Virus record (IMG/VR): IMGVR_UViG_3300045988_116984
Strand: one strand, 5' to 3'
Length of the DNA stretch: 64,000 bases
Origin: a virus
Shown here: in pieces, positions 1-64,000 of the stretch
Numbering within the stretch: the first letter of the stretch is position 1
Layout of the letters: the number at the start of each line of letters is the position of its first letter
Position numbers and translations under genes: made by a program
Notes under the pieces: generated by a model
Databases searched by the model: none
What the model was told of the DNA's origin: nothing
The model's input: only the letters and a program-made list of their open reading frames with translations

Positions 1-2
1 TT

Positions 3-431
3 GAAAGTGACAAGATGTTTGAAGAAATTGAGTTGTTTCCAGAAGTATATGAGACACTTAATTCTTTCAAGGACAAATTTGATAGAATGTCGGTTGTCAC
101 GATTGGAACAGATATCAACTTAGAAAAGAAAAGGAGATTTGTCAAAGATAGGTTTTCTTTTGATATAGAATTGATTGGGATTAAGAACGATGGACGAAGT
201 AATAAGGGTAGCGTTGACATGCGTAATGGTGTGTTTATTGACGACCACATTGATTGTTTACATAGTTCTAACGCTAAAGTAAAGATACTCATTAAGACAA
301 GCGAAAATTCGGAATGGAGTAAAATAGAACCAAATGATGATATTTATGTAGTTAGCAATTGGTATGAAATTTACTCTATCTTAGACTTTATAACGAAAAA
401 CAAGGAGATGTATTTATGGGATACATTGTGA
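3..431 (+). CDS. 5'(3')-deoxyribonucleotidase-like HAD phosphatase, C-terminal part; the N-terminus probably lies upstream of the window
   Basis: The frame is open from base 3 with no upstream stop. The VFIDDHIDCL region and the overall layout resemble NT5C-type nucleotidases. The N-terminal DxDxT motif is not inside the window. Confidence 0.4.
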   Translation, partial: ESDKMFEEIELFPEVYETLNSFKDKFDRMSVVTIGTDINLEKKRRFVKDRFSFDIELIGIKNDGRSNKGSVDMRNGVFIDDHIDCLHSSNAKVKILIKTSENSEWSKIEPNDDIYVVSNWYEIYSILDFITKNKEMYLWDTL

Positions 432-1021
432 TAGTTGGGAAAAGTGCTTCGGGCAAGAGCACAGTAGCGAATATTCTTTCGGAGGACTTTAAATACAAGA
501 AAGCGGTTACAGCCACTACGAGGCCAATTAGAGACGGTGAGGTAGATGGGGAAGATTATCACTTCATCACAGATGAACAGTTCACGGATATGTTGAAACG
601 TGGAGAATTTCTTGAATGGGCGGAATATCGCGGATGGAGATATGGCACCCCAAAGAGTGAACTCGATAAGGGCGATAATACAATTTTTGTTTTGAATCCT
701 CAAGGATTAAAGGCATTCAAGGAGTTGGGGATTAATTGTATAAGTTTCTATATTGAAGTTGAAAGTGGCCTGAGGGTTCTAAGACAGCTTGACAGGGGAG
801 ACGATAGAAAAGAGATTGAACGTAGATACTTTGCAGACGAGAAAGACTTTAGGGACATAAGGAAATATGTTGATTATGTAATCAATAATGATACGGATAT
901 TGATGAATGTGTGGATGAGATGTTGTTTGATATTATGTATTCGGAGGACCCGAAGTCACTGGAAGAATTTTTAATAAAACTGGAAACTGCTTTTGACAGA
1001 GCAAACGAAATAGAAGAATAA
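416..1021 (+). CDS. gmk: guanylate kinase-like nucleoside monophosphate kinase
   Basis: P-loop GKSASGKST is followed by the guanylate-kinase hallmark TTRPIRDGEVDGEDYHF and by EWAEY.G..YGT. It overlaps the upstream ORF by 16 nt. Confidence 0.8.
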   Translation: MGYIVIVGKSASGKSTVANILSEDFKYKKAVTATTRPIRDGEVDGEDYHFITDEQFTDMLKRGEFLEWAEYRGWRYGTPKSELDKGDNTIFVLNPQGLKAFKELGINCISFYIEVESGLRVLRQLDRGDDRKEIERRYFADEKDFRDIRKYVDYVINNDTDIDECVDEMLFDIMYSEDPKSLEEFLIKLETAFDRANEIEE

Positions 1022-1031
1022 CGGAGAGATA

Positions 1032-3806
1032 TTGTTGATAAATAGACAATTCTATATCTACAAGTTTGAGAGCAAATATCTTGAGAAGAACAAATACAAC
1101 ATAAAGTTAAGTTTCAAGCAAGCCAAAGAGAGCGACCAGATAATTGCCGTATCAGACAGCCAAATGCTTAGAAGCATAAGAGATATACAGCAGAGATACG
1201 TTGATAAATATAAGATTGAGCTTTTGTTTAAGAAACGAGATGATATTAAGAAACTACCATCGTCAAAGGTTAATTCTTCTCTGATAAGAGAGATTAATAA
1301 GCAGATAAACATGATGATGTTTGTCCCTGAATATGTTTCGGTTATTATTTCAAAGCCAGCGCATTATAAGAAGTTGTTCTATAATGGATTGTATATCAAT
1401 GGAAAGAAATATATAAGATTTTCTTGTTCGGCTTCTCAGGCTAGAGTAAATACAATTATCATGGTTCAAGAAGATATATCGGAAGAACTTTATAAAAGAT
1501 TGAACAATGGCAGACACAGCAAGAAGTTGAACCCAAGCAAATTTAATGCTTATCTAGGGCTGAGCAGTTCAGCAACAACACCTGTTAGTACACCAAGGGT
1601 TTGCGTAGTATCAGACTGTTTGATGAAGCGAAATACGCTTGTAAACTACGTTACTGAAGTATACGAACCATTGTGTGACGATATTATAGAGCGCAAGGAA
1701 GTAGAGATAGAATACAATTACTTTGATGGGATGGGATTGATTTCTCCGCAACAAAGTGAAAAGTGGGCACACGAGCTTGAACTGGATTGGATTCCGGCGG
1801 AATGGTGTATCCGAAACGCTTGGATAAAGGGAATGGTTTGTACGTTCCCTATCCAAGAGTTCTGTGAAAAGGTGAATGGTGGAAACTATATGGTCGAAAC
1901 CATTTATAAGAACGAAGATGGAACACCTAAAATGGCCGACTTGAGAAACATTGACGTAATCATCAGTGAATCTCAATTTAAGATGGCTGGATGTTATGAT
2001 AGTTATGAAGAATATGAGCGCAATTGCATAACCAATAAACTTTCGTGGGGAATATCAAAGTATTCTCCGAAACAGGATTCTAATAATCTGTACTTAAACT
2101 ATCAGTCATTACAGACGCTAAAGCTTGATGATGAAGATATTGTCGAGTTGTGTAAGCCTACTGTTGATTGGATTCGCGGCGTAACAAGAGATAATGTGAT
2201 GTATACTTCTCTTTTTCTTATGGGAAAATCGGTTGGTAAGAACGGAGTAGTAAACTTTGTAAATAGCAGTGATAACTACTGGTTAAAGTCGCTACTTGTA
2301 AACCATGACATTATCAAGGATAGATATGTTTCAGATAAGATATATGATAATATCGTAAATAAGATTAAGAGTGCTTGTATGGGTAAGCTCGTTGTTAATG
2401 GGAATTATCAATGTTTGGTATCAGACCCATATGCTATGATGGAACATATTTGCGGACTTGAACCAAATGGTTTGCTAAAGGAGAACGAGTATTATGCTAA
2501 ATACTGGAACGACAGAGGTGTATCTCTTGTTGACAGTATGCGTTCTCCTCTTACATACAGAAGCGAACATAATCTGTTAGATTTAAAAGATAATGAAGTG
2601 CTTAGTCACTGGTACAGATATTTAAACACTGGTATTGTGGTCAATGTTCATGGCGACGATGTTCTCAGATGGGCCGACTCAGATTATGACTTCGATATTC
2701 TTGCCACAACTTCAAATAAAACTATTATCAAGGGAGTATACAAAGATGAGCTTGCGGTAACATACCAAAAGAAAACTACTGATAAGATTGACTTTACACA
2801 AGAAGATTTATACAAAGCAGACCTACTTGCTTTTGGTTCCGATATTGGCGCAATTACAAATAAGAGCACGTCAATGTATGCTATGTTGCCATTATATGAA
2901 CCTGATAGCCCGCAATATAAAGAATTGGAACGTCGTCTTATAATGACACGAGTGGCACAAGGTAACAGCATCGACAAAGCAAAGGGCGTTCAAACAAAGC
3001 CTTTCCCAAAGCATTGGGGTAACTATCAAAGACAGTCAGAAGAAGATACAGATGAAGTAAAACAGAAGAAAGAGTTCTTCAATAGTATATTGGTTGAAAA
3101 GAAACCATACTTCTTTAAATATCTTTATAAGGATAGCAGAGTTGCTTATAATAAGTTTTTGCGAGAAGAAGAATCATATAGACAGATTTATGGAATTGAC
3201 CTTTCTTCTATTCAAAGCAAAGATGAAAGTGAACTTACGGAAAAAGAAAAATATTATCTTGCTTCAATGAATTATAGAAATCCTCTTATTGAGTCTGATT
3301 GTGAAATGAATCGTATTTGTAGATATCTTGAAAGTGTTGATTTTGACATTAAACATCCTAAGGTACATCACGAAGATATTTATAAGCTGTATATGTGTGA
3401 TGGAATTGAAAAGAACATAAATACATATAACTCCGTTAAACGTTCAGTAAAGAGTTTTTTCCAATCTTTAAGAGAAGATGTTTCAATGAGTGATTATTCA
3501 ACGTCTTTGAAATACGTTCCAGACGAAGAACATAAGATTATCAATAAATATGATTTATTCAAAGACACCATGACCGATTTGTGTTCTAATATAAATGAAC
3601 TTGTAAACTATTTAGTTGAAATCTTTTATGTTGATATGAAGTCATGCAATAAGGATATTTTGTGGAAAACGTTTGGAAAGACCATGTTCACGAATGTATA
3701 TAACAAATCTTCAAAGAAAGTCCTTATCCCGCAAATTGAAGATGATGGCGAATACACATATTTGTTTGATAGATACAACGTCTTGGAGGTAGACTTAGTT
3801 GGTTAA
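1032..3806 (+). CDS. YonO-like / cellular-RdRP-like single-subunit RNA polymerase (two-barrel type), putative
   Basis: 924-aa ORF. It has a metal-binding-type DxDxD motif, DYDFD (nt 2682-2696, context WADSDYDFDIL), and an upstream SMRSPLTYRSEH segment like the RxP..hpgD block of QDE-1/YonO-family enzymes. No other polymerase motifs were recognised. GGAGAG RBS upstream. Confidence 0.5.
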   Translation: MLINRQFYIYKFESKYLEKNKYNIKLSFKQAKESDQIIAVSDSQMLRSIRDIQQRYVDKYKIELLFKKRDDIKKLPSSKVNSSLIREINKQINMMMFVPEYVSVIISKPAHYKKLFYNGLYINGKKYIRFSCSASQARVNTIIMVQEDISEELYKRLNNGRHSKKLNPSKFNAYLGLSSSATTPVSTPRVCVVSDCLMKRNTLVNYVTEVYEPLCDDIIERKEVEIEYNYFDGMGLISPQQSEKWAHELELDWIPAEWCIRNAWIKGMVCTFPIQEFCEKVNGGNYMVETIYKNEDGTPKMADLRNIDVIISESQFKMAGCYDSYEEYERNCITNKLSWGISKYSPKQDSNNLYLNYQSLQTLKLDDEDIVELCKPTVDWIRGVTRDNVMYTSLFLMGKSVGKNGVVNFVNSSDNYWLKSLLVNHDIIKDRYVSDKIYDNIVNKIKSACMGKLVVNGNYQCLVSDPYAMMEHICGLEPNGLLKENEYYAKYWNDRGVSLVDSMRSPLTYRSEHNLLDLKDNEVLSHWYRYLNTGIVVNVHGDDVLRWADSDYDFDILATTSNKTIIKGVYKDELAVTYQKKTTDKIDFTQEDLYKADLLAFGSDIGAITNKSTSMYAMLPLYEPDSPQYKELERRLIMTRVAQGNSIDKAKGVQTKPFPKHWGNYQRQSEEDTDEVKQKKEFFNSILVEKKPYFFKYLYKDSRVAYNKFLREEESYRQIYGIDLSSIQSKDESELTEKEKYYLASMNYRNPLIESDCEMNRICRYLESVDFDIKHPKVHHEDIYKLYMCDGIEKNINTYNSVKRSVKSFFQSLREDVSMSDYSTSLKYVPDEEHKIINKYDLFKDTMTDLCSNINELVNYLVEIFYVDMKSCNKDILWKTFGKTMFTNVYNKSSKKVLIPQIEDDGEYTYLFDRYNVLEVDLVG

Positions 3807-4530
3807 TGAGTATAACGAAATATCCTATGCTAAGAAAATGTTAGATTCGGGCTTTCTAACAAACAAGAGAATGTACGAACTTAACATCTTAGCGAAATAT
3901 TTCTTTTATCTTGGTTATAAACCCAAAGAAGTCCAAGAGCGTGTAGTCGATTTTTGTAATAACTACTTTGATAGTTTTAGCGAAGCAAAGTATTTTGACA
4001 AGATTCAGTCTATTTTAAACAACGCTAGAAAAATGCCAATCATTGAGGTTGGCACCATTCAGATAACAGAAAAGGAAGTTGAATTTATAAACTCAATTAA
4101 AGAGCCATTCAAATTCAATGATGTTCTGTTTTGTCTGCTTGTTATAAAGAAGATTAGGGAGAAACTTGGGCAACAGCCATACCTGAACTGTAAATATACC
4201 AAATTCACCAAATCCTGTGGCCTATCCTCCCCAAAGGTTCTCTATCCCCTTCTCCGCCGCTTAGAACAACTCGGCTTTATTCGTGTTTGTCGAAACTCCA
4301 ATCTTGAAATCTTATTCAACGTAGATGCTTCCAACTCTCCAACCGTCATTGAAGTAAACGATTTTGACAACATCTATGCTTACTATCATAACTATCTTGG
4401 TAAGGGGCGATATGTAGAGTGTTCTTCATGCGGTAAAATGGTTCGTGTAAAGGGGAACAGACGTAAATACTGTAATGAATGTGCTAGAATAATTAACATA
4501 CAAAAAACGTTAGAACGTAAAAAGGTTTGA
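3799..4530 (+). CDS. winged-helix-like protein with C-terminal zinc ribbon (possible transcription/DNA-binding factor)
   Basis: TTG start with a GGAGG RBS 8 nt upstream; it overlaps the RNAP stop (TTGGTTAA). LRRLEQLGFIRV is a wHTH-like segment. The C-terminus has CSSCGK...CNEC. Confidence 0.4.
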   Translation: MVNEYNEISYAKKMLDSGFLTNKRMYELNILAKYFFYLGYKPKEVQERVVDFCNNYFDSFSEAKYFDKIQSILNNARKMPIIEVGTIQITEKEVEFINSIKEPFKFNDVLFCLLVIKKIREKLGQQPYLNCKYTKFTKSCGLSSPKVLYPLLRRLEQLGFIRVCRNSNLEILFNVDASNSPTVIEVNDFDNIYAYYHNYLGKGRYVECSSCGKMVRVKGNRRKYCNECARIINIQKTLERKKV

Positions 4531-4677
4531 AATAGAACTCAATTTTCACCCCCATTTTCAACATACTTTTCCTATGTCATTTTGGCCATCCCAAAATAAA
4601 AACTCGCTAAAAATATATAGGAAAGATAGAAGAAAAAATAAATCAGTAAAATTCTACAAGAAAGGTGTCATAAGCTT

Positions 4678-4851
4678 TTGATAAAGATAACCAAGCAAGA
4701 ATACGAGCAAGGAATTAGAGCGTCAGGGTTCAAGTGTCGTAACCCAATTTCACGTTCAGGTAAAGGGAACAAGTATTACTATATAGTAGAGACAGACTAC
4801 GAGAACTATTTGAGATTCATCAAAAATAAAAATAGATTGGGAGCAAAATAA
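4678..4851 (+). CDS. small hypothetical protein (57 aa, TTG start)
   Basis: Below the ORF-track cutoff. Hand translation gives (M)IKITKQEYEQGIRASGFKCRNPISRSGKGNKYYYIVETDYENYLRFIKNKNRLGAK. Its stop abuts the ATG of the next gene. The AAAGGTG RBS is rather far upstream. Confidence 0.3.
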   Translation: MIKITKQEYEQGIRASGFKCRNPISRSGKGNKYYYIVETDYENYLRFIKNKNRLGAK

Positions 4852-6042
4852 ATGTCCTACATCTTTGATACTAACATGTTCATGGAAGATTTTGACGTGA
4901 ACAAGTACAAAGGCGAGAAGATATATATACCGATTGTTGTACTTGAGGAACTCGACAAACACAGTCATAGTTCAGACAAGTTAAGGGCCTGTAAGGCGAG
5001 AAACGGGCTAAAGGCAATTGAAAAGCTCGGACAAGTCACTTATGGATTTAACGACATAGAGGAGAATAGAGTTTCTTCTTTCTTGGATATGAACGTTAAG
5101 GACAACTTGATTATCGAAGCGGCTCATCTTATTTGCAAGAAAGACCCAGACGCCACCCTATTAACACACGATTTGAACATGTATCAAAAGTGTGTAGCTT
5201 TGGGAGTCAAGTGTAAACACATTGATTATTCAAAGACTCCAATTTACAAAGGATATATCGAGGTTGTCGGTACTACCGAGACAATCAACAGATTCTTTGA
5301 TGAAATAAACACAGACAATCTTTACCCAAACGAATACATTCTTATCAAAGACATCTCTACTGATGAAGAAACAGAAATGCGTTGGACAGGCGAAAAATTC
5401 GTAGCATTAAACCTACCTGACTCAAAAGTTGTTAAGGCTAAGAACGCATTACAGCGTTGCGCGTTGGACTTGATGATGAATAGAGACATAACTGCTGTTG
5501 CTATTCTCGGCGGATATGGTAGTGGCAAAACATATTTGTGTATGCAAATGGCGCACTATTTTGTGTTCGATAGAAAAGAACATAATAAGATTCTTGGAAT
5601 TAGAGAGCCTAACGGTGAGGGAAAAGATATTGGTTATCTTAAAGGAACGTTTGAGGATAAAACGGCCAGATTCTTTAGGCCAATTGAGCAACAACTCAAA
5701 GGGCCGGGAGAATATGACTACTTAATCCAGTCAGGCGTAATTGAAACAGAAATTCCTTTCTACATGAAAGGTACAACCTATGATAAAACTATCTTCGTGG
5801 TTGACGAAGCAGAGGACTTGTCAGAAGCACAAATCAGACTTGTCGGAACTCGTGTCGGAGAGAATAGTAGAATTTTCTTTTCGGGGGACTTTGCACAATC
5901 AGTGAAAGATAAAACAGTTTCTAACCCACTTGTCAAGATGTGTGAACAGCTTAAGGGCAACAAGAAATTTGGTTGCGTATATTTAGACGAAGATGTTAGA
6001 AGCGAAACCAGCAAAATGTTTGCTGACTTATTCAATAATTAA
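4852..6042 (+). CDS. PIN-domain + PhoH-like ATPase (YlaK-type)
   Basis: N-terminal PIN signature (YIFDTNMF, VVLEELD, THD). Walker A GGYGSGKTY and Walker B VVDEAEDL match the PhoH family. Confidence 0.8.
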   Translation: MSYIFDTNMFMEDFDVNKYKGEKIYIPIVVLEELDKHSHSSDKLRACKARNGLKAIEKLGQVTYGFNDIEENRVSSFLDMNVKDNLIIEAAHLICKKDPDATLLTHDLNMYQKCVALGVKCKHIDYSKTPIYKGYIEVVGTTETINRFFDEINTDNLYPNEYILIKDISTDEETEMRWTGEKFVALNLPDSKVVKAKNALQRCALDLMMNRDITAVAILGGYGSGKTYLCMQMAHYFVFDRKEHNKILGIREPNGEGKDIGYLKGTFEDKTARFFRPIEQQLKGPGEYDYLIQSGVIETEIPFYMKGTTYDKTIFVVDEAEDLSEAQIRLVGTRVGENSRIFFSGDFAQSVKDKTVSNPLVKMCEQLKGNKKFGCVYLDEDVRSETSKMFADLFNN

Positions 6043-6056
6043 CGAGGTATATAAAT

Positions 6057-6683
6057 ATGGATTTTGAATTATCCCCTATCTTTATTCCAGAGGATTTGTC
6101 CAATTTGAAGCTTCCAACACCAGAACTTGTTACATTCTATCAAAGCCTTGATAACAGGGTTTTGTGGTTGGATGATGAAATTGGTGACCAGCTACTTGAA
6201 TTTTCTAAATATATCATTAGATGGAATATGGAAGATGATAGAGCGGAGATTCCTATCGAAAACCGAAAGCCAATTAAGATTTTGATTTTCAGTCCCGGCG
6301 GAAGCTTATATGCCTGTAATCACTTTGTAGATATTATTGAAATGTCGAGGACTCCTGTATGGGGCATCAACGTTGGAATGGCAATGAGCGCTGCGTTTTT
6401 CATTCAGTTGTCTTGTCATAAGAGGATGTGTACGAAGAACTCTGTGGCGTTGATACATCAAGGGAGCACAGGAATTAGTGGAAATGCTGCTGATGTTATT
6501 AGTTCAGCAAAGAGCTATGAGCAGCAGTTGAACAGACTGAAAGACAGGGTTTTGGAGAAAACAAATATCACAAATCGTCTTTACAATCAGAAATTGAAAG
6601 AAGATTGGTATTTGGATTCTTCTGAGCAATTGAAATATGGTATCGTTGAAGCGATTGTAGAAGATATTTCTGAATTGTTTTAA
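6057..6683 (+). CDS. clpP: ClpP-family serine protease
   Basis: FSPGGS, GMAMSAAFF (catalytic Ser context) and LIHQGS (His), with a C-terminal ...YGIVEAIV like the ClpP ..yGlvD.I block. Confidence 0.75.
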   Translation: MDFELSPIFIPEDLSNLKLPTPELVTFYQSLDNRVLWLDDEIGDQLLEFSKYIIRWNMEDDRAEIPIENRKPIKILIFSPGGSLYACNHFVDIIEMSRTPVWGINVGMAMSAAFFIQLSCHKRMCTKNSVALIHQGSTGISGNAADVISSAKSYEQQLNRLKDRVLEKTNITNRLYNQKLKEDWYLDSSEQLKYGIVEAIVEDISELF

Positions 6684-6707
6684 CACATAATAGGAGAAAA
6701 CGGAAAA

Positions 6708-7016
6708 ATGGAAAAGACAATACCAAAGAGCGAGCTTATCAAAGAAGTCGCTCGAAGAACAAAATATCTTAAAACGCCAGTTGGCGAGATTATAAACACT
6801 CTTGAAGAAGTTATGAACGAGACGATAATCAATAATGACGGAACGATTCGATTTAGTTGTTTTGAAATTGGCAACAAGATGATTCCGGCTATGAAAGGCA
6901 TTAACCCAAAGAGCGGCGAGCCTTACGACACAAAGGAACATCTTGTTCCATATGCTAAGATTAGACTTACATTTAAAAGACTTCATAGGGAGCTAACATA
7001 CGACAATGAAAAGTAA
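6708..7016 (+). CDS. HU/IHF-family DNA-binding protein
   Basis: KSELIKEVA..., GINPKSGEPYDTKEHLVPYAKIR matches the HU arm (G.NP.tGe.i.i....vp.fk). About 100 aa. Confidence 0.75.
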   Translation: MEKTIPKSELIKEVARRTKYLKTPVGEIINTLEEVMNETIINNDGTIRFSCFEIGNKMIPAMKGINPKSGEPYDTKEHLVPYAKIRLTFKRLHRELTYDNEK

Positions 7017-7197
7017 ACAAGGTATTTTTGATACAACAAGCCGAAAGATTGTAGGAGTTTTGAATCTTGACGATGGCGACGTTGTTGTGGAAGTAAATGG
7101 AACATCAGTAACTTTGGATGAAGTATTACAAGATTATAATGGTTGTAATATCACTATCACAGTAGGTGATAATTCTTCCGGGCTTACGCAGGAATAA
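7006..7197 (+). CDS. hypothetical protein
   Basis: 63-aa ORF that fills the gap and overlaps the HU stop. No recognisable motif. Confidence 0.35.
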   Translation: MKSKQGIFDTTSRKIVGVLNLDDGDVVVEVNGTSVTLDEVLQDYNGCNITITVGDNSSGLTQE

Positions 7198-7209
7198 AGG
7201 AGAACTGTT

Positions 7210-8508
7210 ATGAACGAGATTAAAGTCCGTGTAGTACAGCTCTGTATTGACAAAAAGCGCAGAAACGAAAGGGCCTTTTATGGCTCTGTTGCCGACACGA
7301 TTCGAGAAGAGTTTGGTGTGGACTTGCCAATAGAGCGAATTAGAAGTATTTCTAGGCAATATAGACGCGAGAATCATATGGATGATAACTTCTATCCTAT
7401 TGATGCTACTGAAGCGTCTAAACCAGTAACGGTTTCATTACAGGCTGATGGTTCAACGGTTAGTGAAAAATCTTTTTCGGTTGCGCATAATACAGAACTG
7501 ACGCCAGAACTTCTCCTAGAGAAGCATGGATTCGACAAAAACACATTTGAGCTTGTATCCGCTAAGAATAGTAGATGGAATGTACAGCAAAAAGGCTCTG
7601 GCCTTATGGATATGTATAGCTCAAAGATTACTGTTCGCCCGGCAAAGGAATTTGTTTGGAGTCAGTCGAATATTGATAGAGCTTTCAAAAATATCAAAAT
7701 TCAAGCTTCTCCGTCTAGAAAGAAAAAGGCTTCGGTACATAATGGAAGATGCCTTGTAGTCCCAATTAGTGATTTACACCTTGGACTTCTTTCGGAGAAG
7801 AAAGTTTCTGGAAACGACTATAATCTTGAAATGGCAGAGGCATTATATTACTATGCGATAGATGATGTAATGTCAGAAGTCGGTGATACAGAGTTTGAGA
7901 AAGTTATGTTCATTATAGGCAATGACTTTATCAATGCTGATAATATCAATAATACAACTACAAAAGGAACGCCACAAGATTGTTCCAACCAGTGGCATAC
8001 GATTATTGATAAGGCGATTGAACTTTGTATCAATGGTATCAACAAACTTGCCACAATAGCTCCTGTTGATGTTGTATATGCAGTAAGCAATCACGATTAT
8101 CATAGCATGTATGGTATTATGAATGTTCTTAAAGCGTATTACAGAAATGATGAGCGAATCAATATATATGGCGACCCGGCTGAAAGAAAATACTTTAAGT
8201 TCGGAAGTGTAATCATGGGTGTTTCGCATGATTTGAAGCCAGATAAGGCTTTGGAGATTATGTCGGTTGAAGCACATGATATGTGGAGTTCTTGCAAATC
8301 AATGATTTGGTTTTTGGGACATCTACATACACAGATGGCTTATAGTAAAAAGGGTTATGTTGAAGTTCTCCGCCTCCCGACAATTAGCGGGTGGTCACGT
8401 TGGTCTAACCAGCAGGGATATGTACAAACGGAGCGCAAGAATCAAGCGTTTATTATAGATGCCGATACTGGTATTAAGACGACAATTAATACAGTTATTA
8501 AATTATAA
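7210..8508 (+). CDS. calcineurin-like metallophosphoesterase with N-terminal extension
   Basis: The ordered motifs ISDLHLG, GNDFINAD, SNHDYH and GHLHT match the D-x-H / GD / GNH(D/E) / GH-x-H phosphoesterase pattern. Confidence 0.6.
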   Translation: MNEIKVRVVQLCIDKKRRNERAFYGSVADTIREEFGVDLPIERIRSISRQYRRENHMDDNFYPIDATEASKPVTVSLQADGSTVSEKSFSVAHNTELTPELLLEKHGFDKNTFELVSAKNSRWNVQQKGSGLMDMYSSKITVRPAKEFVWSQSNIDRAFKNIKIQASPSRKKKASVHNGRCLVVPISDLHLGLLSEKKVSGNDYNLEMAEALYYYAIDDVMSEVGDTEFEKVMFIIGNDFINADNINNTTTKGTPQDCSNQWHTIIDKAIELCINGINKLATIAPVDVVYAVSNHDYHSMYGIMNVLKAYYRNDERINIYGDPAERKYFKFGSVIMGVSHDLKPDKALEIMSVEAHDMWSSCKSMIWFLGHLHTQMAYSKKGYVEVLRLPTISGWSRWSNQQGYVQTERKNQAFIIDADTGIKTTINTVIKL

Positions 8509-8514
8509 AGAAAA

Positions 8515-8550
8515 CCCTCGTATCTTTTTATGGATACGGGGGATTTTGTT
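8515..8550 (+). terminator. rho-independent terminator
   Basis: CCCTCGTATC / GATACGGGGG stem (10 bp, one G-U) with an 8-nt loop, followed by ATTTTGTT. Confidence 0.7.
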
Positions 8551-8551
8551 T

Positions 8552-8627
8552 GCTGGTGTAACTCAATTGGTAGAGTAGCTCATTTGTAATGAGCAGGTTT
8601 GGAGTTCGAGTCTCCACATCAGCTCCA
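8552..8627 (+). tRNA. tRNA-Thr (anticodon UGU), CCA encoded
   Basis: Hand-folded cloverleaf. Acceptor GCTGGTG/CATCAGC, D stem ACTC/GAGT, anticodon stem GCTCA/TGAGC with loop TTTGTAA, T stem TGGAG/CTCCA with loop TTCGAGT, and a 5-nt variable loop. Confidence 0.85.
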
Positions 8628-8660
8628 ATAGAAAAAACGGAAAAAGCGGAGGGTATGTAA

Positions 8661-10034
8661 ATGCCTAAAGAAGTAGGAAAAAGGAACATGGGCAGAGCCA
8701 TGACTGGTGGTGCTGATGGTGTTAGACGTGCCAATCGCGGAGCGCCAAGCAAGGCTCAAATTGCTCTATTGAAACAATATAAGGTTGACCATAACAAAGC
8801 AGGAGTCATAGATAATACCATTGATGGTGTTGTATCTGATTGTATTCTTGATATTAAAGAAGCAATTGACAATATGATTCAATATGGCGACCCAAGCATA
8901 TATAGAGTTCTTCCAAAAGAACTTGATGAAAAGATGCGTGCGTATGGAATGTACGCTCAAGAGTATTTCGGAGAAAGGCTAACAAGTATAAAAGGCCAGC
9001 CAGTCTACATAGTGCCAGTTACATTTAAACAGTGTAGTAAGTGTGGCAAGTTCAAAGACAGAGAGACGGAGTTTTACACAACATATTCAGATGTGTCTGA
9101 CGGAACGTCTCCAATTTGCAAAGATTGTTTGAATGAACTGTTTAAAAGATATATTAAAGAGTATGGTGTAAAAGAGTCTTTGGTGGTTGTTTGTCAAAAG
9201 ATTGATATGCCAGTTATATCAGAGTTTATAAATAAGTATATTGACTATTATAATACACCAGACGGTAAAAGAGACGTCCTTAAAGGAAGTTTCATTGGGA
9301 ACTTTCTGTCCGATGTGTCATTATGGCTTTATACAGGCGAAATCCCTGATTCAGATAAGGAGTTCTGCAAAAGCAATTTACATGGAGAACCATTTAGAGA
9401 TATTGTAGCGAAATCCACATTTGCACAAATCTATGACGATGTTTATTCACAGCCGGACGACGAAGAAGATATAACTTCTCGTAAATATGCCTCTATTTCT
9501 AATCTTAGACAAAAATGGGGGAATTTTGAAGATAAAGACTTGTACTGGCTTGAAGATAAATATGACGAGTGGTATGATAAGTGTGAAATTGATGGATTAT
9601 CAAGAGAAAAACTTGTCATGCAGCTTTGTTATGAGGAGCTTTCAATTGTAAGAACCCGTGAAAAGGGTGGAAATGCAAAAGACAAGGTTAAAAGCTTTCA
9701 GGCCTTGATGAAAGACGCTGAACTTACTCCTAAGAAACAAGCGGCTACTGCTACTGGTGAATCACAATTCACATCTCTTGGTGAGTTTATTAAAGCTGCC
9801 GAAGCAAAGGGGCCAATTATAACAAAGAACAAAGCGTTCAAAGACGTTGATAGCTTTGAAAAGTTTTGGCGCTCTATTGCTGGGGCTATCTCTAAGACGC
9901 TTTGTAGAGATAGTGAGTATGTAAAAGACTTTGAAGAAAACTACAAAGATTATACGGTTGATTTCGTAGGGCCATCGAATACCGAAGAACAGTCTCCGCC
10001 AGTAGAGGTTGGTGAGGCAAATGAAAAAGACTAA
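8661..10034 (+). CDS. putative small terminase / packaging accessory protein with internal zinc ribbon
   Basis: It lies immediately upstream of, and overlaps, the large terminase gene. GGAGGG RBS. It contains CSKCGK...CKDC. The assignment is positional only, and the size (457 aa) is unusually large for a TerS. Confidence 0.35.
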   Translation: MPKEVGKRNMGRAMTGGADGVRRANRGAPSKAQIALLKQYKVDHNKAGVIDNTIDGVVSDCILDIKEAIDNMIQYGDPSIYRVLPKELDEKMRAYGMYAQEYFGERLTSIKGQPVYIVPVTFKQCSKCGKFKDRETEFYTTYSDVSDGTSPICKDCLNELFKRYIKEYGVKESLVVVCQKIDMPVISEFINKYIDYYNTPDGKRDVLKGSFIGNFLSDVSLWLYTGEIPDSDKEFCKSNLHGEPFRDIVAKSTFAQIYDDVYSQPDDEEDITSRKYASISNLRQKWGNFEDKDLYWLEDKYDEWYDKCEIDGLSREKLVMQLCYEELSIVRTREKGGNAKDKVKSFQALMKDAELTPKKQAATATGESQFTSLGEFIKAAEAKGPIITKNKAFKDVDSFEKFWRSIAGAISKTLCRDSEYVKDFEENYKDYTVDFVGPSNTEEQSPPVEVGEANEKD

Positions 10035-11871
10035 ATCCTCACAATTTTGGGGAAACTTTAACGAGTGGATAGATTATTGGAGACTTAACATTCATAGATT
10101 CGTTTTGGAGTATATGGGTGTTAATGTTAAGCTTTTCCAGCAAATACTCCTTTACTTAATGGATTCCCCAAGCTGTAAAAAGGATAATTCTTTTATATTC
10201 TTTGCTTCTCGTGGACTTGGTAAGTCGTTCTTAACAATGGTTTACTGTATAGCAAAGTGTATATTATATCCCGGTATTACAATTAAAGTAGCATCTTCAA
10301 CCATGCATCAGGCAGTTCTGTTCACAGAAAAAGCATATGAGATAAAAAGCGGCAGGCCAAACGTAGAAAGAGAAATAGAGCATATCTCTATTGGCAAAGA
10401 CTCCGCTGAAATAACATTCCTTAACGGCTCTACAATTGAAGCTGTTGTATGTTCGGACAACGCTCGTGGCGCTCGTGCTAATATTCTTATATTGGACGAA
10501 AGCCGCCTTATGAGTAAAATTACAATTCAAAAAGTTCTTATTCCTTTCTTGACAAAATCCAATCGTGACCAGCCATGGGCTATGGATACTCGATTTTCGA
10601 AGTATATGGAAGAAAGAGAACACAACTCTACAATCTATCTTACTTCTATCGGGTATAAAGACGAATGGAGCTATCAAGACTTTAAATATTATTGTGAGTG
10701 TATAGCAGAGGGCGATACGTCAAAGTGTGCTATATCGTTGCCGTATCAATTCGCAATTGAAGCTGGTATAATTAGAAAGTCATATATTGAAAATCAGTTC
10801 CATGATAGGAACGCTGATATTAGTGGGCTTAGAATGGAGTTCGAGGTTATTCCGCATGGTGAATCTGAAAGCGCTATGTTTACTTTTGATGAAGTGAACA
10901 GCGTTAGACAGCTTAGGGTTCCATTGTTACCTCCAACTGATGATGAATATATAGAATGCAAAGGTATTCTGAGGGCATTACCATACTATCAGAAGAAAGA
11001 ACCAAGAGAAATTCGTGTTATAAGCATGGATATCGCTGTTGGCGCTGGTAGAAAGAACGACTTGACAGTTATCACGGTGTTCAGGTGTATTGAAAATATA
11101 GAATACTATGATAAGGAACTAGCCTATATTGAGGTAATGGGTGGCGTAAACCTAGACCAACAGGTTATAAGGCTAAAACAGCTATTTTATGACCTAGAGT
11201 GTGACTATGCTGTGGTTGACGCTGGTGGCGCTATTGGTATTGAAACAATAAATGCTTGTGGTAATATCACAAAAGACATGGTGCGCAATCGAAGATACCC
11301 CGGTTGGAAAACTATGAACAAGGTTGATAAATACGATATGCGTATTTCAGACCCAAACGCAGAACCTGTGTTGTTTCCAATACAGATTTCTGGTGCGGGC
11401 GCATCGGCTATGCAGTATAACATGCTTGTTATAGCGCAACTTGAGTTCCAAAGAAAACGAATCTCTTTGCTTGTTGAAGAAGATACAGCCGTTCAGGAGC
11501 TTAATAAGCGATATAAATATATAACAATGAAAACGAGTAATGACAACTTAATGAGAGATAGGGCAAACAACATGTTTGGTCCGTTTGCCAACACAACACA
11601 ATTGGTTGATGAAGCAATTAAAACTCAAATTGTTAAGTTGCCTAGTGGAAGATGGGTATACGACGAAAAGAATGGGCGTAAGGACAGAATAATCAGTATG
11701 ATTTATGGACTATATTTCATAAATCAACTCGAAGAAGATTTAATTGCTATTAACAAGAGTGTTAATATAAGCGACTATGTTTCTTCAAAGAATTACTCAA
11801 GAAAAAATGGTGTAAACAATCCTTTCGCGTCGAATATTAGAAAATTAGCTGGATTTGGAATGAGAAGATGA
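10021..11871 (+). CDS. terL: terminase large subunit
   Basis: Walker A-like SRGLGKSF, Walker B ILILDESR, and nuclease-domain acidic blocks (ISMDIAVG, AVVDAGGAIG). The ATG at 10021 is preferred over the track start at 10009. Confidence 0.8.
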   Translation: MKKTKSSQFWGNFNEWIDYWRLNIHRFVLEYMGVNVKLFQQILLYLMDSPSCKKDNSFIFFASRGLGKSFLTMVYCIAKCILYPGITIKVASSTMHQAVLFTEKAYEIKSGRPNVEREIEHISIGKDSAEITFLNGSTIEAVVCSDNARGARANILILDESRLMSKITIQKVLIPFLTKSNRDQPWAMDTRFSKYMEEREHNSTIYLTSIGYKDEWSYQDFKYYCECIAEGDTSKCAISLPYQFAIEAGIIRKSYIENQFHDRNADISGLRMEFEVIPHGESESAMFTFDEVNSVRQLRVPLLPPTDDEYIECKGILRALPYYQKKEPREIRVISMDIAVGAGRKNDLTVITVFRCIENIEYYDKELAYIEVMGGVNLDQQVIRLKQLFYDLECDYAVVDAGGAIGIETINACGNITKDMVRNRRYPGWKTMNKVDKYDMRISDPNAEPVLFPIQISGAGASAMQYNMLVIAQLEFQRKRISLLVEEDTAVQELNKRYKYITMKTSNDNLMRDRANNMFGPFANTTQLVDEAIKTQIVKLPSGRWVYDEKNGRKDRIISMIYGLYFINQLEEDLIAINKSVNISDYVSSKNYSRKNGVNNPFASNIRKLAGFGMRR

Positions 11872-12323
11872 TTTATAAAATATCTTTCAAAGACGACAAT
11901 CGACCAGAGTATCGTGTACTAATGGACACTATGGCTAGAGTCGGTGATTATTGTTATAGCGCAAAAGACTTTTTCTTAGACACGGACAAGACATTTGAAG
12001 AAATGCGCGCCTTGTTTAATGACGGACTTATTGAAGAAATAGGCCCGTCTTATAATTTGTCAACGTGTTCTGAACTCGTTAGAAATTGGTGTAACGAAAA
12101 GTTCGCTATGAAAGCATTAAGAGAGTTCGAGCAAAGCGACGAAGGACAAAGCAGAATGAGAGAAATTCTGGCATATTTAGATGCCATAGAAGAAAAGAGA
12201 AGAAAGGAGGGGGTTAAGGTAAATGGCAAGACAGGTTCAAAGAGAAACACAAAGCACAAAGCCGACAAGCAGCCAGAAACAAAACAATGCGTCGAGCCAG
12301 CCAGTAAGCGTTCAACAAGTTGA
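11868..12323 (+). CDS. hypothetical protein
   Basis: ATGA overlap with the terL stop. The basic C-terminal tail overlaps the next ORF by about 100 nt. Confidence 0.4.
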   Translation: MIYKISFKDDNRPEYRVLMDTMARVGDYCYSAKDFFLDTDKTFEEMRALFNDGLIEEIGPSYNLSTCSELVRNWCNEKFAMKALREFEQSDEGQSRMREILAYLDAIEEKRRKEGVKVNGKTGSKRNTKHKADKQPETKQCVEPASKRSTS

Positions 12324-14091
12324 AAACCGCTGGAAACAGGTATTTAGCAGCCCTGTTGGTGCTGGTTTTGGTGGCGTATATCCCGGCGGATATATGCTTA
12401 ATGTCGGTGCTAGTTTTGTAAACGACCCATATCTCCTTAATTCTAGGATTAAACAACTATCTACACGTTCTTCTTTCACCGATAGAGATAAAATAGAGGA
12501 ATCATTAAAGAACCCTGAAAATAATGAGTTCTTGCTTCGTGAAGCAACTCATAGCATGATTTATCTCACATATCCTCTTTATAGGCTTCAAATGCTTTAT
12601 GAGGGAATCTTAAAGTATAGAAGTTACATAGAGCCAAGATATGTTAAGAAAGAGGAAATGAATACCCCTCGTTTTAAGTCTGACTGGAAACTCGTAGACA
12701 TGTGGCAAAAGAAGCTCAATCCGCAGAAGCAATTCCGCAGGATTGTAGCAGAGGTTATTCCAGAGGGCAAGAGGGCATATTATCTTAGGCAATCTTATAA
12801 TAGCACAACAGACAAAGAGGGAGTAAACTACGTTCACTTCCAAGTTCTTCCGAGCGATTGGTATAAGATTATCAAACACTCTACTGACAGTTATGAAGTA
12901 GTTGCTTTTAACTTTGCCTACTTTTGGCAGGCCGGTACGGAGCTTGGACAATTCCCGGCTATATTCACAAAATATTATGCGGAATTGATGGACGCAACGA
13001 CTGTGGATGAAAAGGGGCATAGATGGATTGACCCATATAAAACTCCAGAGGATGTTGTTGTTGAGTACAATCAGGACACTATGTCATGGTTCTATTGGAA
13101 AGAGCTTCCTGCTGATGAATGCTTTGTATTCTCGTTCACAGAATCTGACGATTTACAAATATCGCCTTTTGCCTCCTTGTTGTTACAGGCACAAGATTTG
13201 GCTTCTTACTCATTGCTTCAACAGCAACTTTTGACAGTTCCGCTTTATTCAATGCTTCTTGGTGAAATGCCATTGCATGACGATAATAAGTCGGGCACAT
13301 ATACAGACGATTTTAGATTATCGCCAGAAGCTGTAAATGCATTTGAACAGAAAGTCAATTCCAGTATGCCTCCGGGAACAACTTATAATATCGTTCCGTC
13401 AGAGAACAATACACTTTATCACTTCCAAGAAATTCCCAACGCTGGCGAAATCTATAATAAGGGATTACAACAGCTTATCAATACGTCTGGAGCTTCTACA
13501 CTTATGACGACAACAGAGAAACCGTCAGTTGCTCAGGTTGCTGCTGGTAAGGTTATAGAGACAAGATTTATTGATAGAATGTATGACCAATTTGCTTGGG
13601 CATGTAATATAACCCTTGAAAAGATGTACAATCTTGGAGACTTGAAATTCCGTTGGCAATTCTATATTCATGGCGATGCTTTCAGTGAAAAGGACGAAGT
13701 GTCTGCTGTTGAAAAGAGCTTGTCTATGGGGCAAGTAGAGCTTCTGCCAAAATATTTGTCTTATCACGACAAGACGCTTTTGGACGCTGTAACGGATATT
13801 GAGTGGGTTGAGAGTTCTGGCATCTATGACAAATTCAAGCCTCTTGTCAATACGTTTGGAATGTCTAATAAAGACACGAAAACTTCTGGTAGACCAAAAA
13901 TGGATTTAGACAAGATAGAAAATGATAATACAGCAAACAGTGTTGATTCGGGAACAAATACTTCCGATACTCGCTTTTCTTTAAAACATTGTGCTGTGTG
14001 TGGCGGAGAAATATCGGATGAATATTATCCGTTTTGTAGCGAAGAATGCAAAGAATCTTATATAGAGGAACATCATAACGACTATGAGTAA
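12223..14091 (+). CDS. putative portal protein with C-terminal CxxC...CxxxC tail
   Basis: 622 aa in the canonical position after terL. The C-terminus has CAVCGG...CSEEC. No portal motif was verified by eye. Confidence 0.55.
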   Translation: MARQVQRETQSTKPTSSQKQNNASSQPVSVQQVENRWKQVFSSPVGAGFGGVYPGGYMLNVGASFVNDPYLLNSRIKQLSTRSSFTDRDKIEESLKNPENNEFLLREATHSMIYLTYPLYRLQMLYEGILKYRSYIEPRYVKKEEMNTPRFKSDWKLVDMWQKKLNPQKQFRRIVAEVIPEGKRAYYLRQSYNSTTDKEGVNYVHFQVLPSDWYKIIKHSTDSYEVVAFNFAYFWQAGTELGQFPAIFTKYYAELMDATTVDEKGHRWIDPYKTPEDVVVEYNQDTMSWFYWKELPADECFVFSFTESDDLQISPFASLLLQAQDLASYSLLQQQLLTVPLYSMLLGEMPLHDDNKSGTYTDDFRLSPEAVNAFEQKVNSSMPPGTTYNIVPSENNTLYHFQEIPNAGEIYNKGLQQLINTSGASTLMTTTEKPSVAQVAAGKVIETRFIDRMYDQFAWACNITLEKMYNLGDLKFRWQFYIHGDAFSEKDEVSAVEKSLSMGQVELLPKYLSYHDKTLLDAVTDIEWVESSGIYDKFKPLVNTFGMSNKDTKTSGRPKMDLDKIENDNTANSVDSGTNTSDTRFSLKHCAVCGGEISDEYYPFCSEECKESYIEEHHNDYE

Positions 14092-14269
14092 TAAGAAAAA
14101 CTGTCAGCATGTTGATTCAAACGGACATTCCACCATAATTTTTTCACATAAGAAATGGACTGGTGTATATCCGCCAAAAGTCAAAGGAATTTGTAAAATC
14201 TGTAAAGAACAAATTGAAATGACAGAGAGTGAATATAAAGAATTTATAAAAGAGGGTGAGTTATCTTGA
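14084..14269 (+). CDS. small Cys-containing hypothetical protein
   Basis: 61 aa. Contains a CQH... and CKICK pattern. Overlaps its neighbours by a few nt. Confidence 0.35.
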   Translation: MSNKKNCQHVDSNGHSTIIFSHKKWTGVYPPKVKGICKICKEQIEMTESEYKEFIKEGELS

Positions 14270-14781
14270 AACTGATTTCTGACAGAATGGAATCAGCGCT
14301 CACTGGGTTATACGGATTGTGCTTTACTGGAAATAGTATTTGTGACAACTTGGTAACACAACTTGGAGTAAAGTTTGTAATGCCAAGAACATCGGATATT
14401 ATTCATTATGAGATGGCGCATGAATTTCCGCTTCTTGGTGATGATATTGCTGAATATGCTGCTGCTCGTAATTCATATTTGCATAGACCAGCTGTTGCAG
14501 CTCATATGGAAGAATATGAAAACTTGACATCTATGTTTGCATCATTGCTTGATTTTATGATTGCCTTTGAAAAAGAAGTCGGAAAAGTCATTGATTTGGC
14601 AATTGCTGAGGATGACAAACAAACATTAAAACATCTCGATAAGTTTATTAGAAAGCTTGTTCCATTTACAGAAATGGCGCTTGGTTTTGTTGATTATGTT
14701 GAGATGAATGGTGATACACCTACTCAGTGGATGCAGATGGATTCTAATATCAATAAGTTTTTTGGTATTAAAAAGAAATGA
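14266..14781 (+). CDS. hypothetical head-module protein
   Basis: 171-aa ORF that is tightly packed with its neighbours. Helical-looking. No confident family call. Confidence 0.4.
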   Translation: MKLISDRMESALTGLYGLCFTGNSICDNLVTQLGVKFVMPRTSDIIHYEMAHEFPLLGDDIAEYAAARNSYLHRPAVAAHMEEYENLTSMFASLLDFMIAFEKEVGKVIDLAIAEDDKQTLKHLDKFIRKLVPFTEMALGFVDYVEMNGDTPTQWMQMDSNINKFFGIKKK

Positions 14782-14809
14782 TTTGTATACATAGAGGGGT
14801 GGTGATTGG

Positions 14810-16597
14810 ATGCCAAAAGTATTTTCAATGCCTGTATCTAAAATAGACGTTGAAGAAATTAACAACGGAGATTTCTTGAAGCTCAAGTTGTATGCTATTT
14901 CTGATACAGTCAACAGAAACGGCTCAGAGTTCCTGAGAGATGGTTTTGAGGAATCCATTCCCACAATTTATAATAAACCAATTCTCGCCTATTTTAATAA
15001 AAAGATTGGAGACGCAGAAGAGCATAATTCTAGAATGGATATTGACCAATACGGTGACACTTTCTATGATTATGACTATGATGGCGCTGAAAAGCCGGTT
15101 GGCGTAATTCCTGAAAGTGCTGATATTTATATTGAGGCAGTTGATGGGAAGAATTGGGTTGTTATTAATTCAGCCTATGTTTGGGTGGAATACAATAAAC
15201 GCCTTATTGAAGTTATTAAACGGCAAATTACAAAGAAAGTAAGTGTCGAAATAGAGGCTATTGACTCGTGGGAAGAGGATGGGATTGAGAAAATTAGAGT
15301 TTGGAAGTTCTTGGGCATTACTATATTAGGTAAAGATAAATATGGTAATCCTATTGAAGAGGGTATAGAGGGAGCTAAATTAGTTCTTGATGGTTATGAA
15401 AACTCTAATACATTTAACACTTATAAGTCAAAATTTAGATTTGCTATAAGTGGAAATAGAGACACATATTCTTCTGATATACTTGAAAAATATGGTGTAA
15501 CATCTAGCGGTGAAAAAAACATGTTTTCAAAACAAGATAAGTATGGGACCGGAAAGCCAATTTCGGTTGATAAATCAAAAGAGGCAGTTTCTAATGATTC
15601 TTGGGGAGATGTGGATAAGACTTCCCTTAGAAATACAGTTTTAGAAGCTAAAAACTACAAAACGCTTGTAAAATCGGTATATCTTGATGTACAAGACGGA
15701 TGGGAAGAATCTCCATCTGAAAAGCTCAAATATCCGGTTATGCAATATAAAAATGGCAAATTCGTTTATAATGCTGGTGGACTGTTGAGCGCACAACAGT
15801 ACGGAGAAAAATATGACGAAAGCGTTGCCAAAAAGGCTTTAACAATTCGTAAAAGACTTGGACTGGTGAAGTCAGAAAAGGAGGAAAAGATGAAGAAATT
15901 TATTGAAGCAGCCAAAATTTCTGGCTTTGCTTATCTCGGACTTTATAATGGCAAACTTGCTTTTGCTCAAGAGTGCGATTGTGACAAAGAAGAAATGGCT
16001 GAGGACAAATCTGAACTTTGTTTGTTCGAGGTTGATAAAGAACTTGCTGAGAATTATTCCGAGGGCGAAGAGTTTGCTTGGGACGAAATTACAGGACGTT
16101 CTGTTGATTTGACCACTCGTGATGATGGTAATAAAACCGATTATGCTGAAGATGACGAAGATGAATCGGATAAGCATGATGATGACGACGACGACAAAGA
16201 TGACGACGAGGAAAAAGAGGAACTGAAAAAGAAAGTGGAATCTCTTGAGAAAGAGAAGTGCGAAATGGCTCAACGCTGTGAAGCTGCTGAAAAAGAGTTA
16301 GAGGAAATTCGCATGGCTCAATTCAAGGAAGATACTGATGCTATCCTTGCCGACGAAAACGAAGATATGGATGAAAAGACACATGAGGAGCTTGTTAAGA
16401 TGCGCGACGAGGGCAAGTTTGCTTGTGTTGAAGATTTTGCCAAAGAAGTAGCATACAGAAAGTATCTTGCTTCTAAAGAAGAAAAGAAAGAAATGTCCAA
16501 AAAAGAGCAGAAACTTTCTTTCGGCCTTTCTAATAATAAAACTGAACCCAGCACGTCAAAGAAAAATGTTTTGATTGACAAGCTGGCTAAAATTTAA
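14810..16597 (+). CDS. putative scaffolding / prohead-maturation protein (acidic coiled-coil C-terminal half)
   Basis: It lies between the portal and capsid genes. The C-terminal half is extremely acidic (DDEDESDKHDDDDDDKDDDEEKEE) and coiled-coil-like. Confidence 0.45.
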   Translation: MPKVFSMPVSKIDVEEINNGDFLKLKLYAISDTVNRNGSEFLRDGFEESIPTIYNKPILAYFNKKIGDAEEHNSRMDIDQYGDTFYDYDYDGAEKPVGVIPESADIYIEAVDGKNWVVINSAYVWVEYNKRLIEVIKRQITKKVSVEIEAIDSWEEDGIEKIRVWKFLGITILGKDKYGNPIEEGIEGAKLVLDGYENSNTFNTYKSKFRFAISGNRDTYSSDILEKYGVTSSGEKNMFSKQDKYGTGKPISVDKSKEAVSNDSWGDVDKTSLRNTVLEAKNYKTLVKSVYLDVQDGWEESPSEKLKYPVMQYKNGKFVYNAGGLLSAQQYGEKYDESVAKKALTIRKRLGLVKSEKEEKMKKFIEAAKISGFAYLGLYNGKLAFAQECDCDKEEMAEDKSELCLFEVDKELAENYSEGEEFAWDEITGRSVDLTTRDDGNKTDYAEDDEDESDKHDDDDDDKDDDEEKEELKKKVESLEKEKCEMAQRCEAAEKELEEIRMAQFKEDTDAILADENEDMDEKTHEELVKMRDEGKFACVEDFAKEVAYRKYLASKEEKKEMSKKEQKLSFGLSNNKTEPSTSKKNVLIDKLAKI

Positions 16598-16612
16598 GGA
16601 GGAAAACTAATT

Positions 16613-17224
16613 ATGGCTAATAAACACTTTTTTCAGCCTGTGAGAATGGAGTCTCAGTACGTTGACACAAAACTTCAGACTGTTATGTTCCAGGCCGATT
16701 CGGCTAATGCCGCTTGCTATGATGGCGAGCTTGCTGTTCTGGGTGATTTTGTTCAGGACCCCGTATATTTGAGCGCTTTTACCGCTGCTGGCGCTGCGGC
16801 TTCCGCTCCCGTTGATTTCAATACTCGCGCTGCTACTGTTCCTGCCGCTGCTACTGCTGTTGGCGTTGGTGTTATTGACCTCCCGACCGTTCCTATGGCT
16901 ACTGGTGCTGGCGTGGCATATCGCATGGGCTACAAGACGATTGGCCTGACCGCCGAAGCTGGTGTGCCTGTGCGTTTCCGTAAGCTTGTTGTGGACGACA
17001 CGTTTGCCACTGGTGAGGAAAACTGCACAGCCGCTCTGACTGTTGGGCAGTATGCCGTTCTTGCTACTGGCGGTGACGCTGGTAAGTGGGCACCCGCTGC
17101 TGATGCCGCTGCTACTGGTTGCTATGCTAAGGTTATTAGCAAGTATATCGTGTCTCAGGGCGTTGATGGTAAGGTAACAGATGATGGCGTACAGGCTTAT
17201 ATGCTTTGCGTCATGGCTAACTAA
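16613..17224 (+). CDS. Ala-rich head protein (decoration-like by position)
   Basis: It sits directly upstream of the capsid gene, as lambda D does relative to E. AGGAGG RBS. GCT-rich codon usage is shared with the capsid gene. Confidence 0.3.
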   Translation: MANKHFFQPVRMESQYVDTKLQTVMFQADSANAACYDGELAVLGDFVQDPVYLSAFTAAGAAASAPVDFNTRAATVPAAATAVGVGVIDLPTVPMATGAGVAYRMGYKTIGLTAEAGVPVRFRKLVVDDTFATGEENCTAALTVGQYAVLATGGDAGKWAPAADAAATGCYAKVISKYIVSQGVDGKVTDDGVQAYMLCVMAN

Positions 17225-17255
17225 TTAAAGGAAAGGAAAGAGAGGTAATAGAATT

Positions 17256-18431
17256 ATGGCTAACATTAGACAATTCTATGCTTTAAATACTTCCGACAAG
17301 AATTTCTCTATGCTCGATGACGAGCAGAAAGCTCTTGTTGAGGGCGGTTTTAAAGTTGCTAAACAGTACATGGCAGAGCGCATGAAGGATTCCAAGAAGG
17401 ACCTTTTTGCCGCTATCAATGACACCACTATCGACAGCCGCAAGGAACTGAACGATATGGTTGTTGAGAAGATTGCTAAGTATAGTGCGAAACGTGCTGG
17501 CGGTATCAATGTTGAGAATTTTGCTCTGGCGGATGTTGCTAACCCTAACGTACATAACGACCTTATCTTCAAGCGCACGTTTGCCGCTGTTCTGGCGCAG
17601 ATTATGACTCCGGTTGTTCCGGCTATGATTTCCACTTCTTTCATGGACTTCGCTGATGTTGCTAACATCGGTTGGGGCGATACTGCTCGCTTCAAGGTGA
17701 ACTCCAACGATACGTTCTTCGTGACCCGTCTGGCCGAGGGTATTCTCCATGGTTCTGTTCAGAGAACGTACAACAACGAAATCACCGTCAACCCCGAACC
17801 CTACAACATTATGACGGCTGTTGACTGGTATCAGGTTGCTGCTGGTATGTTTGACCTTGGTGAGTTCGTGTACAAAGTTGGTATTTCTTACAATGCTTAC
17901 ATCACCCAGATGGTGATTCAGGCTATCGGTGCCAACATCACTGCCAACGCTGGTACTTCTTACATCGTGAACGGTTTTGCGACTTCTACGTTCGTGAAGC
18001 TGGCTGAAATCCTGCGTGCTGCTAACGGCGGTGCTAAGATTCGTGCTTATGGTACTCTGGCTGCTCTTAGCAACGTGATTCCGTCTGGTACTACGAATGC
18101 TAACCTGCAGATGGGCCTTGGTGAGGAATGGGCGCGTGTTGGCCACTTGGGCACGTTCATGGATGTTGACCTTGTGCGTATTCCGCAGATTCTTCTGCCC
18201 AATACTGTCAATACCACTCCGCTGACTGGCATCCCCGATTCTACAATCTATCTGTTTGCTGATGGTGGTTACAAGCCGGTGAAGCTCGTGTTCGAGGGTA
18301 GCGCTCTGACCACGGACATTGTTCCGACCGAGGCTCCTGACAAGGAAATGGGCATCAGCCTAACGCTTAGAATGGGTACAACGTTTATCGCTGCTTCTAA
18401 GTATGGTGCTATTACGGGCGTTAGCGCGTAA
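17256..18431 (+). CDS. putative major capsid protein
   Basis: 391 aa with a strong RBS and highly biased (GCT/GGT/ACT) codon usage, followed by a strong hairpin terminator. The position is canonical. Confidence 0.6.
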   Translation: MANIRQFYALNTSDKNFSMLDDEQKALVEGGFKVAKQYMAERMKDSKKDLFAAINDTTIDSRKELNDMVVEKIAKYSAKRAGGINVENFALADVANPNVHNDLIFKRTFAAVLAQIMTPVVPAMISTSFMDFADVANIGWGDTARFKVNSNDTFFVTRLAEGILHGSVQRTYNNEITVNPEPYNIMTAVDWYQVAAGMFDLGEFVYKVGISYNAYITQMVIQAIGANITANAGTSYIVNGFATSTFVKLAEILRAANGGAKIRAYGTLAALSNVIPSGTTNANLQMGLGEEWARVGHLGTFMDVDLVRIPQILLPNTVNTTPLTGIPDSTIYLFADGGYKPVKLVFEGSALTTDIVPTEAPDKEMGISLTLRMGTTFIAASKYGAITGVSA

Positions 18432-18446
18432 TTGAGTAATATAATA

Positions 18447-18468
18447 GGGGGACTCTTTTGAGTCCCCC
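18447..18468 (+). terminator. hairpin terminator after capsid gene
   Basis: GGGGGACTC-TTTT-GAGTCCCCC perfect 9-bp stem. The downstream T-tract (ATATATT) is weak. Confidence 0.55.
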
Positions 18469-18509
18469 ATATATTAAATGAGAAAAAGGAATAAAAGGAG
18501 AACAACATT

Positions 18510-19178
18510 ATGCCTGCTACTAAAAAGGCTGTACCGCAGAATAATGATAATGCGGAAGATAAAACTGTTACTTCTGCTTCGTCTGGCATGACAGCAGAAG
18601 ATATGCTTGCTATGATTGCGAATTTAACGGCTCAGATTAATAAGCTCACCGCTCAATCGAACGGGGAGACAATAACGTCTAATAGCGGCGTTTCAAAGAT
18701 GGATAGGCCGTGTACATTGATTCATTTGTGTGAATGTCACCCGTCGTTGCCATCTACGATTAAATTGAACGGCAATGAGATTCGTTTCACAAAATTTGGT
18801 GAACGTAGAACATTCAGATTCGCAGAAATGCAAGATATTACATCCCGTTATAGAGATTGGTTTGAGCGTGGTATCTTTACGTTGGGTAGTGACTGCGACG
18901 ATATGGTAGACGAGTTTGGGCTTGAGATTATGGACGTCCCCATGTCTGCTTCTCAATACGCTCGAATCGCTAACCTGCCTATGGCGGAGTTCAAACGTAT
19001 CGTTGATGGATTATCTTATCCGATGGCGCTCCGTTTGGCACAGACGTGGATTAAACGCTACGAAGCAAAACAGGCGGGATATTCCAATCTTGAAAAAGTC
19101 AAGATTTTAAATAAGAAAACAAAAGGCTTTATGAAACAGTTCATGTCTGACTTGTTAAACGAGGGGACAGAAGAATAA
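18510..19178 (+). CDS. hypothetical head/neck-module protein
   Basis: 222-aa ORF with an AAAGGAG RBS. No motif recognised. Confidence 0.4.
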   Translation: MPATKKAVPQNNDNAEDKTVTSASSGMTAEDMLAMIANLTAQINKLTAQSNGETITSNSGVSKMDRPCTLIHLCECHPSLPSTIKLNGNEIRFTKFGERRTFRFAEMQDITSRYRDWFERGIFTLGSDCDDMVDEFGLEIMDVPMSASQYARIANLPMAEFKRIVDGLSYPMALRLAQTWIKRYEAKQAGYSNLEKVKILNKKTKGFMKQFMSDLLNEGTEE

Positions 19179-19190
19179 GGGGGAAAGTTT

Positions 19191-19901
19191 GTGGCCGGGA
19201 CATCTTATTTTACTGTATACAAAAGGGCCATAACAGAGTTCAAAGACCCTACTCTAAAAAATCTTTTAGAAAATGACACTGTTATGTTCAGCCAAGTTAT
19301 GTATAATTTCTTGGAGAATGCGATTTCTCTTTTCACAAATCCAATTCCGGCGCAAAAACGTGTGAACGACAGGGTTCCTCCTAAATTTTATTCTCAAACC
19401 TTTATAGGTGACGGGAGTAATAAGCAATTTGCATTAACTGACGCGCCCGATGCTTCTTTGATTGATGATTGTCTTTTTGAATATACTGTTGACGGCAACA
19501 AAGTAAAAGGCGTATATACTGCTGTTGCTGGTGGAGAAGTTGGAAAAGCAATTGTTGGCAAAACTCATACTGAGGGAACGCCAACAGTAACGCTTGACCC
19601 TGCTCCATTTGATGGAGCTGAGGTTGTGGTCAATATTTATTATGTTGGCAACTGGAATATCAATCTTTATCCTATGGAAGAATATATTCTCTCCGAGTTT
19701 ATTATGGCGGCTTGGTCGGAATACATTCAAAATGATAAGCTTGATATTGTCAGGTTGCTTGGTGATACCGACTTTAAACTTACGTCAGTATCTTCGGCAA
19801 CAACTTCAAAATCAAGTTGGTATATTGTGAATAGAGAGACTGTTACTAAGCGTATGACAAAATATGCATGGGATGCGGCTATTCAGAGGTTATACCCATG
19901 A
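19191..19901 (+). CDS. hypothetical head-tail connector-region protein
   Basis: GTG start with a GGGGGAAAG RBS. Contains one VGKAIVGK motif. Confidence 0.4.
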   Translation: MAGTSYFTVYKRAITEFKDPTLKNLLENDTVMFSQVMYNFLENAISLFTNPIPAQKRVNDRVPPKFYSQTFIGDGSNKQFALTDAPDASLIDDCLFEYTVDGNKVKGVYTAVAGGEVGKAIVGKTHTEGTPTVTLDPAPFDGAEVVVNIYYVGNWNINLYPMEEYILSEFIMAAWSEYIQNDKLDIVRLLGDTDFKLTSVSSATTSKSSWYIVNRETVTKRMTKYAWDAAIQRLYP

Positions 19902-20161
19902 TAAAAAAATATTATGCTGACCTTGTAAATAGAGTGTTTAATGTATTGTATGTATACGAAAACGACATAGACTCCTTTGAAACCTATGTAAAGTCATTGA
20001 TATTTGAATTAAGTGGAAATGAGGACTTTTCAGAGATACATCAAATACGATTCAAACTTAATGCCTTGCTTGTAAACAACATTGTTCATTCTGATGTTAG
20101 ACATGCGGTATTAAAGTCAATCAGTATATTGGATAGAATATTGAGCAATTGGAAGGAGTGA
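19898..20161 (+). CDS. hypothetical protein
   Basis: ATGA overlap with the upstream stop. 87 aa. Confidence 0.35.
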   Translation: MIKKYYADLVNRVFNVLYVYENDIDSFETYVKSLIFELSGNEDFSEIHQIRFKLNALLVNNIVHSDVRHAVLKSISILDRILSNWKE

Positions 20162-20165
20162 TAAT

Positions 20166-21308
20166 ATGGCTCTTGATTTAAGAGGAATAAAAGCGGCCAC
20201 ATTCAACACTCCAACCAACTATGTCGAAAGCGTACAATACTACGAACAGAATTTACAAGATAAAATAAATGAGACATATCAATATGCGAGCAATACTTAT
20301 GAGATAGGGCAAGAGCTTGTTCGTGGGACATTAGATTTCACTCCTTTGGTATGTCGTGTTTGCCATGCCATTAACCCTAAAACTGGGTTAAACCTTGGTG
20401 ACGACTTTAAAGACCTAAAATTCTTCGATGTCTTTTCTCATAGAACTATGGGTGAAAGATATTGGTTTAATAATTCTGTTTGGATTACTACTAATACAGA
20501 CAACTATCATTATAACACACAATCTGCTATTGTCAGAAGATGCAATAACACGTTAAACTTAATTAATAGTAATGGATGTATTATAAGAGAACCATGTATT
20601 GTTGGTTATTCAATTAAATACGCCAATATCTATTATAACACTTCTGTCGAAATTCCGCAAGGGACGATTGTTGTAACAGCACAAAACAATGATATAACTC
20701 AAGGTATAAACATAAACGATAGGTTCATTCTTGATAATCAAGTGTTTAAGATTAAATCAGTCAAGGACTATCTTCGTAGTAATACTACGATTGGTGAATC
20801 TGTGCCGTTAATTGAGTTCGAAATGTATGTTGACGCTATTTCTCCTGATGATGATTTTGAGCTTTGTATCGCCAATATGTCTAGATATAAAGGTATATAT
20901 AAGCCTTACGAAGAAGTGAAACCAAGCGATAAGGCTACAAGCCTTGTTGGTGAGGCCATTGTTGGAACTTCGGTTGTTGGCGAATCAGAAACAAACATCG
21001 GTGCGATAGTGATAGAGCCGTATCCAGTGAAACTATATCAGGGAGAACAACAGACTTATACATGTTCGGCTTATGGATATGTTGCGTCATGTGGTTGTCG
21101 TGATTCTTATGACTACGAAGAACCGATAGATGTGGAATTTGTATTTAGTACAAGTGGTGCGAATCCAAACAGATATAAATTTGAAGTAATTGACAGAAAC
21201 ACATTTTCGGTAATGTGTCTTGGAAAGTCAACAGTGCCGTTGGTTGTGACGTGTTCAGGCGGTGGAGTTTCTAAACAGGTAACTATTGATTTAAGGGGGC
21301 TATACTAA
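20166..21308 (+). CDS. hypothetical structural protein with Ig-like C-terminus
   Basis: 380 aa. Contains LVGEAIVGTSVVGES. The C-terminal beta-rich segment resembles Big_2-type domains. Confidence 0.4.
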   Translation: MALDLRGIKAATFNTPTNYVESVQYYEQNLQDKINETYQYASNTYEIGQELVRGTLDFTPLVCRVCHAINPKTGLNLGDDFKDLKFFDVFSHRTMGERYWFNNSVWITTNTDNYHYNTQSAIVRRCNNTLNLINSNGCIIREPCIVGYSIKYANIYYNTSVEIPQGTIVVTAQNNDITQGININDRFILDNQVFKIKSVKDYLRSNTTIGESVPLIEFEMYVDAISPDDDFELCIANMSRYKGIYKPYEEVKPSDKATSLVGEAIVGTSVVGESETNIGAIVIEPYPVKLYQGEQQTYTCSAYGYVASCGCRDSYDYEEPIDVEFVFSTSGANPNRYKFEVIDRNTFSVMCLGKSTVPLVVTCSGGGVSKQVTIDLRGLY

Positions 21309-21309
21309 T

Positions 21310-21888
21310 ATGGTTTACGACTTAGATAGGATAGCCTATAATAAATTTACTGGTTTTTCCGACTTGTGTTATAACATTCTAGGCTATCTTATGACACAGA
21401 ACGAGAACATATGGAAACTTTTGAAATATGATACGCCAGATGCTCTGTCTAAGCCTAATCTCACGTTAGAAGAAAAGCGTAAGATGATTTATGACGGTGT
21501 TGGTGATTCAGAACATTATAATGTGTATAGATGCCCGTTCGTTGATGATGCTTTCACAGAGCAAACAAGCCAACTTAGAATATATTCATATACTATCAAT
21601 CCTAACAACAGGAGTATGTCCACAATTGATATTAATATTGATTGTATAACGCATACAAAGCTTGTTAATATAGATGGGTGTAAGAGTAGAGTTGAAGTGA
21701 TGGTTGAAGAAGTCTTAAAGACGTTAAACGGCCAAGAAATCAATGGCGTTGGGAAGTTGTTCTTCGACGCTAGAGAAAGCATGTACAATGCGGCTCGTTC
21801 AAGCATATTCAACAACAGATATTTCTGGGGTTATCAAATCACAATGTCTGTGAAATACGGAGAATTGGAACCTTTTACACATGGTTGA
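21310..21888 (+). CDS. hypothetical neck/tail-completion-region protein
   Basis: Tightly coupled 192-aa ORF. Confidence 0.35.
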   Translation: MVYDLDRIAYNKFTGFSDLCYNILGYLMTQNENIWKLLKYDTPDALSKPNLTLEEKRKMIYDGVGDSEHYNVYRCPFVDDAFTEQTSQLRIYSYTINPNNRSMSTIDINIDCITHTKLVNIDGCKSRVEVMVEEVLKTLNGQEINGVGKLFFDARESMYNAARSSIFNNRYFWGYQITMSVKYGELEPFTHG

Positions 21889-22657
21889 CGATATTTTAAT
21901 ACCATATAGACAGGCAGTCATTAATGACGAACCTGTTGAACTGTTCGATGGATTGGTGCTTCATCCAGTCAAGATGCGAGACTATATCACATTTAATGTT
22001 TGTTCGTCAATTTTGAAAATAAACAAAAACTCAACAAACGACCCAAAAGTTATTTCTATGTCATATTTAGACTATATCATATATCTCATGCAAATGGAAG
22101 AACGAGAAAAAGAGCCGGGGAAGCCAAATATAAATGAAATGTTCTTAGAATGTTTAATTCTATTGGTTACAAACAAAGACGGTGCGGAGATAAGATATGG
22201 AGTAGATGGAAAGAAAAAGAGTTTCATTGAGATTGATGGGGTAGTATTACATAAAAAAGAATTTGACAAGTTTAGAAAATTTATACTTGTTCAAAACATC
22301 CCTGACTACAAAGAGGAATATATCAACCCAGAGTTGGAAGCCGATTTAAAGAAGGCGGATGAAATCAGGAATAAAGGGAAAACCCCATGTGACATAGAAA
22401 AACAAATGATGGCAGTAGTGATTGGAAGTTCTTTGACGTTGGAAGAAGTTAAAGAAATGACAATCAGAAAGTTCTTTATTGCCCTTGAAATGATTGATAA
22501 AAAACTTCATTACACCATTCTTAAACAGGCAAGTCTATCAGGATTTGTTGAGTTTAAACAAGAAATAACTCACTATTTGGTTGAGGATAATAGAAGCATT
22601 GGCGACAGTGTTGTTGACTATTCTCAGTTCCAAAATAAAATAAATAGTGTAAATTAA
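21881..22657 (+). CDS. hypothetical protein
   Basis: 258-aa ORF that overlaps the upstream ORF by 8 nt. Confidence 0.35.
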   Translation: MVDDILIPYRQAVINDEPVELFDGLVLHPVKMRDYITFNVCSSILKINKNSTNDPKVISMSYLDYIIYLMQMEEREKEPGKPNINEMFLECLILLVTNKDGAEIRYGVDGKKKSFIEIDGVVLHKKEFDKFRKFILVQNIPDYKEEYINPELEADLKKADEIRNKGKTPCDIEKQMMAVVIGSSLTLEEVKEMTIRKFFIALEMIDKKLHYTILKQASLSGFVEFKQEITHYLVEDNRSIGDSVVDYSQFQNKINSVN

Positions 22658-22674
22658 ATAAGGAGGAAACTTAT

Positions 22675-23733
22675 ATGTCAAGACAATTTTTGGCTGGTGC
22701 TGCTACTGTTGACATGCTTGTAGGCGACCAGCTTATTGCTACGGCTACTACATTGCTTGATTCTTCTATCACTGTTGGTTCTACGGCTGAGGAAGTCCGT
22801 GGTGGCCCCGGTGCTAAGTTGCTCGGTAAGTATTATCATACAAGCACGTTTGACGTCAACTTGACAGACGTTCTGTTTAAGCTTGAGTATTTCGCGTTCC
22901 AGACCGGCTCTGCTATTCAGCAGATTGCTGATGTGTTTACTTCAGAGCAAGTTACGCTTGGCGCTGGTGGCTCTGGCACTATCACTGGTACCCCTGCTGT
23001 GTATCAGTCTTACGGTACGATTGGTTGGGCGGCCAAACCGGGTTCTGACGCTTATCAGAAGATTACTTTTACAGAAAAAGCGTTTACAGTTGCTGGTGCC
23101 AAAGAGGGAGATATCTACTGTGTGAAGTATATCAGCACAGATAATGCTGCTCGTCAGATTACAATTTCTTCTTCGTTCATTCCGAGCGAGGTTACTCTGG
23201 TTATGACTGCCAACCTGTATCGTGCTGGCGGACGCGGAGAAAATGACGTGAACAATTCTTCTAAGATTGGTATTGTTCAGGTTCTCGTTCCTCGATTCCA
23301 GTTTAATGGTTCTATGGAGCTGTCTATGACTTCTACGGGCGTTGCTAACTCCCCGATTGCTGGTTCTGCTTTGGATAATCCGTCTGCAGACTGCTCTGAC
23401 GGTGGTTACTACGCTATTATCACGGAGCAACTCTCAGGTAGTTCTTGGTATGATAACGTGTTCGCGCTTGCTATTGAGGATAGTGATATTGAGCTTGCAA
23501 CTACGACTGGTACGGCTACCCTTAGTGTTTATGCTTTGCCCCTTAATGGCGCTGCTTTCAAGCCGCCCTACGAGGATTTGACGTTCACTTCCGCCGCTAA
23601 CGGTACGGCTACTGTTACGCAGGAAGGTGTTGTAACTGGCGTTGCCCAGGGTAGCACGACCGTTACTGTCTCTATTAAGAATAAGGCGGGCGTAGAGGCT
23701 ATTGCTAATATCACCGTTCCTGCTGCTGGTTAA
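22675..23733 (+). CDS. putative major tail (tube) protein with C-terminal Big_2-like Ig domain
   Basis: AGGAGG RBS and capsid-like codon bias. The C-terminal ...ATVTQEGVVTGVAQGSTTVTVSIKNKAGVEAIANITV is a typical Big_2 pattern. No sheath gene is seen. Confidence 0.55.
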   Translation: MSRQFLAGAATVDMLVGDQLIATATTLLDSSITVGSTAEEVRGGPGAKLLGKYYHTSTFDVNLTDVLFKLEYFAFQTGSAIQQIADVFTSEQVTLGAGGSGTITGTPAVYQSYGTIGWAAKPGSDAYQKITFTEKAFTVAGAKEGDIYCVKYISTDNAARQITISSSFIPSEVTLVMTANLYRAGGRGENDVNNSSKIGIVQVLVPRFQFNGSMELSMTSTGVANSPIAGSALDNPSADCSDGGYYAIITEQLSGSSWYDNVFALAIEDSDIELATTTGTATLSVYALPLNGAAFKPPYEDLTFTSAANGTATVTQEGVVTGVAQGSTTVTVSIKNKAGVEAIANITVPAAG

Positions 23734-23757
23734 TTGATAGTTAGGAGCTGAATAATA

Positions 23758-24162
23758 ATGGCATATACACCTACTGTTTGGGCTAATGGTGATGTTATCA
23801 CCGCAGATAAGCTCAATAAATTAGAAAACGGTGTAGCCAATGAACAGGTGGGGCCAGCAGGCCCCGCTGGTTCGGCTGCCACCGTTACTGTTGGTAGCGT
23901 TACGACTGGTGAAGCTGGTACGGAAGCAACTGTGACAAATTCTGGTACTGAAAGTGCCGCTATTCTCGATTTTGTTATCCCTAAAGGAGCAGCTGGTACA
24001 AACGGTACTGACGGCGCTCCTGGTGCTGCGGGGGCGGCTGGCGCTTCCATTAAAGCGATTGAACTGTATACTAACGAGGCCGGTGGAGTAACTGGCGGTA
24101 AGGCAACGCTTACTGATAATAGTGAAATCACTATTACTGTAACTACCGCTCCCGCTGGCTAA
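23758..24162 (+). CDS. small collagen-like (G-X-Y) fibre protein
   Basis: The N-terminus YTPTVWANGDVITADKLNKLENGV is typical of phage fibre proteins. Two short G-X-Y runs are present (GPAGPAGSA; GAAGTNGTDGAPGAAGAAGAS). Confidence 0.55.
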   Translation: MAYTPTVWANGDVITADKLNKLENGVANEQVGPAGPAGSAATVTVGSVTTGEAGTEATVTNSGTESAAILDFVIPKGAAGTNGTDGAPGAAGAAGASIKAIELYTNEAGGVTGGKATLTDNSEITITVTTAPAG

Positions 24163-24170
24163 TTCGAGTT

Positions 24171-24203
24171 AAGGGACTACCATACGGTAGTCCCTTATTT
24201 TTA
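24171..24203 (+). terminator. rho-independent terminator
   Basis: AAGGGACTACC-ATAC-GGTAGTCCCTT followed by ATTTTTA. Confidence 0.8.
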
Positions 24204-24218
24204 CGTTGGAGTGATAGC

Positions 24219-24422
24219 ATGTGCCCGTATTCTGTGGATAAATCTGATATATTACACAAAAATTTAGTTTGTACAATTGACAATAAAACATGTGGGCTAT
24301 GGAGATATTGCCCAACCCTAAAGAAGCCAATTATGAGCGACACATATAACAAATATGGTTGTCGCACAAAAAATGAATTTGAAAACAGTCAGAAAGATGG
24401 TGATAAAGATGGACAAAGATAA
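24219..24422 (+). CDS. small Cys-rich hypothetical protein
   Basis: 67 aa with a GGAGTG RBS and six Cys residues. Confidence 0.35.
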   Translation: MCPYSVDKSDILHKNLVCTIDNKTCGLWRYCPTLKKPIMSDTYNKYGCRTKNEFENSQKDGDKDGQR

Positions 24423-24657
24423 TGTTGTTTTGGAGGACGTTAAGGCTTTACCCAAACCTAAGAAAGCGGCTCCAAAAACGAAAAAGATTATTGCTACCGT
24501 AAACTATTCTAAACCCTCCAAAAACTTAACTTCTGTGTCGTATGAAAAAGATGGCACTATCTGTTCTGTTTTTATAAAAGGTATTTATACGGATAAAGTA
24601 GAAATTGAATATACAGGCGACTCTTTTAACAAAGATAAGATTGTAAGTGTAAAATAA
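24409..24657 (+). CDS. hypothetical protein
   Basis: The ATG at 24409 follows GGTGA. 82 aa with a Lys/Pro-rich N-terminus. Confidence 0.35.
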   Translation: MDKDNVVLEDVKALPKPKKAAPKTKKIIATVNYSKPSKNLTSVSYEKDGTICSVFIKGIYTDKVEIEYTGDSFNKDKIVSVK

Positions 24658-24669
24658 GGAGGGACTTAT

Positions 24670-24975
24670 ATGTTTATTACAGTAGCTGGGACTCCTGCTG
24701 GATATGGATATTTTGAAATTACAGCAACTCCGAACGAAAATATTATTCCAGCCATGGTAGCCGAGATAAAAGCAAACGACATTAACAAGGAGCTTAGGGC
24801 CAATATTTCTGTTGGAACAATGGCTATTCAAGTTAAAGCGCCATGTAAAGTAAGTATAAATGGCAGAAATCCTGTTCTTGTTGAACCTGACATTGGACTT
24901 ACATTTGATGCCAGAGGGGTATTTTCAGTTGTTTTTGACACAGCAGTAGCCTATAATATTACAATCTCATATTAA
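24670..24975 (+). CDS. hypothetical protein
   Basis: AAGGAGGG RBS. 101 aa, beta-rich. Confidence 0.4.
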   Translation: MFITVAGTPAGYGYFEITATPNENIIPAMVAEIKANDINKELRANISVGTMAIQVKAPCKVSINGRNPVLVEPDIGLTFDARGVFSVVFDTAVAYNITISY

Positions 24976-24987
24976 TGGGGTGATTTA

Positions 24988-25254
24988 ATGTTGCCTCAAT
25001 ATGGTTTTAGGGTTGTTTACTATAATATAATCCGTGGGTTTAACAATATCAACGTTGGTGAATCTGGTGGCGGTGGAGACTACAATAAAGATGCTACGGT
25101 AGGTAAAGCTATTGTTGGTCAAGCCGTTGTTGGTTATGAATATTCTACGTATGGTGCATCTTTAATCGGAGAAGCCAAAGTAGATGAAGCAATTGTTGGC
25201 TATGTACCATCTAGCATTAATGTTGCTGTCGTTGGAACTTCAGAAGCAGTTTAA
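24988..25254 (+). CDS. hypothetical protein built largely of (V/I)G(K/E)A.VG repeats
   Basis: 88 aa. Contains VGKAIVGQAVVG, IGEAKVDEAIVG and VAVVGTSEAV. Confidence 0.4.
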   Translation: MLPQYGFRVVYYNIIRGFNNINVGESGGGGDYNKDATVGKAIVGQAVVGYEYSTYGASLIGEAKVDEAIVGYVPSSINVAVVGTSEAV

Positions 25255-25295
25255 CACTGATTCAATTTAAGTGATAAAATAAGGGGGTGGTTCCA

Positions 25296-25742
25296 ATGGC
25301 AGAAATATTAAAGCTTGCCTCAAGTATAGCTAGTGAAATTACCACTATTATTGCTTTGTTGGCAATAATACTTCCCAAATCCAGAAATGCTATTGTAAAA
25401 TGGCTCAAAAAAGCTTTAGAAATTGATAGAGTAAATAAAACACTAGATGAGCAAAGCAAAAAAAATGAAGAAAGAGAAAAACTCATAGGGGATTTAAAAA
25501 ACACATTAGACAACCACGTTAAAAGATATAAAGAATATACGGATAGAGCGCAAGAAAGAGACATATTTATGCTTAGAAGTGAAATAGACAACATATATCA
25601 CAAATATATGCCGCTTGGATATATTACTTCGACAGCCAAAAGTGATGTCGTTAAAGCATGGGAACTATATGTCGCTATGGGCGGAAATAGCTACGCAAAG
25701 TCAGAGGTTACTGACCTTATGGCATTGCCAGTAAGATTTTAA
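25296..25742 (+). CDS. membrane-anchored coiled-coil protein
   Basis: GGGGGTGG RBS before the ATG at 25296. It has an N-terminal hydrophobic helix (ITTIIALLAIILP) followed by a charged coiled coil. Confidence 0.45.
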   Translation: MAEILKLASSIASEITTIIALLAIILPKSRNAIVKWLKKALEIDRVNKTLDEQSKKNEEREKLIGDLKNTLDNHVKRYKEYTDRAQERDIFMLRSEIDNIYHKYMPLGYITSTAKSDVVKAWELYVAMGGNSYAKSEVTDLMALPVRF

Positions 25743-25749
25743 TGGGTTT

Positions 25750-25782
25750 AAGGGACGCACAAACTGTGCGTCCCTTATTTTA
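25750..25782 (+). terminator. rho-independent terminator
   Basis: AAGGGACGCAC-AAACT-GTGCGTCCCTT followed by ATTTTA. The stem base and flanks are the same as in the 24171 terminator. Confidence 0.8.
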
Positions 25783-25811
25783 CCGGAATAAAAGGAAAAG
25801 GTGGTGAGCAT

Positions 25812-26858
25812 ATGGCTAGAAAGACATTTAAAAAGATTATTACAAGTGAGGAATTAATTTCTCAAATAAATCCAGAGAACAAAAAAATAGCCGATAGGTT
25901 CTTAAAAAACTTTGCTACAAAACGCTCAGAAACATCAGTTAAGGTGTATAAGTCCAATTTCAACATATTCTTTTGTTGGAATCTCCAATATAATGATAAT
26001 AAATTCTTCACAGATATTAGAAAGTCTGAAATGATGGATTTCTTTGACTATGGCTCGTCTGAATTACAGTGGAGTCCAAACAGATATGCTAATGTTTGGA
26101 GTTCTTTGAACAGTCTTAGTACGTTTATAGAGAATGTACTTGACGATGATTACCCTGATTTCAGAAATCAAGTGAGAAAAATAGAGAAGCAGCCAAAGGC
26201 TACTGTTAGAAAGAAAACAGTTCTTACCGATGTACAAGTCCACAATTTACTCAATCATCTTTCAGAGACAAACACACAGCAAGCCTGTTTATTAGCGCTT
26301 GCGTGCTATTCGGGTGCTAGGATTAGTGAATTGTTCCGTTTCACGACGGACTTGATTGATTTAAATAATTTAGCATATGAAGATTTGTTCCTTGAAACAA
26401 CTGATGAGATTAAGACAAAGGGTAGAGGACGACTCGGTAAGGTATTATATAAATACATATTAAAAGCGCCATTTGAGCCTTATTATGTTAAATGGATAGA
26501 AGAACGCGAAGCTATTATGAAAGAGCTTGGTGTGTCACATGATTATCTATTTATCAGAAAAGACGGACAACCAGCTACTCCAGACACGGCGCGCGTATGG
26601 ATAAAGCAATGGGAGAAGTATCTTACGGACGAAGAACCGAGTAATAAGCGTCACGACCCTGTTGATTTATACGCCCATGCTTTCAGGCATTATCTGTGTA
26701 CATATTTAGCTAAGATAGGGCTGGAACAAGAACTTGTTGTCGAAATCTTTGGTTGGAGTTCATTTGATATGTTTAATATCTATAATGATATGACGGCCAA
26801 AGATAAAAAGTGGAAGGGGCTTGAGAAGCTCAAAAAAGCCATTGAAAAACAAGGGTGA
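25812..26858 (+). CDS. tyrosine site-specific recombinase (integrase/Xer/invertase family)
   Basis: Catalytic pattern: GARISEL (Arg), KTKGRG (Lys), HAFRHY (His-x-x-Arg), GWSS, and NIYND (Tyr). There is an N-terminal SAM-like core-binding region. Confidence 0.85.
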   Translation: MARKTFKKIITSEELISQINPENKKIADRFLKNFATKRSETSVKVYKSNFNIFFCWNLQYNDNKFFTDIRKSEMMDFFDYGSSELQWSPNRYANVWSSLNSLSTFIENVLDDDYPDFRNQVRKIEKQPKATVRKKTVLTDVQVHNLLNHLSETNTQQACLLALACYSGARISELFRFTTDLIDLNNLAYEDLFLETTDEIKTKGRGRLGKVLYKYILKAPFEPYYVKWIEEREAIMKELGVSHDYLFIRKDGQPATPDTARVWIKQWEKYLTDEEPSNKRHDPVDLYAHAFRHYLCTYLAKIGLEQELVVEIFGWSSFDMFNIYNDMTAKDKKWKGLEKLKKAIEKQG

Positions 26859-26862
26859 TTTT

Positions 26863-27453
26863 ATGGATAAAAATATCAAGATAAAAGAAATTATTGCTGA
26901 TGTAAAAGCTGGTAATAATTTTGCTGATAAAGTAAAGATTAGGAGATACATTCCAATACTTGAAAAGGGAGATATTGCTAGAAATTATCTTTTCAAAGTA
27001 AATTCTATGAATTTAGATTTAATGGACCCGGTTACCAAAGTGACCGAAACTGAGATGCTTTGGCGTTTCAACGTTTTGCTTGAGTTCACAAATATAAAAG
27101 TAGATGATGATGATATTACCTTTGAGAACTACGATGTTTTATCAAGTTCTGGTATTTTCGACCATATAAAAGAAGAATGTGGACTTGACTTTACGAAAAT
27201 GGAAAAGTTCATAATGGAGACAATGATGTTTAGCAGAAACGACTTTATGTCAGATATGCTAAAATCAGCCAATGGCGATAATCTCAAAGAGTCTTTGAAA
27301 GAGTTTAAGGAAATTCTGGGCGACAAAGAGCTTGTCAATAAAATGTCCGAAATCATTGCTTTCAACGACCCAATAGCAAAAGCGGAAATTGAAAAAGCAA
27401 AAGCTGTGGTGGCAAAAGAGAAACTGAAAGCGGATATTGAGACAAAGAAATAA
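26863..27453 (+). CDS. hypothetical protein (tail-assembly-chaperone position)
   Basis: AAGGGTGA RBS. Acidic, 196 aa. It is one of two ORFs preceding the tape-measure gene. Confidence 0.35.
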   Translation: MDKNIKIKEIIADVKAGNNFADKVKIRRYIPILEKGDIARNYLFKVNSMNLDLMDPVTKVTETEMLWRFNVLLEFTNIKVDDDDITFENYDVLSSSGIFDHIKEECGLDFTKMEKFIMETMMFSRNDFMSDMLKSANGDNLKESLKEFKEILGDKELVNKMSEIIAFNDPIAKAEIEKAKAVVAKEKLKADIETKK

Positions 27454-27474
27454 TGTGAGAAAAGGGGTGTTCTT

Positions 27475-28041
27475 TTGTGTGCTAAATATGCTTCTCGTGG
27501 CGGTAAAACGTTTATAGACGACGAAGATAAACTGATTGATTATCTCGTTAAAGGGGCTAAAGGTTTTACGACGGCCATTGCTAGAGATACAGCTAAAAGG
27601 CTGAAAAAGAACACGGCTGAATTGGTTTATAAAGATTATAAACCTAAAATGTATAATAGAACAATGGAAATGCTAAACTCCATTGTAGGCCCCGGTTTTA
27701 ATGGAGGCACTCCAACTAGAAAGACAATAGACGGGTTTGAAGCCGAAGTTGGATTTGACTTGGATAGAATTACCCCATATCCGCCAACAAAAACGGAATG
27801 GGGTAAACATTCTACTTGGGACGGAGAGCCATATATTGGAGAACTGATAGAGGGTTTTGAAGAACGAGGGTTCACGTTGTATGGCGGTAAAAATCTTAGT
27901 CATATTATATATGAGCGTGAACCTGTTCATATGATTGAAACAACAATAGAGGAAGTAGAATCAGCATTAAACGGGATAGATAGAGAAGTCCCAGATTTTG
28001 ATATGCTTGAAAATATAATATCTGTAAAACTAGACAGATAA
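27475..28041 (+). CDS. hypothetical tail-module protein
   Basis: TTG start after AAAGGGGTG. 188 aa. No slippery-site frameshift links it to the upstream ORF. Confidence 0.35.
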   Translation: MCAKYASRGGKTFIDDEDKLIDYLVKGAKGFTTAIARDTAKRLKKNTAELVYKDYKPKMYNRTMEMLNSIVGPGFNGGTPTRKTIDGFEAEVGFDLDRITPYPPTKTEWGKHSTWDGEPYIGELIEGFEERGFTLYGGKNLSHIIYEREPVHMIETTIEEVESALNGIDREVPDFDMLENIISVKLDR

Positions 28042-28055
28042 AGGGGTGAGAGATA

Positions 28056-31000
28056 GTGGCAAAACGCATTGATATTCTTTTTGGTTCTAGGATAGATGAA
28101 AGCGGAGCCAAAAAGGATATAGAGAGAATACAAACAATATTTAAGAGTGCTGGACTTAAAATTGTTCCTCAATTTGACAATACAACATTAAAAGAGTTTC
28201 AGAAAAACCTAAAGGTTACAATTGACGAAGCTACTAAGTTAAGAACCCTCACGTCTAGCTTTACACAGGGTGGCATCAAGTACGATATCTCTCAACGCGA
28301 ATCATCACGCGGACAATGGTCGAAACCCGTCGTATCAATGGACTATGAACAGTCTATTGATACTGTTGAGAAAAAGTTAAAGTCTTTATATAGAACCGCT
28401 ATTGAAACGCAGGAAAACATAAACGCTGCGGCTAAGGTTGGCGCGGCCACATATCAAAAGCAGTGGGAAAAATCTCTTTCAGAGATAGAAGCAGAAATTA
28501 AGTCAACGAAAGAGACTCTTGCTACACTTGGATATAACGTTGGTGAAGATAGAGGACTTAACAGACTAAGCGGTAGGCTCGGAACAGCAAAGCTCGAACA
28601 AGATGCTATTGAACAAAAGAAGCTTGCCGACAATCTGGAAGATTCTCTTAATAGACTTATTGTAGCAGAGACAAACCTTGAAAAAGCGCAAGCTTATCAC
28701 AGTAGCAACGAAACGATACAATCACTTCAAGCACAAGTTGACATGTATAGAAAGCAAATTCGTGCTATTGAAGAGGCCACTCATGCTACTGAGGAATTAA
28801 AGCAGAAAGCCAGAGAGGGAATTGAAAGTTCTTCTATAAATGCCAAGGGGTATAGCGCCCGCTCTGGTGAGAAATATGACAACGAGCAGTTAGAGGCATA
28901 TTCTAGAGTTCTAAAAAAAGTAAACAAATATAAGCTTGAACTTGCCGCGACAAACAAAAAAGTCGATTCGAGTAACGACGAAGTAAATCAATCAACTGAG
29001 AAATATATAAATTCTCTCAAAGAAGAAATTAGTAAATTAGAACGACGGCTTGATTTGATGCAGCAGTCGTTTAACACTTCCAATGCGGCGGCAACTGCGG
29101 CTGAAAAACGAGCAGAAGCTGAAAGAGAATGTGCATTAGCGATAGATAAGCTTAACAAAGAGATGGACGATGGTATTAGAACATCGAAAACTTTTGGAGA
29201 AGCTTTAAAAGATGCTTTTGATAATTATATTGGGCCAGCGGCTTTGGCCGATAGGGCAGTAGATTTGCTGGTGGATGGTGCTAAAGAAGCGTATCAGACT
29301 ATCGTAGATTTGAATAAGGCCATGACTGATGTTCAGATGGTTACTGGTGAAAGCGCTGAACAAACGGCTGAATTAGCACATCAATATAGCCAAATGGCCA
29401 AAGAGCTTGGGGCAACCACTACTGAAGTTGCCAATGGAGCGGCGGAATGGCTGAGGCAAGGCAAGAGCGTAGCCGAAACAAACCAGCTTCTTGAATCTTC
29501 AATGATTCTGTCAAAAGTTGGCGCTATCGAATCTTCACAGGCGACAGAGCTTCTTACTTCTACACTTAACGGGTACAAAAAAGAAGCAAATGAAGCAATG
29601 CATGTTGTTGACGCTATGTCGGCGGTTGACTTGGCTGCAGCTACTTCCGTTGAAGAACTTGCTGTTGCCCTCCAAAGTACCGCTAACATGGCTCGTGTTA
29701 ATGGTGTTGGGTTTGAACAACTTCTTGGCATGGTTGGCGCTGTTTCTGAGGCTTCAAGGCGTAGCGCTAGTGTTGTCGGTAACAGCTTCAAAACAATTTT
29801 TTCTCGTCTTACCAACGTTGCTGCTGGTAAAATGACAGACGACTTAGGCGAGCCTCTTAACGACGTTGAACAAGTATTTAACGGGCTTAATATAAAGCTT
29901 AGAGATTCTAGTGGCGAGTTCCGCAACATGTATGATGTTATTAGTGAACTCGCTAATAAGTGGACGAAACTTGACAACGCAGAACAAAGCTGGGTTGCTA
30001 CAAGTGTGGCTGGTACACGTCAGCGTGAGACATTCTTGACATTGATGGAAAACTGGGATAGAGCGGTTACATTGTCAACTACGGCTTTGAATTCCGAAGG
30101 CATGGCTATGGACAAGATGTCGATTTATCTCGAAAGTATCGAAGCGAACCTGAACAAGCTAAAAGCCGCTGTTGAGGACTTGTTGTATAGCGAAGAAATT
30201 GTAAACGTAATCAACCTCGTTATTAAAGCAATAACACGGCTTGTAGAGGGAATATCTTGGCTTATAGATAAGCTTGGAGGAGTCAATTCGGCTGTTTTGG
30301 CTACTGTTGCTATTTTCTTAAAACTTAAAAGTGCTATAAATATAGCTAAAGACACTGAAAAAGTGTCGGGCGCTTTAAAAGTTTTTTCTGAAATTGCTAG
30401 TGGCGGAAATAAAACCATAAAAGTATTAACTTCAACATTTTCTGCGTTTAAAGACGGAGTATTGGCAGGTAAAGATGCCATAAATATAGCTGGTAAAGCT
30501 CTTTGGGCTTCTCCGTTTGTCAAAGTAGCAATTGTATTAGCAGGAATTACAGCTATTGTTGCTGCGTTTGATGCCCTAATAACGACAACAGAAGAATACG
30601 AAGATATACTTGCTGAAACACAGTCTAAGCTTCAAGAAGTAAGTGATAAACGAAATGCTCTTGAGCAAAAAGCCGAAGTTGAGCAACTTACAGAAGCTGA
30701 AAAAGAGTATTTAGAAGTATTAAAGGCTGAAGAAGGTATTCTTGAAGCGCGTGAAAAGCGTGATAGACAGAACGTCTATAATTCTGCGGCAAAAGATGTT
30801 GAGCGTGGCGGCGAAGGGTTCTGGGCGAGAGCCAAAGAGGCGGCATTTATGTCGTCTCAAAACCCTGTCAACGAATTGGGCCTGCCAATTCCAAACAAAG
30901 CTCCGGTTGTTGAATACAACGTAGCCATCGAGGAACTTACTGGCAATATTGAGGAATATAAGGAAGTCACAGACCAACTTAATAACTCAAGTGGAAAGTC

Positions 31001-33122
31001 TCTTGAAGAATACGAGGCATTACAAGAGAGACAACAAGAGTTAAGCCAAGTATTTCTTGAACACATCAAGCGTATATCTGAAGCGAACACTTACGGGTTA
31101 GAACTAACTGACACTGATAAACAACTCGCTGAAATGATGGAGAAGGCTGGAATCACAGCAGAAGCTCTGTCAGAAGCAATGGGCAATGTTGCTAATGAGC
31201 TTGGCGAAACCGGAGATGACTTAGTCAGAATTACATCGGAGGTTTCTGGCTTACAATCCGCTTATGACAACTTAATATCTGTAAACGAAGAAGTAGCAAA
31301 CACTGGAGTTATTTCAATTGAAACTCTTGATGCTCTTGTTTCAAGATATCCAGCACTCAATGATGAAGTAACAAACTATCTTCTTGGACTTGCTTCAACA
31401 GAAGATGTTCTAACAGAATTGAAATTGGCCTATCAGGATGATGAAGCAAATGCCTATGCTAATATCATAAACAAATTGAAAATGCAACAAAACTATTATA
31501 GTTTGTTGTCTACAATGGATTCGGCTTTAATGCAACAATTTGCTGCTGATTATGGTGTTGATATTGGCAATCATGGCACATATGCTCAGTCAAAAGAAAA
31601 GATAGAAACTGATTTACTTCAGAGAATTTCGTCAATGTGGGCACAGTTCTATAAATCACAGGCATTGACGATGGACAACGTTATTAAGGCGGCTAACGGA
31701 GCGTTAAAACCAGATGGCGGCTCACTTTTACCTACTTCAGAGATTAATGCTTTGAAGAACGTTGTAAACTCTTATAACGATGCTATTCAGGGACTTAATA
31801 ACGTATATGATAAATCAATAAAATTAAGGCTTGATGGATATAAACAAATAAGTTCTGCCGCCAAAGACGCAGCAAAATCTAGTGGTTCTGCATCTAAGCA
31901 ACAAAGCGAAGCCGAAAAAGCGTATGATGACTTGTTGCAAATAACAATCAAGATGCTCAAAAAGAAAAAAGAGCTTGAAAAAGAAGCACTTAAAGAGCAG
32001 CTTGAGGGTTATAAAAAAGTTATTGATGCTCAAAAAGATTTACTTGATTTACAGGACGACGAGTATAATCATAAGCGTGAGTTAGAAGAAAAGAACAAAA
32101 CTGTCTCTACTCTTGAATCACAAATTGCTGAACTTCAGTTTGATACGAGTGCTGAGGGCACAAAGAAACGTCTTGAACTCGAAGAAGAACTTGCCGAAGC
32201 CAAGCGTGAACTTGAAGATTATCAACACGATTATTCTATTGACCAGCAAAAAGACGCTCTTGACAGAGAAGAAAGTCGATTTGAAGAATATATCAATAAC
32301 CAAATTGATGAAATTGACGATTATCTTTCTAAGACTGGTGAAATAACTGCTGAAGCTATTAGACTTCTTCAAGAGCATAGTGAGGAAACCCTTAATGCTC
32401 TAATTCAATATAACAGAGCGTATGGGGATTCAATAGACCAGAATATCATTGATTTATGGAACAAAGCCACAGGCGCTGTCAACACATATAAATCTGCTCT
32501 TGATGAGGCGGCCTCCGCAGCAAGCCGATTGGCAGCGGCAAGTGGTGGTGGAAGTTCTGTTTCATTGCCGAGCACTAGCCCTCCTGTTGGTAGCGCTGCC
32601 ATGCGCCCTGCTGGCAAACCGCCTGTTGATACTACGCCGAAATATCTTATTTATAAAACAGGCACAACTACCCCCATTAGTGGCTTTATGACACTAGAGG
32701 AAGCTCAAAGGGTTTGGGGATATATTCCAGACCCAAAAAACTACTATTGGACAAAATTCGTCGGAGCGGCAAAGAAAAACTTAGTATATGCTGTTAAACC
32801 ATATCATACCGGGCTTGATGCTGGATTTGTTGGCAACATCAAAGGTAATGAAGAGTTTGTTAAGGCCCTTAAAGGCGAAGCCTTTATTACCAGAGAGCAA
32901 CAGGACAGATTTATGAATAATATTCTTCCTGATATTGTTTCAAAGACTTCTACATATGGCGGAGCAACTTTTGATAATCTCCTCAATATTAACGTGCAGG
33001 GCAATCTTGATTCTTCTGTTGTTCCTGATATTGAGCGCATATCAAATGATGTATTTAAACGTCTTAACAAGGCAATGTTCCAAGGCGGATATAAACGAAA
33101 CACGAATACTGTTTCAATTTAA
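28056..33122 (+). CDS. tail tape-measure protein
   Basis: 1688 aa, largely coiled coil, with hydrophobic central segments. The core region (...VDLNKAMTDVQMVTGES...AEWLRQGKS...) is typical of TP901-type tape-measure proteins. Confidence 0.85.
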   Translation: MAKRIDILFGSRIDESGAKKDIERIQTIFKSAGLKIVPQFDNTTLKEFQKNLKVTIDEATKLRTLTSSFTQGGIKYDISQRESSRGQWSKPVVSMDYEQSIDTVEKKLKSLYRTAIETQENINAAAKVGAATYQKQWEKSLSEIEAEIKSTKETLATLGYNVGEDRGLNRLSGRLGTAKLEQDAIEQKKLADNLEDSLNRLIVAETNLEKAQAYHSSNETIQSLQAQVDMYRKQIRAIEEATHATEELKQKAREGIESSSINAKGYSARSGEKYDNEQLEAYSRVLKKVNKYKLELAATNKKVDSSNDEVNQSTEKYINSLKEEISKLERRLDLMQQSFNTSNAAATAAEKRAEAERECALAIDKLNKEMDDGIRTSKTFGEALKDAFDNYIGPAALADRAVDLLVDGAKEAYQTIVDLNKAMTDVQMVTGESAEQTAELAHQYSQMAKELGATTTEVANGAAEWLRQGKSVAETNQLLESSMILSKVGAIESSQATELLTSTLNGYKKEANEAMHVVDAMSAVDLAAATSVEELAVALQSTANMARVNGVGFEQLLGMVGAVSEASRRSASVVGNSFKTIFSRLTNVAAGKMTDDLGEPLNDVEQVFNGLNIKLRDSSGEFRNMYDVISELANKWTKLDNAEQSWVATSVAGTRQRETFLTLMENWDRAVTLSTTALNSEGMAMDKMSIYLESIEANLNKLKAAVEDLLYSEEIVNVINLVIKAITRLVEGISWLIDKLGGVNSAVLATVAIFLKLKSAINIAKDTEKVSGALKVFSEIASGGNKTIKVLTSTFSAFKDGVLAGKDAINIAGKALWASPFVKVAIVLAGITAIVAAFDALITTTEEYEDILAETQSKLQEVSDKRNALEQKAEVEQLTEAEKEYLEVLKAEEGILEAREKRDRQNVYNSAAKDVERGGEGFWARAKEAAFMSSQNPVNELGLPIPNKAPVVEYNVAIEELTGNIEEYKEVTDQLNNSSGKSLEEYEALQERQQELSQVFLEHIKRISEANTYGLELTDTDKQLAEMMEKAGITAEALSEAMGNVANELGETGDDLVRITSEVSGLQSAYDNLISVNEEVANTGVISIETLDALVSRYPALNDEVTNYLLGLASTEDVLTELKLAYQDDEANAYANIINKLKMQQNYYSLLSTMDSALMQQFAADYGVDIGNHGTYAQSKEKIETDLLQRISSMWAQFYKSQALTMDNVIKAANGALKPDGGSLLPTSEINALKNVVNSYNDAIQGLNNVYDKSIKLRLDGYKQISSAAKDAAKSSGSASKQQSEAEKAYDDLLQITIKMLKKKKELEKEALKEQLEGYKKVIDAQKDLLDLQDDEYNHKRELEEKNKTVSTLESQIAELQFDTSAEGTKKRLELEEELAEAKRELEDYQHDYSIDQQKDALDREESRFEEYINNQIDEIDDYLSKTGEITAEAIRLLQEHSEETLNALIQYNRAYGDSIDQNIIDLWNKATGAVNTYKSALDEAASAASRLAAASGGGSSVSLPSTSPPVGSAAMRPAGKPPVDTTPKYLIYKTGTTTPISGFMTLEEAQRVWGYIPDPKNYYWTKFVGAAKKNLVYAVKPYHTGLDAGFVGNIKGNEEFVKALKGEAFITREQQDRFMNNILPDIVSKTSTYGGATFDNLLNINVQGNLDSSVVPDIERISNDVFKRLNKAMFQGGYKRNTNTVSI

Positions 33123-33134
33123 GGTGGTGAGTTA

Positions 33135-33923
33135 ATGGCATTTTGGGCACGTTCATTTATATTTGATGATATCCCAAGTGAAACTTACGGCCTGTTTTTA
33201 ATTAGCGAGAGTGGAGCTGGCGTTCTAGAGAACGTCGGCTCCAATTCGGTAGAGCCGTATACACAGGAGATATACAGAAAACCAAAGCCGTATTTCTTCG
33301 GTGTTCAACAAACGCCAGTTCTCACATTTAGTTTGAGCTTCGCTAGTTTAAAACCAGTCGATGCTGTTCAACAGCAAATTATTCAAAGATGGTTGTTTGG
33401 ACACAATTCATATAAAAAGCTTCAAATAATGCAGTGCGACATGGAATCGGTATACTTTAATTGTATACTGAACAATCCAACAGTCACTACTGTTGGGAAC
33501 TATGCTTATACATTTAAGTGTGACGTGGTGTGTGATGCGCCATGGGCTTGGGAATACCCTAAAACAGAATCATTTGGGCCGTTTTTAGTTGAAGGAACGT
33601 TCGATTTTAATAATATTTCGGACGACAACTACTATATGTTCCCTATTTTTACTGTTAAAATGGGGAGCAATTCTAATTCGTTTGAACTGATAAATAAAAC
33701 CGATGGGAATAAAGGTTGTTCCTTTGTGGGGTTAAGTCCAAGCGAAACATTGACAATTGATTCTAATAAATATATAATCACATCAAGCACAGGATTATTG
33801 CGTGTTGGTAATATGACTGGCACTCTGCCAAGACTTGTGCCCGGTATGAATACATTTCAAGTTCTTGGTTCACCTGAAAGCATAACAATAAGTTATCAAA
33901 ACGCAAGGAAAGTAAGCGGATAA
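33135..33923 (+). CDS. distal tail protein (Dit-like)
   Basis: It lies immediately after the tape-measure gene. The N-terminus SFIFDDIPSETYGLFL is typical of siphovirus tail-component proteins. Confidence 0.55.
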   Translation: MAFWARSFIFDDIPSETYGLFLISESGAGVLENVGSNSVEPYTQEIYRKPKPYFFGVQQTPVLTFSLSFASLKPVDAVQQQIIQRWLFGHNSYKKLQIMQCDMESVYFNCILNNPTVTTVGNYAYTFKCDVVCDAPWAWEYPKTESFGPFLVEGTFDFNNISDDNYYMFPIFTVKMGSNSNSFELINKTDGNKGCSFVGLSPSETLTIDSNKYIITSSTGLLRVGNMTGTLPRLVPGMNTFQVLGSPESITISYQNARKVSG

Positions 33924-33941
33924 AACGGAAAGGAGGATATA

Positions 33942-36605
33942 ATGTTACAAAAGTTTAATTATTTCGGAGAACATGAAGATTATGTAATCAGATTGTGTAA
34001 TCCGAATAAACAACAAATCTGTTTCTTAAATCAAGGATATCAACAGGAACTGTCTTTGAGATTTAATGAAATGTCAGAGTTCCACATCACTATTCCATAT
34101 ATGACAGATGGAGAAATATTCCCATATTATGACAGAATAAAGAGCAAAAAACTTATTTTGATTGATGATATTGGGTATTTTCTAATCACAACTGTTGATG
34201 AAACAGATGATGGTATTGTCAAACAAAAGACTGTAACAGCATATTCTTTAGAAACGGAACTTGCGTTTAAAAAAATAAACATATTTGATGGTACGTATAA
34301 GTTCTATGACCCTATTAACGCAGACAACACACTTATGGGCAAGATTCTGTCAACATCCAACTGGACAATTGGGCAGATAGACCCTGACTTATGGAATGTT
34401 TATAGGACTTTTGAGATACCGGATAGTACAGTATATGAATTTTTAATGAATGATGTCGAAACGTCTTATGAATGCGTATTTATGTTTGACTCTTTTGCTA
34501 GGACAGTTTCGGCATATACATTGAAAAACCTAGTAAAGAATACTGATATTATACTAAGTTACAATAATCTGATTCAAAATATTGACATTAATGAAAAATC
34601 AGATGAAATTGTTACGGCTTTAAGCGTATATGGCGGTAATAATCTTGGTATATCGGCTGTAAATCCATTGGGCACAAACACAATCTATGATTTTAGTTAT
34701 TTTGCCACAACAGAATGGATGGACCAAGCCTTAATCAATGCTATTAAAGCCTGGGAGGCCGCAATAGCAGCACAACAAACAAGATATTCTAACCTTTTAA
34801 CTCAATACAAAGATAAAAACACCGAGATAGTGACAGCCAATTCTACTTTAGTAGACTCAAAGACTGACAGAGACGCTATTGAGGGCGTTGTAAAGGTTAT
34901 GATAGAGGGAGATTTGAAGAATACTCCCGAATACACAGCCAAGGTTAATGAGCTTAATGCCGCCAATGCAGCCGTAACAGCACAAGAAAATCATATAAAT
35001 GATTTAAAAACACAGCTTGAAGTTATAAACTCTGATTTAAAAGCAATCAATGAATCTTTGGCTTTCTCTAAATTCTTCACGGAAGAACAGTACGAAGAAC
35101 TCAAAACCTATATGGTTGAGAATACATATCAAAATGAAAGTTTTACTATAACATCAGAAATGACGAATAGTGAAATCCAAGATATGGCACAATCTCTGTA
35201 TAATCAGGGCAAATATGTACTTGAAAGAGTATCACAGCCACGTTTTGAGTTCACAGTTGAAAGTGTAAACTTTTTATTCTTAAAGGACTTTGAAAAATTT
35301 AGTCAACAGTTGGAACTTGGATGTATTATTAACATAGAGAAAGACGAAGCTGTGTATGTCAAGCCAGTATTACTTGAATTGAATGTACAGCTTGATGACC
35401 CAACGAATTTTTCTCTTGTATTCGGCAATAGATATAAGCTTGATAATGGCGAATATACTTTCAGAGATTTGTTCGGTGATGCTATTAAGGCTGGTTCAAG
35501 CGTTAAATTTGACGGCGCTAAGTGGGGAGAATATGTCAATAGTGGAATGAATAACGCTGTTAGTGACTTTATTAACTCCGCCTTAGACACTTCAAAGAAT
35601 AATGTTATCAATGCCACAAATCAAGAGATATTGATAAATCAAAACGGATTGCGTGGACGTACCATGATGGATAATGGTACATACAATCCAAACCAAGTAT
35701 GGCTTACATCCAACACTCTTGCTTTTACGTCAGATAACTGGCAAACTGTACGACTTGCTCTTGGCGAAATAGATTTAAACGGACAAAAGATTTTTGGTGT
35801 TGCTGGTGATGCTTTGGTTGGTAAAATTATCGCTGGTAATCAGCTTATTATATCCAACGACAACAACAACTTTACATTGGACAGCAATGGTGCTGTACTG
35901 AACAATGCTAGTTTTTCTATTGTTTCTAATAACGGGTTAAGTCAAATACAACTAAACCCGACACAAGGCATTAGTATACAAACAAGGGCGAACACAAGCG
36001 CTGCTTGGGCTAATCAATTTTACGTTGATGCGCAAGGCAATCTTGTTATTAACGGCAAAATCACAGCTAATAGCGGTACAATTGGTGGATGGCAAATTGA
36101 TTCTACCAGATTATATAACTCTGCTAATGGTGACTACATTGGCTCAAATGGATATGGTAAACTTAGTTTGCTTTCGTGGACACCAACATCGGCTACATTT
36201 AACGGCAGAATTTACGCTTCAAATCTTGGTGACCAAATTAAAACGGGCAATATTCAAGATGGCGCTGTAACGTCGGCAAAGCTAGATACTCTATATGCTA
36301 CCAAGGCATTTGTTGATGAAATGAACGTTGAACTGGCTAACGTACATACGCTTGCGGCAAATGCGGCTACAATTCAACAGTTAAATGCCACAAATGCTAC
36401 AATTGCTAATCTTGACCTTACAAATTTGAAATTTCAAGGGCGTTCAGCGAGCTGGACTCAGACGCCAATCGTGTATGATTTGAATGTGACTAATACGCTT
36501 GTCATAACATCGGTTGATTTTAAGAATCAAACATATACATCAGCAAATATAACTGGTATTCGTAACTTCTATAAAACAAGCGGAATGTGGGTTATTAGTG
36601 GTTGA
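33942..36605 (+). CDS. tail-tip / tail-associated (Tal-like) minor structural protein whose last ~54 aa have an inverted silent alternative downstream
   Basis: 887 aa in the position after Dit. The central part is coiled coil and the C-terminal part is beta-rich, ending ...NLKFQGRSASW...SGMWVISG. Confidence 0.6.
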   Translation: MLQKFNYFGEHEDYVIRLCNPNKQQICFLNQGYQQELSLRFNEMSEFHITIPYMTDGEIFPYYDRIKSKKLILIDDIGYFLITTVDETDDGIVKQKTVTAYSLETELAFKKINIFDGTYKFYDPINADNTLMGKILSTSNWTIGQIDPDLWNVYRTFEIPDSTVYEFLMNDVETSYECVFMFDSFARTVSAYTLKNLVKNTDIILSYNNLIQNIDINEKSDEIVTALSVYGGNNLGISAVNPLGTNTIYDFSYFATTEWMDQALINAIKAWEAAIAAQQTRYSNLLTQYKDKNTEIVTANSTLVDSKTDRDAIEGVVKVMIEGDLKNTPEYTAKVNELNAANAAVTAQENHINDLKTQLEVINSDLKAINESLAFSKFFTEEQYEELKTYMVENTYQNESFTITSEMTNSEIQDMAQSLYNQGKYVLERVSQPRFEFTVESVNFLFLKDFEKFSQQLELGCIINIEKDEAVYVKPVLLELNVQLDDPTNFSLVFGNRYKLDNGEYTFRDLFGDAIKAGSSVKFDGAKWGEYVNSGMNNAVSDFINSALDTSKNNVINATNQEILINQNGLRGRTMMDNGTYNPNQVWLTSNTLAFTSDNWQTVRLALGEIDLNGQKIFGVAGDALVGKIIAGNQLIISNDNNNFTLDSNGAVLNNASFSIVSNNGLSQIQLNPTQGISIQTRANTSAAWANQFYVDAQGNLVINGKITANSGTIGGWQIDSTRLYNSANGDYIGSNGYGKLSLLSWTPTSATFNGRIYASNLGDQIKTGNIQDGAVTSAKLDTLYATKAFVDEMNVELANVHTLAANAATIQQLNATNATIANLDLTNLKFQGRSASWTQTPIVYDLNVTNTLVITSVDFKNQTYTSANITGIRNFYKTSGMWVISG
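36426..36439. repeat. left inverted repeat (candidate recombination site) inside the tail-tip gene
   Basis: TTGAAATTTCAAGG, codon-aligned as L-K-F-Q-G. Its partner lies at 36776-36790. Confidence 0.6.
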
Positions 36606-36627
36606 TATTAAATTAACCACTAATAAC
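36591..36627. repeat. 13-bp perfect inverted repeat formed by the two convergent cassette ends
   Basis: GTTATTAGTGGTT-(11 nt)-AACCACTAATAAC. Both arms encode V-I-S-G followed by a stop. Confidence 0.8.
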
Positions 36628-36786
36628 ATAACCAGAGCTACCATATGTAAGCCCAACTACTACTTTTTCTTCGGAATATGTTGGAGTTCCTCCAGAACTA
36701 ATACTTGAAACATATCTAATTGTGTGAGTTTGTATACCGGTTACAAACGTTGAGTATCTCCAACTAGCAGCTATACCTTGAAAATT
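36616..36786 (-). other. silent alternative C-terminal cassette for the tail-tip protein (no start codon, no RBS)
   Basis: Hand translation of the minus strand gives (TGA)NFQGIAASWRYSTFVTGIQTHTIRYVSSISSGGTPTYSEEKVVVGLTYGSSGYVISG(TAA). That is 57 codons, preceded by an in-frame stop, with no ATG/GTG/TTG plus RBS. Confidence 0.6.
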
Positions 36787-36790
36787 TCAA
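36776..36790. repeat. right inverted repeat (candidate recombination site)
   Basis: CCTTGAAAATTTCAA is the reverse complement TTGAAATTTTCAAGG. It matches the left repeat except for one extra T. Confidence 0.6.
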
Positions 36791-36824
36791 TTTTATTGAC
36801 TATATAAAAGGAGTAAACGGAAAA

Positions 36825-36992
36825 ATGAAAGAAAAATTACAATCTATTTATAATGCCTTGAATACTATTCAAGTTAGTGGTAAAACAAACTGTGCTATTG
36901 TAGCTGGCGTTATGAATGTTATCGAAGAATTATTCGTAGAATGCGAAAACTATCAACCTGTAAAACAGGAAGAAGGGAATACTGATGGCTAA
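36825..36992 (+). CDS. small hypothetical protein (55 aa)
   Basis: Below the ORF-track cutoff. AAAGGAG RBS at 36807-36813. Translation is MKEKLQSIYNALNTIQVSGKTNCAIVAGVMNVIEELFVECENYQPVKQEEGNTDG. ATGGCTAA overlap with the next ORF. Confidence 0.5.
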   Translation: MKEKLQSIYNALNTIQVSGKTNCAIVAGVMNVIEELFVECENYQPVKQEEGNTDG

Positions 36993-37344
36993 TGGCATAT
37001 TTTGCTACGAGGTAAATCAGCTTGGCGAATTTGCAATGATTGCCGGTACATCTGAAACTCTTGAATTTTACTATTATTACTCGGATGGCACACCATTCAA
37101 TTTAGAAAGTTCAACAGCGAGATGGAGATTGTGTCGTGTTGGACAACCAGATGTCGCCGTTTTAGATTTGCCCTGTGATATATTTAGCGGTAATGGTGTT
37201 GTTGTAAAACTTGGCAGTGCTCATACACAGAACCTTTCAGGGAAATATATACAACAGCCTGTACTTATAGATTATTCTGGAGAAGAATACGCTTTTCAAC
37301 AGGGCGTTATTACATTTATTCCAAAGATTAGGCCAACAACATAA
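36985..37344 (+). CDS. hypothetical tail-fibre-module protein
   Basis: 119-aa coupled ORF. Confidence 0.4.
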   Translation: MANGIFCYEVNQLGEFAMIAGTSETLEFYYYYSDGTPFNLESSTARWRLCRVGQPDVAVLDLPCDIFSGNGVVVKLGSAHTQNLSGKYIQQPVLIDYSGEEYAFQQGVITFIPKIRPTT

Positions 37345-37347
37345 GGA

Positions 37348-37764
37348 GTGATTTCTTTGGCTATTACTACATATCAGGCTAATAAGCTGAACGATTTTTT
37401 ATTTGGCGGAACGTCATTTACTCCGAGTGGTACATACTATCTCGGACTTTCAACAACAGCAATTAACGCTAATGGTGGCGGAGCAACTGAACCCGCTGGC
37501 GGCGGATATGCTAGAGTTGCTGTTACAAACAACAAGACTAATTTTACAACGTCGTCTGGTGGCATTGTCCAAAATAATACACAGTTTGAGTTCCCAGAAA
37601 GCACAACTGCTTGGGGAACAATTACACATGTATTCATTGCGGATTCTGGTACAATTGGCGGCGGAAATATTTTGTATTACGACGCTTTGACGAATCCTAG
37701 AACTGTGCAAACTGCTACAATCTTATTGTTTGCTATTAATTCTATGAAAATTCAGCTCGTCTAA
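37348..37764 (+). CDS. hypothetical tail protein (LNDFLFGG...GGGYARVAV family-like)
   Basis: The pattern L..l.g......p...YlGLst......g...E....gYaRvav...f resembles a widespread phage minor-tail family. The true start may be the TTG at 37357, because the AGGAG RBS ends at 37347. Confidence 0.45.
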   Translation: MISLAITTYQANKLNDFLFGGTSFTPSGTYYLGLSTTAINANGGGATEPAGGGYARVAVTNNKTNFTTSSGGIVQNNTQFEFPESTTAWGTITHVFIADSGTIGGGNILYYDALTNPRTVQTATILLFAINSMKIQLV

Positions 37765-37787
37765 TACATGAAAGGCGGGGCGATTAA

Positions 37788-38261
37788 GTGAGAGCCTTTA
37801 AAATATTCGCTACTCCTAAACGTGTTTTTAAGATAGTGGCTGATACATTTCTAAGACTGGCAACTTTAATCTTTAATAATACAAACACAATTGAACTTAT
37901 TGGATTAATCATGGCGCATTTGAAATCGAACGTGACTTTAAAAATACAGTCATTGTTTACAATAACAGATACTCGTATGAAGCTTCATATGATAATGAGC
38001 AATATAGTCGCCCCGATAAGATTTAGAATTTTGGCTATACCAAAATCCATAGAGAGTGAAAAAATACTTATAATTGTAGCTACTAATATTATAGCACAAT
38101 CGCTTGGACTTGTCAAGTTAGACTTTAATTCGTCAAGTACGGTTAAAATAATAGCGTCCGCATTAGTTGGAAGATTTAGACTTCTTGGCGAATTAGACCC
38201 GCTAACTTTGGGCGAAATAGACAATGACACTCTTGGAACGTTAGATTTCAAAACACAATAA
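37788..38261 (+). CDS. hypothetical protein
   Basis: GTG start after GGCGGGG. 157 aa and it fills the gap. Confidence 0.3.
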   Translation: MRAFKIFATPKRVFKIVADTFLRLATLIFNNTNTIELIGLIMAHLKSNVTLKIQSLFTITDTRMKLHMIMSNIVAPIRFRILAIPKSIESEKILIIVATNIIAQSLGLVKLDFNSSSTVKIIASALVGRFRLLGELDPLTLGEIDNDTLGTLDFKTQ

Positions 38262-38276
38262 CAAAGGAGGGAGATA

Positions 38277-39425
38277 ATGGCTAATACTCCTAACTATAAT
38301 CTTACAACGTATTCTTCATCAGATACGGATGTAAGATTCTTAGATTTTCGTGTAGCTATTGCTGGTAGTCAAACTACAAGCAACTTCTATAAAATTGACA
38401 CAGCCTTAAAACAGCATACCGACGCTATTGCTTCTCTTGAGGCTTCTCCATCGGCGTTTACGGTTAATGCTGTATATTCTACGGACAACTTTTATACTGC
38501 TTCTGTTACGAACTATCCTGGATATAAGACAAACCAACTTATCGCATTATCGCTTGACAGAAATAATGTTGGAACAGTAACAATCAATATCAATGGCTCT
38601 ACTACAAAGAGTGTTATGAAATATAATACGTCTGGGCTATTAGTAAATGCCGCTGATAATGATTTTGTGAAAAATAATCCCGTCCTTTGTATTTATGATG
38701 GTACACAGTTCATTATGCTTGGTTCTTCTAGTGCTACTAATATACGAATTGACGGCGCTGCTAATCACGTTGTTATGATTTCAGGGCAAAATACTCTTGT
38801 GACAAGTGGACGAGGCATAGGAATTGCTAATGGTTTTGCTACATTGGATGCTAGTGGTAAGCTTGTCCAGACGGCTAAAAACTCCGACTACGCAACTACT
38901 GCTGGTATAGCAAATACTGTTCTTGATGGCTCTATTGTAACAAATTCTTTCAACTCAGCTGCTGTTGCTCCAACCGCCGCTAAAACATCACAAGCTCTGA
39001 CTATTCAGTTAAATGGTACAGCACAGCCAACATTTAATGGCTCTACTGCTAGAACAATCAATGTAACACCAGCTTCAATTGGTGCGGCAACGACTGGTGC
39101 GCTGGATGGAGTTGTTTCAGACTTAACCGATGGCACTACTGTTGTAGCGCAAGCCAACAAGGTAACTAACGCTCTGGTTATTATGAGCAACAGTGGAACC
39201 GCGTTGGTAAACTATGACGGAAGTGCCACAGCAAATATGACACTTAGTCCATCCAATGTAGGTGCAGAACCAGCATTCACAAAAAACTCGGCGTTCAACA
39301 AAAACTTCGGTAGTTCTGCTGGCACGGTATGTCAAGGCAATGATAGTAGACTGTCTGATGCTCGTCGTTCATCTAATATAACCATGAGTTTGTCTGGAAC
39401 AGACCTTAGTATTAGTTATAAGTAA
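38277..39425 (+). CDS. tail fibre protein
   Basis: AGGAGGGAG RBS. The C-terminal module NVGAEPAFTKNSAFNKNFGSSAGTVCQGNDSRLSDAR is shared with the 793-aa fibre. Confidence 0.55.
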   Translation: MANTPNYNLTTYSSSDTDVRFLDFRVAIAGSQTTSNFYKIDTALKQHTDAIASLEASPSAFTVNAVYSTDNFYTASVTNYPGYKTNQLIALSLDRNNVGTVTININGSTTKSVMKYNTSGLLVNAADNDFVKNNPVLCIYDGTQFIMLGSSSATNIRIDGAANHVVMISGQNTLVTSGRGIGIANGFATLDASGKLVQTAKNSDYATTAGIANTVLDGSIVTNSFNSAAVAPTAAKTSQALTIQLNGTAQPTFNGSTARTINVTPASIGAATTGALDGVVSDLTDGTTVVAQANKVTNALVIMSNSGTALVNYDGSATANMTLSPSNVGAEPAFTKNSAFNKNFGSSAGTVCQGNDSRLSDARRSSNITMSLSGTDLSISYK

Positions 39426-39437
39426 GGATGTGTTATT

Positions 39438-39980
39438 ATGGCTTTAAGTTTTAAGGGCACAAATGTACCTCCGTCCGGTAATGTAATATTTAATGGGACG
39501 TATTGTAAAACCGTAACATACAATGGTACTGAGGTTTGGAAAAAAGAATATACTGTGTATCCCGGCGCTCCCGTTGCTAATACTCAAAACCTTGGGTATG
39601 CTTCTTACTTTACTGTTACAAACAGTGGTACAGACATTAAGGTTGACGCATTTGGCGGCACAGAACGAGGATATGGGCGTGTTATGCTTGGTGGATTTAG
39701 CACAATAGGTTATTCACAAATATATTTTAATAATCTCCGGGCATTTATCACAAACAGCTATTCCCATATCAAGGTGGCATTGAGTGATATAAACGGGAAT
39801 GTTGTTCAACAGCTTATTTATTCAGAAACAAACGGATTCGACGCAACATATACCGCAAGCACTAAATTCAACATAAATTCGCCAAATGGTAATTACTATT
39901 TAATGTTAGAAGTTGAATCTGGCGCTACACACTTAGGAAAGAACGCCACCATTTTAATGAATGGTTGTTATTTAGTTTAA
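39438..39980 (+). CDS. hypothetical tail-fibre-associated protein
   Basis: 180-aa beta-rich ORF. Confidence 0.35.
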   Translation: MALSFKGTNVPPSGNVIFNGTYCKTVTYNGTEVWKKEYTVYPGAPVANTQNLGYASYFTVTNSGTDIKVDAFGGTERGYGRVMLGGFSTIGYSQIYFNNLRAFITNSYSHIKVALSDINGNVVQQLIYSETNGFDATYTASTKFNINSPNGNYYLMLEVESGATHLGKNATILMNGCYLV

Positions 39981-39993
39981 GTGAGGGATTATA

Positions 39994-40374
39994 ATGATTA
40001 AAATTACATTGAAAAACGGTAAGGAGTATGAAGTGCTTGATAGTACATTGGTATATCCAAGCGGAATGTCAAGTGTTCGTAGCAAAATAGAAATTCATTT
40101 AGATGAATCAGCTATGACTCTTGCCGAACTTGAAAAAATATTTATAGACGAAACAGCAACAGACGAAATCCGTATTACAAAAACACGCGAGGACGGAGTT
40201 GTGGAATACGATAATATATATTACCACTATTGTGTTGTTTCTAGTATTGGCAAAAAGATTGTTTCTTCTGTTAGCAATTCAACTGGTGAAGTTACAGAAA
40301 AAATGCGCTTATCCGTTGTTCTAGAGCAGAGAACATATATCGAACAGAAATTATATGAGTTGGGTGTGTCTTGA
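39994..40374 (+). CDS. hypothetical protein
   Basis: 126-aa ORF with a GAGGGA RBS. Confidence 0.35.
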   Translation: MIKITLKNGKEYEVLDSTLVYPSGMSSVRSKIEIHLDESAMTLAELEKIFIDETATDEIRITKTREDGVVEYDNIYYHYCVVSSIGKKIVSSVSNSTGEVTEKMRLSVVLEQRTYIEQKLYELGVS

Positions 40375-40402
40375 ACATATCTGGAAGAAAGGATGACAAA
40401 TC

Positions 40403-40834
40403 ATGTTTAATGATGTATTAAGTTCTGTATTAGAAAGTTTAGTTATGGTGTCATCTTTCGGATTGTTTATGCTTTGTTGTGCTCTTTCCAATACCATTCT
40501 TGGCTCAATTATTGCTTCTAAGACTGCCACTTTTGAGTGGAAAACATTAGCCAAAGGGCTTCTGCGTAATATTGGTGTTGTTCTTGGTATTGATGTTCTA
40601 GCGGCTGGACTATCAGGTATGACAAAGCTTATAGAGATATATGACGTTGTTCCTCAATATTCAGAAGCCTTACAGGGCGTAAGTGTGTTGGCAATAGTAG
40701 CCATAATTGTAACAATATCTTATAAGGTTTATGGCGCACAGGCTATTGAAAAAATCAAAGAAATTGGTGGCATAAAAGATGAAGATATTATCCCCATTGA
40801 AAAGGCAGACGGATGGGAACAGAGAGGAACGTGA
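40403..40834 (+). CDS. putative holin (multi-pass membrane protein)
   Basis: At least three hydrophobic segments (LVMVSSFGLFMLCCAL, IGVVLGIDVLAAGL, VSVLAIVAIIVTI) and a charged C-terminus. It is the only such ORF on the late strand. Confidence 0.45.
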   Translation: MFNDVLSSVLESLVMVSSFGLFMLCCALSNTILGSIIASKTATFEWKTLAKGLLRNIGVVLGIDVLAAGLSGMTKLIEIYDVVPQYSEALQGVSVLAIVAIIVTISYKVYGAQAIEKIKEIGGIKDEDIIPIEKADGWEQRGT

Positions 40835-40838
40835 TTAA

Positions 40839-41462
40839 ATGTTAAGTTTCTCTGTCAAGAAGCAAAAACTCGAAAGAAAAGACAATCAAGAAGTGGTTGG
40901 AGGAACATATAATTACTTATATGCTGTATTTGACTTTTCATATGATTGGGACAACGTTTCTAAAAATGCAATATTCAATAACTGCAAAGCAAAGAAAAAC
41001 TTTGCCGTTCCTATTGTAGAAAATATATGTCTTGTGCCATGGGAGGTTATAGAAAGTCCAAACTTTACGGTATCGTTATATGGATTTACAGACAACAAGA
41101 GAATAACTTCTAATGAAGTTATGATACCAGTTAAAAGCAAACCATATAACGCCAATAACATTCCATCACCGCCTCCGACACCAACTGATTATGAAGCATA
41201 TGTACAACTTGTAAATAAATATAAAGAAGAATCGGACGCTCAATACAATGAGCTTAAAGAAACAAAAGCGGAAGTAACAACAACTGACAGCATTTATAAA
41301 TTCCCGAATATCGGGAACAAAAACTATCTATACATTGATTCTTCTACTAATACAACGTATAGATGGGATGAAACCGAATTAAAGTATTATTGTGTTGGTT
41401 CTGATTACAGAGAAATAGAGATTATCATAGGGGGGAAAGCAAGTGGCAAATACAACTCTTAA
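40839..41462 (+). CDS. hypothetical tail-fibre-module protein
   Basis: 207 aa. The C-terminal NYLYIDSSTNTTYRWDETELKYYCVG motif is seen in Firmicutes phage fibre proteins. Confidence 0.4.
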   Translation: MLSFSVKKQKLERKDNQEVVGGTYNYLYAVFDFSYDWDNVSKNAIFNNCKAKKNFAVPIVENICLVPWEVIESPNFTVSLYGFTDNKRITSNEVMIPVKSKPYNANNIPSPPPTPTDYEAYVQLVNKYKEESDAQYNELKETKAEVTTTDSIYKFPNIGNKNYLYIDSSTNTTYRWDETELKYYCVGSDYREIEIIIGGKASGKYNS

Positions 41463-42813
41463 TGTTAAAATACAAATAAGAAATGACGTTGCCAATACTT
41501 GGAAAACCACAAACCCTGTACTTCTAAAGGGTGAAATGGGTATTGAAACAGATACAAGGAAGTTCAAGTTCGGTGACGGCGTTTCAACTTGGACTGAACT
41601 TGACTATGCAAGTGCGCAAGCTGCGGTTGTAATGAACAAAGCGCCTACGCCAATGGACTCTGGATATGATATTGGTGTAATTTGGATTGATACAGCGGGC
41701 AACAAGGCGTATGTCTTGTTTAACAACACATCTAATAATGCTATTTGGAAACAGATGGTTACGCCTGATGACTTGAGCGACCTTGGCGCAGGAGACATGT
41801 TGAAATCTCAGTTTGCCAACAATCCAAAAGCAGAGCAAGGTTATGTAAACGCAGCTATTGTAGCCGACACAGCAAATGCTACTAAGGCGGCGCTTACTGC
41901 TGGTACAAAGACATTTAACGGCTCAACAGCGATTGAAATCACTGCTGGTGATTTGGGTGCTCTTACATCTGTTCCATCAGAGTACGTCAAAAACACAGAT
42001 TACGGTACTACCGAACAGGGCGGCGTTGTTAAGTCGGTTGCTAAGGGCACTGATACAGTTACCATTAACGCCGACGGAACAATGTCCATGGGAAAGGCTT
42101 CTACCGCCGGAGCGGCAGACACCGCCGCTGCTTTACAAACTGGTAGAACGATTGCTCTTAGTGGAGACGCAACTGGTACTTCTGCTGCTTTCGATGGTAC
42201 GGCGAATGTAACAATTCCTGTTGTATTAGCAAAGAGTGGTGTTACAGCTGGTACATTCACAAAGGTTACTGTGAATGATAAAGGGCTTGTAACAAGCGGG
42301 GAGGCTCTTGTAGCTTCTGACATTCCATCCCTTACTCTTTCGAAGATTACTGATGCTGGTACTGCTGCTGCGGCTGATACTGGTATCGCAGAGGGCAACG
42401 TCCCCATTCTTGGTGCTGGTGGCAAACTGAACGAAGCGGTTATCCCCGCCATTGCTATTACTGATACATATGTTGTTGACAGTCAAGCCGCAATGCTTGG
42501 GCTTGATGCTCAAAAAGGTGACGTTGCTGTTCGTACAGATATCAATAAAACATTCATCTTAAAACAGTCTCCCGCATCTACTTTGGGAAACTGGGTTGAG
42601 CTTGAAACACCGACAGATGCTGTAACGAGTGTAAATGGTTTAACTGGTGCTGTTGTTCTTACAACATCAAATATAGAAGAAGGAAGTAATCTTTATTTCA
42701 CGACTGCTAGAGCAAACGCGAACTGGATTACACATGCTTCTACGGAGCTTACAGACTCTGATACTCTGCTTAGGACAACTGACACATTTATACTTAATGG
42801 CGGAAATGCCTAA
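41443..42813 (+). CDS. tail fibre protein (conserved fibre N-terminal domain)
   Basis: GTG start. The N-terminus IRNDVANTWKTTNPVLLKGEMGIETDTRKFKFGDGVSTWTELDY is the common phage-fibre/hyaluronidase-type N-terminal domain. Confidence 0.6.
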   Translation: MANTTLNVKIQIRNDVANTWKTTNPVLLKGEMGIETDTRKFKFGDGVSTWTELDYASAQAAVVMNKAPTPMDSGYDIGVIWIDTAGNKAYVLFNNTSNNAIWKQMVTPDDLSDLGAGDMLKSQFANNPKAEQGYVNAAIVADTANATKAALTAGTKTFNGSTAIEITAGDLGALTSVPSEYVKNTDYGTTEQGGVVKSVAKGTDTVTINADGTMSMGKASTAGAADTAAALQTGRTIALSGDATGTSAAFDGTANVTIPVVLAKSGVTAGTFTKVTVNDKGLVTSGEALVASDIPSLTLSKITDAGTAAAADTGIAEGNVPILGAGGKLNEAVIPAIAITDTYVVDSQAAMLGLDAQKGDVAVRTDINKTFILKQSPASTLGNWVELETPTDAVTSVNGLTGAVVLTTSNIEEGSNLYFTTARANANWITHASTELTDSDTLLRTTDTFILNGGNA

Positions 42814-42841
42814 TCTATATCAACATTAAGGAGGGGTATCT

Positions 42842-45223
42842 GTGGCTAATAGAAACCTAAACGCTCGACAGCAGCAAAAACATGATACTTCGTCCAATTT
42901 TAACTCTAAAAATGCCACATATTTAGAGGGCGAAATCCTTATTGAAAGTGACACCGGCAGAGTTAAGATAGCTGATGGAGATACAGATTATAAAACGCTC
43001 CAATATACTATTGGAACTCGTGTACCAACAGATGCCAAGTTTACAGATACCACTTATACTGCTAGTGGAGGGCTGTCCCTTAGCGGGACAACCTTTTCCA
43101 TTGCTAATTCTGGTGTAACAGCGGATACTTATGGGCCAACTGCTAATGTATCTGGCTCTTGGGGAACGTCGTTTACAGTACCAAGCGTTGTTGTAAATAC
43201 TAAAGGACAAGTTACGAGCGCGGTTGATAGAACTGTTACTATGCCTGCGAAACCAACCGCTGCTGATATTGGTGCCGAGCCAGCGTTTACAAAAAATACA
43301 GCGTTCAACAAAAATTTCGGAACTGCTTCTGGAACTGTTTGTGAGGGTGACGATGAGAGATTGTCGAATGCGCGTCCTGCTTCTGATGTTTCAGCATGGG
43401 CAAAAGCGGCTACAAAGCCAACCTATACCCCAACAGAAGTTGGCGTCATTGGTGCAGCTCCTGCTTCTGGGCAAGTAGCTGTTTTTGATGGTACAACTGG
43501 TAAGATTAAATCTACTGGGTTTACGATAGCAACATCGGTGCCTGCCAATGCCGAATTCACAGACACAACATATAACAAAGCAACAGATTCTTCTCTTGGA
43601 CTGGTGCAAGTTGGATATTCCACTTCTGGAAAAAACTACGCTGTTACTTTAGACGATTCTGGCAATGCTTATGTAAACGTCCCATGGACGGATTCTGTTG
43701 CTAATAACCCAGCCATAACAATTACACAAAACGGAACGTCTAAAGGCTCTTTCACGCTAAACCAGACTTCGGCAGAAACAATTGATTTGACTGATACAAC
43801 ATATTCTGTTTTTGAAGCCGCCACTTCAAGTGTAGCAGGTAGTACCGGATTAGTACCAGCTCCTGCGGCTGGCAAGCAGACGAGCTTCTTACGAGGAGAC
43901 GGGACATGGGTTATACCGTCTCAACCGACAGTGAATAATCCTACTATCACAATAAAACAGGACGGCGCGACCAAAGGGACATTTACTTTAAATCAATCTG
44001 GAGATGCCACAATAGAGCTTACTGACGCCAATACGACTTATGCTCAAGCGACATCAACAGTCCTTGGTTTGGTTAAGATTGGATACGCTGAAAATGGCCG
44101 AAACTATCCAATTAAGCTTGATTCTTTGGGGAAAATGTTTGTCAATGTACCATGGACAGACACAACATATTCCGTCGCCACTGTTAGCGAGGATGGATTG
44201 ATGCCTAAAATCCCAAGTTCGTCTGCTCAATATTTAAACGGCATGGGACAGTGGAGTACACCACCAGATACTAAATATACAAACTTTGTCGGTTCTGGCT
44301 CTGAAGCTAAGTCTGGACTTGTTCCGTCTCCGGGGACAATCGCTGGCACAACAAAATATCTAAGAGAAGATGGAACATGGAGTGTACCGCCAGATACTAC
44401 ATATACAGCAGGACGAGCAATTGAAATTAGTCAAGGCGCTATTAGCGTAACAAGCAGTGGTGTATCTTCTGGCGCATACGGTTTAACGGATAGTACCAGT
44501 GTTAATATTGGTACGTCATTTACTGTTCCGGGGTTTGTTGTTGACCAATGCGGTAGATTGACGCAGGCATACAGCAGGACTGTTACTGTTAATGCGCCAA
44601 ATATGACTGGTGCCACAACATCAGCAGCAGGAACGGCTGGCTTGGTTCCTACGCCTACTGCGGGGAAGCCAACAAGGTACCTTTGTTCAACCGGAGAATG
44701 GAGTATACCCACTGGAACTATTTATAATGGAAGCACAACAATATCCGTTAAACCGTCTACAACTGATGGAGAATACAATATATATTTAGTTGCGTTATTT
44801 CCGGGCACTACAAGCCAAAGCGTTGGACCAAGCGCATCAGGAACAATTAATTTTGGCTCTGCTTTTAATGTGCCATATATAACGATAGACCAATATGGCA
44901 GAATCACGGCATTAGCGAATAGAAGTATGATTCTTAGTGGAGCATTAGCAAGCAGCTCTGCTCCTGGTTTGTGTCCAAAGTTAGATTCGTCACATCCATC
45001 ATATTATCTAAATGCTAATGGAAGTTGGAGTCTCCCAAGAGGCAGAGTATATGGTGTAAAAGGAGAAGCCGAAACGGATTATCGTAAAGGACAAGTAAAC
45101 ATAACAGCAGATAATATTGGAGCATTATCTCTTTCTTCTGGCGGCACAGTTGCTGGTGCTACAACGTTTAGTAGTGATGTTACTATTAGCGGCGAACTAA
45201 ATTATGATGGTGGATTCTATTGA
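42842..45223 (+). CDS. long tail fibre protein with internal repeats
   Basis: GTG start after AAGGAGGGG. It has the same N-terminal domain type (EGEILIESDTGRVKIADGDTDYKTLQY) and repeated GLVP.P....K.LR.DGTW..P units. It also carries the AEPAFTKNTAFNKNFG...RLSNAR module. Confidence 0.65.
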   Translation: MANRNLNARQQQKHDTSSNFNSKNATYLEGEILIESDTGRVKIADGDTDYKTLQYTIGTRVPTDAKFTDTTYTASGGLSLSGTTFSIANSGVTADTYGPTANVSGSWGTSFTVPSVVVNTKGQVTSAVDRTVTMPAKPTAADIGAEPAFTKNTAFNKNFGTASGTVCEGDDERLSNARPASDVSAWAKAATKPTYTPTEVGVIGAAPASGQVAVFDGTTGKIKSTGFTIATSVPANAEFTDTTYNKATDSSLGLVQVGYSTSGKNYAVTLDDSGNAYVNVPWTDSVANNPAITITQNGTSKGSFTLNQTSAETIDLTDTTYSVFEAATSSVAGSTGLVPAPAAGKQTSFLRGDGTWVIPSQPTVNNPTITIKQDGATKGTFTLNQSGDATIELTDANTTYAQATSTVLGLVKIGYAENGRNYPIKLDSLGKMFVNVPWTDTTYSVATVSEDGLMPKIPSSSAQYLNGMGQWSTPPDTKYTNFVGSGSEAKSGLVPSPGTIAGTTKYLREDGTWSVPPDTTYTAGRAIEISQGAISVTSSGVSSGAYGLTDSTSVNIGTSFTVPGFVVDQCGRLTQAYSRTVTVNAPNMTGATTSAAGTAGLVPTPTAGKPTRYLCSTGEWSIPTGTIYNGSTTISVKPSTTDGEYNIYLVALFPGTTSQSVGPSASGTINFGSAFNVPYITIDQYGRITALANRSMILSGALASSSAPGLCPKLDSSHPSYYLNANGSWSLPRGRVYGVKGEAETDYRKGQVNITADNIGALSLSSGGTVAGATTFSSDVTISGELNYDGGFY

Positions 45224-45235
45224 TAGGTGATTATT

Positions 45236-46195
45236 ATGGCAATTAAAATACAAAGGCAGACGGCATCAGCGTCGTCTGCCTCTCCTCCCTCTACGCTTCC
45301 ATATGGGGAATTAGCATGTGATAAAACGGCAGTTTTATATGTCGGAAATTCGTCAAATTTGCCTGTTAAAATGATGGACACGAACAGTTACAATCAAGTT
45401 GGCAATCCAAATCTTTTAGACAATACAAACTTTAAGAATTTAGTAAATCAAAGAGGTAAATCTTCTTATTCATTAGACTGGAAATATTGTATTGATAGGT
45501 GGGTGCTTTTAGGAACATATTCCGTCAGTAATCATACGCTTACTTTTGATGCCGGATACCAAACGTCAAGATTTGGGCTTGACGCAATATCATACATGCG
45601 TCAAGGACTTGAAAAACTTGATTCTGGTACATATACAATATCGGCAGGAGTCGGAGATACAGTATATTCTCAGACTATATCCGTTTATCAAGGCGGTTCA
45701 GCAAATGCATGGAACATGGGGCCATTCTATTTTACATATGAAAAATTCGTTGGTGTGGATGTACAGTGGTTTGGCTTTGGGGTTACACCGGGAGAATCAG
45801 GCCCAGGCTCTATTGCTTTAGACTGGATTAAACTTGAGCAGGGTGATAAAGCAACACCATATTCCCCGAAAGGATACGGAGCTGAATTAGGCGAGTGTTC
45901 AAGATATTTTATAAGCGCTATTGGATTTGGTGCTCCTGGAATTATAAACGCTAGTAGTTCAAGACTATTCATAAATACTCCTGTAATGATGCGTGGAGTG
46001 ACACCAACCGTAACTGTAAATTCTCCTGATAATATTGTATTCAACGGTACATTTAAAGCCCTAAATACAACGGCAACAGGAGCGCAAAGATTTAAAAATG
46101 GTATTCTTGTAAATATAGGTTCGGCGACAACAGGAGTTACAAATACTCCCGGTATTGCCTTTGGATTATCTGTTGATATATCGTGCGATATATAA
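45236..46195 (+). CDS. putative receptor-binding / fibre-tip protein, paralogue 1
   Basis: TAGGTGA RBS. YNQVGNPNLLDNTNF...CIDRW...WIKLEQGDKATPYSPKGY is shared with the next gene. Confidence 0.5.
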   Translation: MAIKIQRQTASASSASPPSTLPYGELACDKTAVLYVGNSSNLPVKMMDTNSYNQVGNPNLLDNTNFKNLVNQRGKSSYSLDWKYCIDRWVLLGTYSVSNHTLTFDAGYQTSRFGLDAISYMRQGLEKLDSGTYTISAGVGDTVYSQTISVYQGGSANAWNMGPFYFTYEKFVGVDVQWFGFGVTPGESGPGSIALDWIKLEQGDKATPYSPKGYGAELGECSRYFISAIGFGAPGIINASSSRLFINTPVMMRGVTPTVTVNSPDNIVFNGTFKALNTTATGAQRFKNGILVNIGSATTGVTNTPGIAFGLSVDISCDI

Positions 46196-46210
46196 CTAAG
46201 GTGGTTTAAT

Positions 46211-47094
46211 ATGCCTATAAAGATATATAGACAAAATATTTCCGCAAATGAGCCATTGCCCCCCCGTTGACTTACGGAAATATAGCGTCTAATAAATATG
46301 GAAAACTATATGCGGGGGACTCATCTAATAGCCCAATTGGTATGTTAGATGAAAAGACTTATAATCAAGTAGGAAATCCAAACTTACTAGACAATAGCGA
46401 TTTTACAAATGCTGTAAAACAACGTGGAGATACCATATTTGATAGAAATGGGTATTGCGTTGATAGATGGCAAGTGTTTGAGTCTACATATGACACTACT
46501 ACAAAAACTGTTACAGCTGATGATGTAGTTGAATCTTGTGGCTCTCAGCTCAGACAAATAATAGACCCAAGCGTACTTTGTGAAGGAGACACTATTTCGG
46601 TTAGTGCTTATGTAAATAATACACTTTATAAGTTTACCACAACTATAACGACGTTTAGTGATTCAGGTTTAATTTCAGACGCTCCTTATGCTTTGGAAAC
46701 GTCTTGGGGCGGATTTAAAATAGTTCTATTTGCTCATAGGCCGGAAATATTTTTTGTAATGTTTTTAAATCCGTCTCAAAAAATAACTGTAAATTGGGCC
46801 AAACTGGAAAGAGGAGCATCTGTAACACCATATGTGCCCAAAGGATATTGGCAAGAGCTGTCGGAGTGTTTAAGATATTATCAAACAATTGCTTTTTCAG
46901 TTGGAGCAGATAGAGCAACATATAAATATATTCCGACACTTACTCCTATGAGGACCACACCAACGTGTACATTACAACAGATAGCAGCAAGTGGAACACT
47001 GCCAACAATATCAACAAACAATTTGTACATAACGGCGAATTTGGCAACGCCACAGTATTTTGACGGAATTGCATTGCTTTCGGCAGATTTTTAA
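46211..47094 (+). pseudogene. receptor-binding paralogue 2, interrupted by a frameshift at a C7 tract (phase-variable, recoded or disrupted)
   Basis: An AAGGTGG RBS and the ATG at 46211 give MPIKIYRQNISANEPLPPR followed by a stop. The remaining 275 codons continue in the -1 frame from 46267. Homology to paralogue 1 spans the break (MAIKIQRQ...LPYGEL versus MPIKIYRQ...LTYGNI). Confidence 0.65.
46259..46265 (+). repeat. homopolymeric C7 tract at the frameshift point
   Basis: Sequence is ttgCCCCCCCgttgac. Eight or five C residues would restore a single ORF. Confidence 0.9.
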
Positions 47095-47107
47095 GGAGCG
47101 AACTTAC

Positions 47108-47458
47108 ATGGAAGATGGAAAATATATCGTATATATCCGTGTTGACGAGAATGGCAGTATCATAGAAATAAATAGTGATGCTTTCTTGGATAACATAGAT
47201 GGCTATATAGAACTTGATAGTGGTTATGGCGACAAATACCATCACGCTCAAAATAACTATTTTTCTAAGCCGTTGTATGACGAACAATGGTGTGCCAACT
47301 ATAAAATGGAAAACGGCATTGTATTGGAACGCACAGAAGAAGAAAAAGAGATTGAGATGTCTAATAGGCCTAAACCATTGCCAACGGGCGAGGAGAGACT
47401 TGCCGCTCTTGAAGAGGCGATGTTAGCAACGATGTCTAGGGGGACTACAAATGTTTGA
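47108..47458 (+). CDS. small tail-fibre-associated protein (XkdW-position)
   Basis: AAGGAG RBS before the ATG at 47108. It lies directly upstream of, and overlaps, the XkdX-like gene. Confidence 0.35.
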   Translation: MEDGKYIVYIRVDENGSIIEINSDAFLDNIDGYIELDSGYGDKYHHAQNNYFSKPLYDEQWCANYKMENGIVLERTEEEKEIEMSNRPKPLPTGEERLAALEEAMLATMSRGTTNV

Positions 47459-47570
47459 CTTTTTAAAAATTCAATATGAACTTGGGAAGATAACAAAAGA
47501 GCAATTATATTCTTATGTTTCAACATGGATTTCCGAGTTTGAATATAAGAAAATAATTGGAGAAATGTAA
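47451..47570 (+). CDS. xkdX: XkdX-family small protein
   Basis: Below the ORF-track cutoff. The 39-aa translation MFDFLKIQYELGKITKEQLYSYVSTWISEFEYKKIIGEM matches my recollection of the XkdX pattern (..y..g..t.eq....V....It..EY..ItGe). Confidence 0.6.
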   Translation: MFDFLKIQYELGKITKEQLYSYVSTWISEFEYKKIIGEM

Positions 47571-47675
47571 CCCCCAAAAACGATATTTATGCTGATACCA
47601 ATAAAACTACGTAGATTTAGCTGCTATGAGTGGTAACAATATCAATTTAACGAAAGTCAAAAAAAGGTGAATAAT

Positions 47676-49325
47676 ATGTCTATCTATTCAGGTAGAACAC
47701 AAGTCCCATTCTATTATAGCTGTTACGGCTATACAAGAGGCGGAGGAAAAACATGGCATGGAGGTATTGATGTTGTTGGAGTTGACGATACTACAATACG
47801 CATGCCAGACTACGATGGTAAGTCAATTAGTGGTACAGTTGTTTCTTCTAGGATAGTTGATAAAAGTACAGGCGATTTGACATGGGAGTGGGGTTGGTAT
47901 GTTTGTGTCCAACTAGATGCTAACCAAACTCCTGATACCGTAAACTATCTATATTTTTGTCACAATGAAAGAAACCTAGTAACTGTTGGACAAAAAGTAA
48001 AGACTGGTGATGCTCTTGCTATTATGGGCAACAGTGGTAACGCGGCTTTAGCAAATCCTCCAATCAAACATTGTCACTTTGAAGTAAGAGCAACGAGAAG
48101 TGGAAAGGGACTCGACCCAACACATTATTCTGGGACAAAGAACGCAGTTGGCACATATGATTCGTCCAACTCAAATAGTGATTCTGGAAATACTAATGTT
48201 TTATATAATGGGATTGACGTTTCAAAATATCAGGGAGTAATCAATTGGCCACAAGTAAAAGCGGCTGGATATAAATTTGCGTTTATTCGAGTAGGGTATT
48301 GTGGATATGATGGACGTATTATTGATGGATACGACCCATATTATGAGACAAATATGAAGAACGCAATAGCGGCTGGAATAGACGTCGGTGTATATGTTTA
48401 CTCATATGCTAAGACAGTTGAAGCGGCTAAAATAGCGGCTCAAGATGTTATCAATAGGGTAAAACCATATACAGTAACAATGCCTATTGCTTTTGACTTC
48501 GAGGACAGTTCTCTATATTCAACGATAGGTAAAGCCGCGAATACAGAAATATGTAAGGCGTTTTTAAGCGAAGTACAAAGACTTGGATATTATTCAATGC
48601 TTTATACATATACAAACTTTGCCAATACGTTGCTTGATATGTCACAATTAAGTGCTTATGACATGTGGCTTGCTGACTATACAGGAAGTCCTGGATATTC
48701 TGGCTCTTATAGTATATGGCAATATAGCTCAAAAGGCTCTGTGGCTGGAATTAGCGGAAATTGTGACGTAAACTATGAATACAAAGACCACCCAGCTATT
48801 ATAAGAGCAGCTGGACTTAACGGATTGGGGGAACCAACTGTGGAGAAACTTACAAATACACTTCTTAGGGTATCAATGGTAGGAGAAAAGAATCCTAATC
48901 AATACTTCAACAGCAAAGACACAAATGATATTGTTGGGTATCTTGACATTGGTGACTATGAAGCAATTGAGAAAAATAGTGCTTTAGAGAATGGGTTCTG
49001 GTGGGTTAAATTTAAACATACAGACGGTAAAGAATATTGGGCTGTATATGACAACCATGACGGCGGAGCAATCAGTGACGGTAGAGCAGTGCTTGTAGCT
49101 GGTTCTATTAAACCCGACCCTGAACCCGAACCAGAGCCTACGCCTCCTGCCAGTGAACTTGTAAAACAAATCGAGGAATTGATGAAACAACTCGAAGATT
49201 TGATGAAGCAAGTTGATGATGCTTTGGCGAAAGCGAATGCTCTCGAAGAAGAAAACAAAAGACTTGTAGCTGAAAACGAACAGCTTAAAGCCAAAATTGA
49301 GGCGGCTAAGGCCGCTCTAGCATAA
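47676..49325 (+). CDS. multidomain endolysin: M23 peptidase + GH25 muramidase + SH3-like region + PEPE linker + coiled coil
   Basis: M23 motifs WHGGIDV and KHCHFEV. GH25 start NGIDVSKYQGVINWPQVKAAGYKFAFIRVGY. The C-terminus has PDPEPEPEPTPP followed by heptad-like ELVKQIEELMKQLEDLMKQVDD... Confidence 0.8.
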   Translation: MSIYSGRTQVPFYYSCYGYTRGGGKTWHGGIDVVGVDDTTIRMPDYDGKSISGTVVSSRIVDKSTGDLTWEWGWYVCVQLDANQTPDTVNYLYFCHNERNLVTVGQKVKTGDALAIMGNSGNAALANPPIKHCHFEVRATRSGKGLDPTHYSGTKNAVGTYDSSNSNSDSGNTNVLYNGIDVSKYQGVINWPQVKAAGYKFAFIRVGYCGYDGRIIDGYDPYYETNMKNAIAAGIDVGVYVYSYAKTVEAAKIAAQDVINRVKPYTVTMPIAFDFEDSSLYSTIGKAANTEICKAFLSEVQRLGYYSMLYTYTNFANTLLDMSQLSAYDMWLADYTGSPGYSGSYSIWQYSSKGSVAGISGNCDVNYEYKDHPAIIRAAGLNGLGEPTVEKLTNTLLRVSMVGEKNPNQYFNSKDTNDIVGYLDIGDYEAIEKNSALENGFWWVKFKHTDGKEYWAVYDNHDGGAISDGRAVLVAGSIKPDPEPEPEPTPPASELVKQIEELMKQLEDLMKQVDDALAKANALEEENKRLVAENEQLKAKIEAAKAALA

Positions 49326-49331
49326 AAAATT

Positions 49332-49359
49332 AAAGGCTAACCCGTATGGGTTAGCCTTT
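49332..49359. terminator. bidirectional terminator between convergent late and nucleotide-metabolism operons
   Basis: AAAGGCTAACCC-GTAT-GGGTTAGCCTTT, with A/T runs on both sides. Confidence 0.8.
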
Positions 49360-49382
49360 TTTACACGCCTATTTTATAATTA

Positions 49383-49949
49383 TTATTCTACCGATTCTAC
49401 ACTTTCTTCTGGAATAACTAGAGTATCTCTTTTAACAAATGAAACCTTGTACGGCAAGACAGCAATTGTCTTTTTATGTACGGTTTTTATTGTTTTTTCT
49501 CCGCTCTTTTCAACACTACATGTGTCAAAATCGCCATCTTCTGTATACAAAATACAGTTACCAATCTCAAACTTTAAGTCATAATACCAAAAATCTTCTT
49601 CATAGTTTTCTGGCTTAATTGCCTCTGGTAAATCCATATTCTTCCACAATGCTTCAAGCACACTTGTTGTGATAAAATCATCACAATCTTCATCATTATA
49701 TATTACAGCGCATCGTGTGGCATTAAACTCAATATCATTGTTAAAATATACTTCAAGCGAGCGTTCGTATTTATTGTCATTTGATATTTGTCTGCCAATA
49801 AAAGGAAGCTCAAAATGAATAGTATTTTCAAGTGTATTTAGTGTGTTTTTATTCTCATAAGCAATATCGAAATCTTTGATATAAAAAGAATCATCTTTCA
49901 TATTATCTAGATTTCCATATATTTCCTTTACAAATTTAATTGAACGCAT
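49383..49949 (-). CDS. acidic hypothetical protein
   Basis: 188-aa ORF, the last gene of the leftward operon. No motif recognised. Confidence 0.4.
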   Translation of the reverse strand: MRSIKFVKEIYGNLDNMKDDSFYIKDFDIAYENKNTLNTLENTIHFELPFIGRQISNDNKYERSLEVYFNNDIEFNATRCAVIYNDEDCDDFITTSVLEALWKNMDLPEAIKPENYEEDFWYYDLKFEIGNCILYTEDGDFDTCSVEKSGEKTIKTVHKKTIAVLPYKVSFVKRDTLVIPEESVESVE

Positions 49950-49952
49950 ATC

Positions 49953-50144
49953 TTACTCCTCGGCTTTATAATATAGCCCGCAATGGCAATATCCAGTGGT
50001 ATTTTGATTTACAAATTCCTCGCACATACATTTATTCTCTTTTAGTTTTCCAAGCTTACATGGGCAATATCCGTCTTTTTTCTTCAAAGCTTCTCTTATT
50101 TTTGATTCATGTTCTTTATCATCGGTTACAAATATTTTAAGCAT
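49953..50144 (-). CDS. ferredoxin:thioredoxin reductase catalytic-subunit-like small Fe-S/disulfide protein
   Basis: Cys pattern CPC-x10-CMC-x11-CHC (GYCPCKLG...KCMCEEF...GYCHCGLY) resembles the CPC...CPC...CHC signature of FTR catalytic chains. Its start overlaps the nrdG stop (ATGCTTAA). Confidence 0.5.
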   Translation of the reverse strand: MLKIFVTDDKEHESKIREALKKKDGYCPCKLGKLKENKCMCEEFVNQNTTGYCHCGLYYKAEE

Positions 50145-50622
50145 TATATGATTTCCTAAATAAATGTGTTAAATCTTCAAATTCTTTATTTTTTATATGA
50201 TAGAATTTTTGATTTGTTTTCCCCGAATCGAGTCCACCATACTCTTTAATATAAGGGCCAATCTTCAAATAATCAATAATATTGTCGTTAATTAAATCTG
50301 CGAAAGAAGTTATGCTTTGTAGTCCACTATAAATACATGTTTTTAGATTCGGATATTTTTCTTTGATTGACTTTATAAATAGATAAAGTTCTTCTATATT
50401 TTGGTCGCCGCCCATAAAACAAACACATGTAATAAATGTATTATATCTATCAATTATTTTTAAATAATCCTCTTTTACATATTTACCAACATAATCCCAT
50501 AGATATTTAGAGTGGCAACCCTCACATTTGTGAGGGCAACCACTAATATTGAACACAAGAGTTGTTTCGTTCGGTACTTCTTGGAACACTATATCATAAG
50601 AACAATATTTTAGATTAAGCAT
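50137..50622 (-). CDS. nrdG: anaerobic ribonucleotide reductase activating protein (radical SAM)
   Basis: CPHKCEGC radical-SAM CxxxCxxC cluster near the N-terminus. The ATG at 50622 overlaps the nrdD stop (ATGCTTAA). Confidence 0.8.
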   Translation of the reverse strand: MLNLKYCSYDIVFQEVPNETTLVFNISGCPHKCEGCHSKYLWDYVGKYVKEDYLKIIDRYNTFITCVCFMGGDQNIEELYLFIKSIKEKYPNLKTCIYSGLQSITSFADLINDNIIDYLKIGPYIKEYGGLDSGKTNQKFYHIKNKEFEDLTHLFRKSYNA

Positions 50623-51061
50623 AATATCTATCACGTTCTTCTTTTTGACGCGCCTCAGAGAAGTTTGATACACGTTTCAAATACCCAATTACTCTAGTGG
50701 CATAATCAAGATTTTCGCTTCCGCATTTTGGACATTTATTTAAACGATGTTTACTAATATGGCCACATTCGTTACAGATTGTATTTGGAACATTGAATGT
50801 AAAATACGAACATCCTGTTGACATTGCGGTATCGAGCAAATGTTTATACTGTTCTTTTGTAAGGTGTTCGTTCAGATTGGCATGAAGGGCGCTACCACCA
50901 TCAAGATATTTTGTTAGCTTTTCTCCATGTAATATAAACTTATCAATAAGATTTACACTATCATCTTCCACACGATAGAAATAACTATTATAACACTCTC
51001 TTGGTACATATAGCCCATCTTTTTTATCCCAGCCTGAATTTTTAACGCCTAGATTTTCCGC
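50615..51061 (-). CDS. nrdD: anaerobic (class III) ribonucleotide reductase, exon 2
   Basis: It begins AENLGVKN, completing the conserved ..vPAE.lgvk block. It has the Zn-ribbon CNECGH...CPKCG and the glycyl-radical motif TRVIGYL. Confidence 0.8.
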   Translation of the reverse strand, partial: AENLGVKNSGWDKKDGLYVPRECYNSYFYRVEDDSVNLIDKFILHGEKLTKYLDGGSALHANLNEHLTKEQYKHLLDTAMSTGCSYFTFNVPNTICNECGHISKHRLNKCPKCGSENLDYATRVIGYLKRVSNFSEARQKEERDRYYA

Positions 51062-51952
51062 CATTCTGTTGCTTTTATGACCTACATCAATTCTTTTTCA
51101 GCATTAGTACGTGCTTCTAATGCTAACTCATAAGTTTCAAACGTACCTAAGTAGTGCGTTTTATAATTTTTTGTGATTGTGACTTGATATTTACCAGAAG
51201 GAACTCTTTTTATCCCTTTTCTATCAATTGATTGGTTCCTAATGTTATCAGAATGTTCTATTACCCTAAGATTATTTTTACGGTTATCCATTCCGTTTCT
51301 ATTTATATGGTCTATATCTTTGTCACCATAATAATTAAGAATAAATCTATGTAAGAACGTTTGTTTTCCATTTATATTAGTCATAGCATAATTTGTATTT
51401 TTGCTTCTTTTTATGTGCCATTTACGCTCTAAGCAACGTTGTAAATCATCTGTGTCTATTATAGCTCTGCCAATCTCTTTACAATTCTTATCATTAATTA
51501 TAATTTCTGAATAATCATCAAATATAATATAATCGTTTTTATCATAAATGGTTTTATCTAAGAAGCCGCCATGTCTATATAATTGTGTTATATGGCGAGT
51601 ACATAAGTTCATGCCCCTAATCGTTCTTATGCGTTTCTTATCGCTTGTTATTCCACATACGTCACACTCTATAATTTATACTCCTTTCTATATTTTAATA
51701 GCACGTTTTATGATGTAGGCGGTGATGGTTCTTCCAAGAGTGTCTTTACACTCGACCATCACTCACTATGTTACCATAGTGTTCAGACTATCGCACCAGC
51801 ACCTAAGTGCTGCTTCTTCATTTAGTCGTTCACGCTGCCATTACGCTTGCGCCCTGTTATCCAACTGTAAAGACAATTGGAACTCCAAGTCAATTAGAAG
51901 AAGTTTTTATATGACAGTTTATGTATTATGCTGCCAAGTGCCCACTCATTTT
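51062..51952 (-). mobile_element. group I intron in nrdD carrying an HNH homing-endonuclease ORF
   Basis: It splits the conserved FVP|AENLG block. Exon 1 ends in U (..GTGCCT) and the intron ends in G (..CAGAATG). The intron contains GCGATAGTCTGAAC, a J8/7-P7-like core, and many hairpins. Confidence 0.7.
51082..51612 (-). CDS. HNH homing endonuclease with AP2-like DNA-binding domain (intron-encoded)
   Basis: HRFILNYYGDKDIDHINRNGMDNRKNNLRVIEHSDN is the HNH motif. The C-terminal KRVPSGKYQVTITKNYKTHYLGTFETYELALEAR is AP2-like. Confidence 0.8.
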   Translation of the reverse strand: MNLCTRHITQLYRHGGFLDKTIYDKNDYIIFDDYSEIIINDKNCKEIGRAIIDTDDLQRCLERKWHIKRSKNTNYAMTNINGKQTFLHRFILNYYGDKDIDHINRNGMDNRKNNLRVIEHSDNIRNQSIDRKGIKRVPSGKYQVTITKNYKTHYLGTFETYELALEARTNAEKELM

Positions 51953-53356
51953 AGGCACAAATTCGGTATTAAACATTATTTCGGATGTTCTGTCTCTTTT
52001 GTTTATAGTATAAATAGGTTTAAGAATAGCTTCTCCATATTTGAAATATTCTTCATTTACAGTAGGTTGAATCCCTAAAAATTCTGCTCCCTCTACAAAT
52101 CCATTAATTCCAATAGTAAGATACTGTTTTTCCATCGAAATATATCCGGCATCATATACTGGAAGCATATGGTTTTTGAGGTTGTCTTTTACAATTTCGT
52201 TATACGAAATCATATATTTATGAATTTTTTCTACCTGTTCAGCTACTCTTTCACTAATATCTTCAAGCGTAATTTTGCCTTTTTCTTTTGCTAAATTTTG
52301 AATAAGTCTATTGAGGTTGATGGTCATAACGCCTTTACTGCCTGTACTTATTCCACCAGCACCAAGCGTGTATGAAAACGTGTTCTCTGTCACTTCGTTC
52401 TTTAAACGACAGCACGATGCTAATGCGTCAACACTATTACTCGTATAGCAGAAAAATGAATGTCCTTCGCTCCACATTTCGGCCGTGAAATCATACCATT
52501 CTTTATCTACATATTCTGTGCCATTATTGAGCAGATTGACAGTTTCAACTGGGAATGTAAGAATTTTCTTCAATCGCTCAGCGTTAAACCATTTCATAAA
52601 CTTCTTTTGAAGCCAATTTACGCTTTCCCAGATTGGAGAAGAACCATCAGGGAATACAAACTCACTAAACATCCCATCGAAGTATGGTTTATCAAAATAA
52701 GCTATATTCCAGAATACTGACTGAAAGTTTCTGGCACCAGCAGGGTCGTTTATTGTATAGACAACTTGTTGAAATTTGTTTTCAATAAGATTTTCTAGAG
52801 ACTTTGGCTCTTTACCAAGAATAACATTATCAGAAACATGTTTATAGTAGTCGTCACCAAAATCCTTCCTGATAAAGTAATCCATATACATAAGGAACTC
52901 TGGTGTGGCAACTGCTCCAGCGAATTGTGAAGCAACAGCGTATACAAGATTAACGAAACTTCCGCAGAATGAATCAAGATGTTTCGGAGCTTCTGAATTT
53001 CCTCCGATATTTGTTGTGCCACTGAACAAGAATGGATACATTGTTATGCTTACACAATAAGGCAACATGGGATTCGTTTCGTCATGCCTATAAATCTCGT
53101 GCGAATCTAGTTGACGAATGTATTCTTCAGCCAGTTCTTCTCCATAAAGCTCCGTAATCTTATTAATCATAAGAAGCCGGTTTGTGCCAATTGCTTCTTT
53201 TTTATACATTTCGCCGGTACAAGTCGTTACGTTTTTATGCTCTACATTAGCATTGGAATCAACTTCGCTTCCGCTTGAAGCATTTACTGCTTTACGATAT
53301 CTGTCGATGAAATTAAGGTATTTTGTGTATTGATTCTTATACTTCTCTATTCCCAT
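51953..53356 (-). CDS. nrdD: anaerobic (class III) ribonucleotide reductase, exon 1
   Basis: 468 codons ending ...EIMFNTEFVP. The in-frame read-through (KMSGHLAA then stop) is intron sequence. Confidence 0.8.
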
Positions 53357-53359
53357 TTG

Positions 53360-53566
53360 TTAATCCCCCATGCTATTTATTAAATTATAAGCATCCCGAA
53401 AGTTGTACAGTTTTCCATCAACTGATAACATCGGCATACTTGTAAAACCGAGCTTAATCATTTCATTTTCATCTGTAAAAATATCATAATCGACGTTTTT
53501 TGACCTCAATATTTTTTCAAGTATAATACACTGTGGACAATGATTAGAATATAAAATTACTTTCAT
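53360..53566 (-). CDS. nrdH: NrdH/glutaredoxin-like redoxin
   Basis: MKVILYSNHCPQCIILEKIL... has a CPQC active site. GGAGA RBS before the ATG at 53566. Confidence 0.7.
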   Translation of the reverse strand: MKVILYSNHCPQCIILEKILRSKNVDYDIFTDENEMIKLGFTSMPMLSVDGKLYNFRDAYNLINSMGD

Positions 53567-53579
53567 AGCTTCTCCAATA

Positions 53580-54029
53580 TTAGTTTGTTTCATCGGAATA
53601 TACAACAACGCCGTTTACAGTATATGTGCTTGTTTTTTCTACGCACAAATTATACATAACTTCCACTACATTTTCCGAAACACTTACGCTAACTATATTA
53701 CTATAACTAGACAAATCATCTTCTTTTCTATTAGCCAGCAATATATGATGGTTAAACGTTATATTTCTTGCTTCAACCCATCCAGCCTCGAATGTAAAGA
53801 ATTTGTGCTCCGGAGCACAAATAATTGGTTCATCAATTCCGTTTACTGTAAAAACAAGGATATGTCCACTGTATATATGGCTAACGACATTATTTACTCG
53901 ATTGTATGTTAAGTCGTGCGACAAAACCATGTCACCGACTTTTATATCTTCAATGTTATGTATTCCACGGTTTGTAATAACTTTATGCCCAGCCATGAAA
54001 CAGTCGGAACTACAACTGCTCAATAACAT
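53580..54029 (-). CDS. free-standing degenerate Hint (intein-like) domain protein
   Basis: MLLSSCSSD is followed by CFMAGHKVITNRG..IEDIKVGDMVLSHD (block A/N2-like), ICAPEHKF (block B-like) and VMYNLCVEKTSTYTVNGVVVYS (block F/G-like). The terminal His-Asn is replaced by Tyr-Ser, and no C-extein follows. Confidence 0.6.
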   Translation of the reverse strand: MLLSSCSSDCFMAGHKVITNRGIHNIEDIKVGDMVLSHDLTYNRVNNVVSHIYSGHILVFTVNGIDEPIICAPEHKFFTFEAGWVEARNITFNHHILLANRKEDDLSSYSNIVSVSVSENVVEVMYNLCVEKTSTYTVNGVVVYSDETN

Positions 54030-54037
54030 TACCACCT

Positions 54038-54211
54038 TTATTGTTTATCTATCCATGCCAATGCCGCATTGTAATTGTACAAAGTTCCATTTACACTTAT
54101 AGAATATTCAGTATCACCCGCAGGAACTTCTGTATATTCTATTTTCTTGATATTTAAAAAGGCTTTTATATCTTGATAATATAAAGAGCCATCATCATAT
54201 AGTATTACCAT
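54038..54211 (-). CDS. glutaredoxin-fold paralogue lacking the CxxC site
   Basis: MVILYDDGSLYYQDIKAFL...VNGTLYNYNAALAWI aligns with the NrdH-like ORF, but GSLY replaces CPQC. Confidence 0.4.
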   Translation of the reverse strand: MVILYDDGSLYYQDIKAFLNIKKIEYTEVPAGDTEYSISVNGTLYNYNAALAWIDKQ

Positions 54212-54698
54212 CTGTGCTTCCAAAACCACCGTTTCTTTCTTTGTCAACAGAATCATCATCTGTCGTATAGAATTTACTAAACACTCCCTGTACAAACCCT
54301 TTACCAGCGGGCACTTCAACATCTACGCCTTTTCTGTTATCGTTTATCATTGTAATTGATATATGTCCCTCGTTATCCGAGAAAACAAAATCGCTATCCA
54401 CAATACCAACTACATTGTTTAACTGAAGCCTATTTCTAATTCCAAGTCCACTTCTTGGATAAATCATAAGAACAATATCTTCTGGCATATAACATCGAAT
54501 ACCAGTCGGTATTGATATTTCTTCTCCGGCCTTTAAAGCAATATCAAAAGGAGCAAAAAAGTCATAACCTGCAGAACCTTTTGTGGCGCGTTTTGGCAAT
54601 TTAATATTATCATACGCTTTCTTAGATTCTTCATCACTAAAAAACGGAGTGGATTTCCTAAATTCTTCAAAACTTACTTTTTTAAAAGCTATATACAT
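54195..54698 (-). CDS. dut: dUTP diphosphatase (trimeric dUTPase)
   Basis: Motifs GSAGYDF, YPRSGLG, GIVDSDF and the C-terminal NGGFGSTD. AAGGAG RBS. Confidence 0.85.
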   Translation of the reverse strand: MYIAFKKVSFEEFRKSTPFFSDEESKKAYDNIKLPKRATKGSAGYDFFAPFDIALKAGEEISIPTGIRCYMPEDIVLMIYPRSGLGIRNRLQLNNVVGIVDSDFVFSDNEGHISITMINDNRKGVDVEVPAGKGFVQGVFSKFYTTDDDSVDKERNGGFGSTDGNTI

Positions 54699-54708
54699 TT
54701 AATGCTCC

Positions 54709-54867
54709 TTAAATATCACCTATAAATAATCTATCTACATTTCCGCAATCACTACAAGTCACGACAACACAGTTTTCATCGGCGTCGTATTCAAGCTCGT
54801 ACTTGTCTGAATCGCACATTTTACAATAAATTTCAAAATCAAACGTTTCATTCTCGAAAGTCAACAT
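54709..54867 (-). CDS. small zinc-ribbon protein (52 aa), first gene of the leftward early operon
   Basis: Below the ORF-track cutoff. AAGGTGGTG RBS. Translation is MLTFENETFDFEIYCKMCDSDKYELEYDADENCVVVTCSDCGNVDRLFIGDI (CxxC...CxxC). Confidence 0.55.
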   Translation of the reverse strand: MLTFENETFDFEIYCKMCDSDKYELEYDADENCVVVTCSDCGNVDRLFIGDI

Positions 54868-54896
54868 TTTCACCACCTTTGAGGGAAAGTAATCAT

Positions 54897-54925
54897 ATTA
54901 TACCACAAAATTGTTTATTTGTCAA
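54897..54925 (-). promoter_or_regulatory. leftward sigma-A-type promoter PL1
   Basis: On the minus strand: TTGACA, a 17-nt spacer ending TGTGG (extended -10 TGn), then TATAAT. Confidence 0.75.
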
Positions 54926-55021
54926 TACCATAATTGTGAAAGATTTGTAAACAAATTGTGAACAACTATACATATTTTTCATATTCTCAGCCTTGAAGAA
55001 GTAATTTATTGCTATGTTTGT

Positions 55022-55050
55022 ATTATAACATATCTTGCTGTAAAAGTCAA
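55022..55050 (-). promoter_or_regulatory. leftward sigma-A-type promoter PL2
   Basis: On the minus strand: TTGACT, 17 nt, then TATAAT (ttgacttttacagcaagatatgttataat). Confidence 0.7.
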
Positions 55051-55092
55051 TACCTTAATTGTAAATAAATTATTAACAAATTACTGCAATAT

Positions 55093-55668
55093 TATTATAA
55101 GCTTATAGATTTATACGCTTGTATTACAAGCTAGTCTATAATATAGGCTTATATACTAGCTTATATTTCTATACGCTTATCTACACGTTTATAAAACTAT
55201 ACGCTTGTAATATAATATATATTATATAAACAAAAAAACTAAATATTATATTAAAACGGTAGTTACTACTTTGAGCGTATAGAAAAGCTTATAGTATGAC
55301 AAGCTTATATACAAGCTTATAGATTTATACGCTTATAATACTAACTTATAAATCTATAAGCGTATATTACTAGCTTGTAGTATTATAAGCTAGTAATATA
55401 TATTATTATATATAAATATATAATTATAAGCTTATATTATATACTAGTTTGTAATATAAGCTTATAATACTACAAGCTAGTTACATGATTGTCATACTAT
55501 AAGCTTTTCTATACGCTCAAAGTAGTAACATCTTTTTAAATATTATATTATTTTTTTGTTTATATAATATATATTATACTACAAGCTTGTAGTATTATTA
55601 GCTTATATATAAGCTTATATTATAGACTAGCTTATAATACAAGCGTATAAATCTATAAGCTTATATTA
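55093..55668. repeat. ~600-bp imperfect composite palindrome built from AGCT-core dyad boxes (candidate origin / centromere-like / regulator array)
   Basis: Outer arms 55093-55155 and 55604-55668 match as inverted repeats apart from 2-3 mismatches. The 40-nt arms 55263-55302 and 55489-55528 are identical inverted repeats, as are the 22-nt arms 55368-55389 and 55461-55482. The region holds 10 AAGCTT cores plus about 9 one-off variants and has no ORF. Confidence 0.85.
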
Positions 55669-55739
55669 CAAGCATATAGCATTACAGGCTTGTAACTGTA
55701 TTACAGTAGTTTGTTCACAAATTATTTACAATTGAGGTA

Positions 55740-55768
55740 TTGACTTCTTCTCGGCAATGTGGTATAAT
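55740..55768 (+). promoter_or_regulatory. rightward sigma-A-type promoter PR1
   Basis: TTGACT, a 17-nt spacer ending TGTGG, then TATAAT. Confidence 0.75.
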
Positions 55769-55888
55769 AGCATCGTTGATTGAGTTTGTGATTGTGATTA
55801 TTGTGATTGTTAGTGCGTTTTGTGTAATTTTAGTGTATTTTTTATATGTGGTGCTTGTTTTGTTCATAAATTGTTTACAATTAGGGTA

Positions 55889-55917
55889 TTGACAAATTGA
55901 TTGAAGTGTGGTATAAT
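55889..55917 (+). promoter_or_regulatory. rightward sigma-A-type promoter PR2
   Basis: TTGACA, a 17-nt spacer ending TGTGG, then TATAAT. It lies about 50 nt upstream of the 55967 ORF. Confidence 0.8.
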
Positions 55918-55966
55918 ACAAATACAGTCGAAAACGACAACAAAATATTTCATTTAGGAGTAACTT

Positions 55967-56419
55967 ATGGCAGTAGAATACATCATTAACGAAGAAAAGC
56001 GTACTGTTGTTGCTATGCTTAAAGGCACAGAACTTGACGCTCATAAAGCAATTATGCGGCAAGTTGGAGACGCTGAGGAAAGCTTTTTCGGATTTAACAG
56101 CAATTGGACTACGTTGATTCCTGATTCTTTCACAGGTAAAGCAAAATGCGACCCGCGTGACGAATTTAGTCTTGACGAGGGAAAGAAAATCGCAAAAGCT
56201 CGTTGTATGGAAAAGTATTACAGGGCGAAAGACGCGGCAATTAAAACGTGGTATAAGAATGCTCGTGTAAAGATGGGGCGAGTAGAAAAGCTTGTTCGTG
56301 ACATTGACACGGCTAGACTGTTCAAGGAAAGAAAACAAAAAGAGGAAGCATTGAACAAATATAGAACAGCATTAGAGGCTGTTGAAGAAGCTAGAGCCGA
56401 ACTTGAAAAAGTTATGTGA
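55967..56419 (+). CDS. hypothetical early protein (first gene of the rightward operon)
   Basis: TAGGAG RBS. 150 aa with a ...GKAKCDPRDEFSLDEGKKIAKAR... block and a C-terminal coiled coil. Confidence 0.5.
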   Translation: MAVEYIINEEKRTVVAMLKGTELDAHKAIMRQVGDAEESFFGFNSNWTTLIPDSFTGKAKCDPRDEFSLDEGKKIAKARCMEKYYRAKDAAIKTWYKNARVKMGRVEKLVRDIDTARLFKERKQKEEALNKYRTALEAVEEARAELEKVM

Positions 56420-56466
56420 TATCATTATTGATATTTTATAATAATTAAGAAAATGAGGTAAAATTA

Positions 56467-56820
56467 ATGGCAGTTGGATTTAGCTTTCAAAAAGCAAAAC
56501 GAGAGAAAATTTGGGTAAAACTTCTGCTTAATGGCCCGTCAGGTAGCGGCAAAACGTATACAGCATTGCGTCTAGCTACTGGTATGTTGAGCAAGGTTGG
56601 CGGAGCTGGTATTGCCGCTATTGACACGGAGAATGGACGTATTCGTTATTATGCGAATGAATTTGACTTCTTCGACTTACAGCTTGGCGAACCATATACG
56701 TCTGAATCGTATATCGAAGCAATCAATGCGGCAGTTGACAATGGATTTAAAGTGCTTATCATTGATAGTTTGAGCCATGAATGGAAATGGTTGAATGAAG
56801 TACATGATAAGATGCCCGGT
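56467..56820 (+). CDS. Sak4-like / AAA_24-type RecA-fold ATPase, exon 1
   Basis: Walker A NGPSGSGKTY and Walker B LIIDSLSHEW. The ORF-track product ends in the intron-derived residues CNVA then stop. Confidence 0.7.
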
Positions 56821-57224
56821 TGTAATGTGGCGTAAACACATTCACGGCCCGCTATATTGGTAACAATATGGTGTTTCCTCACGAATATGCTGGAACGCCC
56901 TTAGAGTTCACATGCTAAAGAGGAATCTTGAGATAGATAAACTTAAATGCTATAAAAAGTTGTGAAATTGGGAAATCAGCAGGGAATGGATATAACAGTC
57001 CTGCCCTCAACGACTATGGTGTTGGAACCAGTAGAATTAAGCGATTCAAAATGTGAGGACTCCTTATGAGTAAAAACAATTTAACTTCTATGACAAAAGA
57101 CGAAGTTCAAGAAGTTATTATCTCATTAGGATGAAGATATAGTCTGCACTTACGCGAAAGCGTGAGAAAAGCATATAAACTATGCTCTTTATAGAAATAG
57201 CGAATCTATAAAGTAACACAATGG
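56821..57224 (+). mobile_element. ORF-less group I intron
   Basis: It separates two halves of one ATPase gene. It contains GATGAAGATATAGTCTGCAC (the AAGATATAGTC J8/7-P7 consensus), a GAAA-capped hairpin CTTACGC-GAAA-GCGTGAG, and several further hairpins. The proposed 5' splice site follows U56820, which pairs as GGUUG/CGGCC with G-U. The intron ends in G57224. The boundaries are inferred. Confidence 0.65.
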
Positions 57225-57797
57225 AACTCATTTACGAACTGGGGCAAGCTTAAACCGCGTCATGCGGCTTTGATGGAAAAAATTCTTCAGTCACCAATTC
57301 ATATTATTGCTACTGCTCGTGGTAAAGATGATTATGTGATGGAAGATAAGAACGGTAAACAGATTCCTAAAAAGGTTGGTGTAGGTTCACAGCAAGAGAA
57401 AGATATCGAATACAACTACACTGTAACGTTTAATATCGACCAAGAAACGCATGTGGCATCAGTGGCAAAGGATAATACACATCTTTTTGAGGGACGATAT
57501 GATAAACTCACGGAAAAAGATGGTTCTAATCTGATTGATTGGGCAACTTCTGGCGAGGGAGAAATGCCGACAGAACCTGTTTCAAAGCCTACATTTGCAG
57601 CACCGAGCGATTCTAATGATTTGGATAGCAAGGTTATTGAGTGTAAGGATTTGTTCGCTTCTAGAATGGATGAGGGTATCTCAAAGGATTTCTTGTATGA
57701 CATTGTAAAGAAGCACAATGCTGGCAATAAAAACTTCATGCAGATTAAAGATATTGAAGTATTGAATACTATTATTAAGGAAATTAAAGAGGTTTAA
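57225..57797 (+). CDS. Sak4-like / AAA_24-type ATPase, exon 2
   Basis: The frame is open from 57201. NSFTNWGKLKPRHAALMEKILQSPIHIIATARGKD continues the family pattern (..W.kl.....l...l....hvI.tah.k). Confidence 0.7.
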   Translation, partial: NSFTNWGKLKPRHAALMEKILQSPIHIIATARGKDDYVMEDKNGKQIPKKVGVGSQQEKDIEYNYTVTFNIDQETHVASVAKDNTHLFEGRYDKLTEKDGSNLIDWATSGEGEMPTEPVSKPTFAAPSDSNDLDSKVIECKDLFASRMDEGISKDFLYDIVKKHNAGNKNFMQIKDIEVLNTIIKEIKEV

Positions 57798-57802
57798 TTA
57801 AT

Positions 57803-58204
57803 ATGAGTCTGAATATTCGTGAAACTTACGCAAGTGTTTTTGATGTCGCACCGAACGATAGATATGTAAACTGTAATCTTAGCACAGGACGTAAACTGAA
57901 AGATGTTGATGATAATGGGAATCCAAAATATGCTAATTCAAGTTGGCGTGCTACTTTCGTTGGTTCAAAGCTTGAGGAAGCCAAGAAGCTTAAGGCGAGA
58001 GATAGGATTAAGATTAATTCTGGCACTATTAGCCATGAAAAGAGCAACAAGACTGGTGTTGACGGCAAGCCTCTTTATTTCTATAATGTGACTATCTTTG
58101 ACTTTGATAAGATAGATTCTTCGGGTTCTTCTTCCGCAACCACTACTTCTTCTACGCCAAAAGCCACTGGCGTAATTGATTCCGAAGATGATTTGCCGTT
58201 CTAA
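57803..58204 (+). CDS. ssb: single-stranded DNA-binding protein
   Basis: OB-fold-sized (133 aa). It has a Ser/Thr-rich linker and the acidic C-terminal tip DSEDDLPF typical of bacterial and phage SSBs. Confidence 0.7.
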   Translation: MSLNIRETYASVFDVAPNDRYVNCNLSTGRKLKDVDDNGNPKYANSSWRATFVGSKLEEAKKLKARDRIKINSGTISHEKSNKTGVDGKPLYFYNVTIFDFDKIDSSGSSSATTTSSTPKATGVIDSEDDLPF

Positions 58205-58215
58205 TGCGTAATTGT

Positions 58216-58250
58216 GGCGGGGAGAAATTAAACTCCCCGCCTATTCTTTT
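58216..58250 (+). terminator. rho-independent terminator/attenuator after ssb
   Basis: GGCGGGGAG-AAATTAAA-CTCCCCGCC followed by TATTCTTTT. It lies inside the 5' end of the ORF-track entry 58212..59045. Confidence 0.7.
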
Positions 58251-58265
58251 AAAGGTAGTGGTTTA

Positions 58266-59045
58266 TTGATTTTACTTGAACAGGAATTGATACATGACAT
58301 AATTGATGATATGGTGTGGTCGTTCTCAAGGCTAAATAGCTTTTATAACTGTAAAAAGGGTTGGTATTATTCATATATTTTAAAGAGGGCTGACCAAGAG
58401 AATTTCTTTTCACAGTATGGCACATTTGCTCATTCAGTGTTTGAAAAATATAACAATGGTGAGCTTGAAATATTTGAATTAGCAGACTATTATAAAGACA
58501 ATTATTATGATAATGTTGTCGAACCAGCACCACCAAATAAATATGTTGACTTAAATGAATCATATTTCAATAAAGGATATGAGTATTTTTCTACATTTGA
58601 CGACAACGATAGTGAAGAAATTATAGGTGCTGAGATTAAATTTGACTTTAACATAGAAGTTCTTGGCAAAGATAGAAAGTTTCTTGGCTTTATTGATAAG
58701 ATTTCCAAGGACAAAGATGGATATATTGTAACAGATTATAAGTCTAAGGGGAGATTTAAGAGTAAAGAAGAACTGCATGATTATACACGACAATTGTATA
58801 TTTATGCAATAGCAATAAAAAAAATGTTTGGGGAATATCCTCATACATTGATATTCAATCAATTTAAAGAACATACACAAGAGGTTATAAAGTTCAACGA
58901 AGCAGATTTACAAGAAACAATTGATTGGATAAAGAAAACTATTGAATTAATTTATGACGAAAAAGACTTTTTAGCTTCTCCGAATGACTTTTTCTGCGCA
59001 TATTTGTGTTCTTCAAGGGATGAATGTACTTCGGATGGCGGTTGA
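58266..59045 (+). CDS. PD-(D/E)XK Cas4/RecB-like exonuclease with Cys cluster
   Basis: GFIDKISKDKDGYIVTDYKS is the nuclease motif. One N-terminal Cys (YNCKKGWYY) plus the C-terminal CAYLCSSRDEC fit a Cas4/AddB-type Fe-S pattern. The start was moved downstream of the terminator to the TTG at 58266, after AAAGGTAGTGG; the ATG at 58311 is an alternative. Confidence 0.65.
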   Translation: MILLEQELIHDIIDDMVWSFSRLNSFYNCKKGWYYSYILKRADQENFFSQYGTFAHSVFEKYNNGELEIFELADYYKDNYYDNVVEPAPPNKYVDLNESYFNKGYEYFSTFDDNDSEEIIGAEIKFDFNIEVLGKDRKFLGFIDKISKDKDGYIVTDYKSKGRFKSKEELHDYTRQLYIYAIAIKKMFGEYPHTLIFNQFKEHTQEVIKFNEADLQETIDWIKKTIELIYDEKDFLASPNDFFCAYLCSSRDECTSDGG

Positions 59046-59070
59046 CAACTTTTTCGTTTTGTGATATAAT
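59042..59070 (+). promoter_or_regulatory. sigma-A-type promoter for the primase-helicase/dnaE unit
   Basis: TTGACA, 17 nt ending TGA (TGn), then TATAAT. The -35 element overlaps the stop codon of the nuclease gene. Confidence 0.7.
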
Positions 59071-59088
59071 TAGGACGGAGTAGGTTAT

Positions 59089-61062
59089 ATGATAAGTAGA
59101 GAACAAATTGAAGCCGCGAAAGAAAAACTAGGCGAACGGGCGTTCGCACTTATGGCTCAAGAACTTCCACTTGAGCAAGTAGATATGAAAACTCTTTCAT
59201 GTAAATCTCCTTTCAGAGATGAAAGAACTCCGTCCGCACATTGGTATAAAGAGGGAAATTGCTTAAAATGCTTCTCTACTGGAATATCAATGGATTATAT
59301 TGACTTTCTTATTCGTTTTCAAGGCAGAACATTTTCAGAAGCCGTCAGAGAGCTTTTTGAAGAAGCAGAAGTTGAATATAATCCTGATGATTTAAAGCCA
59401 GACAGTGGTGAAGATGCTTATAGGAATTTTAAATTCGCACATGATGAGCCTAGAAATGATAGACAAATAGTCGAAGCATATCTAAAACGGCGGCACATCT
59501 CTCCAAAAACGCTTGATTTTTGTAATGTTAAGCAAGATAAGAATGGCAATATTGCTTATCAATTCTATGATACCGATGGCAGACTTATTCAAACTAAGTA
59601 CAGAGTGTCTAAACCAGCTGAGAACGGTGAAACTAAATGGCATTGGCAAGTAGGTTCAAGCAATTGCGCTTTGCTGTATGGTATAAACAAAGTTAATCCA
59701 TCTTTGCCACTTGTTATAGTAGAGGGGCTTAATGATAGATTAGCTTGTGTAGAGGCGGGTTATACAAATACTGTATCTATTCCTGGCGGAGCAAACGACT
59801 TAAACTGGATTGACTTTAACTTTAATACACTCCAAAAGTGTAAGGAGCTTATCCTTTGGTTTGATGATGATGAATCTGGACAAAAGGCTACAAAAGAATG
59901 TGTTAGCAGACTTGGTATTTATCGCACAAAGGTAGTTCAGAATGATTCTGTTATTAAAGAAAAAATTAGAGAGTTCTACGGACAGCATAATATTGATAAA
60001 GTAGACGCTAATAATGTACTGGCGGCTTGTGGAGAGAACGAAGTTCTTAATATGATTGCCAAGGCAAAAATGGAAGATAATCCGCGAGTACAGCATCTTA
60101 TGGACGTAGAAGAAGTACAGATTAGTGATTTACCTAGGATTTCTATGGGCTTCAAGGCAATGGATAAGGTGTTTTCTGGAAATTTTGAACACTCTTTGAC
60201 AATTCTTACTGGCAAATCTGGTAATGGTAAATCTAGTATTCTTAACACAATGTTTGTGGCCGCTCCACTTGAAGCAGGAGAAAAGGTGTTTATATATAGT
60301 GGTGAAATTCCAAGCGGAATACTTCTAGCCAATATCTTAAAGCCGTTAGCTTCTAATAGACATATTCTTGAATTTGATAATGGTGATGCTCCTAAAGGGT
60401 ATGCGGTTTCAAAACAAGCTTCTCCGGTAATAAAATCGTTTTATCGTGAAGATTTGTTCAACTATAATGATTCAAATGAGTTTGACACTGATTCAAAATC
60501 TATTTTACATGCTATGGAGTATTCTTATAAAAGATATGGTGTTAAGAACTTCATTGTTGATTCTTTGCTAACAGTTGATTATTCGCATGAATACGGTGAC
60601 GATAAATACGAAAAGCAGAAAAACTTTGTTATAAACCTAAAGTCATTTACAAATGCTTATCCAGTTCGTGTTGCTCTTGTAGCACATAGTAGAAAGCTTG
60701 CTCCGGGGGCCAAAGAGATAGGCGGAGACGATATTGCTGGTTCAAGTGATATTCTGAAATGTTGTAACAGAGCGTTTAGTGTGGAGATTTTGTGGGACGA
60801 CCCTGATGGGTATAACACGTTGGTTCGTTGTATTAAGGATAGAGAGACTGGTTACGCCGATAGAGAAGTTAAGCTGTATTACGACAGAAAGAGTTATAGA
60901 GTATATTCTAATAAAGAAGAACTGAATTACAAGTACAAGTGGGAAGTAGAAGCCGAGAAGAACAGAACTATTAGATATTCCGAACATGTATCGAAAAGAC
61001 TTGTATGTAACATTAAAGAGCCAGTGGTTGCGAAAGAAGTATTAGGAGAAATTGAGAAGTGA
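59089..61062 (+). CDS. bifunctional primase-helicase (zinc finger + Toprim + DnaB/RecA-type ATPase)
   Basis: Zinc motif CKSPFRDERTPSAHW...CLKC. Toprim VIVEGLNDRLA and WFDDDESGQKA. Walker A LTGKSGNGKSS and Walker B NFIVDSLL. Confidence 0.8.
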   Translation: MISREQIEAAKEKLGERAFALMAQELPLEQVDMKTLSCKSPFRDERTPSAHWYKEGNCLKCFSTGISMDYIDFLIRFQGRTFSEAVRELFEEAEVEYNPDDLKPDSGEDAYRNFKFAHDEPRNDRQIVEAYLKRRHISPKTLDFCNVKQDKNGNIAYQFYDTDGRLIQTKYRVSKPAENGETKWHWQVGSSNCALLYGINKVNPSLPLVIVEGLNDRLACVEAGYTNTVSIPGGANDLNWIDFNFNTLQKCKELILWFDDDESGQKATKECVSRLGIYRTKVVQNDSVIKEKIREFYGQHNIDKVDANNVLAACGENEVLNMIAKAKMEDNPRVQHLMDVEEVQISDLPRISMGFKAMDKVFSGNFEHSLTILTGKSGNGKSSILNTMFVAAPLEAGEKVFIYSGEIPSGILLANILKPLASNRHILEFDNGDAPKGYAVSKQASPVIKSFYREDLFNYNDSNEFDTDSKSILHAMEYSYKRYGVKNFIVDSLLTVDYSHEYGDDKYEKQKNFVINLKSFTNAYPVRVALVAHSRKLAPGAKEIGGDDIAGSSDILKCCNRAFSVEILWDDPDGYNTLVRCIKDRETGYADREVKLYYDRKSYRVYSNKEELNYKYKWEVEAEKNRTIRYSEHVSKRLVCNIKEPVVAKEVLGEIEK

Positions 61063-64000
61063 TTGATTTTGTTAATCTCCACCTACACGATGATAATTCT
61101 TTGTTAGATAGTTGTACAAAGTTCAATGAATATGTAGATTTAGCAGTTAAATACGAACAGAAAGCGATAGCATGTACGAATCACGGAAGAATCATAAATT
61201 GGACTGACAAGAAAAGATATTGCGATTCTGTTGGTATTAAATATATACACGGCTGTGAGGTATATTTAACGGCTAAAGAATATTTTAATATTGATGATTC
61301 TCAAAGAAAAGTAAAAGATAACTATCATACAATTCTATTAGCAAAGAATAATGATGGTATAAAAGAGCTTAATTCACTTGTGTCGATGTCAAGCACTCCG
61401 TCTCACATGTATTATAAACCGAGAATAACTTTTGATGAGTTTCTTGGAATATCTGATAATATAATATCTTTATCGGCATGTTTAGCTGGTGTATTATCTA
61501 GAATAGATAGAGAAATAAAATATTTGTCTGAATCAGAATCTGAATTAGATATACAAAGACTTTCGGTTCTAATAGATTATAGGGAGAAACTTTTTGATAA
61601 GTATGATTATTATGAAGTACAACCTCATAATACCGACGAACAGATTGTGCTTAACAGAGTTCTTTCAAAAGAAGCAAAAGCTAGAGGGAAGAAATTAGTA
61701 GCAACTAATGATGTTCATAGTTTAAATCAATATAAAGCAGAATGTAGAAAAATTCTTATGGCTGGAAAAGAAATAACGTTTGGAGAGGACGAATACGATT
61801 TTGATTTAACGTTTAAATCAGGCGACGAAATGAAAGAACTTCTTCGCAATCAATTTGTATTGTCTGATGAAGAAATAGATGATGCTATCGCAAATTCTGT
61901 TGAAATAGCGAATAACATAGAATTATATGAATTAGACACTTCTATTAAATATCCTAAAATAAGCGATAATGATGAAGAAGTGTTTATAAAGAAAGTAAGA
62001 GAAAAACTTGATTATAAAATCAAGAACGGTATTATCAGGGAAGATGAGATAGAACAGGTAAGAAAGAATTTAAACGAAGAATATAAAGTATTTAAACAAG
62101 TAAATATGATAACGTTTATGCTCTCAATGTCTGATTTGATTTGCTGGTGTAAGGACAACGGAATACCTGTTGGGCCAGCAAGAGGAAGCGTTGGTGGCTC
62201 TACAACGGCATATGTGCTTGATATTATAGATATGAACCCTGTAAGATGGAATACTATATTCTCTAGGTTCTGTAATGAGTTCAGAGTTGAAATAGGAGAT
62301 ATAGATGTTGACATACCGGGCAATCAACGAGACGCCGTTTTTAACCACTGTATAGAAACGTTTGGGAAAGATAAAACTGCGTTTGTGTTGGCAATTGGAA
62401 CTGTTGTTGATAAGGGAACGATAGACTTAATAGGTAAAGCATTAAAGTATGATTTAAACGAAGTAAAAGAAATAAAGAAAAAATACGAAGAAAGCCCAGA
62501 AAAGACAAGAAGTAAATATAAAGATATATTTAAGTATTTTGATGGTATTGTAAATACTTGTATATCACAATCTAGGCATCCTGCTGGTATCGTTATTTCT
62601 CCGATAACATTAGATGATAACTATGGTACATTAGTTGATTCAGACGGCAATAGAGTATTACAGCTTGATATGGAAGCTGTACACGAAGTTGGTTTGGCAA
62701 AATATGATATCCTTGGCTTGAGGACGGTTGATACGATATATGAGACATATAAGTTGATAGGGAGGCCTTATCCTAAAAGCCACGAAATAGATTGGGACGA
62801 CCAAAAAGTTTGGGAAGATATGCTTCGTTCACCATTCGGAATATTTCAAATGGAATCTCCTTTTGCTTTCCAGATGATAAATGAATTTAAACCACATAGC
62901 ATATTTGACATGTCTTTGGTTACTGCTATGATTCGCCCTAGCGGAGCGTCTTATAGAGATGGGCTTATAAAAAAACAAGTTCATAAAAATCCATCAGAAG
63001 AAATTGACGAACTTCTTAAAAATAACTATGGATACCTTGTGTATCAAGAGGACGTTATTGCTTTTCTACAAAAAGTTTGTGGGCTAAGTGGAGGCGAAGC
63101 AGACAATGTAAGACGAGCAATTGGCCGAAAGGATTTAGATAGACTTGAAAAGGCAATGCCATCAATACTTGAGGGATATTGTAATAAGTCTAAGAAACCA
63201 AGAGAAGTAGCAGAGCAAGAGGCAAAAGAGTTCTTAAAGGTGATAGAAGATGCTAGTTCCTACATGTTTGGCTACAACCATTCAATAGCATATTGTCTGT
63301 TGGGCTATATGTGCGCTTATCTTCGGTATTATTATCCGTTGGAATTTATTACGGCTTCATTCAACACGATTGAAAGCGAGAAAGATATTGCTGACTGTAC
63401 AGAGCTAGCAAAACAAATGAAAATATCCATTTATCCTCCACAATTTAGGTATTCTCGTTCAAACTATTATATGGACAAAGAGCATAACGCTGTATATAAA
63501 GGAATAGCTTCAATTAAGTTTCTAAGTCCTGACACAGCAGAATATCTATTCGGGTTGCGTGGTGAAAAATATAATGGGTTTATTGATTTTCTTTCAAGGC
63601 TCGACACCGGCCATATCAACTCACGTCAAATTGAAATCCTTATCAAACTTGATTTCTTCAAGGAATTTGGTAACTCAAAGTTTTTGCTTAATGCTTATCG
63701 TTTTTATAGTAAGTTTGGTTCTTCAAAGATGATTAGCAAAGATAAATTCGACGACGCTAATATTATTGAAAACATATTTAAACGTCATAGCCGAGAAACA
63801 GCAAAGAAATATGTTGATTTAGATATGGAAGCTATATTGGCAGAAGTTGAAGAATACTTGAAGATGATTCATTCAGAAGATTTTCCGATAATTGACAAAA
63901 TTAAATGGCAAAATGAATTTGTCGGATATATAGACTTCAGAACAAATGAAGAAGAAGATAGAACAAAACTCCTTATATTATATATTCGTAAATTGGTAAG
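61059..64000 (+). CDS. dnaE: DNA polymerase III alpha subunit (DnaE-type), 3' end beyond the window
   Basis: Absent from the ORF track, presumably because no stop is reached. GTG start after AGGAGA, overlapping the upstream stop. Hand translation gives the PHP motif VIDFVNLHLHDDNSLLDS, then later GPARGSVGGSTTAYVLDIIDMNPV..FSRFCNE.RVEIGDIDVD and RHPAGIVISP. I spot-checked the frame but did not read all of it. Confidence 0.8.
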   Translation, partial: MIDFVNLHLHDDNSLLDSCTKFNEYVDLAVKYEQKAIACTNHGRIINWTDKKRYCDSVGIKYIHGCEVYLTAKEYFNIDDSQRKVKDNYHTILLAKNNDGIKELNSLVSMSSTPSHMYYKPRITFDEFLGISDNIISLSACLAGVLSRIDREIKYLSESESELDIQRLSVLIDYREKLFDKYDYYEVQPHNTDEQIVLNRVLSKEAKARGKKLVATNDVHSLNQYKAECRKILMAGKEITFGEDEYDFDLTFKSGDEMKELLRNQFVLSDEEIDDAIANSVEIANNIELYELDTSIKYPKISDNDEEVFIKKVREKLDYKIKNGIIREDEIEQVRKNLNEEYKVFKQVNMITFMLSMSDLICWCKDNGIPVGPARGSVGGSTTAYVLDIIDMNPVRWNTIFSRFCNEFRVEIGDIDVDIPGNQRDAVFNHCIETFGKDKTAFVLAIGTVVDKGTIDLIGKALKYDLNEVKEIKKKYEESPEKTRSKYKDIFKYFDGIVNTCISQSRHPAGIVISPITLDDNYGTLVDSDGNRVLQLDMEAVHEVGLAKYDILGLRTVDTIYETYKLIGRPYPKSHEIDWDDQKVWEDMLRSPFGIFQMESPFAFQMINEFKPHSIFDMSLVTAMIRPSGASYRDGLIKKQVHKNPSEEIDELLKNNYGYLVYQEDVIAFLQKVCGLSGGEADNVRRAIGRKDLDRLEKAMPSILEGYCNKSKKPREVAEQEAKEFLKVIEDASSYMFGYNHSIAYCLLGYMCAYLRYYYPLEFITASFNTIESEKDIADCTELAKQMKISIYPPQFRYSRSNYYMDKEHNAVYKGIASIKFLSPDTAEYLFGLRGEKYNGFIDFLSRLDTGHINSRQIEILIKLDFFKEFGNSKFLLNAYRFYSKFGSSKMISKDKFDDANIIENIFKRHSRETAKKYVDLDMEAILAEVEEYLKMIHSEDFPIIDKIKWQNEFVGYIDFRTNEEEDRTKLLILYIRKLV

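What the first reader, a model, noticed from the sequence alone, without database searches (positions are those of the whole stretch)
55093..55668. ~600-bp composite palindrome made of AGCT-core dyad boxes between divergent early operons
Seen:
- The non-coding region is a nested, imperfect palindrome.
- Outer arms 55093-55155 and 55604-55668 differ at 2-3 positions. The 40-nt arms 55263-55302 and 55489-55528 are identical, as are the 22-nt arms 55368-55389 and 55461-55482.
- The nested arm pairs do not share one centre (about 55380, 55395 and 55425).
- One ~14-nt block (TAAATATTATATTA) is in direct rather than inverted orientation inside otherwise inverted arms.
- The arms are built from short, self-complementary boxes of the type TATAAGCTTATA, ACAAGCTTGT and ACTAGCTTAT. 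I count 10 AAGCTT cores and about 9 single-mismatch variants. TATACGCTT / AAGCGTATA units are interspersed.

Inference: this is a dense array of sites for a dimeric DNA-binding protein that is also able to extrude a large cruciform. It sits next to the replication genes. Candidate roles are a replication origin, a centromere-like partition site of a plasmid-prophage, or a master operator array.

I do not recognise this architecture from any characterised phage ori, parS or tel site.
Basis: partly seen in the sequence, partly recalled or inferred. Interest (0 to 1): 0.8.

Follow-up and report, generated by a model that had tools for sequence, protein, structure and literature searches.

The report
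Dyad-box arrays at phage promoter hubs
The ~600-bp palindrome is real, but it is one of three arrays, together about 100 copies of a 12-bp two-fold-symmetric box, that fill the untranscribed gaps behind the strongest early promoters of a ~117-kb SPbeta-like gut phage. They look like landing pads for a still unidentified dimeric DNA-binding protein rather than a unique replication origin.

Summary
**Observation:** confirmed. Window 55096-55694 holds 29-34 copies of the box TAYAAGCTTRTA. Spacing alternates 16 and 12-13 bp. The boxes form four clusters separated by pure A/T spacers, and two consensus sigma-70-type promoters point outwards on each side. The whole stretch folds on itself as a near end-to-end palindrome.

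**New findings:**
- The same genome type (~116-118 kb, YonO-like RNA polymerase, Pol III alpha, HU-like protein) carries two more arrays of the same box just outside the window (A2, A3). Each sits directly upstream of the same promoter module.
- Related lineages have arrays at the same places but with other boxes (TATAAATTTATA/TATACGCTTGTATA, or TATACACGTGTATA), while their flanks are 95-100% identical.
- All arrays found on one contig share one box family.
- More distant relatives have a single palindrome at these sites, or nothing.

**Box anatomy:** the two half-sites vary independently and show no compensatory changes. That fits a dimeric protein site and does not fit selection for a hairpin.

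**Binder:** no protein that covaries with box type was found. Four candidates were tested and rejected.

**Verdict:**
- Most likely these are protein-binding platforms that control the early-promoter hubs (confidence 0.4).
- A replication origin at A1 remains possible (0.2).
- The function is inferred, not shown.

The parts
55096..55694 (.). Array A1: 29 boxes (up to 2 mismatches) or 34 boxes (up to 3 mismatches) of the 12-bp dyad box TAYAAGCTTRTA. Start-to-start spacing alternates 16 and 12-13 bp, giving a 28-29-bp double unit.
55096..55209 (.). Box cluster 1 (8 boxes)
55210..55281 (.). A/T-rich spacer with an A-tract and TAAATATTATATTA. It ends in the 11-bp dyad GTAGTTACTAC (55259-55269).
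55282..55395 (.). Box cluster 2 (8 boxes). The preceding 40-nt module 55263-55302 is repeated, inverted and identical, at 55489-55528.
55396..55424 (.). Central pure A/T spacer
55425..55509 (.). Box cluster 3 (5 boxes)
55510..55579 (.). A/T-rich spacer with a T-tract. It is the inverted partner of 55210-55281, except that TAAATATTATATTA is kept in direct orientation.
55580..55694 (.). Box cluster 4 (8 boxes)
55022..55079 (-). Inner leftward promoter (TTGACT-17-TATAAT with TG) plus the conserved upstream module TTGTTAATAATTTATTTACAATTAAGGTA. The first box starts 45 nt from the -35 hexamer.
54897..54957 (-). Outer leftward promoter (TTGACA-17-TGGTATAAT, 12 of 12 consensus positions) with a copy of the upstream module
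55711..55768 (+). Inner rightward promoter (TTGACT-17-TGGTATAAT) with the upstream module. The last box ends 45 nt before the -35 hexamer.
55860..55917 (+). Outer rightward promoter (TTGACA-17-TGGTATAAT, 12 of 12 consensus positions) with the upstream module
54709..54876 (-). First gene of the leftward early operon: a 55-aa zinc-ribbon-like protein, followed by dUTPase, glutaredoxin, NrdD and NrdG
55967..56419 (+). First gene of the rightward replication operon (p150, unknown function). It is 98-100% identical between lineages whose arrays differ.

Best explanation
**What it is**

The region is one of three cis-acting arrays (A1 in the window, A2 and A3 just upstream of window position 1). Together they hold about 100 copies per genome of a 12-bp inverted-repeat box with half-site TAYAMG. 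Each array fills the untranscribed DNA directly behind an early-promoter hub of a ~117-kb SPbeta-like phage.

**Proposed mechanism (inferred)**
1. A dimeric, sequence-specific DNA-binding protein occupies the boxes cooperatively. Neighbouring boxes abut or lie 4 bp apart.
2. This builds a nucleoprotein filament on the 0.45-0.9 kb between or behind the promoters.
3. The filament sets the activity of the hub promoters. Most likely it shuts off or times early transcription by the host polymerase before the phage's own YonO-like polymerase takes over.
4. The large number of sites would make occupancy depend on protein dose and on genome copy number.
5. The protein is most likely phage-encoded, but it was not identified.

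**Shown versus inferred**
- Shown: the anatomy, the three arrays, their fixed position next to one promoter module, the same box family in all arrays of a contig, the different box families between lineages, and the independent variation of the half-sites.
- Inferred: that a protein binds, and that the result is promoter control.
For: - **Box anatomy fits a symmetric dimer site, not a hairpin.** A2 and T11 are invariant in 98 of 98 boxes and G6C7 is kept in 87 of 98. The spacers are uninformative. Positions 3 and 10 vary independently (Fisher p = 0.39). C5 and G8 variants are never compensated. Only 20 of 98 boxes are perfect palindromes.
- **The arrays go with promoter hubs, not with replication genes.**
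  - A2 and A3 carry 27 and about 42-50 boxes of the same family.
  - At A1 and A2 the array starts about 45 nt from the -35 hexamers, just beyond the conserved upstream module.
  - In relatives, A3 is followed by the same module and a consensus promoter.
  - Strong promoters inside the operons (for example 59042) have neither the module nor boxes.
- **One box family per contig.**
  - Contig 117014 has A1 and A2 of type A.
  - Contig 121887 has A2 and A3 of type A.
  - Contig 141839 has A3 and part of A2 of type B.
  - Six window-type contigs have A2 and A3 of the window type.
- **Sharp type switches.** Genomes with 95-100% identical flanks carry different box families with sharp borders. At A3 the boxes differ on both sides of a conserved central hairpin.
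- **A precedent in the same phage group.** SPbeta's master repressor MrpR binds the repeated element SPBRE in about ten early-gene promoter regions (PMC10516654).
Against: - **No protein covaries with box type.** This held across A1-6 kb to A1+36 kb and across A2 to A2+13 kb. Four specific candidates failed:
  - p150;
  - the C-terminal tail of p243;
  - the two small proteins encoded just after A3.
- **The boxes do not overlap the -35 or -10 elements.** Simple steric repression is therefore excluded, and spreading, looping or a change in DNA topology would be needed.
- **Some relatives carry mixed box kinds in one array** (L093, L094).
- **Differences between window-type contigs avoid the six best-conserved box positions only weakly.** 13 were observed against about 19 expected (p = 0.07). 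The alignments contain gaps.
- **The arrays are not needed for the basic programme of the wider family.** They are absent or reduced to one palindrome in more distant relatives with the same gene order.
Confidence: 0.4

Rival explanations
1. Replication origin. A1 alone, or all three arrays, would be iteron-type origins. An initiator binds the boxes, the pure A/T spacers melt, and the primase-helicase encoded 3.4 kb downstream is loaded. Negative supercoiling from the divergent promoters would help.
For: - A1 lies at the head of the replication operon: AAA_24 ATPase, PD-(D/E)XK nuclease, primase-helicase and Pol III alpha.
- Repeated dyad boxes plus 29-72-bp pure A/T spacers with A-tracts resemble iterons next to an unwinding element.
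- A1 is the most complete single-centre palindrome of the three arrays in the window lineage and in the type A lineage.
- From my own knowledge: origins between divergent promoters are known, for example HSV oriL and oriS and lactococcal phage c2.
Against: - There are three arrays. Two of them lie tens of kilobases along the genome from the replication genes, next to a RecU-like gene and small early genes.
- The adjacent p150 is identical between genomes whose boxes differ.
- A relative with the same replication module (66% primase identity) has no repeats at either hub. Another (63%) has one palindrome at each hub.
- GC skew follows gene orientation only, so it is uninformative.
Confidence: 0.2
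2. Structure-driven or largely neutral palindromic satellite. A/T-rich dyad repeats expand by slippage and unequal exchange in the only untranscribed DNA of the genome, and gene conversion makes the hubs alike. Any function would come from DNA mechanics: flexible TA steps bound by the phage HU-like protein, or cruciforms that absorb transcription-driven supercoils or give a break that starts recombination-dependent replication.
For: - No specificity protein was found.
- Box families turn over quickly, copy number varies (34-42 boxes in A3) and mixed arrays exist.
- The shared ~40-nt promoter modules at the array edges could serve as conversion arms.
- TA steps recur at 8 and 10 bp in all box types.
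- The phage HU-like protein is identical in the type A and type B contigs compared.
- All arrays are strongly self-complementary, with z from -9 to -35.
- Depletion of substitutions at the key box positions is not significant.
Against: - Box positions are far better conserved than the 4-nt spacers inside the same repeat units. Amplification alone does not predict this.
- There is no compensatory change at symmetric positions, so the pairing needed for cruciforms is not what is being kept.
- A 12-bp box gives a stem of only 4-5 A/T pairs.
- About 2 kb of repeats is kept in a very common phage. The neighbouring gene is indexed in 409 blocks of the assembly collection.
Confidence: 0.2
3. Centromere-like partition sites of a plasmid prophage. 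Repeat arrays in promoter regions would be bound by a centromere-binding protein that also represses transcription, as with omega/parS of pSM19035 or ParR/parC of R1.
For: Three arrays of short, closely packed repeats in promoter regions resemble the three omega-binding heptad arrays of pSM19035 (from my own knowledge).
Against: - No ParA, ParM or TubZ-type NTPase appears in the precomputed Pfam tables or in my scans of the regions seen. About 30 kb of the early arm was never annotated.
- No integrase or plasmid-maintenance gene was seen.
- No relative of the phage's RNA polymerase, and no array of the box (only two isolated single matches), was found in 185,579 species-representative bacterial genomes.
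Confidence: 0.05

Closest known systems
SPBRE elements bound by the master repressor MrpR (YopR) of Bacillus phage SPbeta (PMC10516654)
   Same: A repeated element sits in the promoter regions of early genes of a phage with a YonO-type RNA polymerase, Pol III alpha and an HU-like protein. In SPbeta it is read by one phage protein that controls the early programme.
   Different: SPBRE is one 15-bp motif in each of about ten promoter regions. Here there are 27-50 abutting dyad boxes in each of three arrays, placed upstream of the promoters. No MrpR-like protein was found in the parts annotated, and there is no sign of lysogeny.
Omega protein and its heptad arrays (parS1-3) of plasmid pSM19035; ParR/parC of plasmid R1; MetJ met-boxes (from my own knowledge)
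   Same: Contiguous short repeats in direct and inverted orientation lie in promoter regions. Small dimeric ribbon-helix-helix proteins bind them cooperatively. pSM19035 has three arrays per replicon.
   Different: Those arrays hold 2-10 units of 7-11 bp and lie next to the gene of their binding protein and a partition NTPase. Here the units are 12 bp, number about 100 per genome, and have no neighbouring cognate gene.
Iteron-type phage origins (lambda ori with O protein; SPP1 oriL and oriR with G38P) and the palindromic HSV oriL and oriS between divergent promoters (from my own knowledge)
   Same: Repeated initiator sites with dyad symmetry lie beside an A/T-rich stretch. The site is next to replication genes, and in HSV it sits between divergent promoters and is an unstable long palindrome.
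   Different: Lambda-type origins lie inside, and co-evolve with, the initiator gene. Here the neighbouring gene does not follow box type, there are three arrays, and relatives with the same replication genes lack them.
TF1 of Bacillus phage SPO1 and p6 of phi29 (architectural proteins that coat DNA near early promoters; from my own knowledge)
   Same: An abundant phage DNA-binding protein (TF1 belongs to the HU family, and this phage encodes an HU-like protein at 6708-7016) binds arrays of flexible sites near early promoters. It represses early transcription and helps replication.
   Different: TF1 and p6 read DNA flexibility rather than a sharply defined box. Here six positions of a 12-bp box are nearly invariant.

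Membership tests
Iteron-type replication origin | Cluster of repeated binding sites next to an A/T-rich unwinding stretch | tested here: met
   29-34 boxes and three pure A/T spacers of 29-72 bp. This is anatomy only.
Iteron-type replication origin | Cognate initiator encoded at or beside the origin and changing with the iterons | tested here: not met
   p150 and all genes from A1-6 kb to A1+36 kb show no allele specific to the box type.
Iteron-type replication origin | Kept in relatives that share the replication module | tested here: not met
   L112 (66% primase identity) has no repeats at this site. L111 (63%) has one 25-bp-arm palindrome in a TA-rich spacer.
Iteron-type replication origin | Replication starts there | not testable with these tools
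   This needs marker-frequency data or replication assays. GC skew only follows gene orientation.
Partition centromere (parC or parS type) | Partition NTPase and centromere-binding protein operon | tested here: inconclusive
   None appears in the Pfam tables or scans of the regions seen. About 30 kb of the early arm was never annotated.
Partition centromere (parC or parS type) | Element maintained as a plasmid or prophage | tested here: not met
   No relative and no array in 185,579 species-representative genomes. The long contigs seen end in phage genes, not host genes.
SPbeta-type SPBRE/MrpR operator system | Repeated element in the promoter regions of early genes | tested here: met
   All three arrays adjoin early promoters.
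SPbeta-type SPBRE/MrpR operator system | Single 15-bp motif per promoter, bound by a tyrosine-recombinase-like repressor | tested here: not met
   The arrays hold 27-50 copies of a 12-bp box. No recombinase-like protein appears in the annotated parts. Motif sequences were not compared, because the SPBRE sequence was not retrieved.
Cruciform-forming long palindrome kept for its structure | Long-range two-fold symmetry about one centre | tested here: met
   In the window copy, 71% of predicted pairs share one centre and z = -25 to -35.
Cruciform-forming long palindrome kept for its structure | Symmetry conserved in sister arrays and relatives, with compensatory changes | tested here: not met
   The share of pairs about one centre ranges from 9% to 78% across ten arrays. 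Symmetric box positions do not covary.
Tandem operator array of a cooperative dimeric repressor (MetJ, omega or ParR style) | Abutting short dyad boxes with independently degenerate half-sites | tested here: met
   Spacing is 12-13 or 16 bp, and the half-site spectrum is TATAAG 67, TACAAG 32, TATACG 21, TACTAG 14.
Tandem operator array of a cooperative dimeric repressor (MetJ, omega or ParR style) | Identified cognate DNA-binding protein | tested here: not met
   Four candidates were rejected and none was found.

The most novel reading that the evidence does not exclude
All early-promoter hubs of a widespread ~117-kb gut phage carry a fast-evolving, genome-wide 'box code': about 100 dyad sites in three arrays, switched together between otherwise near-identical genomes. 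An unknown protein would read this code. The arrays would work as a dose- and copy-number-sensing switch for the hand-over from the host RNA polymerase to the phage polymerase. Alternatively they would be a set of interchangeable origins whose specificity defines compatibility groups between co-infecting phages.
Probability: 0.25. Interest if true: 0.75.

Novelty: new variant of a known kind. Interest (0 to 1): 0.55.

Why it matters
- **Scale.** If a protein reads these boxes, this would be an unusually large and rapidly diversifying operator system. It sits in a common but uncultured group of human-gut phages that carry a single-subunit YonO-like RNA polymerase.
- **Type switching.** All arrays on one contig share a box family, and near-identical genomes carry different families. 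This pattern resembles immunity or incompatibility types and could govern how related phages interact in one cell.
- **Assembly.** The arrays are the points where short-read assemblies of these phages break. That explains the many contigs of about 55-75 kb that are really parts of ~117-kb genomes.
- **Experiments.** The result gives three defined DNA baits for finding the binding protein.

Tried and rejected
**Similarity and database searches**
1. DNA similarity to deposited phages: no match in either near or distant mode.
2. Known RNA families in 49-64 kb: only a group I intron outside the array.
3. Prophage or host copies in GTDB genomes: none, apart from two isolated single matches.

**Candidates for the protein that reads the boxes**
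4. p150 (55967): 98-100% identical across box types.
5. The C-terminal tail of p243.
   - It looked promising: 87 of the 119 differences between a type A and a type B contig over 13 kb fall there.
   - But the other tail class occurs together with window-type boxes in L104.
   - The p243 model is confident (pLDDT 90.5) but has only weak winged-helix similarities, E >= 0.16.
6. The two small proteins encoded just after A3: L098 combines a type A array with the type B proteins.
7. Window-by-window search for type-B-specific alleles over about 36 kb after A1 and 13 kb after A2. Only the arrays, the p243 tail region and a variable stretch in a tRNA cluster stood out.
8. Pfam scan of small early proteins for HTH or RHH domains: nothing significant.

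**Other readings of the array**
9. The dyad GTAGTTACTAC as a deeper conserved operator: found only in the window lineage.
10. Promoters inside the array: none beyond chance.
11. Restriction-site avoidance or decoy idea: AAGCTT is not depleted elsewhere in the window (37 copies seen, about 21 expected from base composition by my own estimate; count).
12. Test for constraint using differences between window-type contigs: not significant, p = 0.07.
13. Literature searches for a description of such arrays or of these phages: nothing found.

Full report
**1.

- The non-coding stretch between the 55-aa gene (54709-54876, minus strand) and the 150-aa gene (55967-56419, plus strand) was read directly.
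- The stated arms are present.
  - The 40-nt arms are identical.
  - The 22-nt arms differ at one base.
  - The outer arms differ at three bases, and one arm is 2 nt longer.
  - TAAATATTATATTA occurs twice in direct orientation.
- A scan with TAYAAGCTTRTA and up to two mismatches places 29 of its 56 window hits in 55096-55694.
- The 28-nt double box matches 18 times, against none in 100 shuffles.
- The boxes form four clusters of 8, 8, 5 and 8, separated by A/T-only spacers.
- Start-to-start spacing alternates 16 and 12-13 bp.
- As single-stranded DNA the region folds almost end to end at -175.9 kcal/mol, z = -25.
- On each side, two outward-facing promoters match TTGACA-17-TGnTATAAT at 11-12 of 12 positions. 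Each is preceded by a conserved ~34-nt module. The first and last boxes lie 45 nt from the inner -35 hexamers.

**2. What the genome is**

- Left of the array, on the minus strand: dUTPase, glutaredoxin, an anaerobic ribonucleotide reductase and its activase.
- Right of the array, on the plus strand: an AAA_24 ATPase, a PD-(D/E)XK nuclease, a primase-helicase and a Pol III alpha polymerase.
- The window also encodes a YonO-like two-barrel RNA polymerase (Pfam RdRP, E 1e-11), an HU-like protein and YonG-like structural proteins.
- Independent assemblies that carry the same proteins are 115-118 kb long.
- There is no DNA match among deposited phages.
- No relative was found in 185,579 species-representative bacterial genomes.
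- So this is an uncultured, common, SPbeta-like phage of the human gut. I saw no sign of lysogeny.

**3. It is one of three arrays**

- A 97% relative carries a second array of the same boxes upstream of the polymerase gene. It is again flanked by divergent consensus promoters with the same upstream module.
- Contigs that carry a guanylate kinase identical to the window's show two further arrays.

| Array | Boxes | Position relative to window position 1 |
|---|---|---|
| A2 | 26-31 | about 0.8-1.2 kb upstream |
| A3 | 34-42 (up to 2 mismatches), up to 50 (up to 3) | about 7.2-8.1 kb upstream |

- In a relative, A3 lies about 6.5 kb left of A2 and is followed by the same module and promoter.
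- That gives about 100 boxes per genome, with the same 16 / 12-13 bp rhythm.
- Strong promoters inside the operons have neither boxes nor the module.
- No further array was seen in the other 63 kb of the window, nor in about 36 kb following A1 in relatives.
- Many assemblies end exactly at A1, A2 or A3.

**4. Relatives: same places, different boxes**

- In a sister clade (69% primase identity) the three sites hold arrays of other boxes.

| Type | Boxes |
|---|---|
| A | TATAAATTTATA, TATACGCTTGTATA, TTAACACTTGTATA |
| B | TATACACGTGTATA and variants |

- Type A and type B genomes are 95-100% identical on both sides of A1, while the ~600 bp of the array drop to 50-70% identity.
- At A3 the boxes differ on both sides of a conserved central hairpin.
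- Wherever two arrays lie on one contig they are of the same type: 117014 (A, A), 121887 (A, A), 141839 (B, B), and six window-type contigs.
- Some contigs carry mixed arrays.
- Further out the arrays shrink or vanish.
  - A phage with 57% polymerase identity has a few GTAACAAGTACTTGTTAC boxes.
  - One with 63% primase identity has a single ~25-bp-arm palindrome in a TA-rich spacer at both hubs.
  - One with 66% primase identity has nothing at either hub.
- So the hub layout is old, and the large arrays are a later elaboration.

**5. Protein site or DNA structure?**

- I examined 98 boxes (up to two mismatches) from A1, A2 and A3 of the window type.
  - A2 and T11 never vary, and G6C7 is kept in 87 boxes. 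The 4-nt spacers are uninformative.
  - Symmetric positions vary independently: for positions 3 and 10 the counts are T-A 37, T-G 18, C-A 22, C-G 16 (p = 0.39).
  - The common C5 and G8 variants are never matched by the complementary change.
  - Only 20 boxes are perfect palindromes.
- This is what two independently degenerate half-sites of a symmetric dimer look like. It is not what selection for intrastrand pairing looks like.
- Single-centre palindromy is strong in the window's A1 (71% of pairs) but ranges from 9% to 78% across ten arrays. It looks like the trace of recent inverted duplications.
- One test is weak. Differences between window-type contigs avoid the six key box positions only slightly (13 against about 19 expected, p = 0.07), and the alignments have gaps.

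**6. The search for the binder failed**

- No type-B-specific allele exists from 6 kb left of A1 to about 36 kb right of it, or in the 13 kb after A2.
- p150 is identical across types.
- The C-terminal tail of p243 looked promising.
  - p243 is a confidently modelled protein with a zinc ribbon and weak winged-helix similarity, and its gene overlaps the end of the polymerase gene.
  - Its tail differs between one type A and one type B contig and accounts for 87 of their 119 differences.
  - Tails fall into two classes that recombine freely, and the second class occurs with window-type boxes.
- The two small proteins encoded after A3 also fail. One contig has a type A array together with the type B proteins.
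- About 12 kb of the early arm and the late genes were not compared between types.

**7. Weighing the explanations**

- I favour a cooperative protein-binding platform that controls the hubs, at 0.4. Four lines support it:
  - the shape of the boxes;
  - their exclusive association with one promoter module at three sites;
  - the same box type in all arrays of a contig;
  - the SPbeta precedent, where MrpR binds SPBRE in about ten early promoter regions.
- The missing binder, and the 45-nt gap between the boxes and the promoters, keep this modest.
- An origin at A1 stays possible at 0.2, given its neighbours and its A/T spacers. The three copies, the unchanged neighbouring gene and the relatives without arrays speak against it.
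- A structural or largely neutral satellite, possibly read by the unchanged HU-like protein through flexible TA steps, gets 0.2.
- A centromere gets 0.05.
- None of these can be settled without experiments.

Noticed in passing
window 1032-3806 (+): A 924-aa protein hits Pfam RdRP PF05183 (E 1e-11). It is a YonO-like or crAss-like two-barrel single-subunit RNA polymerase. In some relatives the gene is split by an insertion that can carry an HNH gene (L104, L106).
   Followed up: partly
window 3799-4530 (+): p243 overlaps the end of the polymerase gene. The AlphaFold model is confident (pLDDT 90.5) and has a zinc ribbon plus a C-terminal basic helix. It shows only weak winged-helix similarity to solved structures (E >= 0.16). 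The C-terminal ~25 residues come in two classes that are swapped between otherwise near-identical genomes.
   Followed up: yes
window 6708-7016 (+): HU/IHF-family protein (Bac_DNA_binding, E 6e-10). It is conserved across the wider phage family and identical in the type A and type B contigs compared. It may correspond to SPbeta YonN or SPO1 TF1.
   Followed up: partly
window 56812-57166 (+): A group I intron (Rfam RF00028, 59.5 bits) splits the AAA_24 ATPase gene into 56467-56835 and 57270-57797. The gene is not interrupted by this ~430-nt gap in L005 or L111.
   Followed up: yes
window 50615-54035 (-): The anaerobic ribonucleotide reductase gene is broken up. NrdD pieces lie at 51926-53356 and 50615-51064, with an HNH-like ORF (51082-51612) between them. 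A Hint/intein-like ORF lies at 53580-54035. A relative (L072) has one 984-aa NrdD with an intein.
   Followed up: no
window 55769-55860 (+); also L066 8140-8290 (-): G/U-rich leaders of about 100 nt with GAUUGUGAUU-like repeats lie between the two tandem hub promoters. They would be transcribed from the inner promoter. No Rfam match. This may be a small early RNA.
   Followed up: no
L066 5773-7011; L060 7000-9000; L019 1-600 (outside the window, just left of A2): An island of 56-62% G+C in a ~36% G+C phage encodes a GmrSD_N/DUF262 protein (ParB-like nuclease superfamily). It is present in all lineages examined, including the 45% p243 relative.
   Followed up: no
L060 1627-2742; L064 6787-7902: An IS200/IS605-type TnpB-like gene, followed by a likely guide-RNA region, is inserted directly left of array A3 in two sister-clade contigs.
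   Followed up: no
L008 230-1800: In one relative, a ~1.6-kb insertion with an HNH-type ORF sits between the A1 hub promoters and the p150 start codon.
   Followed up: no
IMG/VR and ENA contigs (L001, L002, L006, L012 at A1; L021, L023, L029, L030 at A2; L086, L089, L090, L096, L099 at A3): Short-read assemblies of these phages end at the arrays. Many 'genomes' of 54-75 kb in public virus collections therefore appear to be fragments of ~117-kb genomes.
   Followed up: partly
window 59042 (+) and 38116 (-); L071 15131, 21114, 21589: Further perfect extended -10 promoters lie inside operons. They lack the hub upstream module and the boxes. The one at 38116 points against the late genes.
   Followed up: no
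L077 about 18400-19300: The early arm of the sister clade carries tRNA genes. Their neighbourhood is variable between contigs.
   Followed up: no
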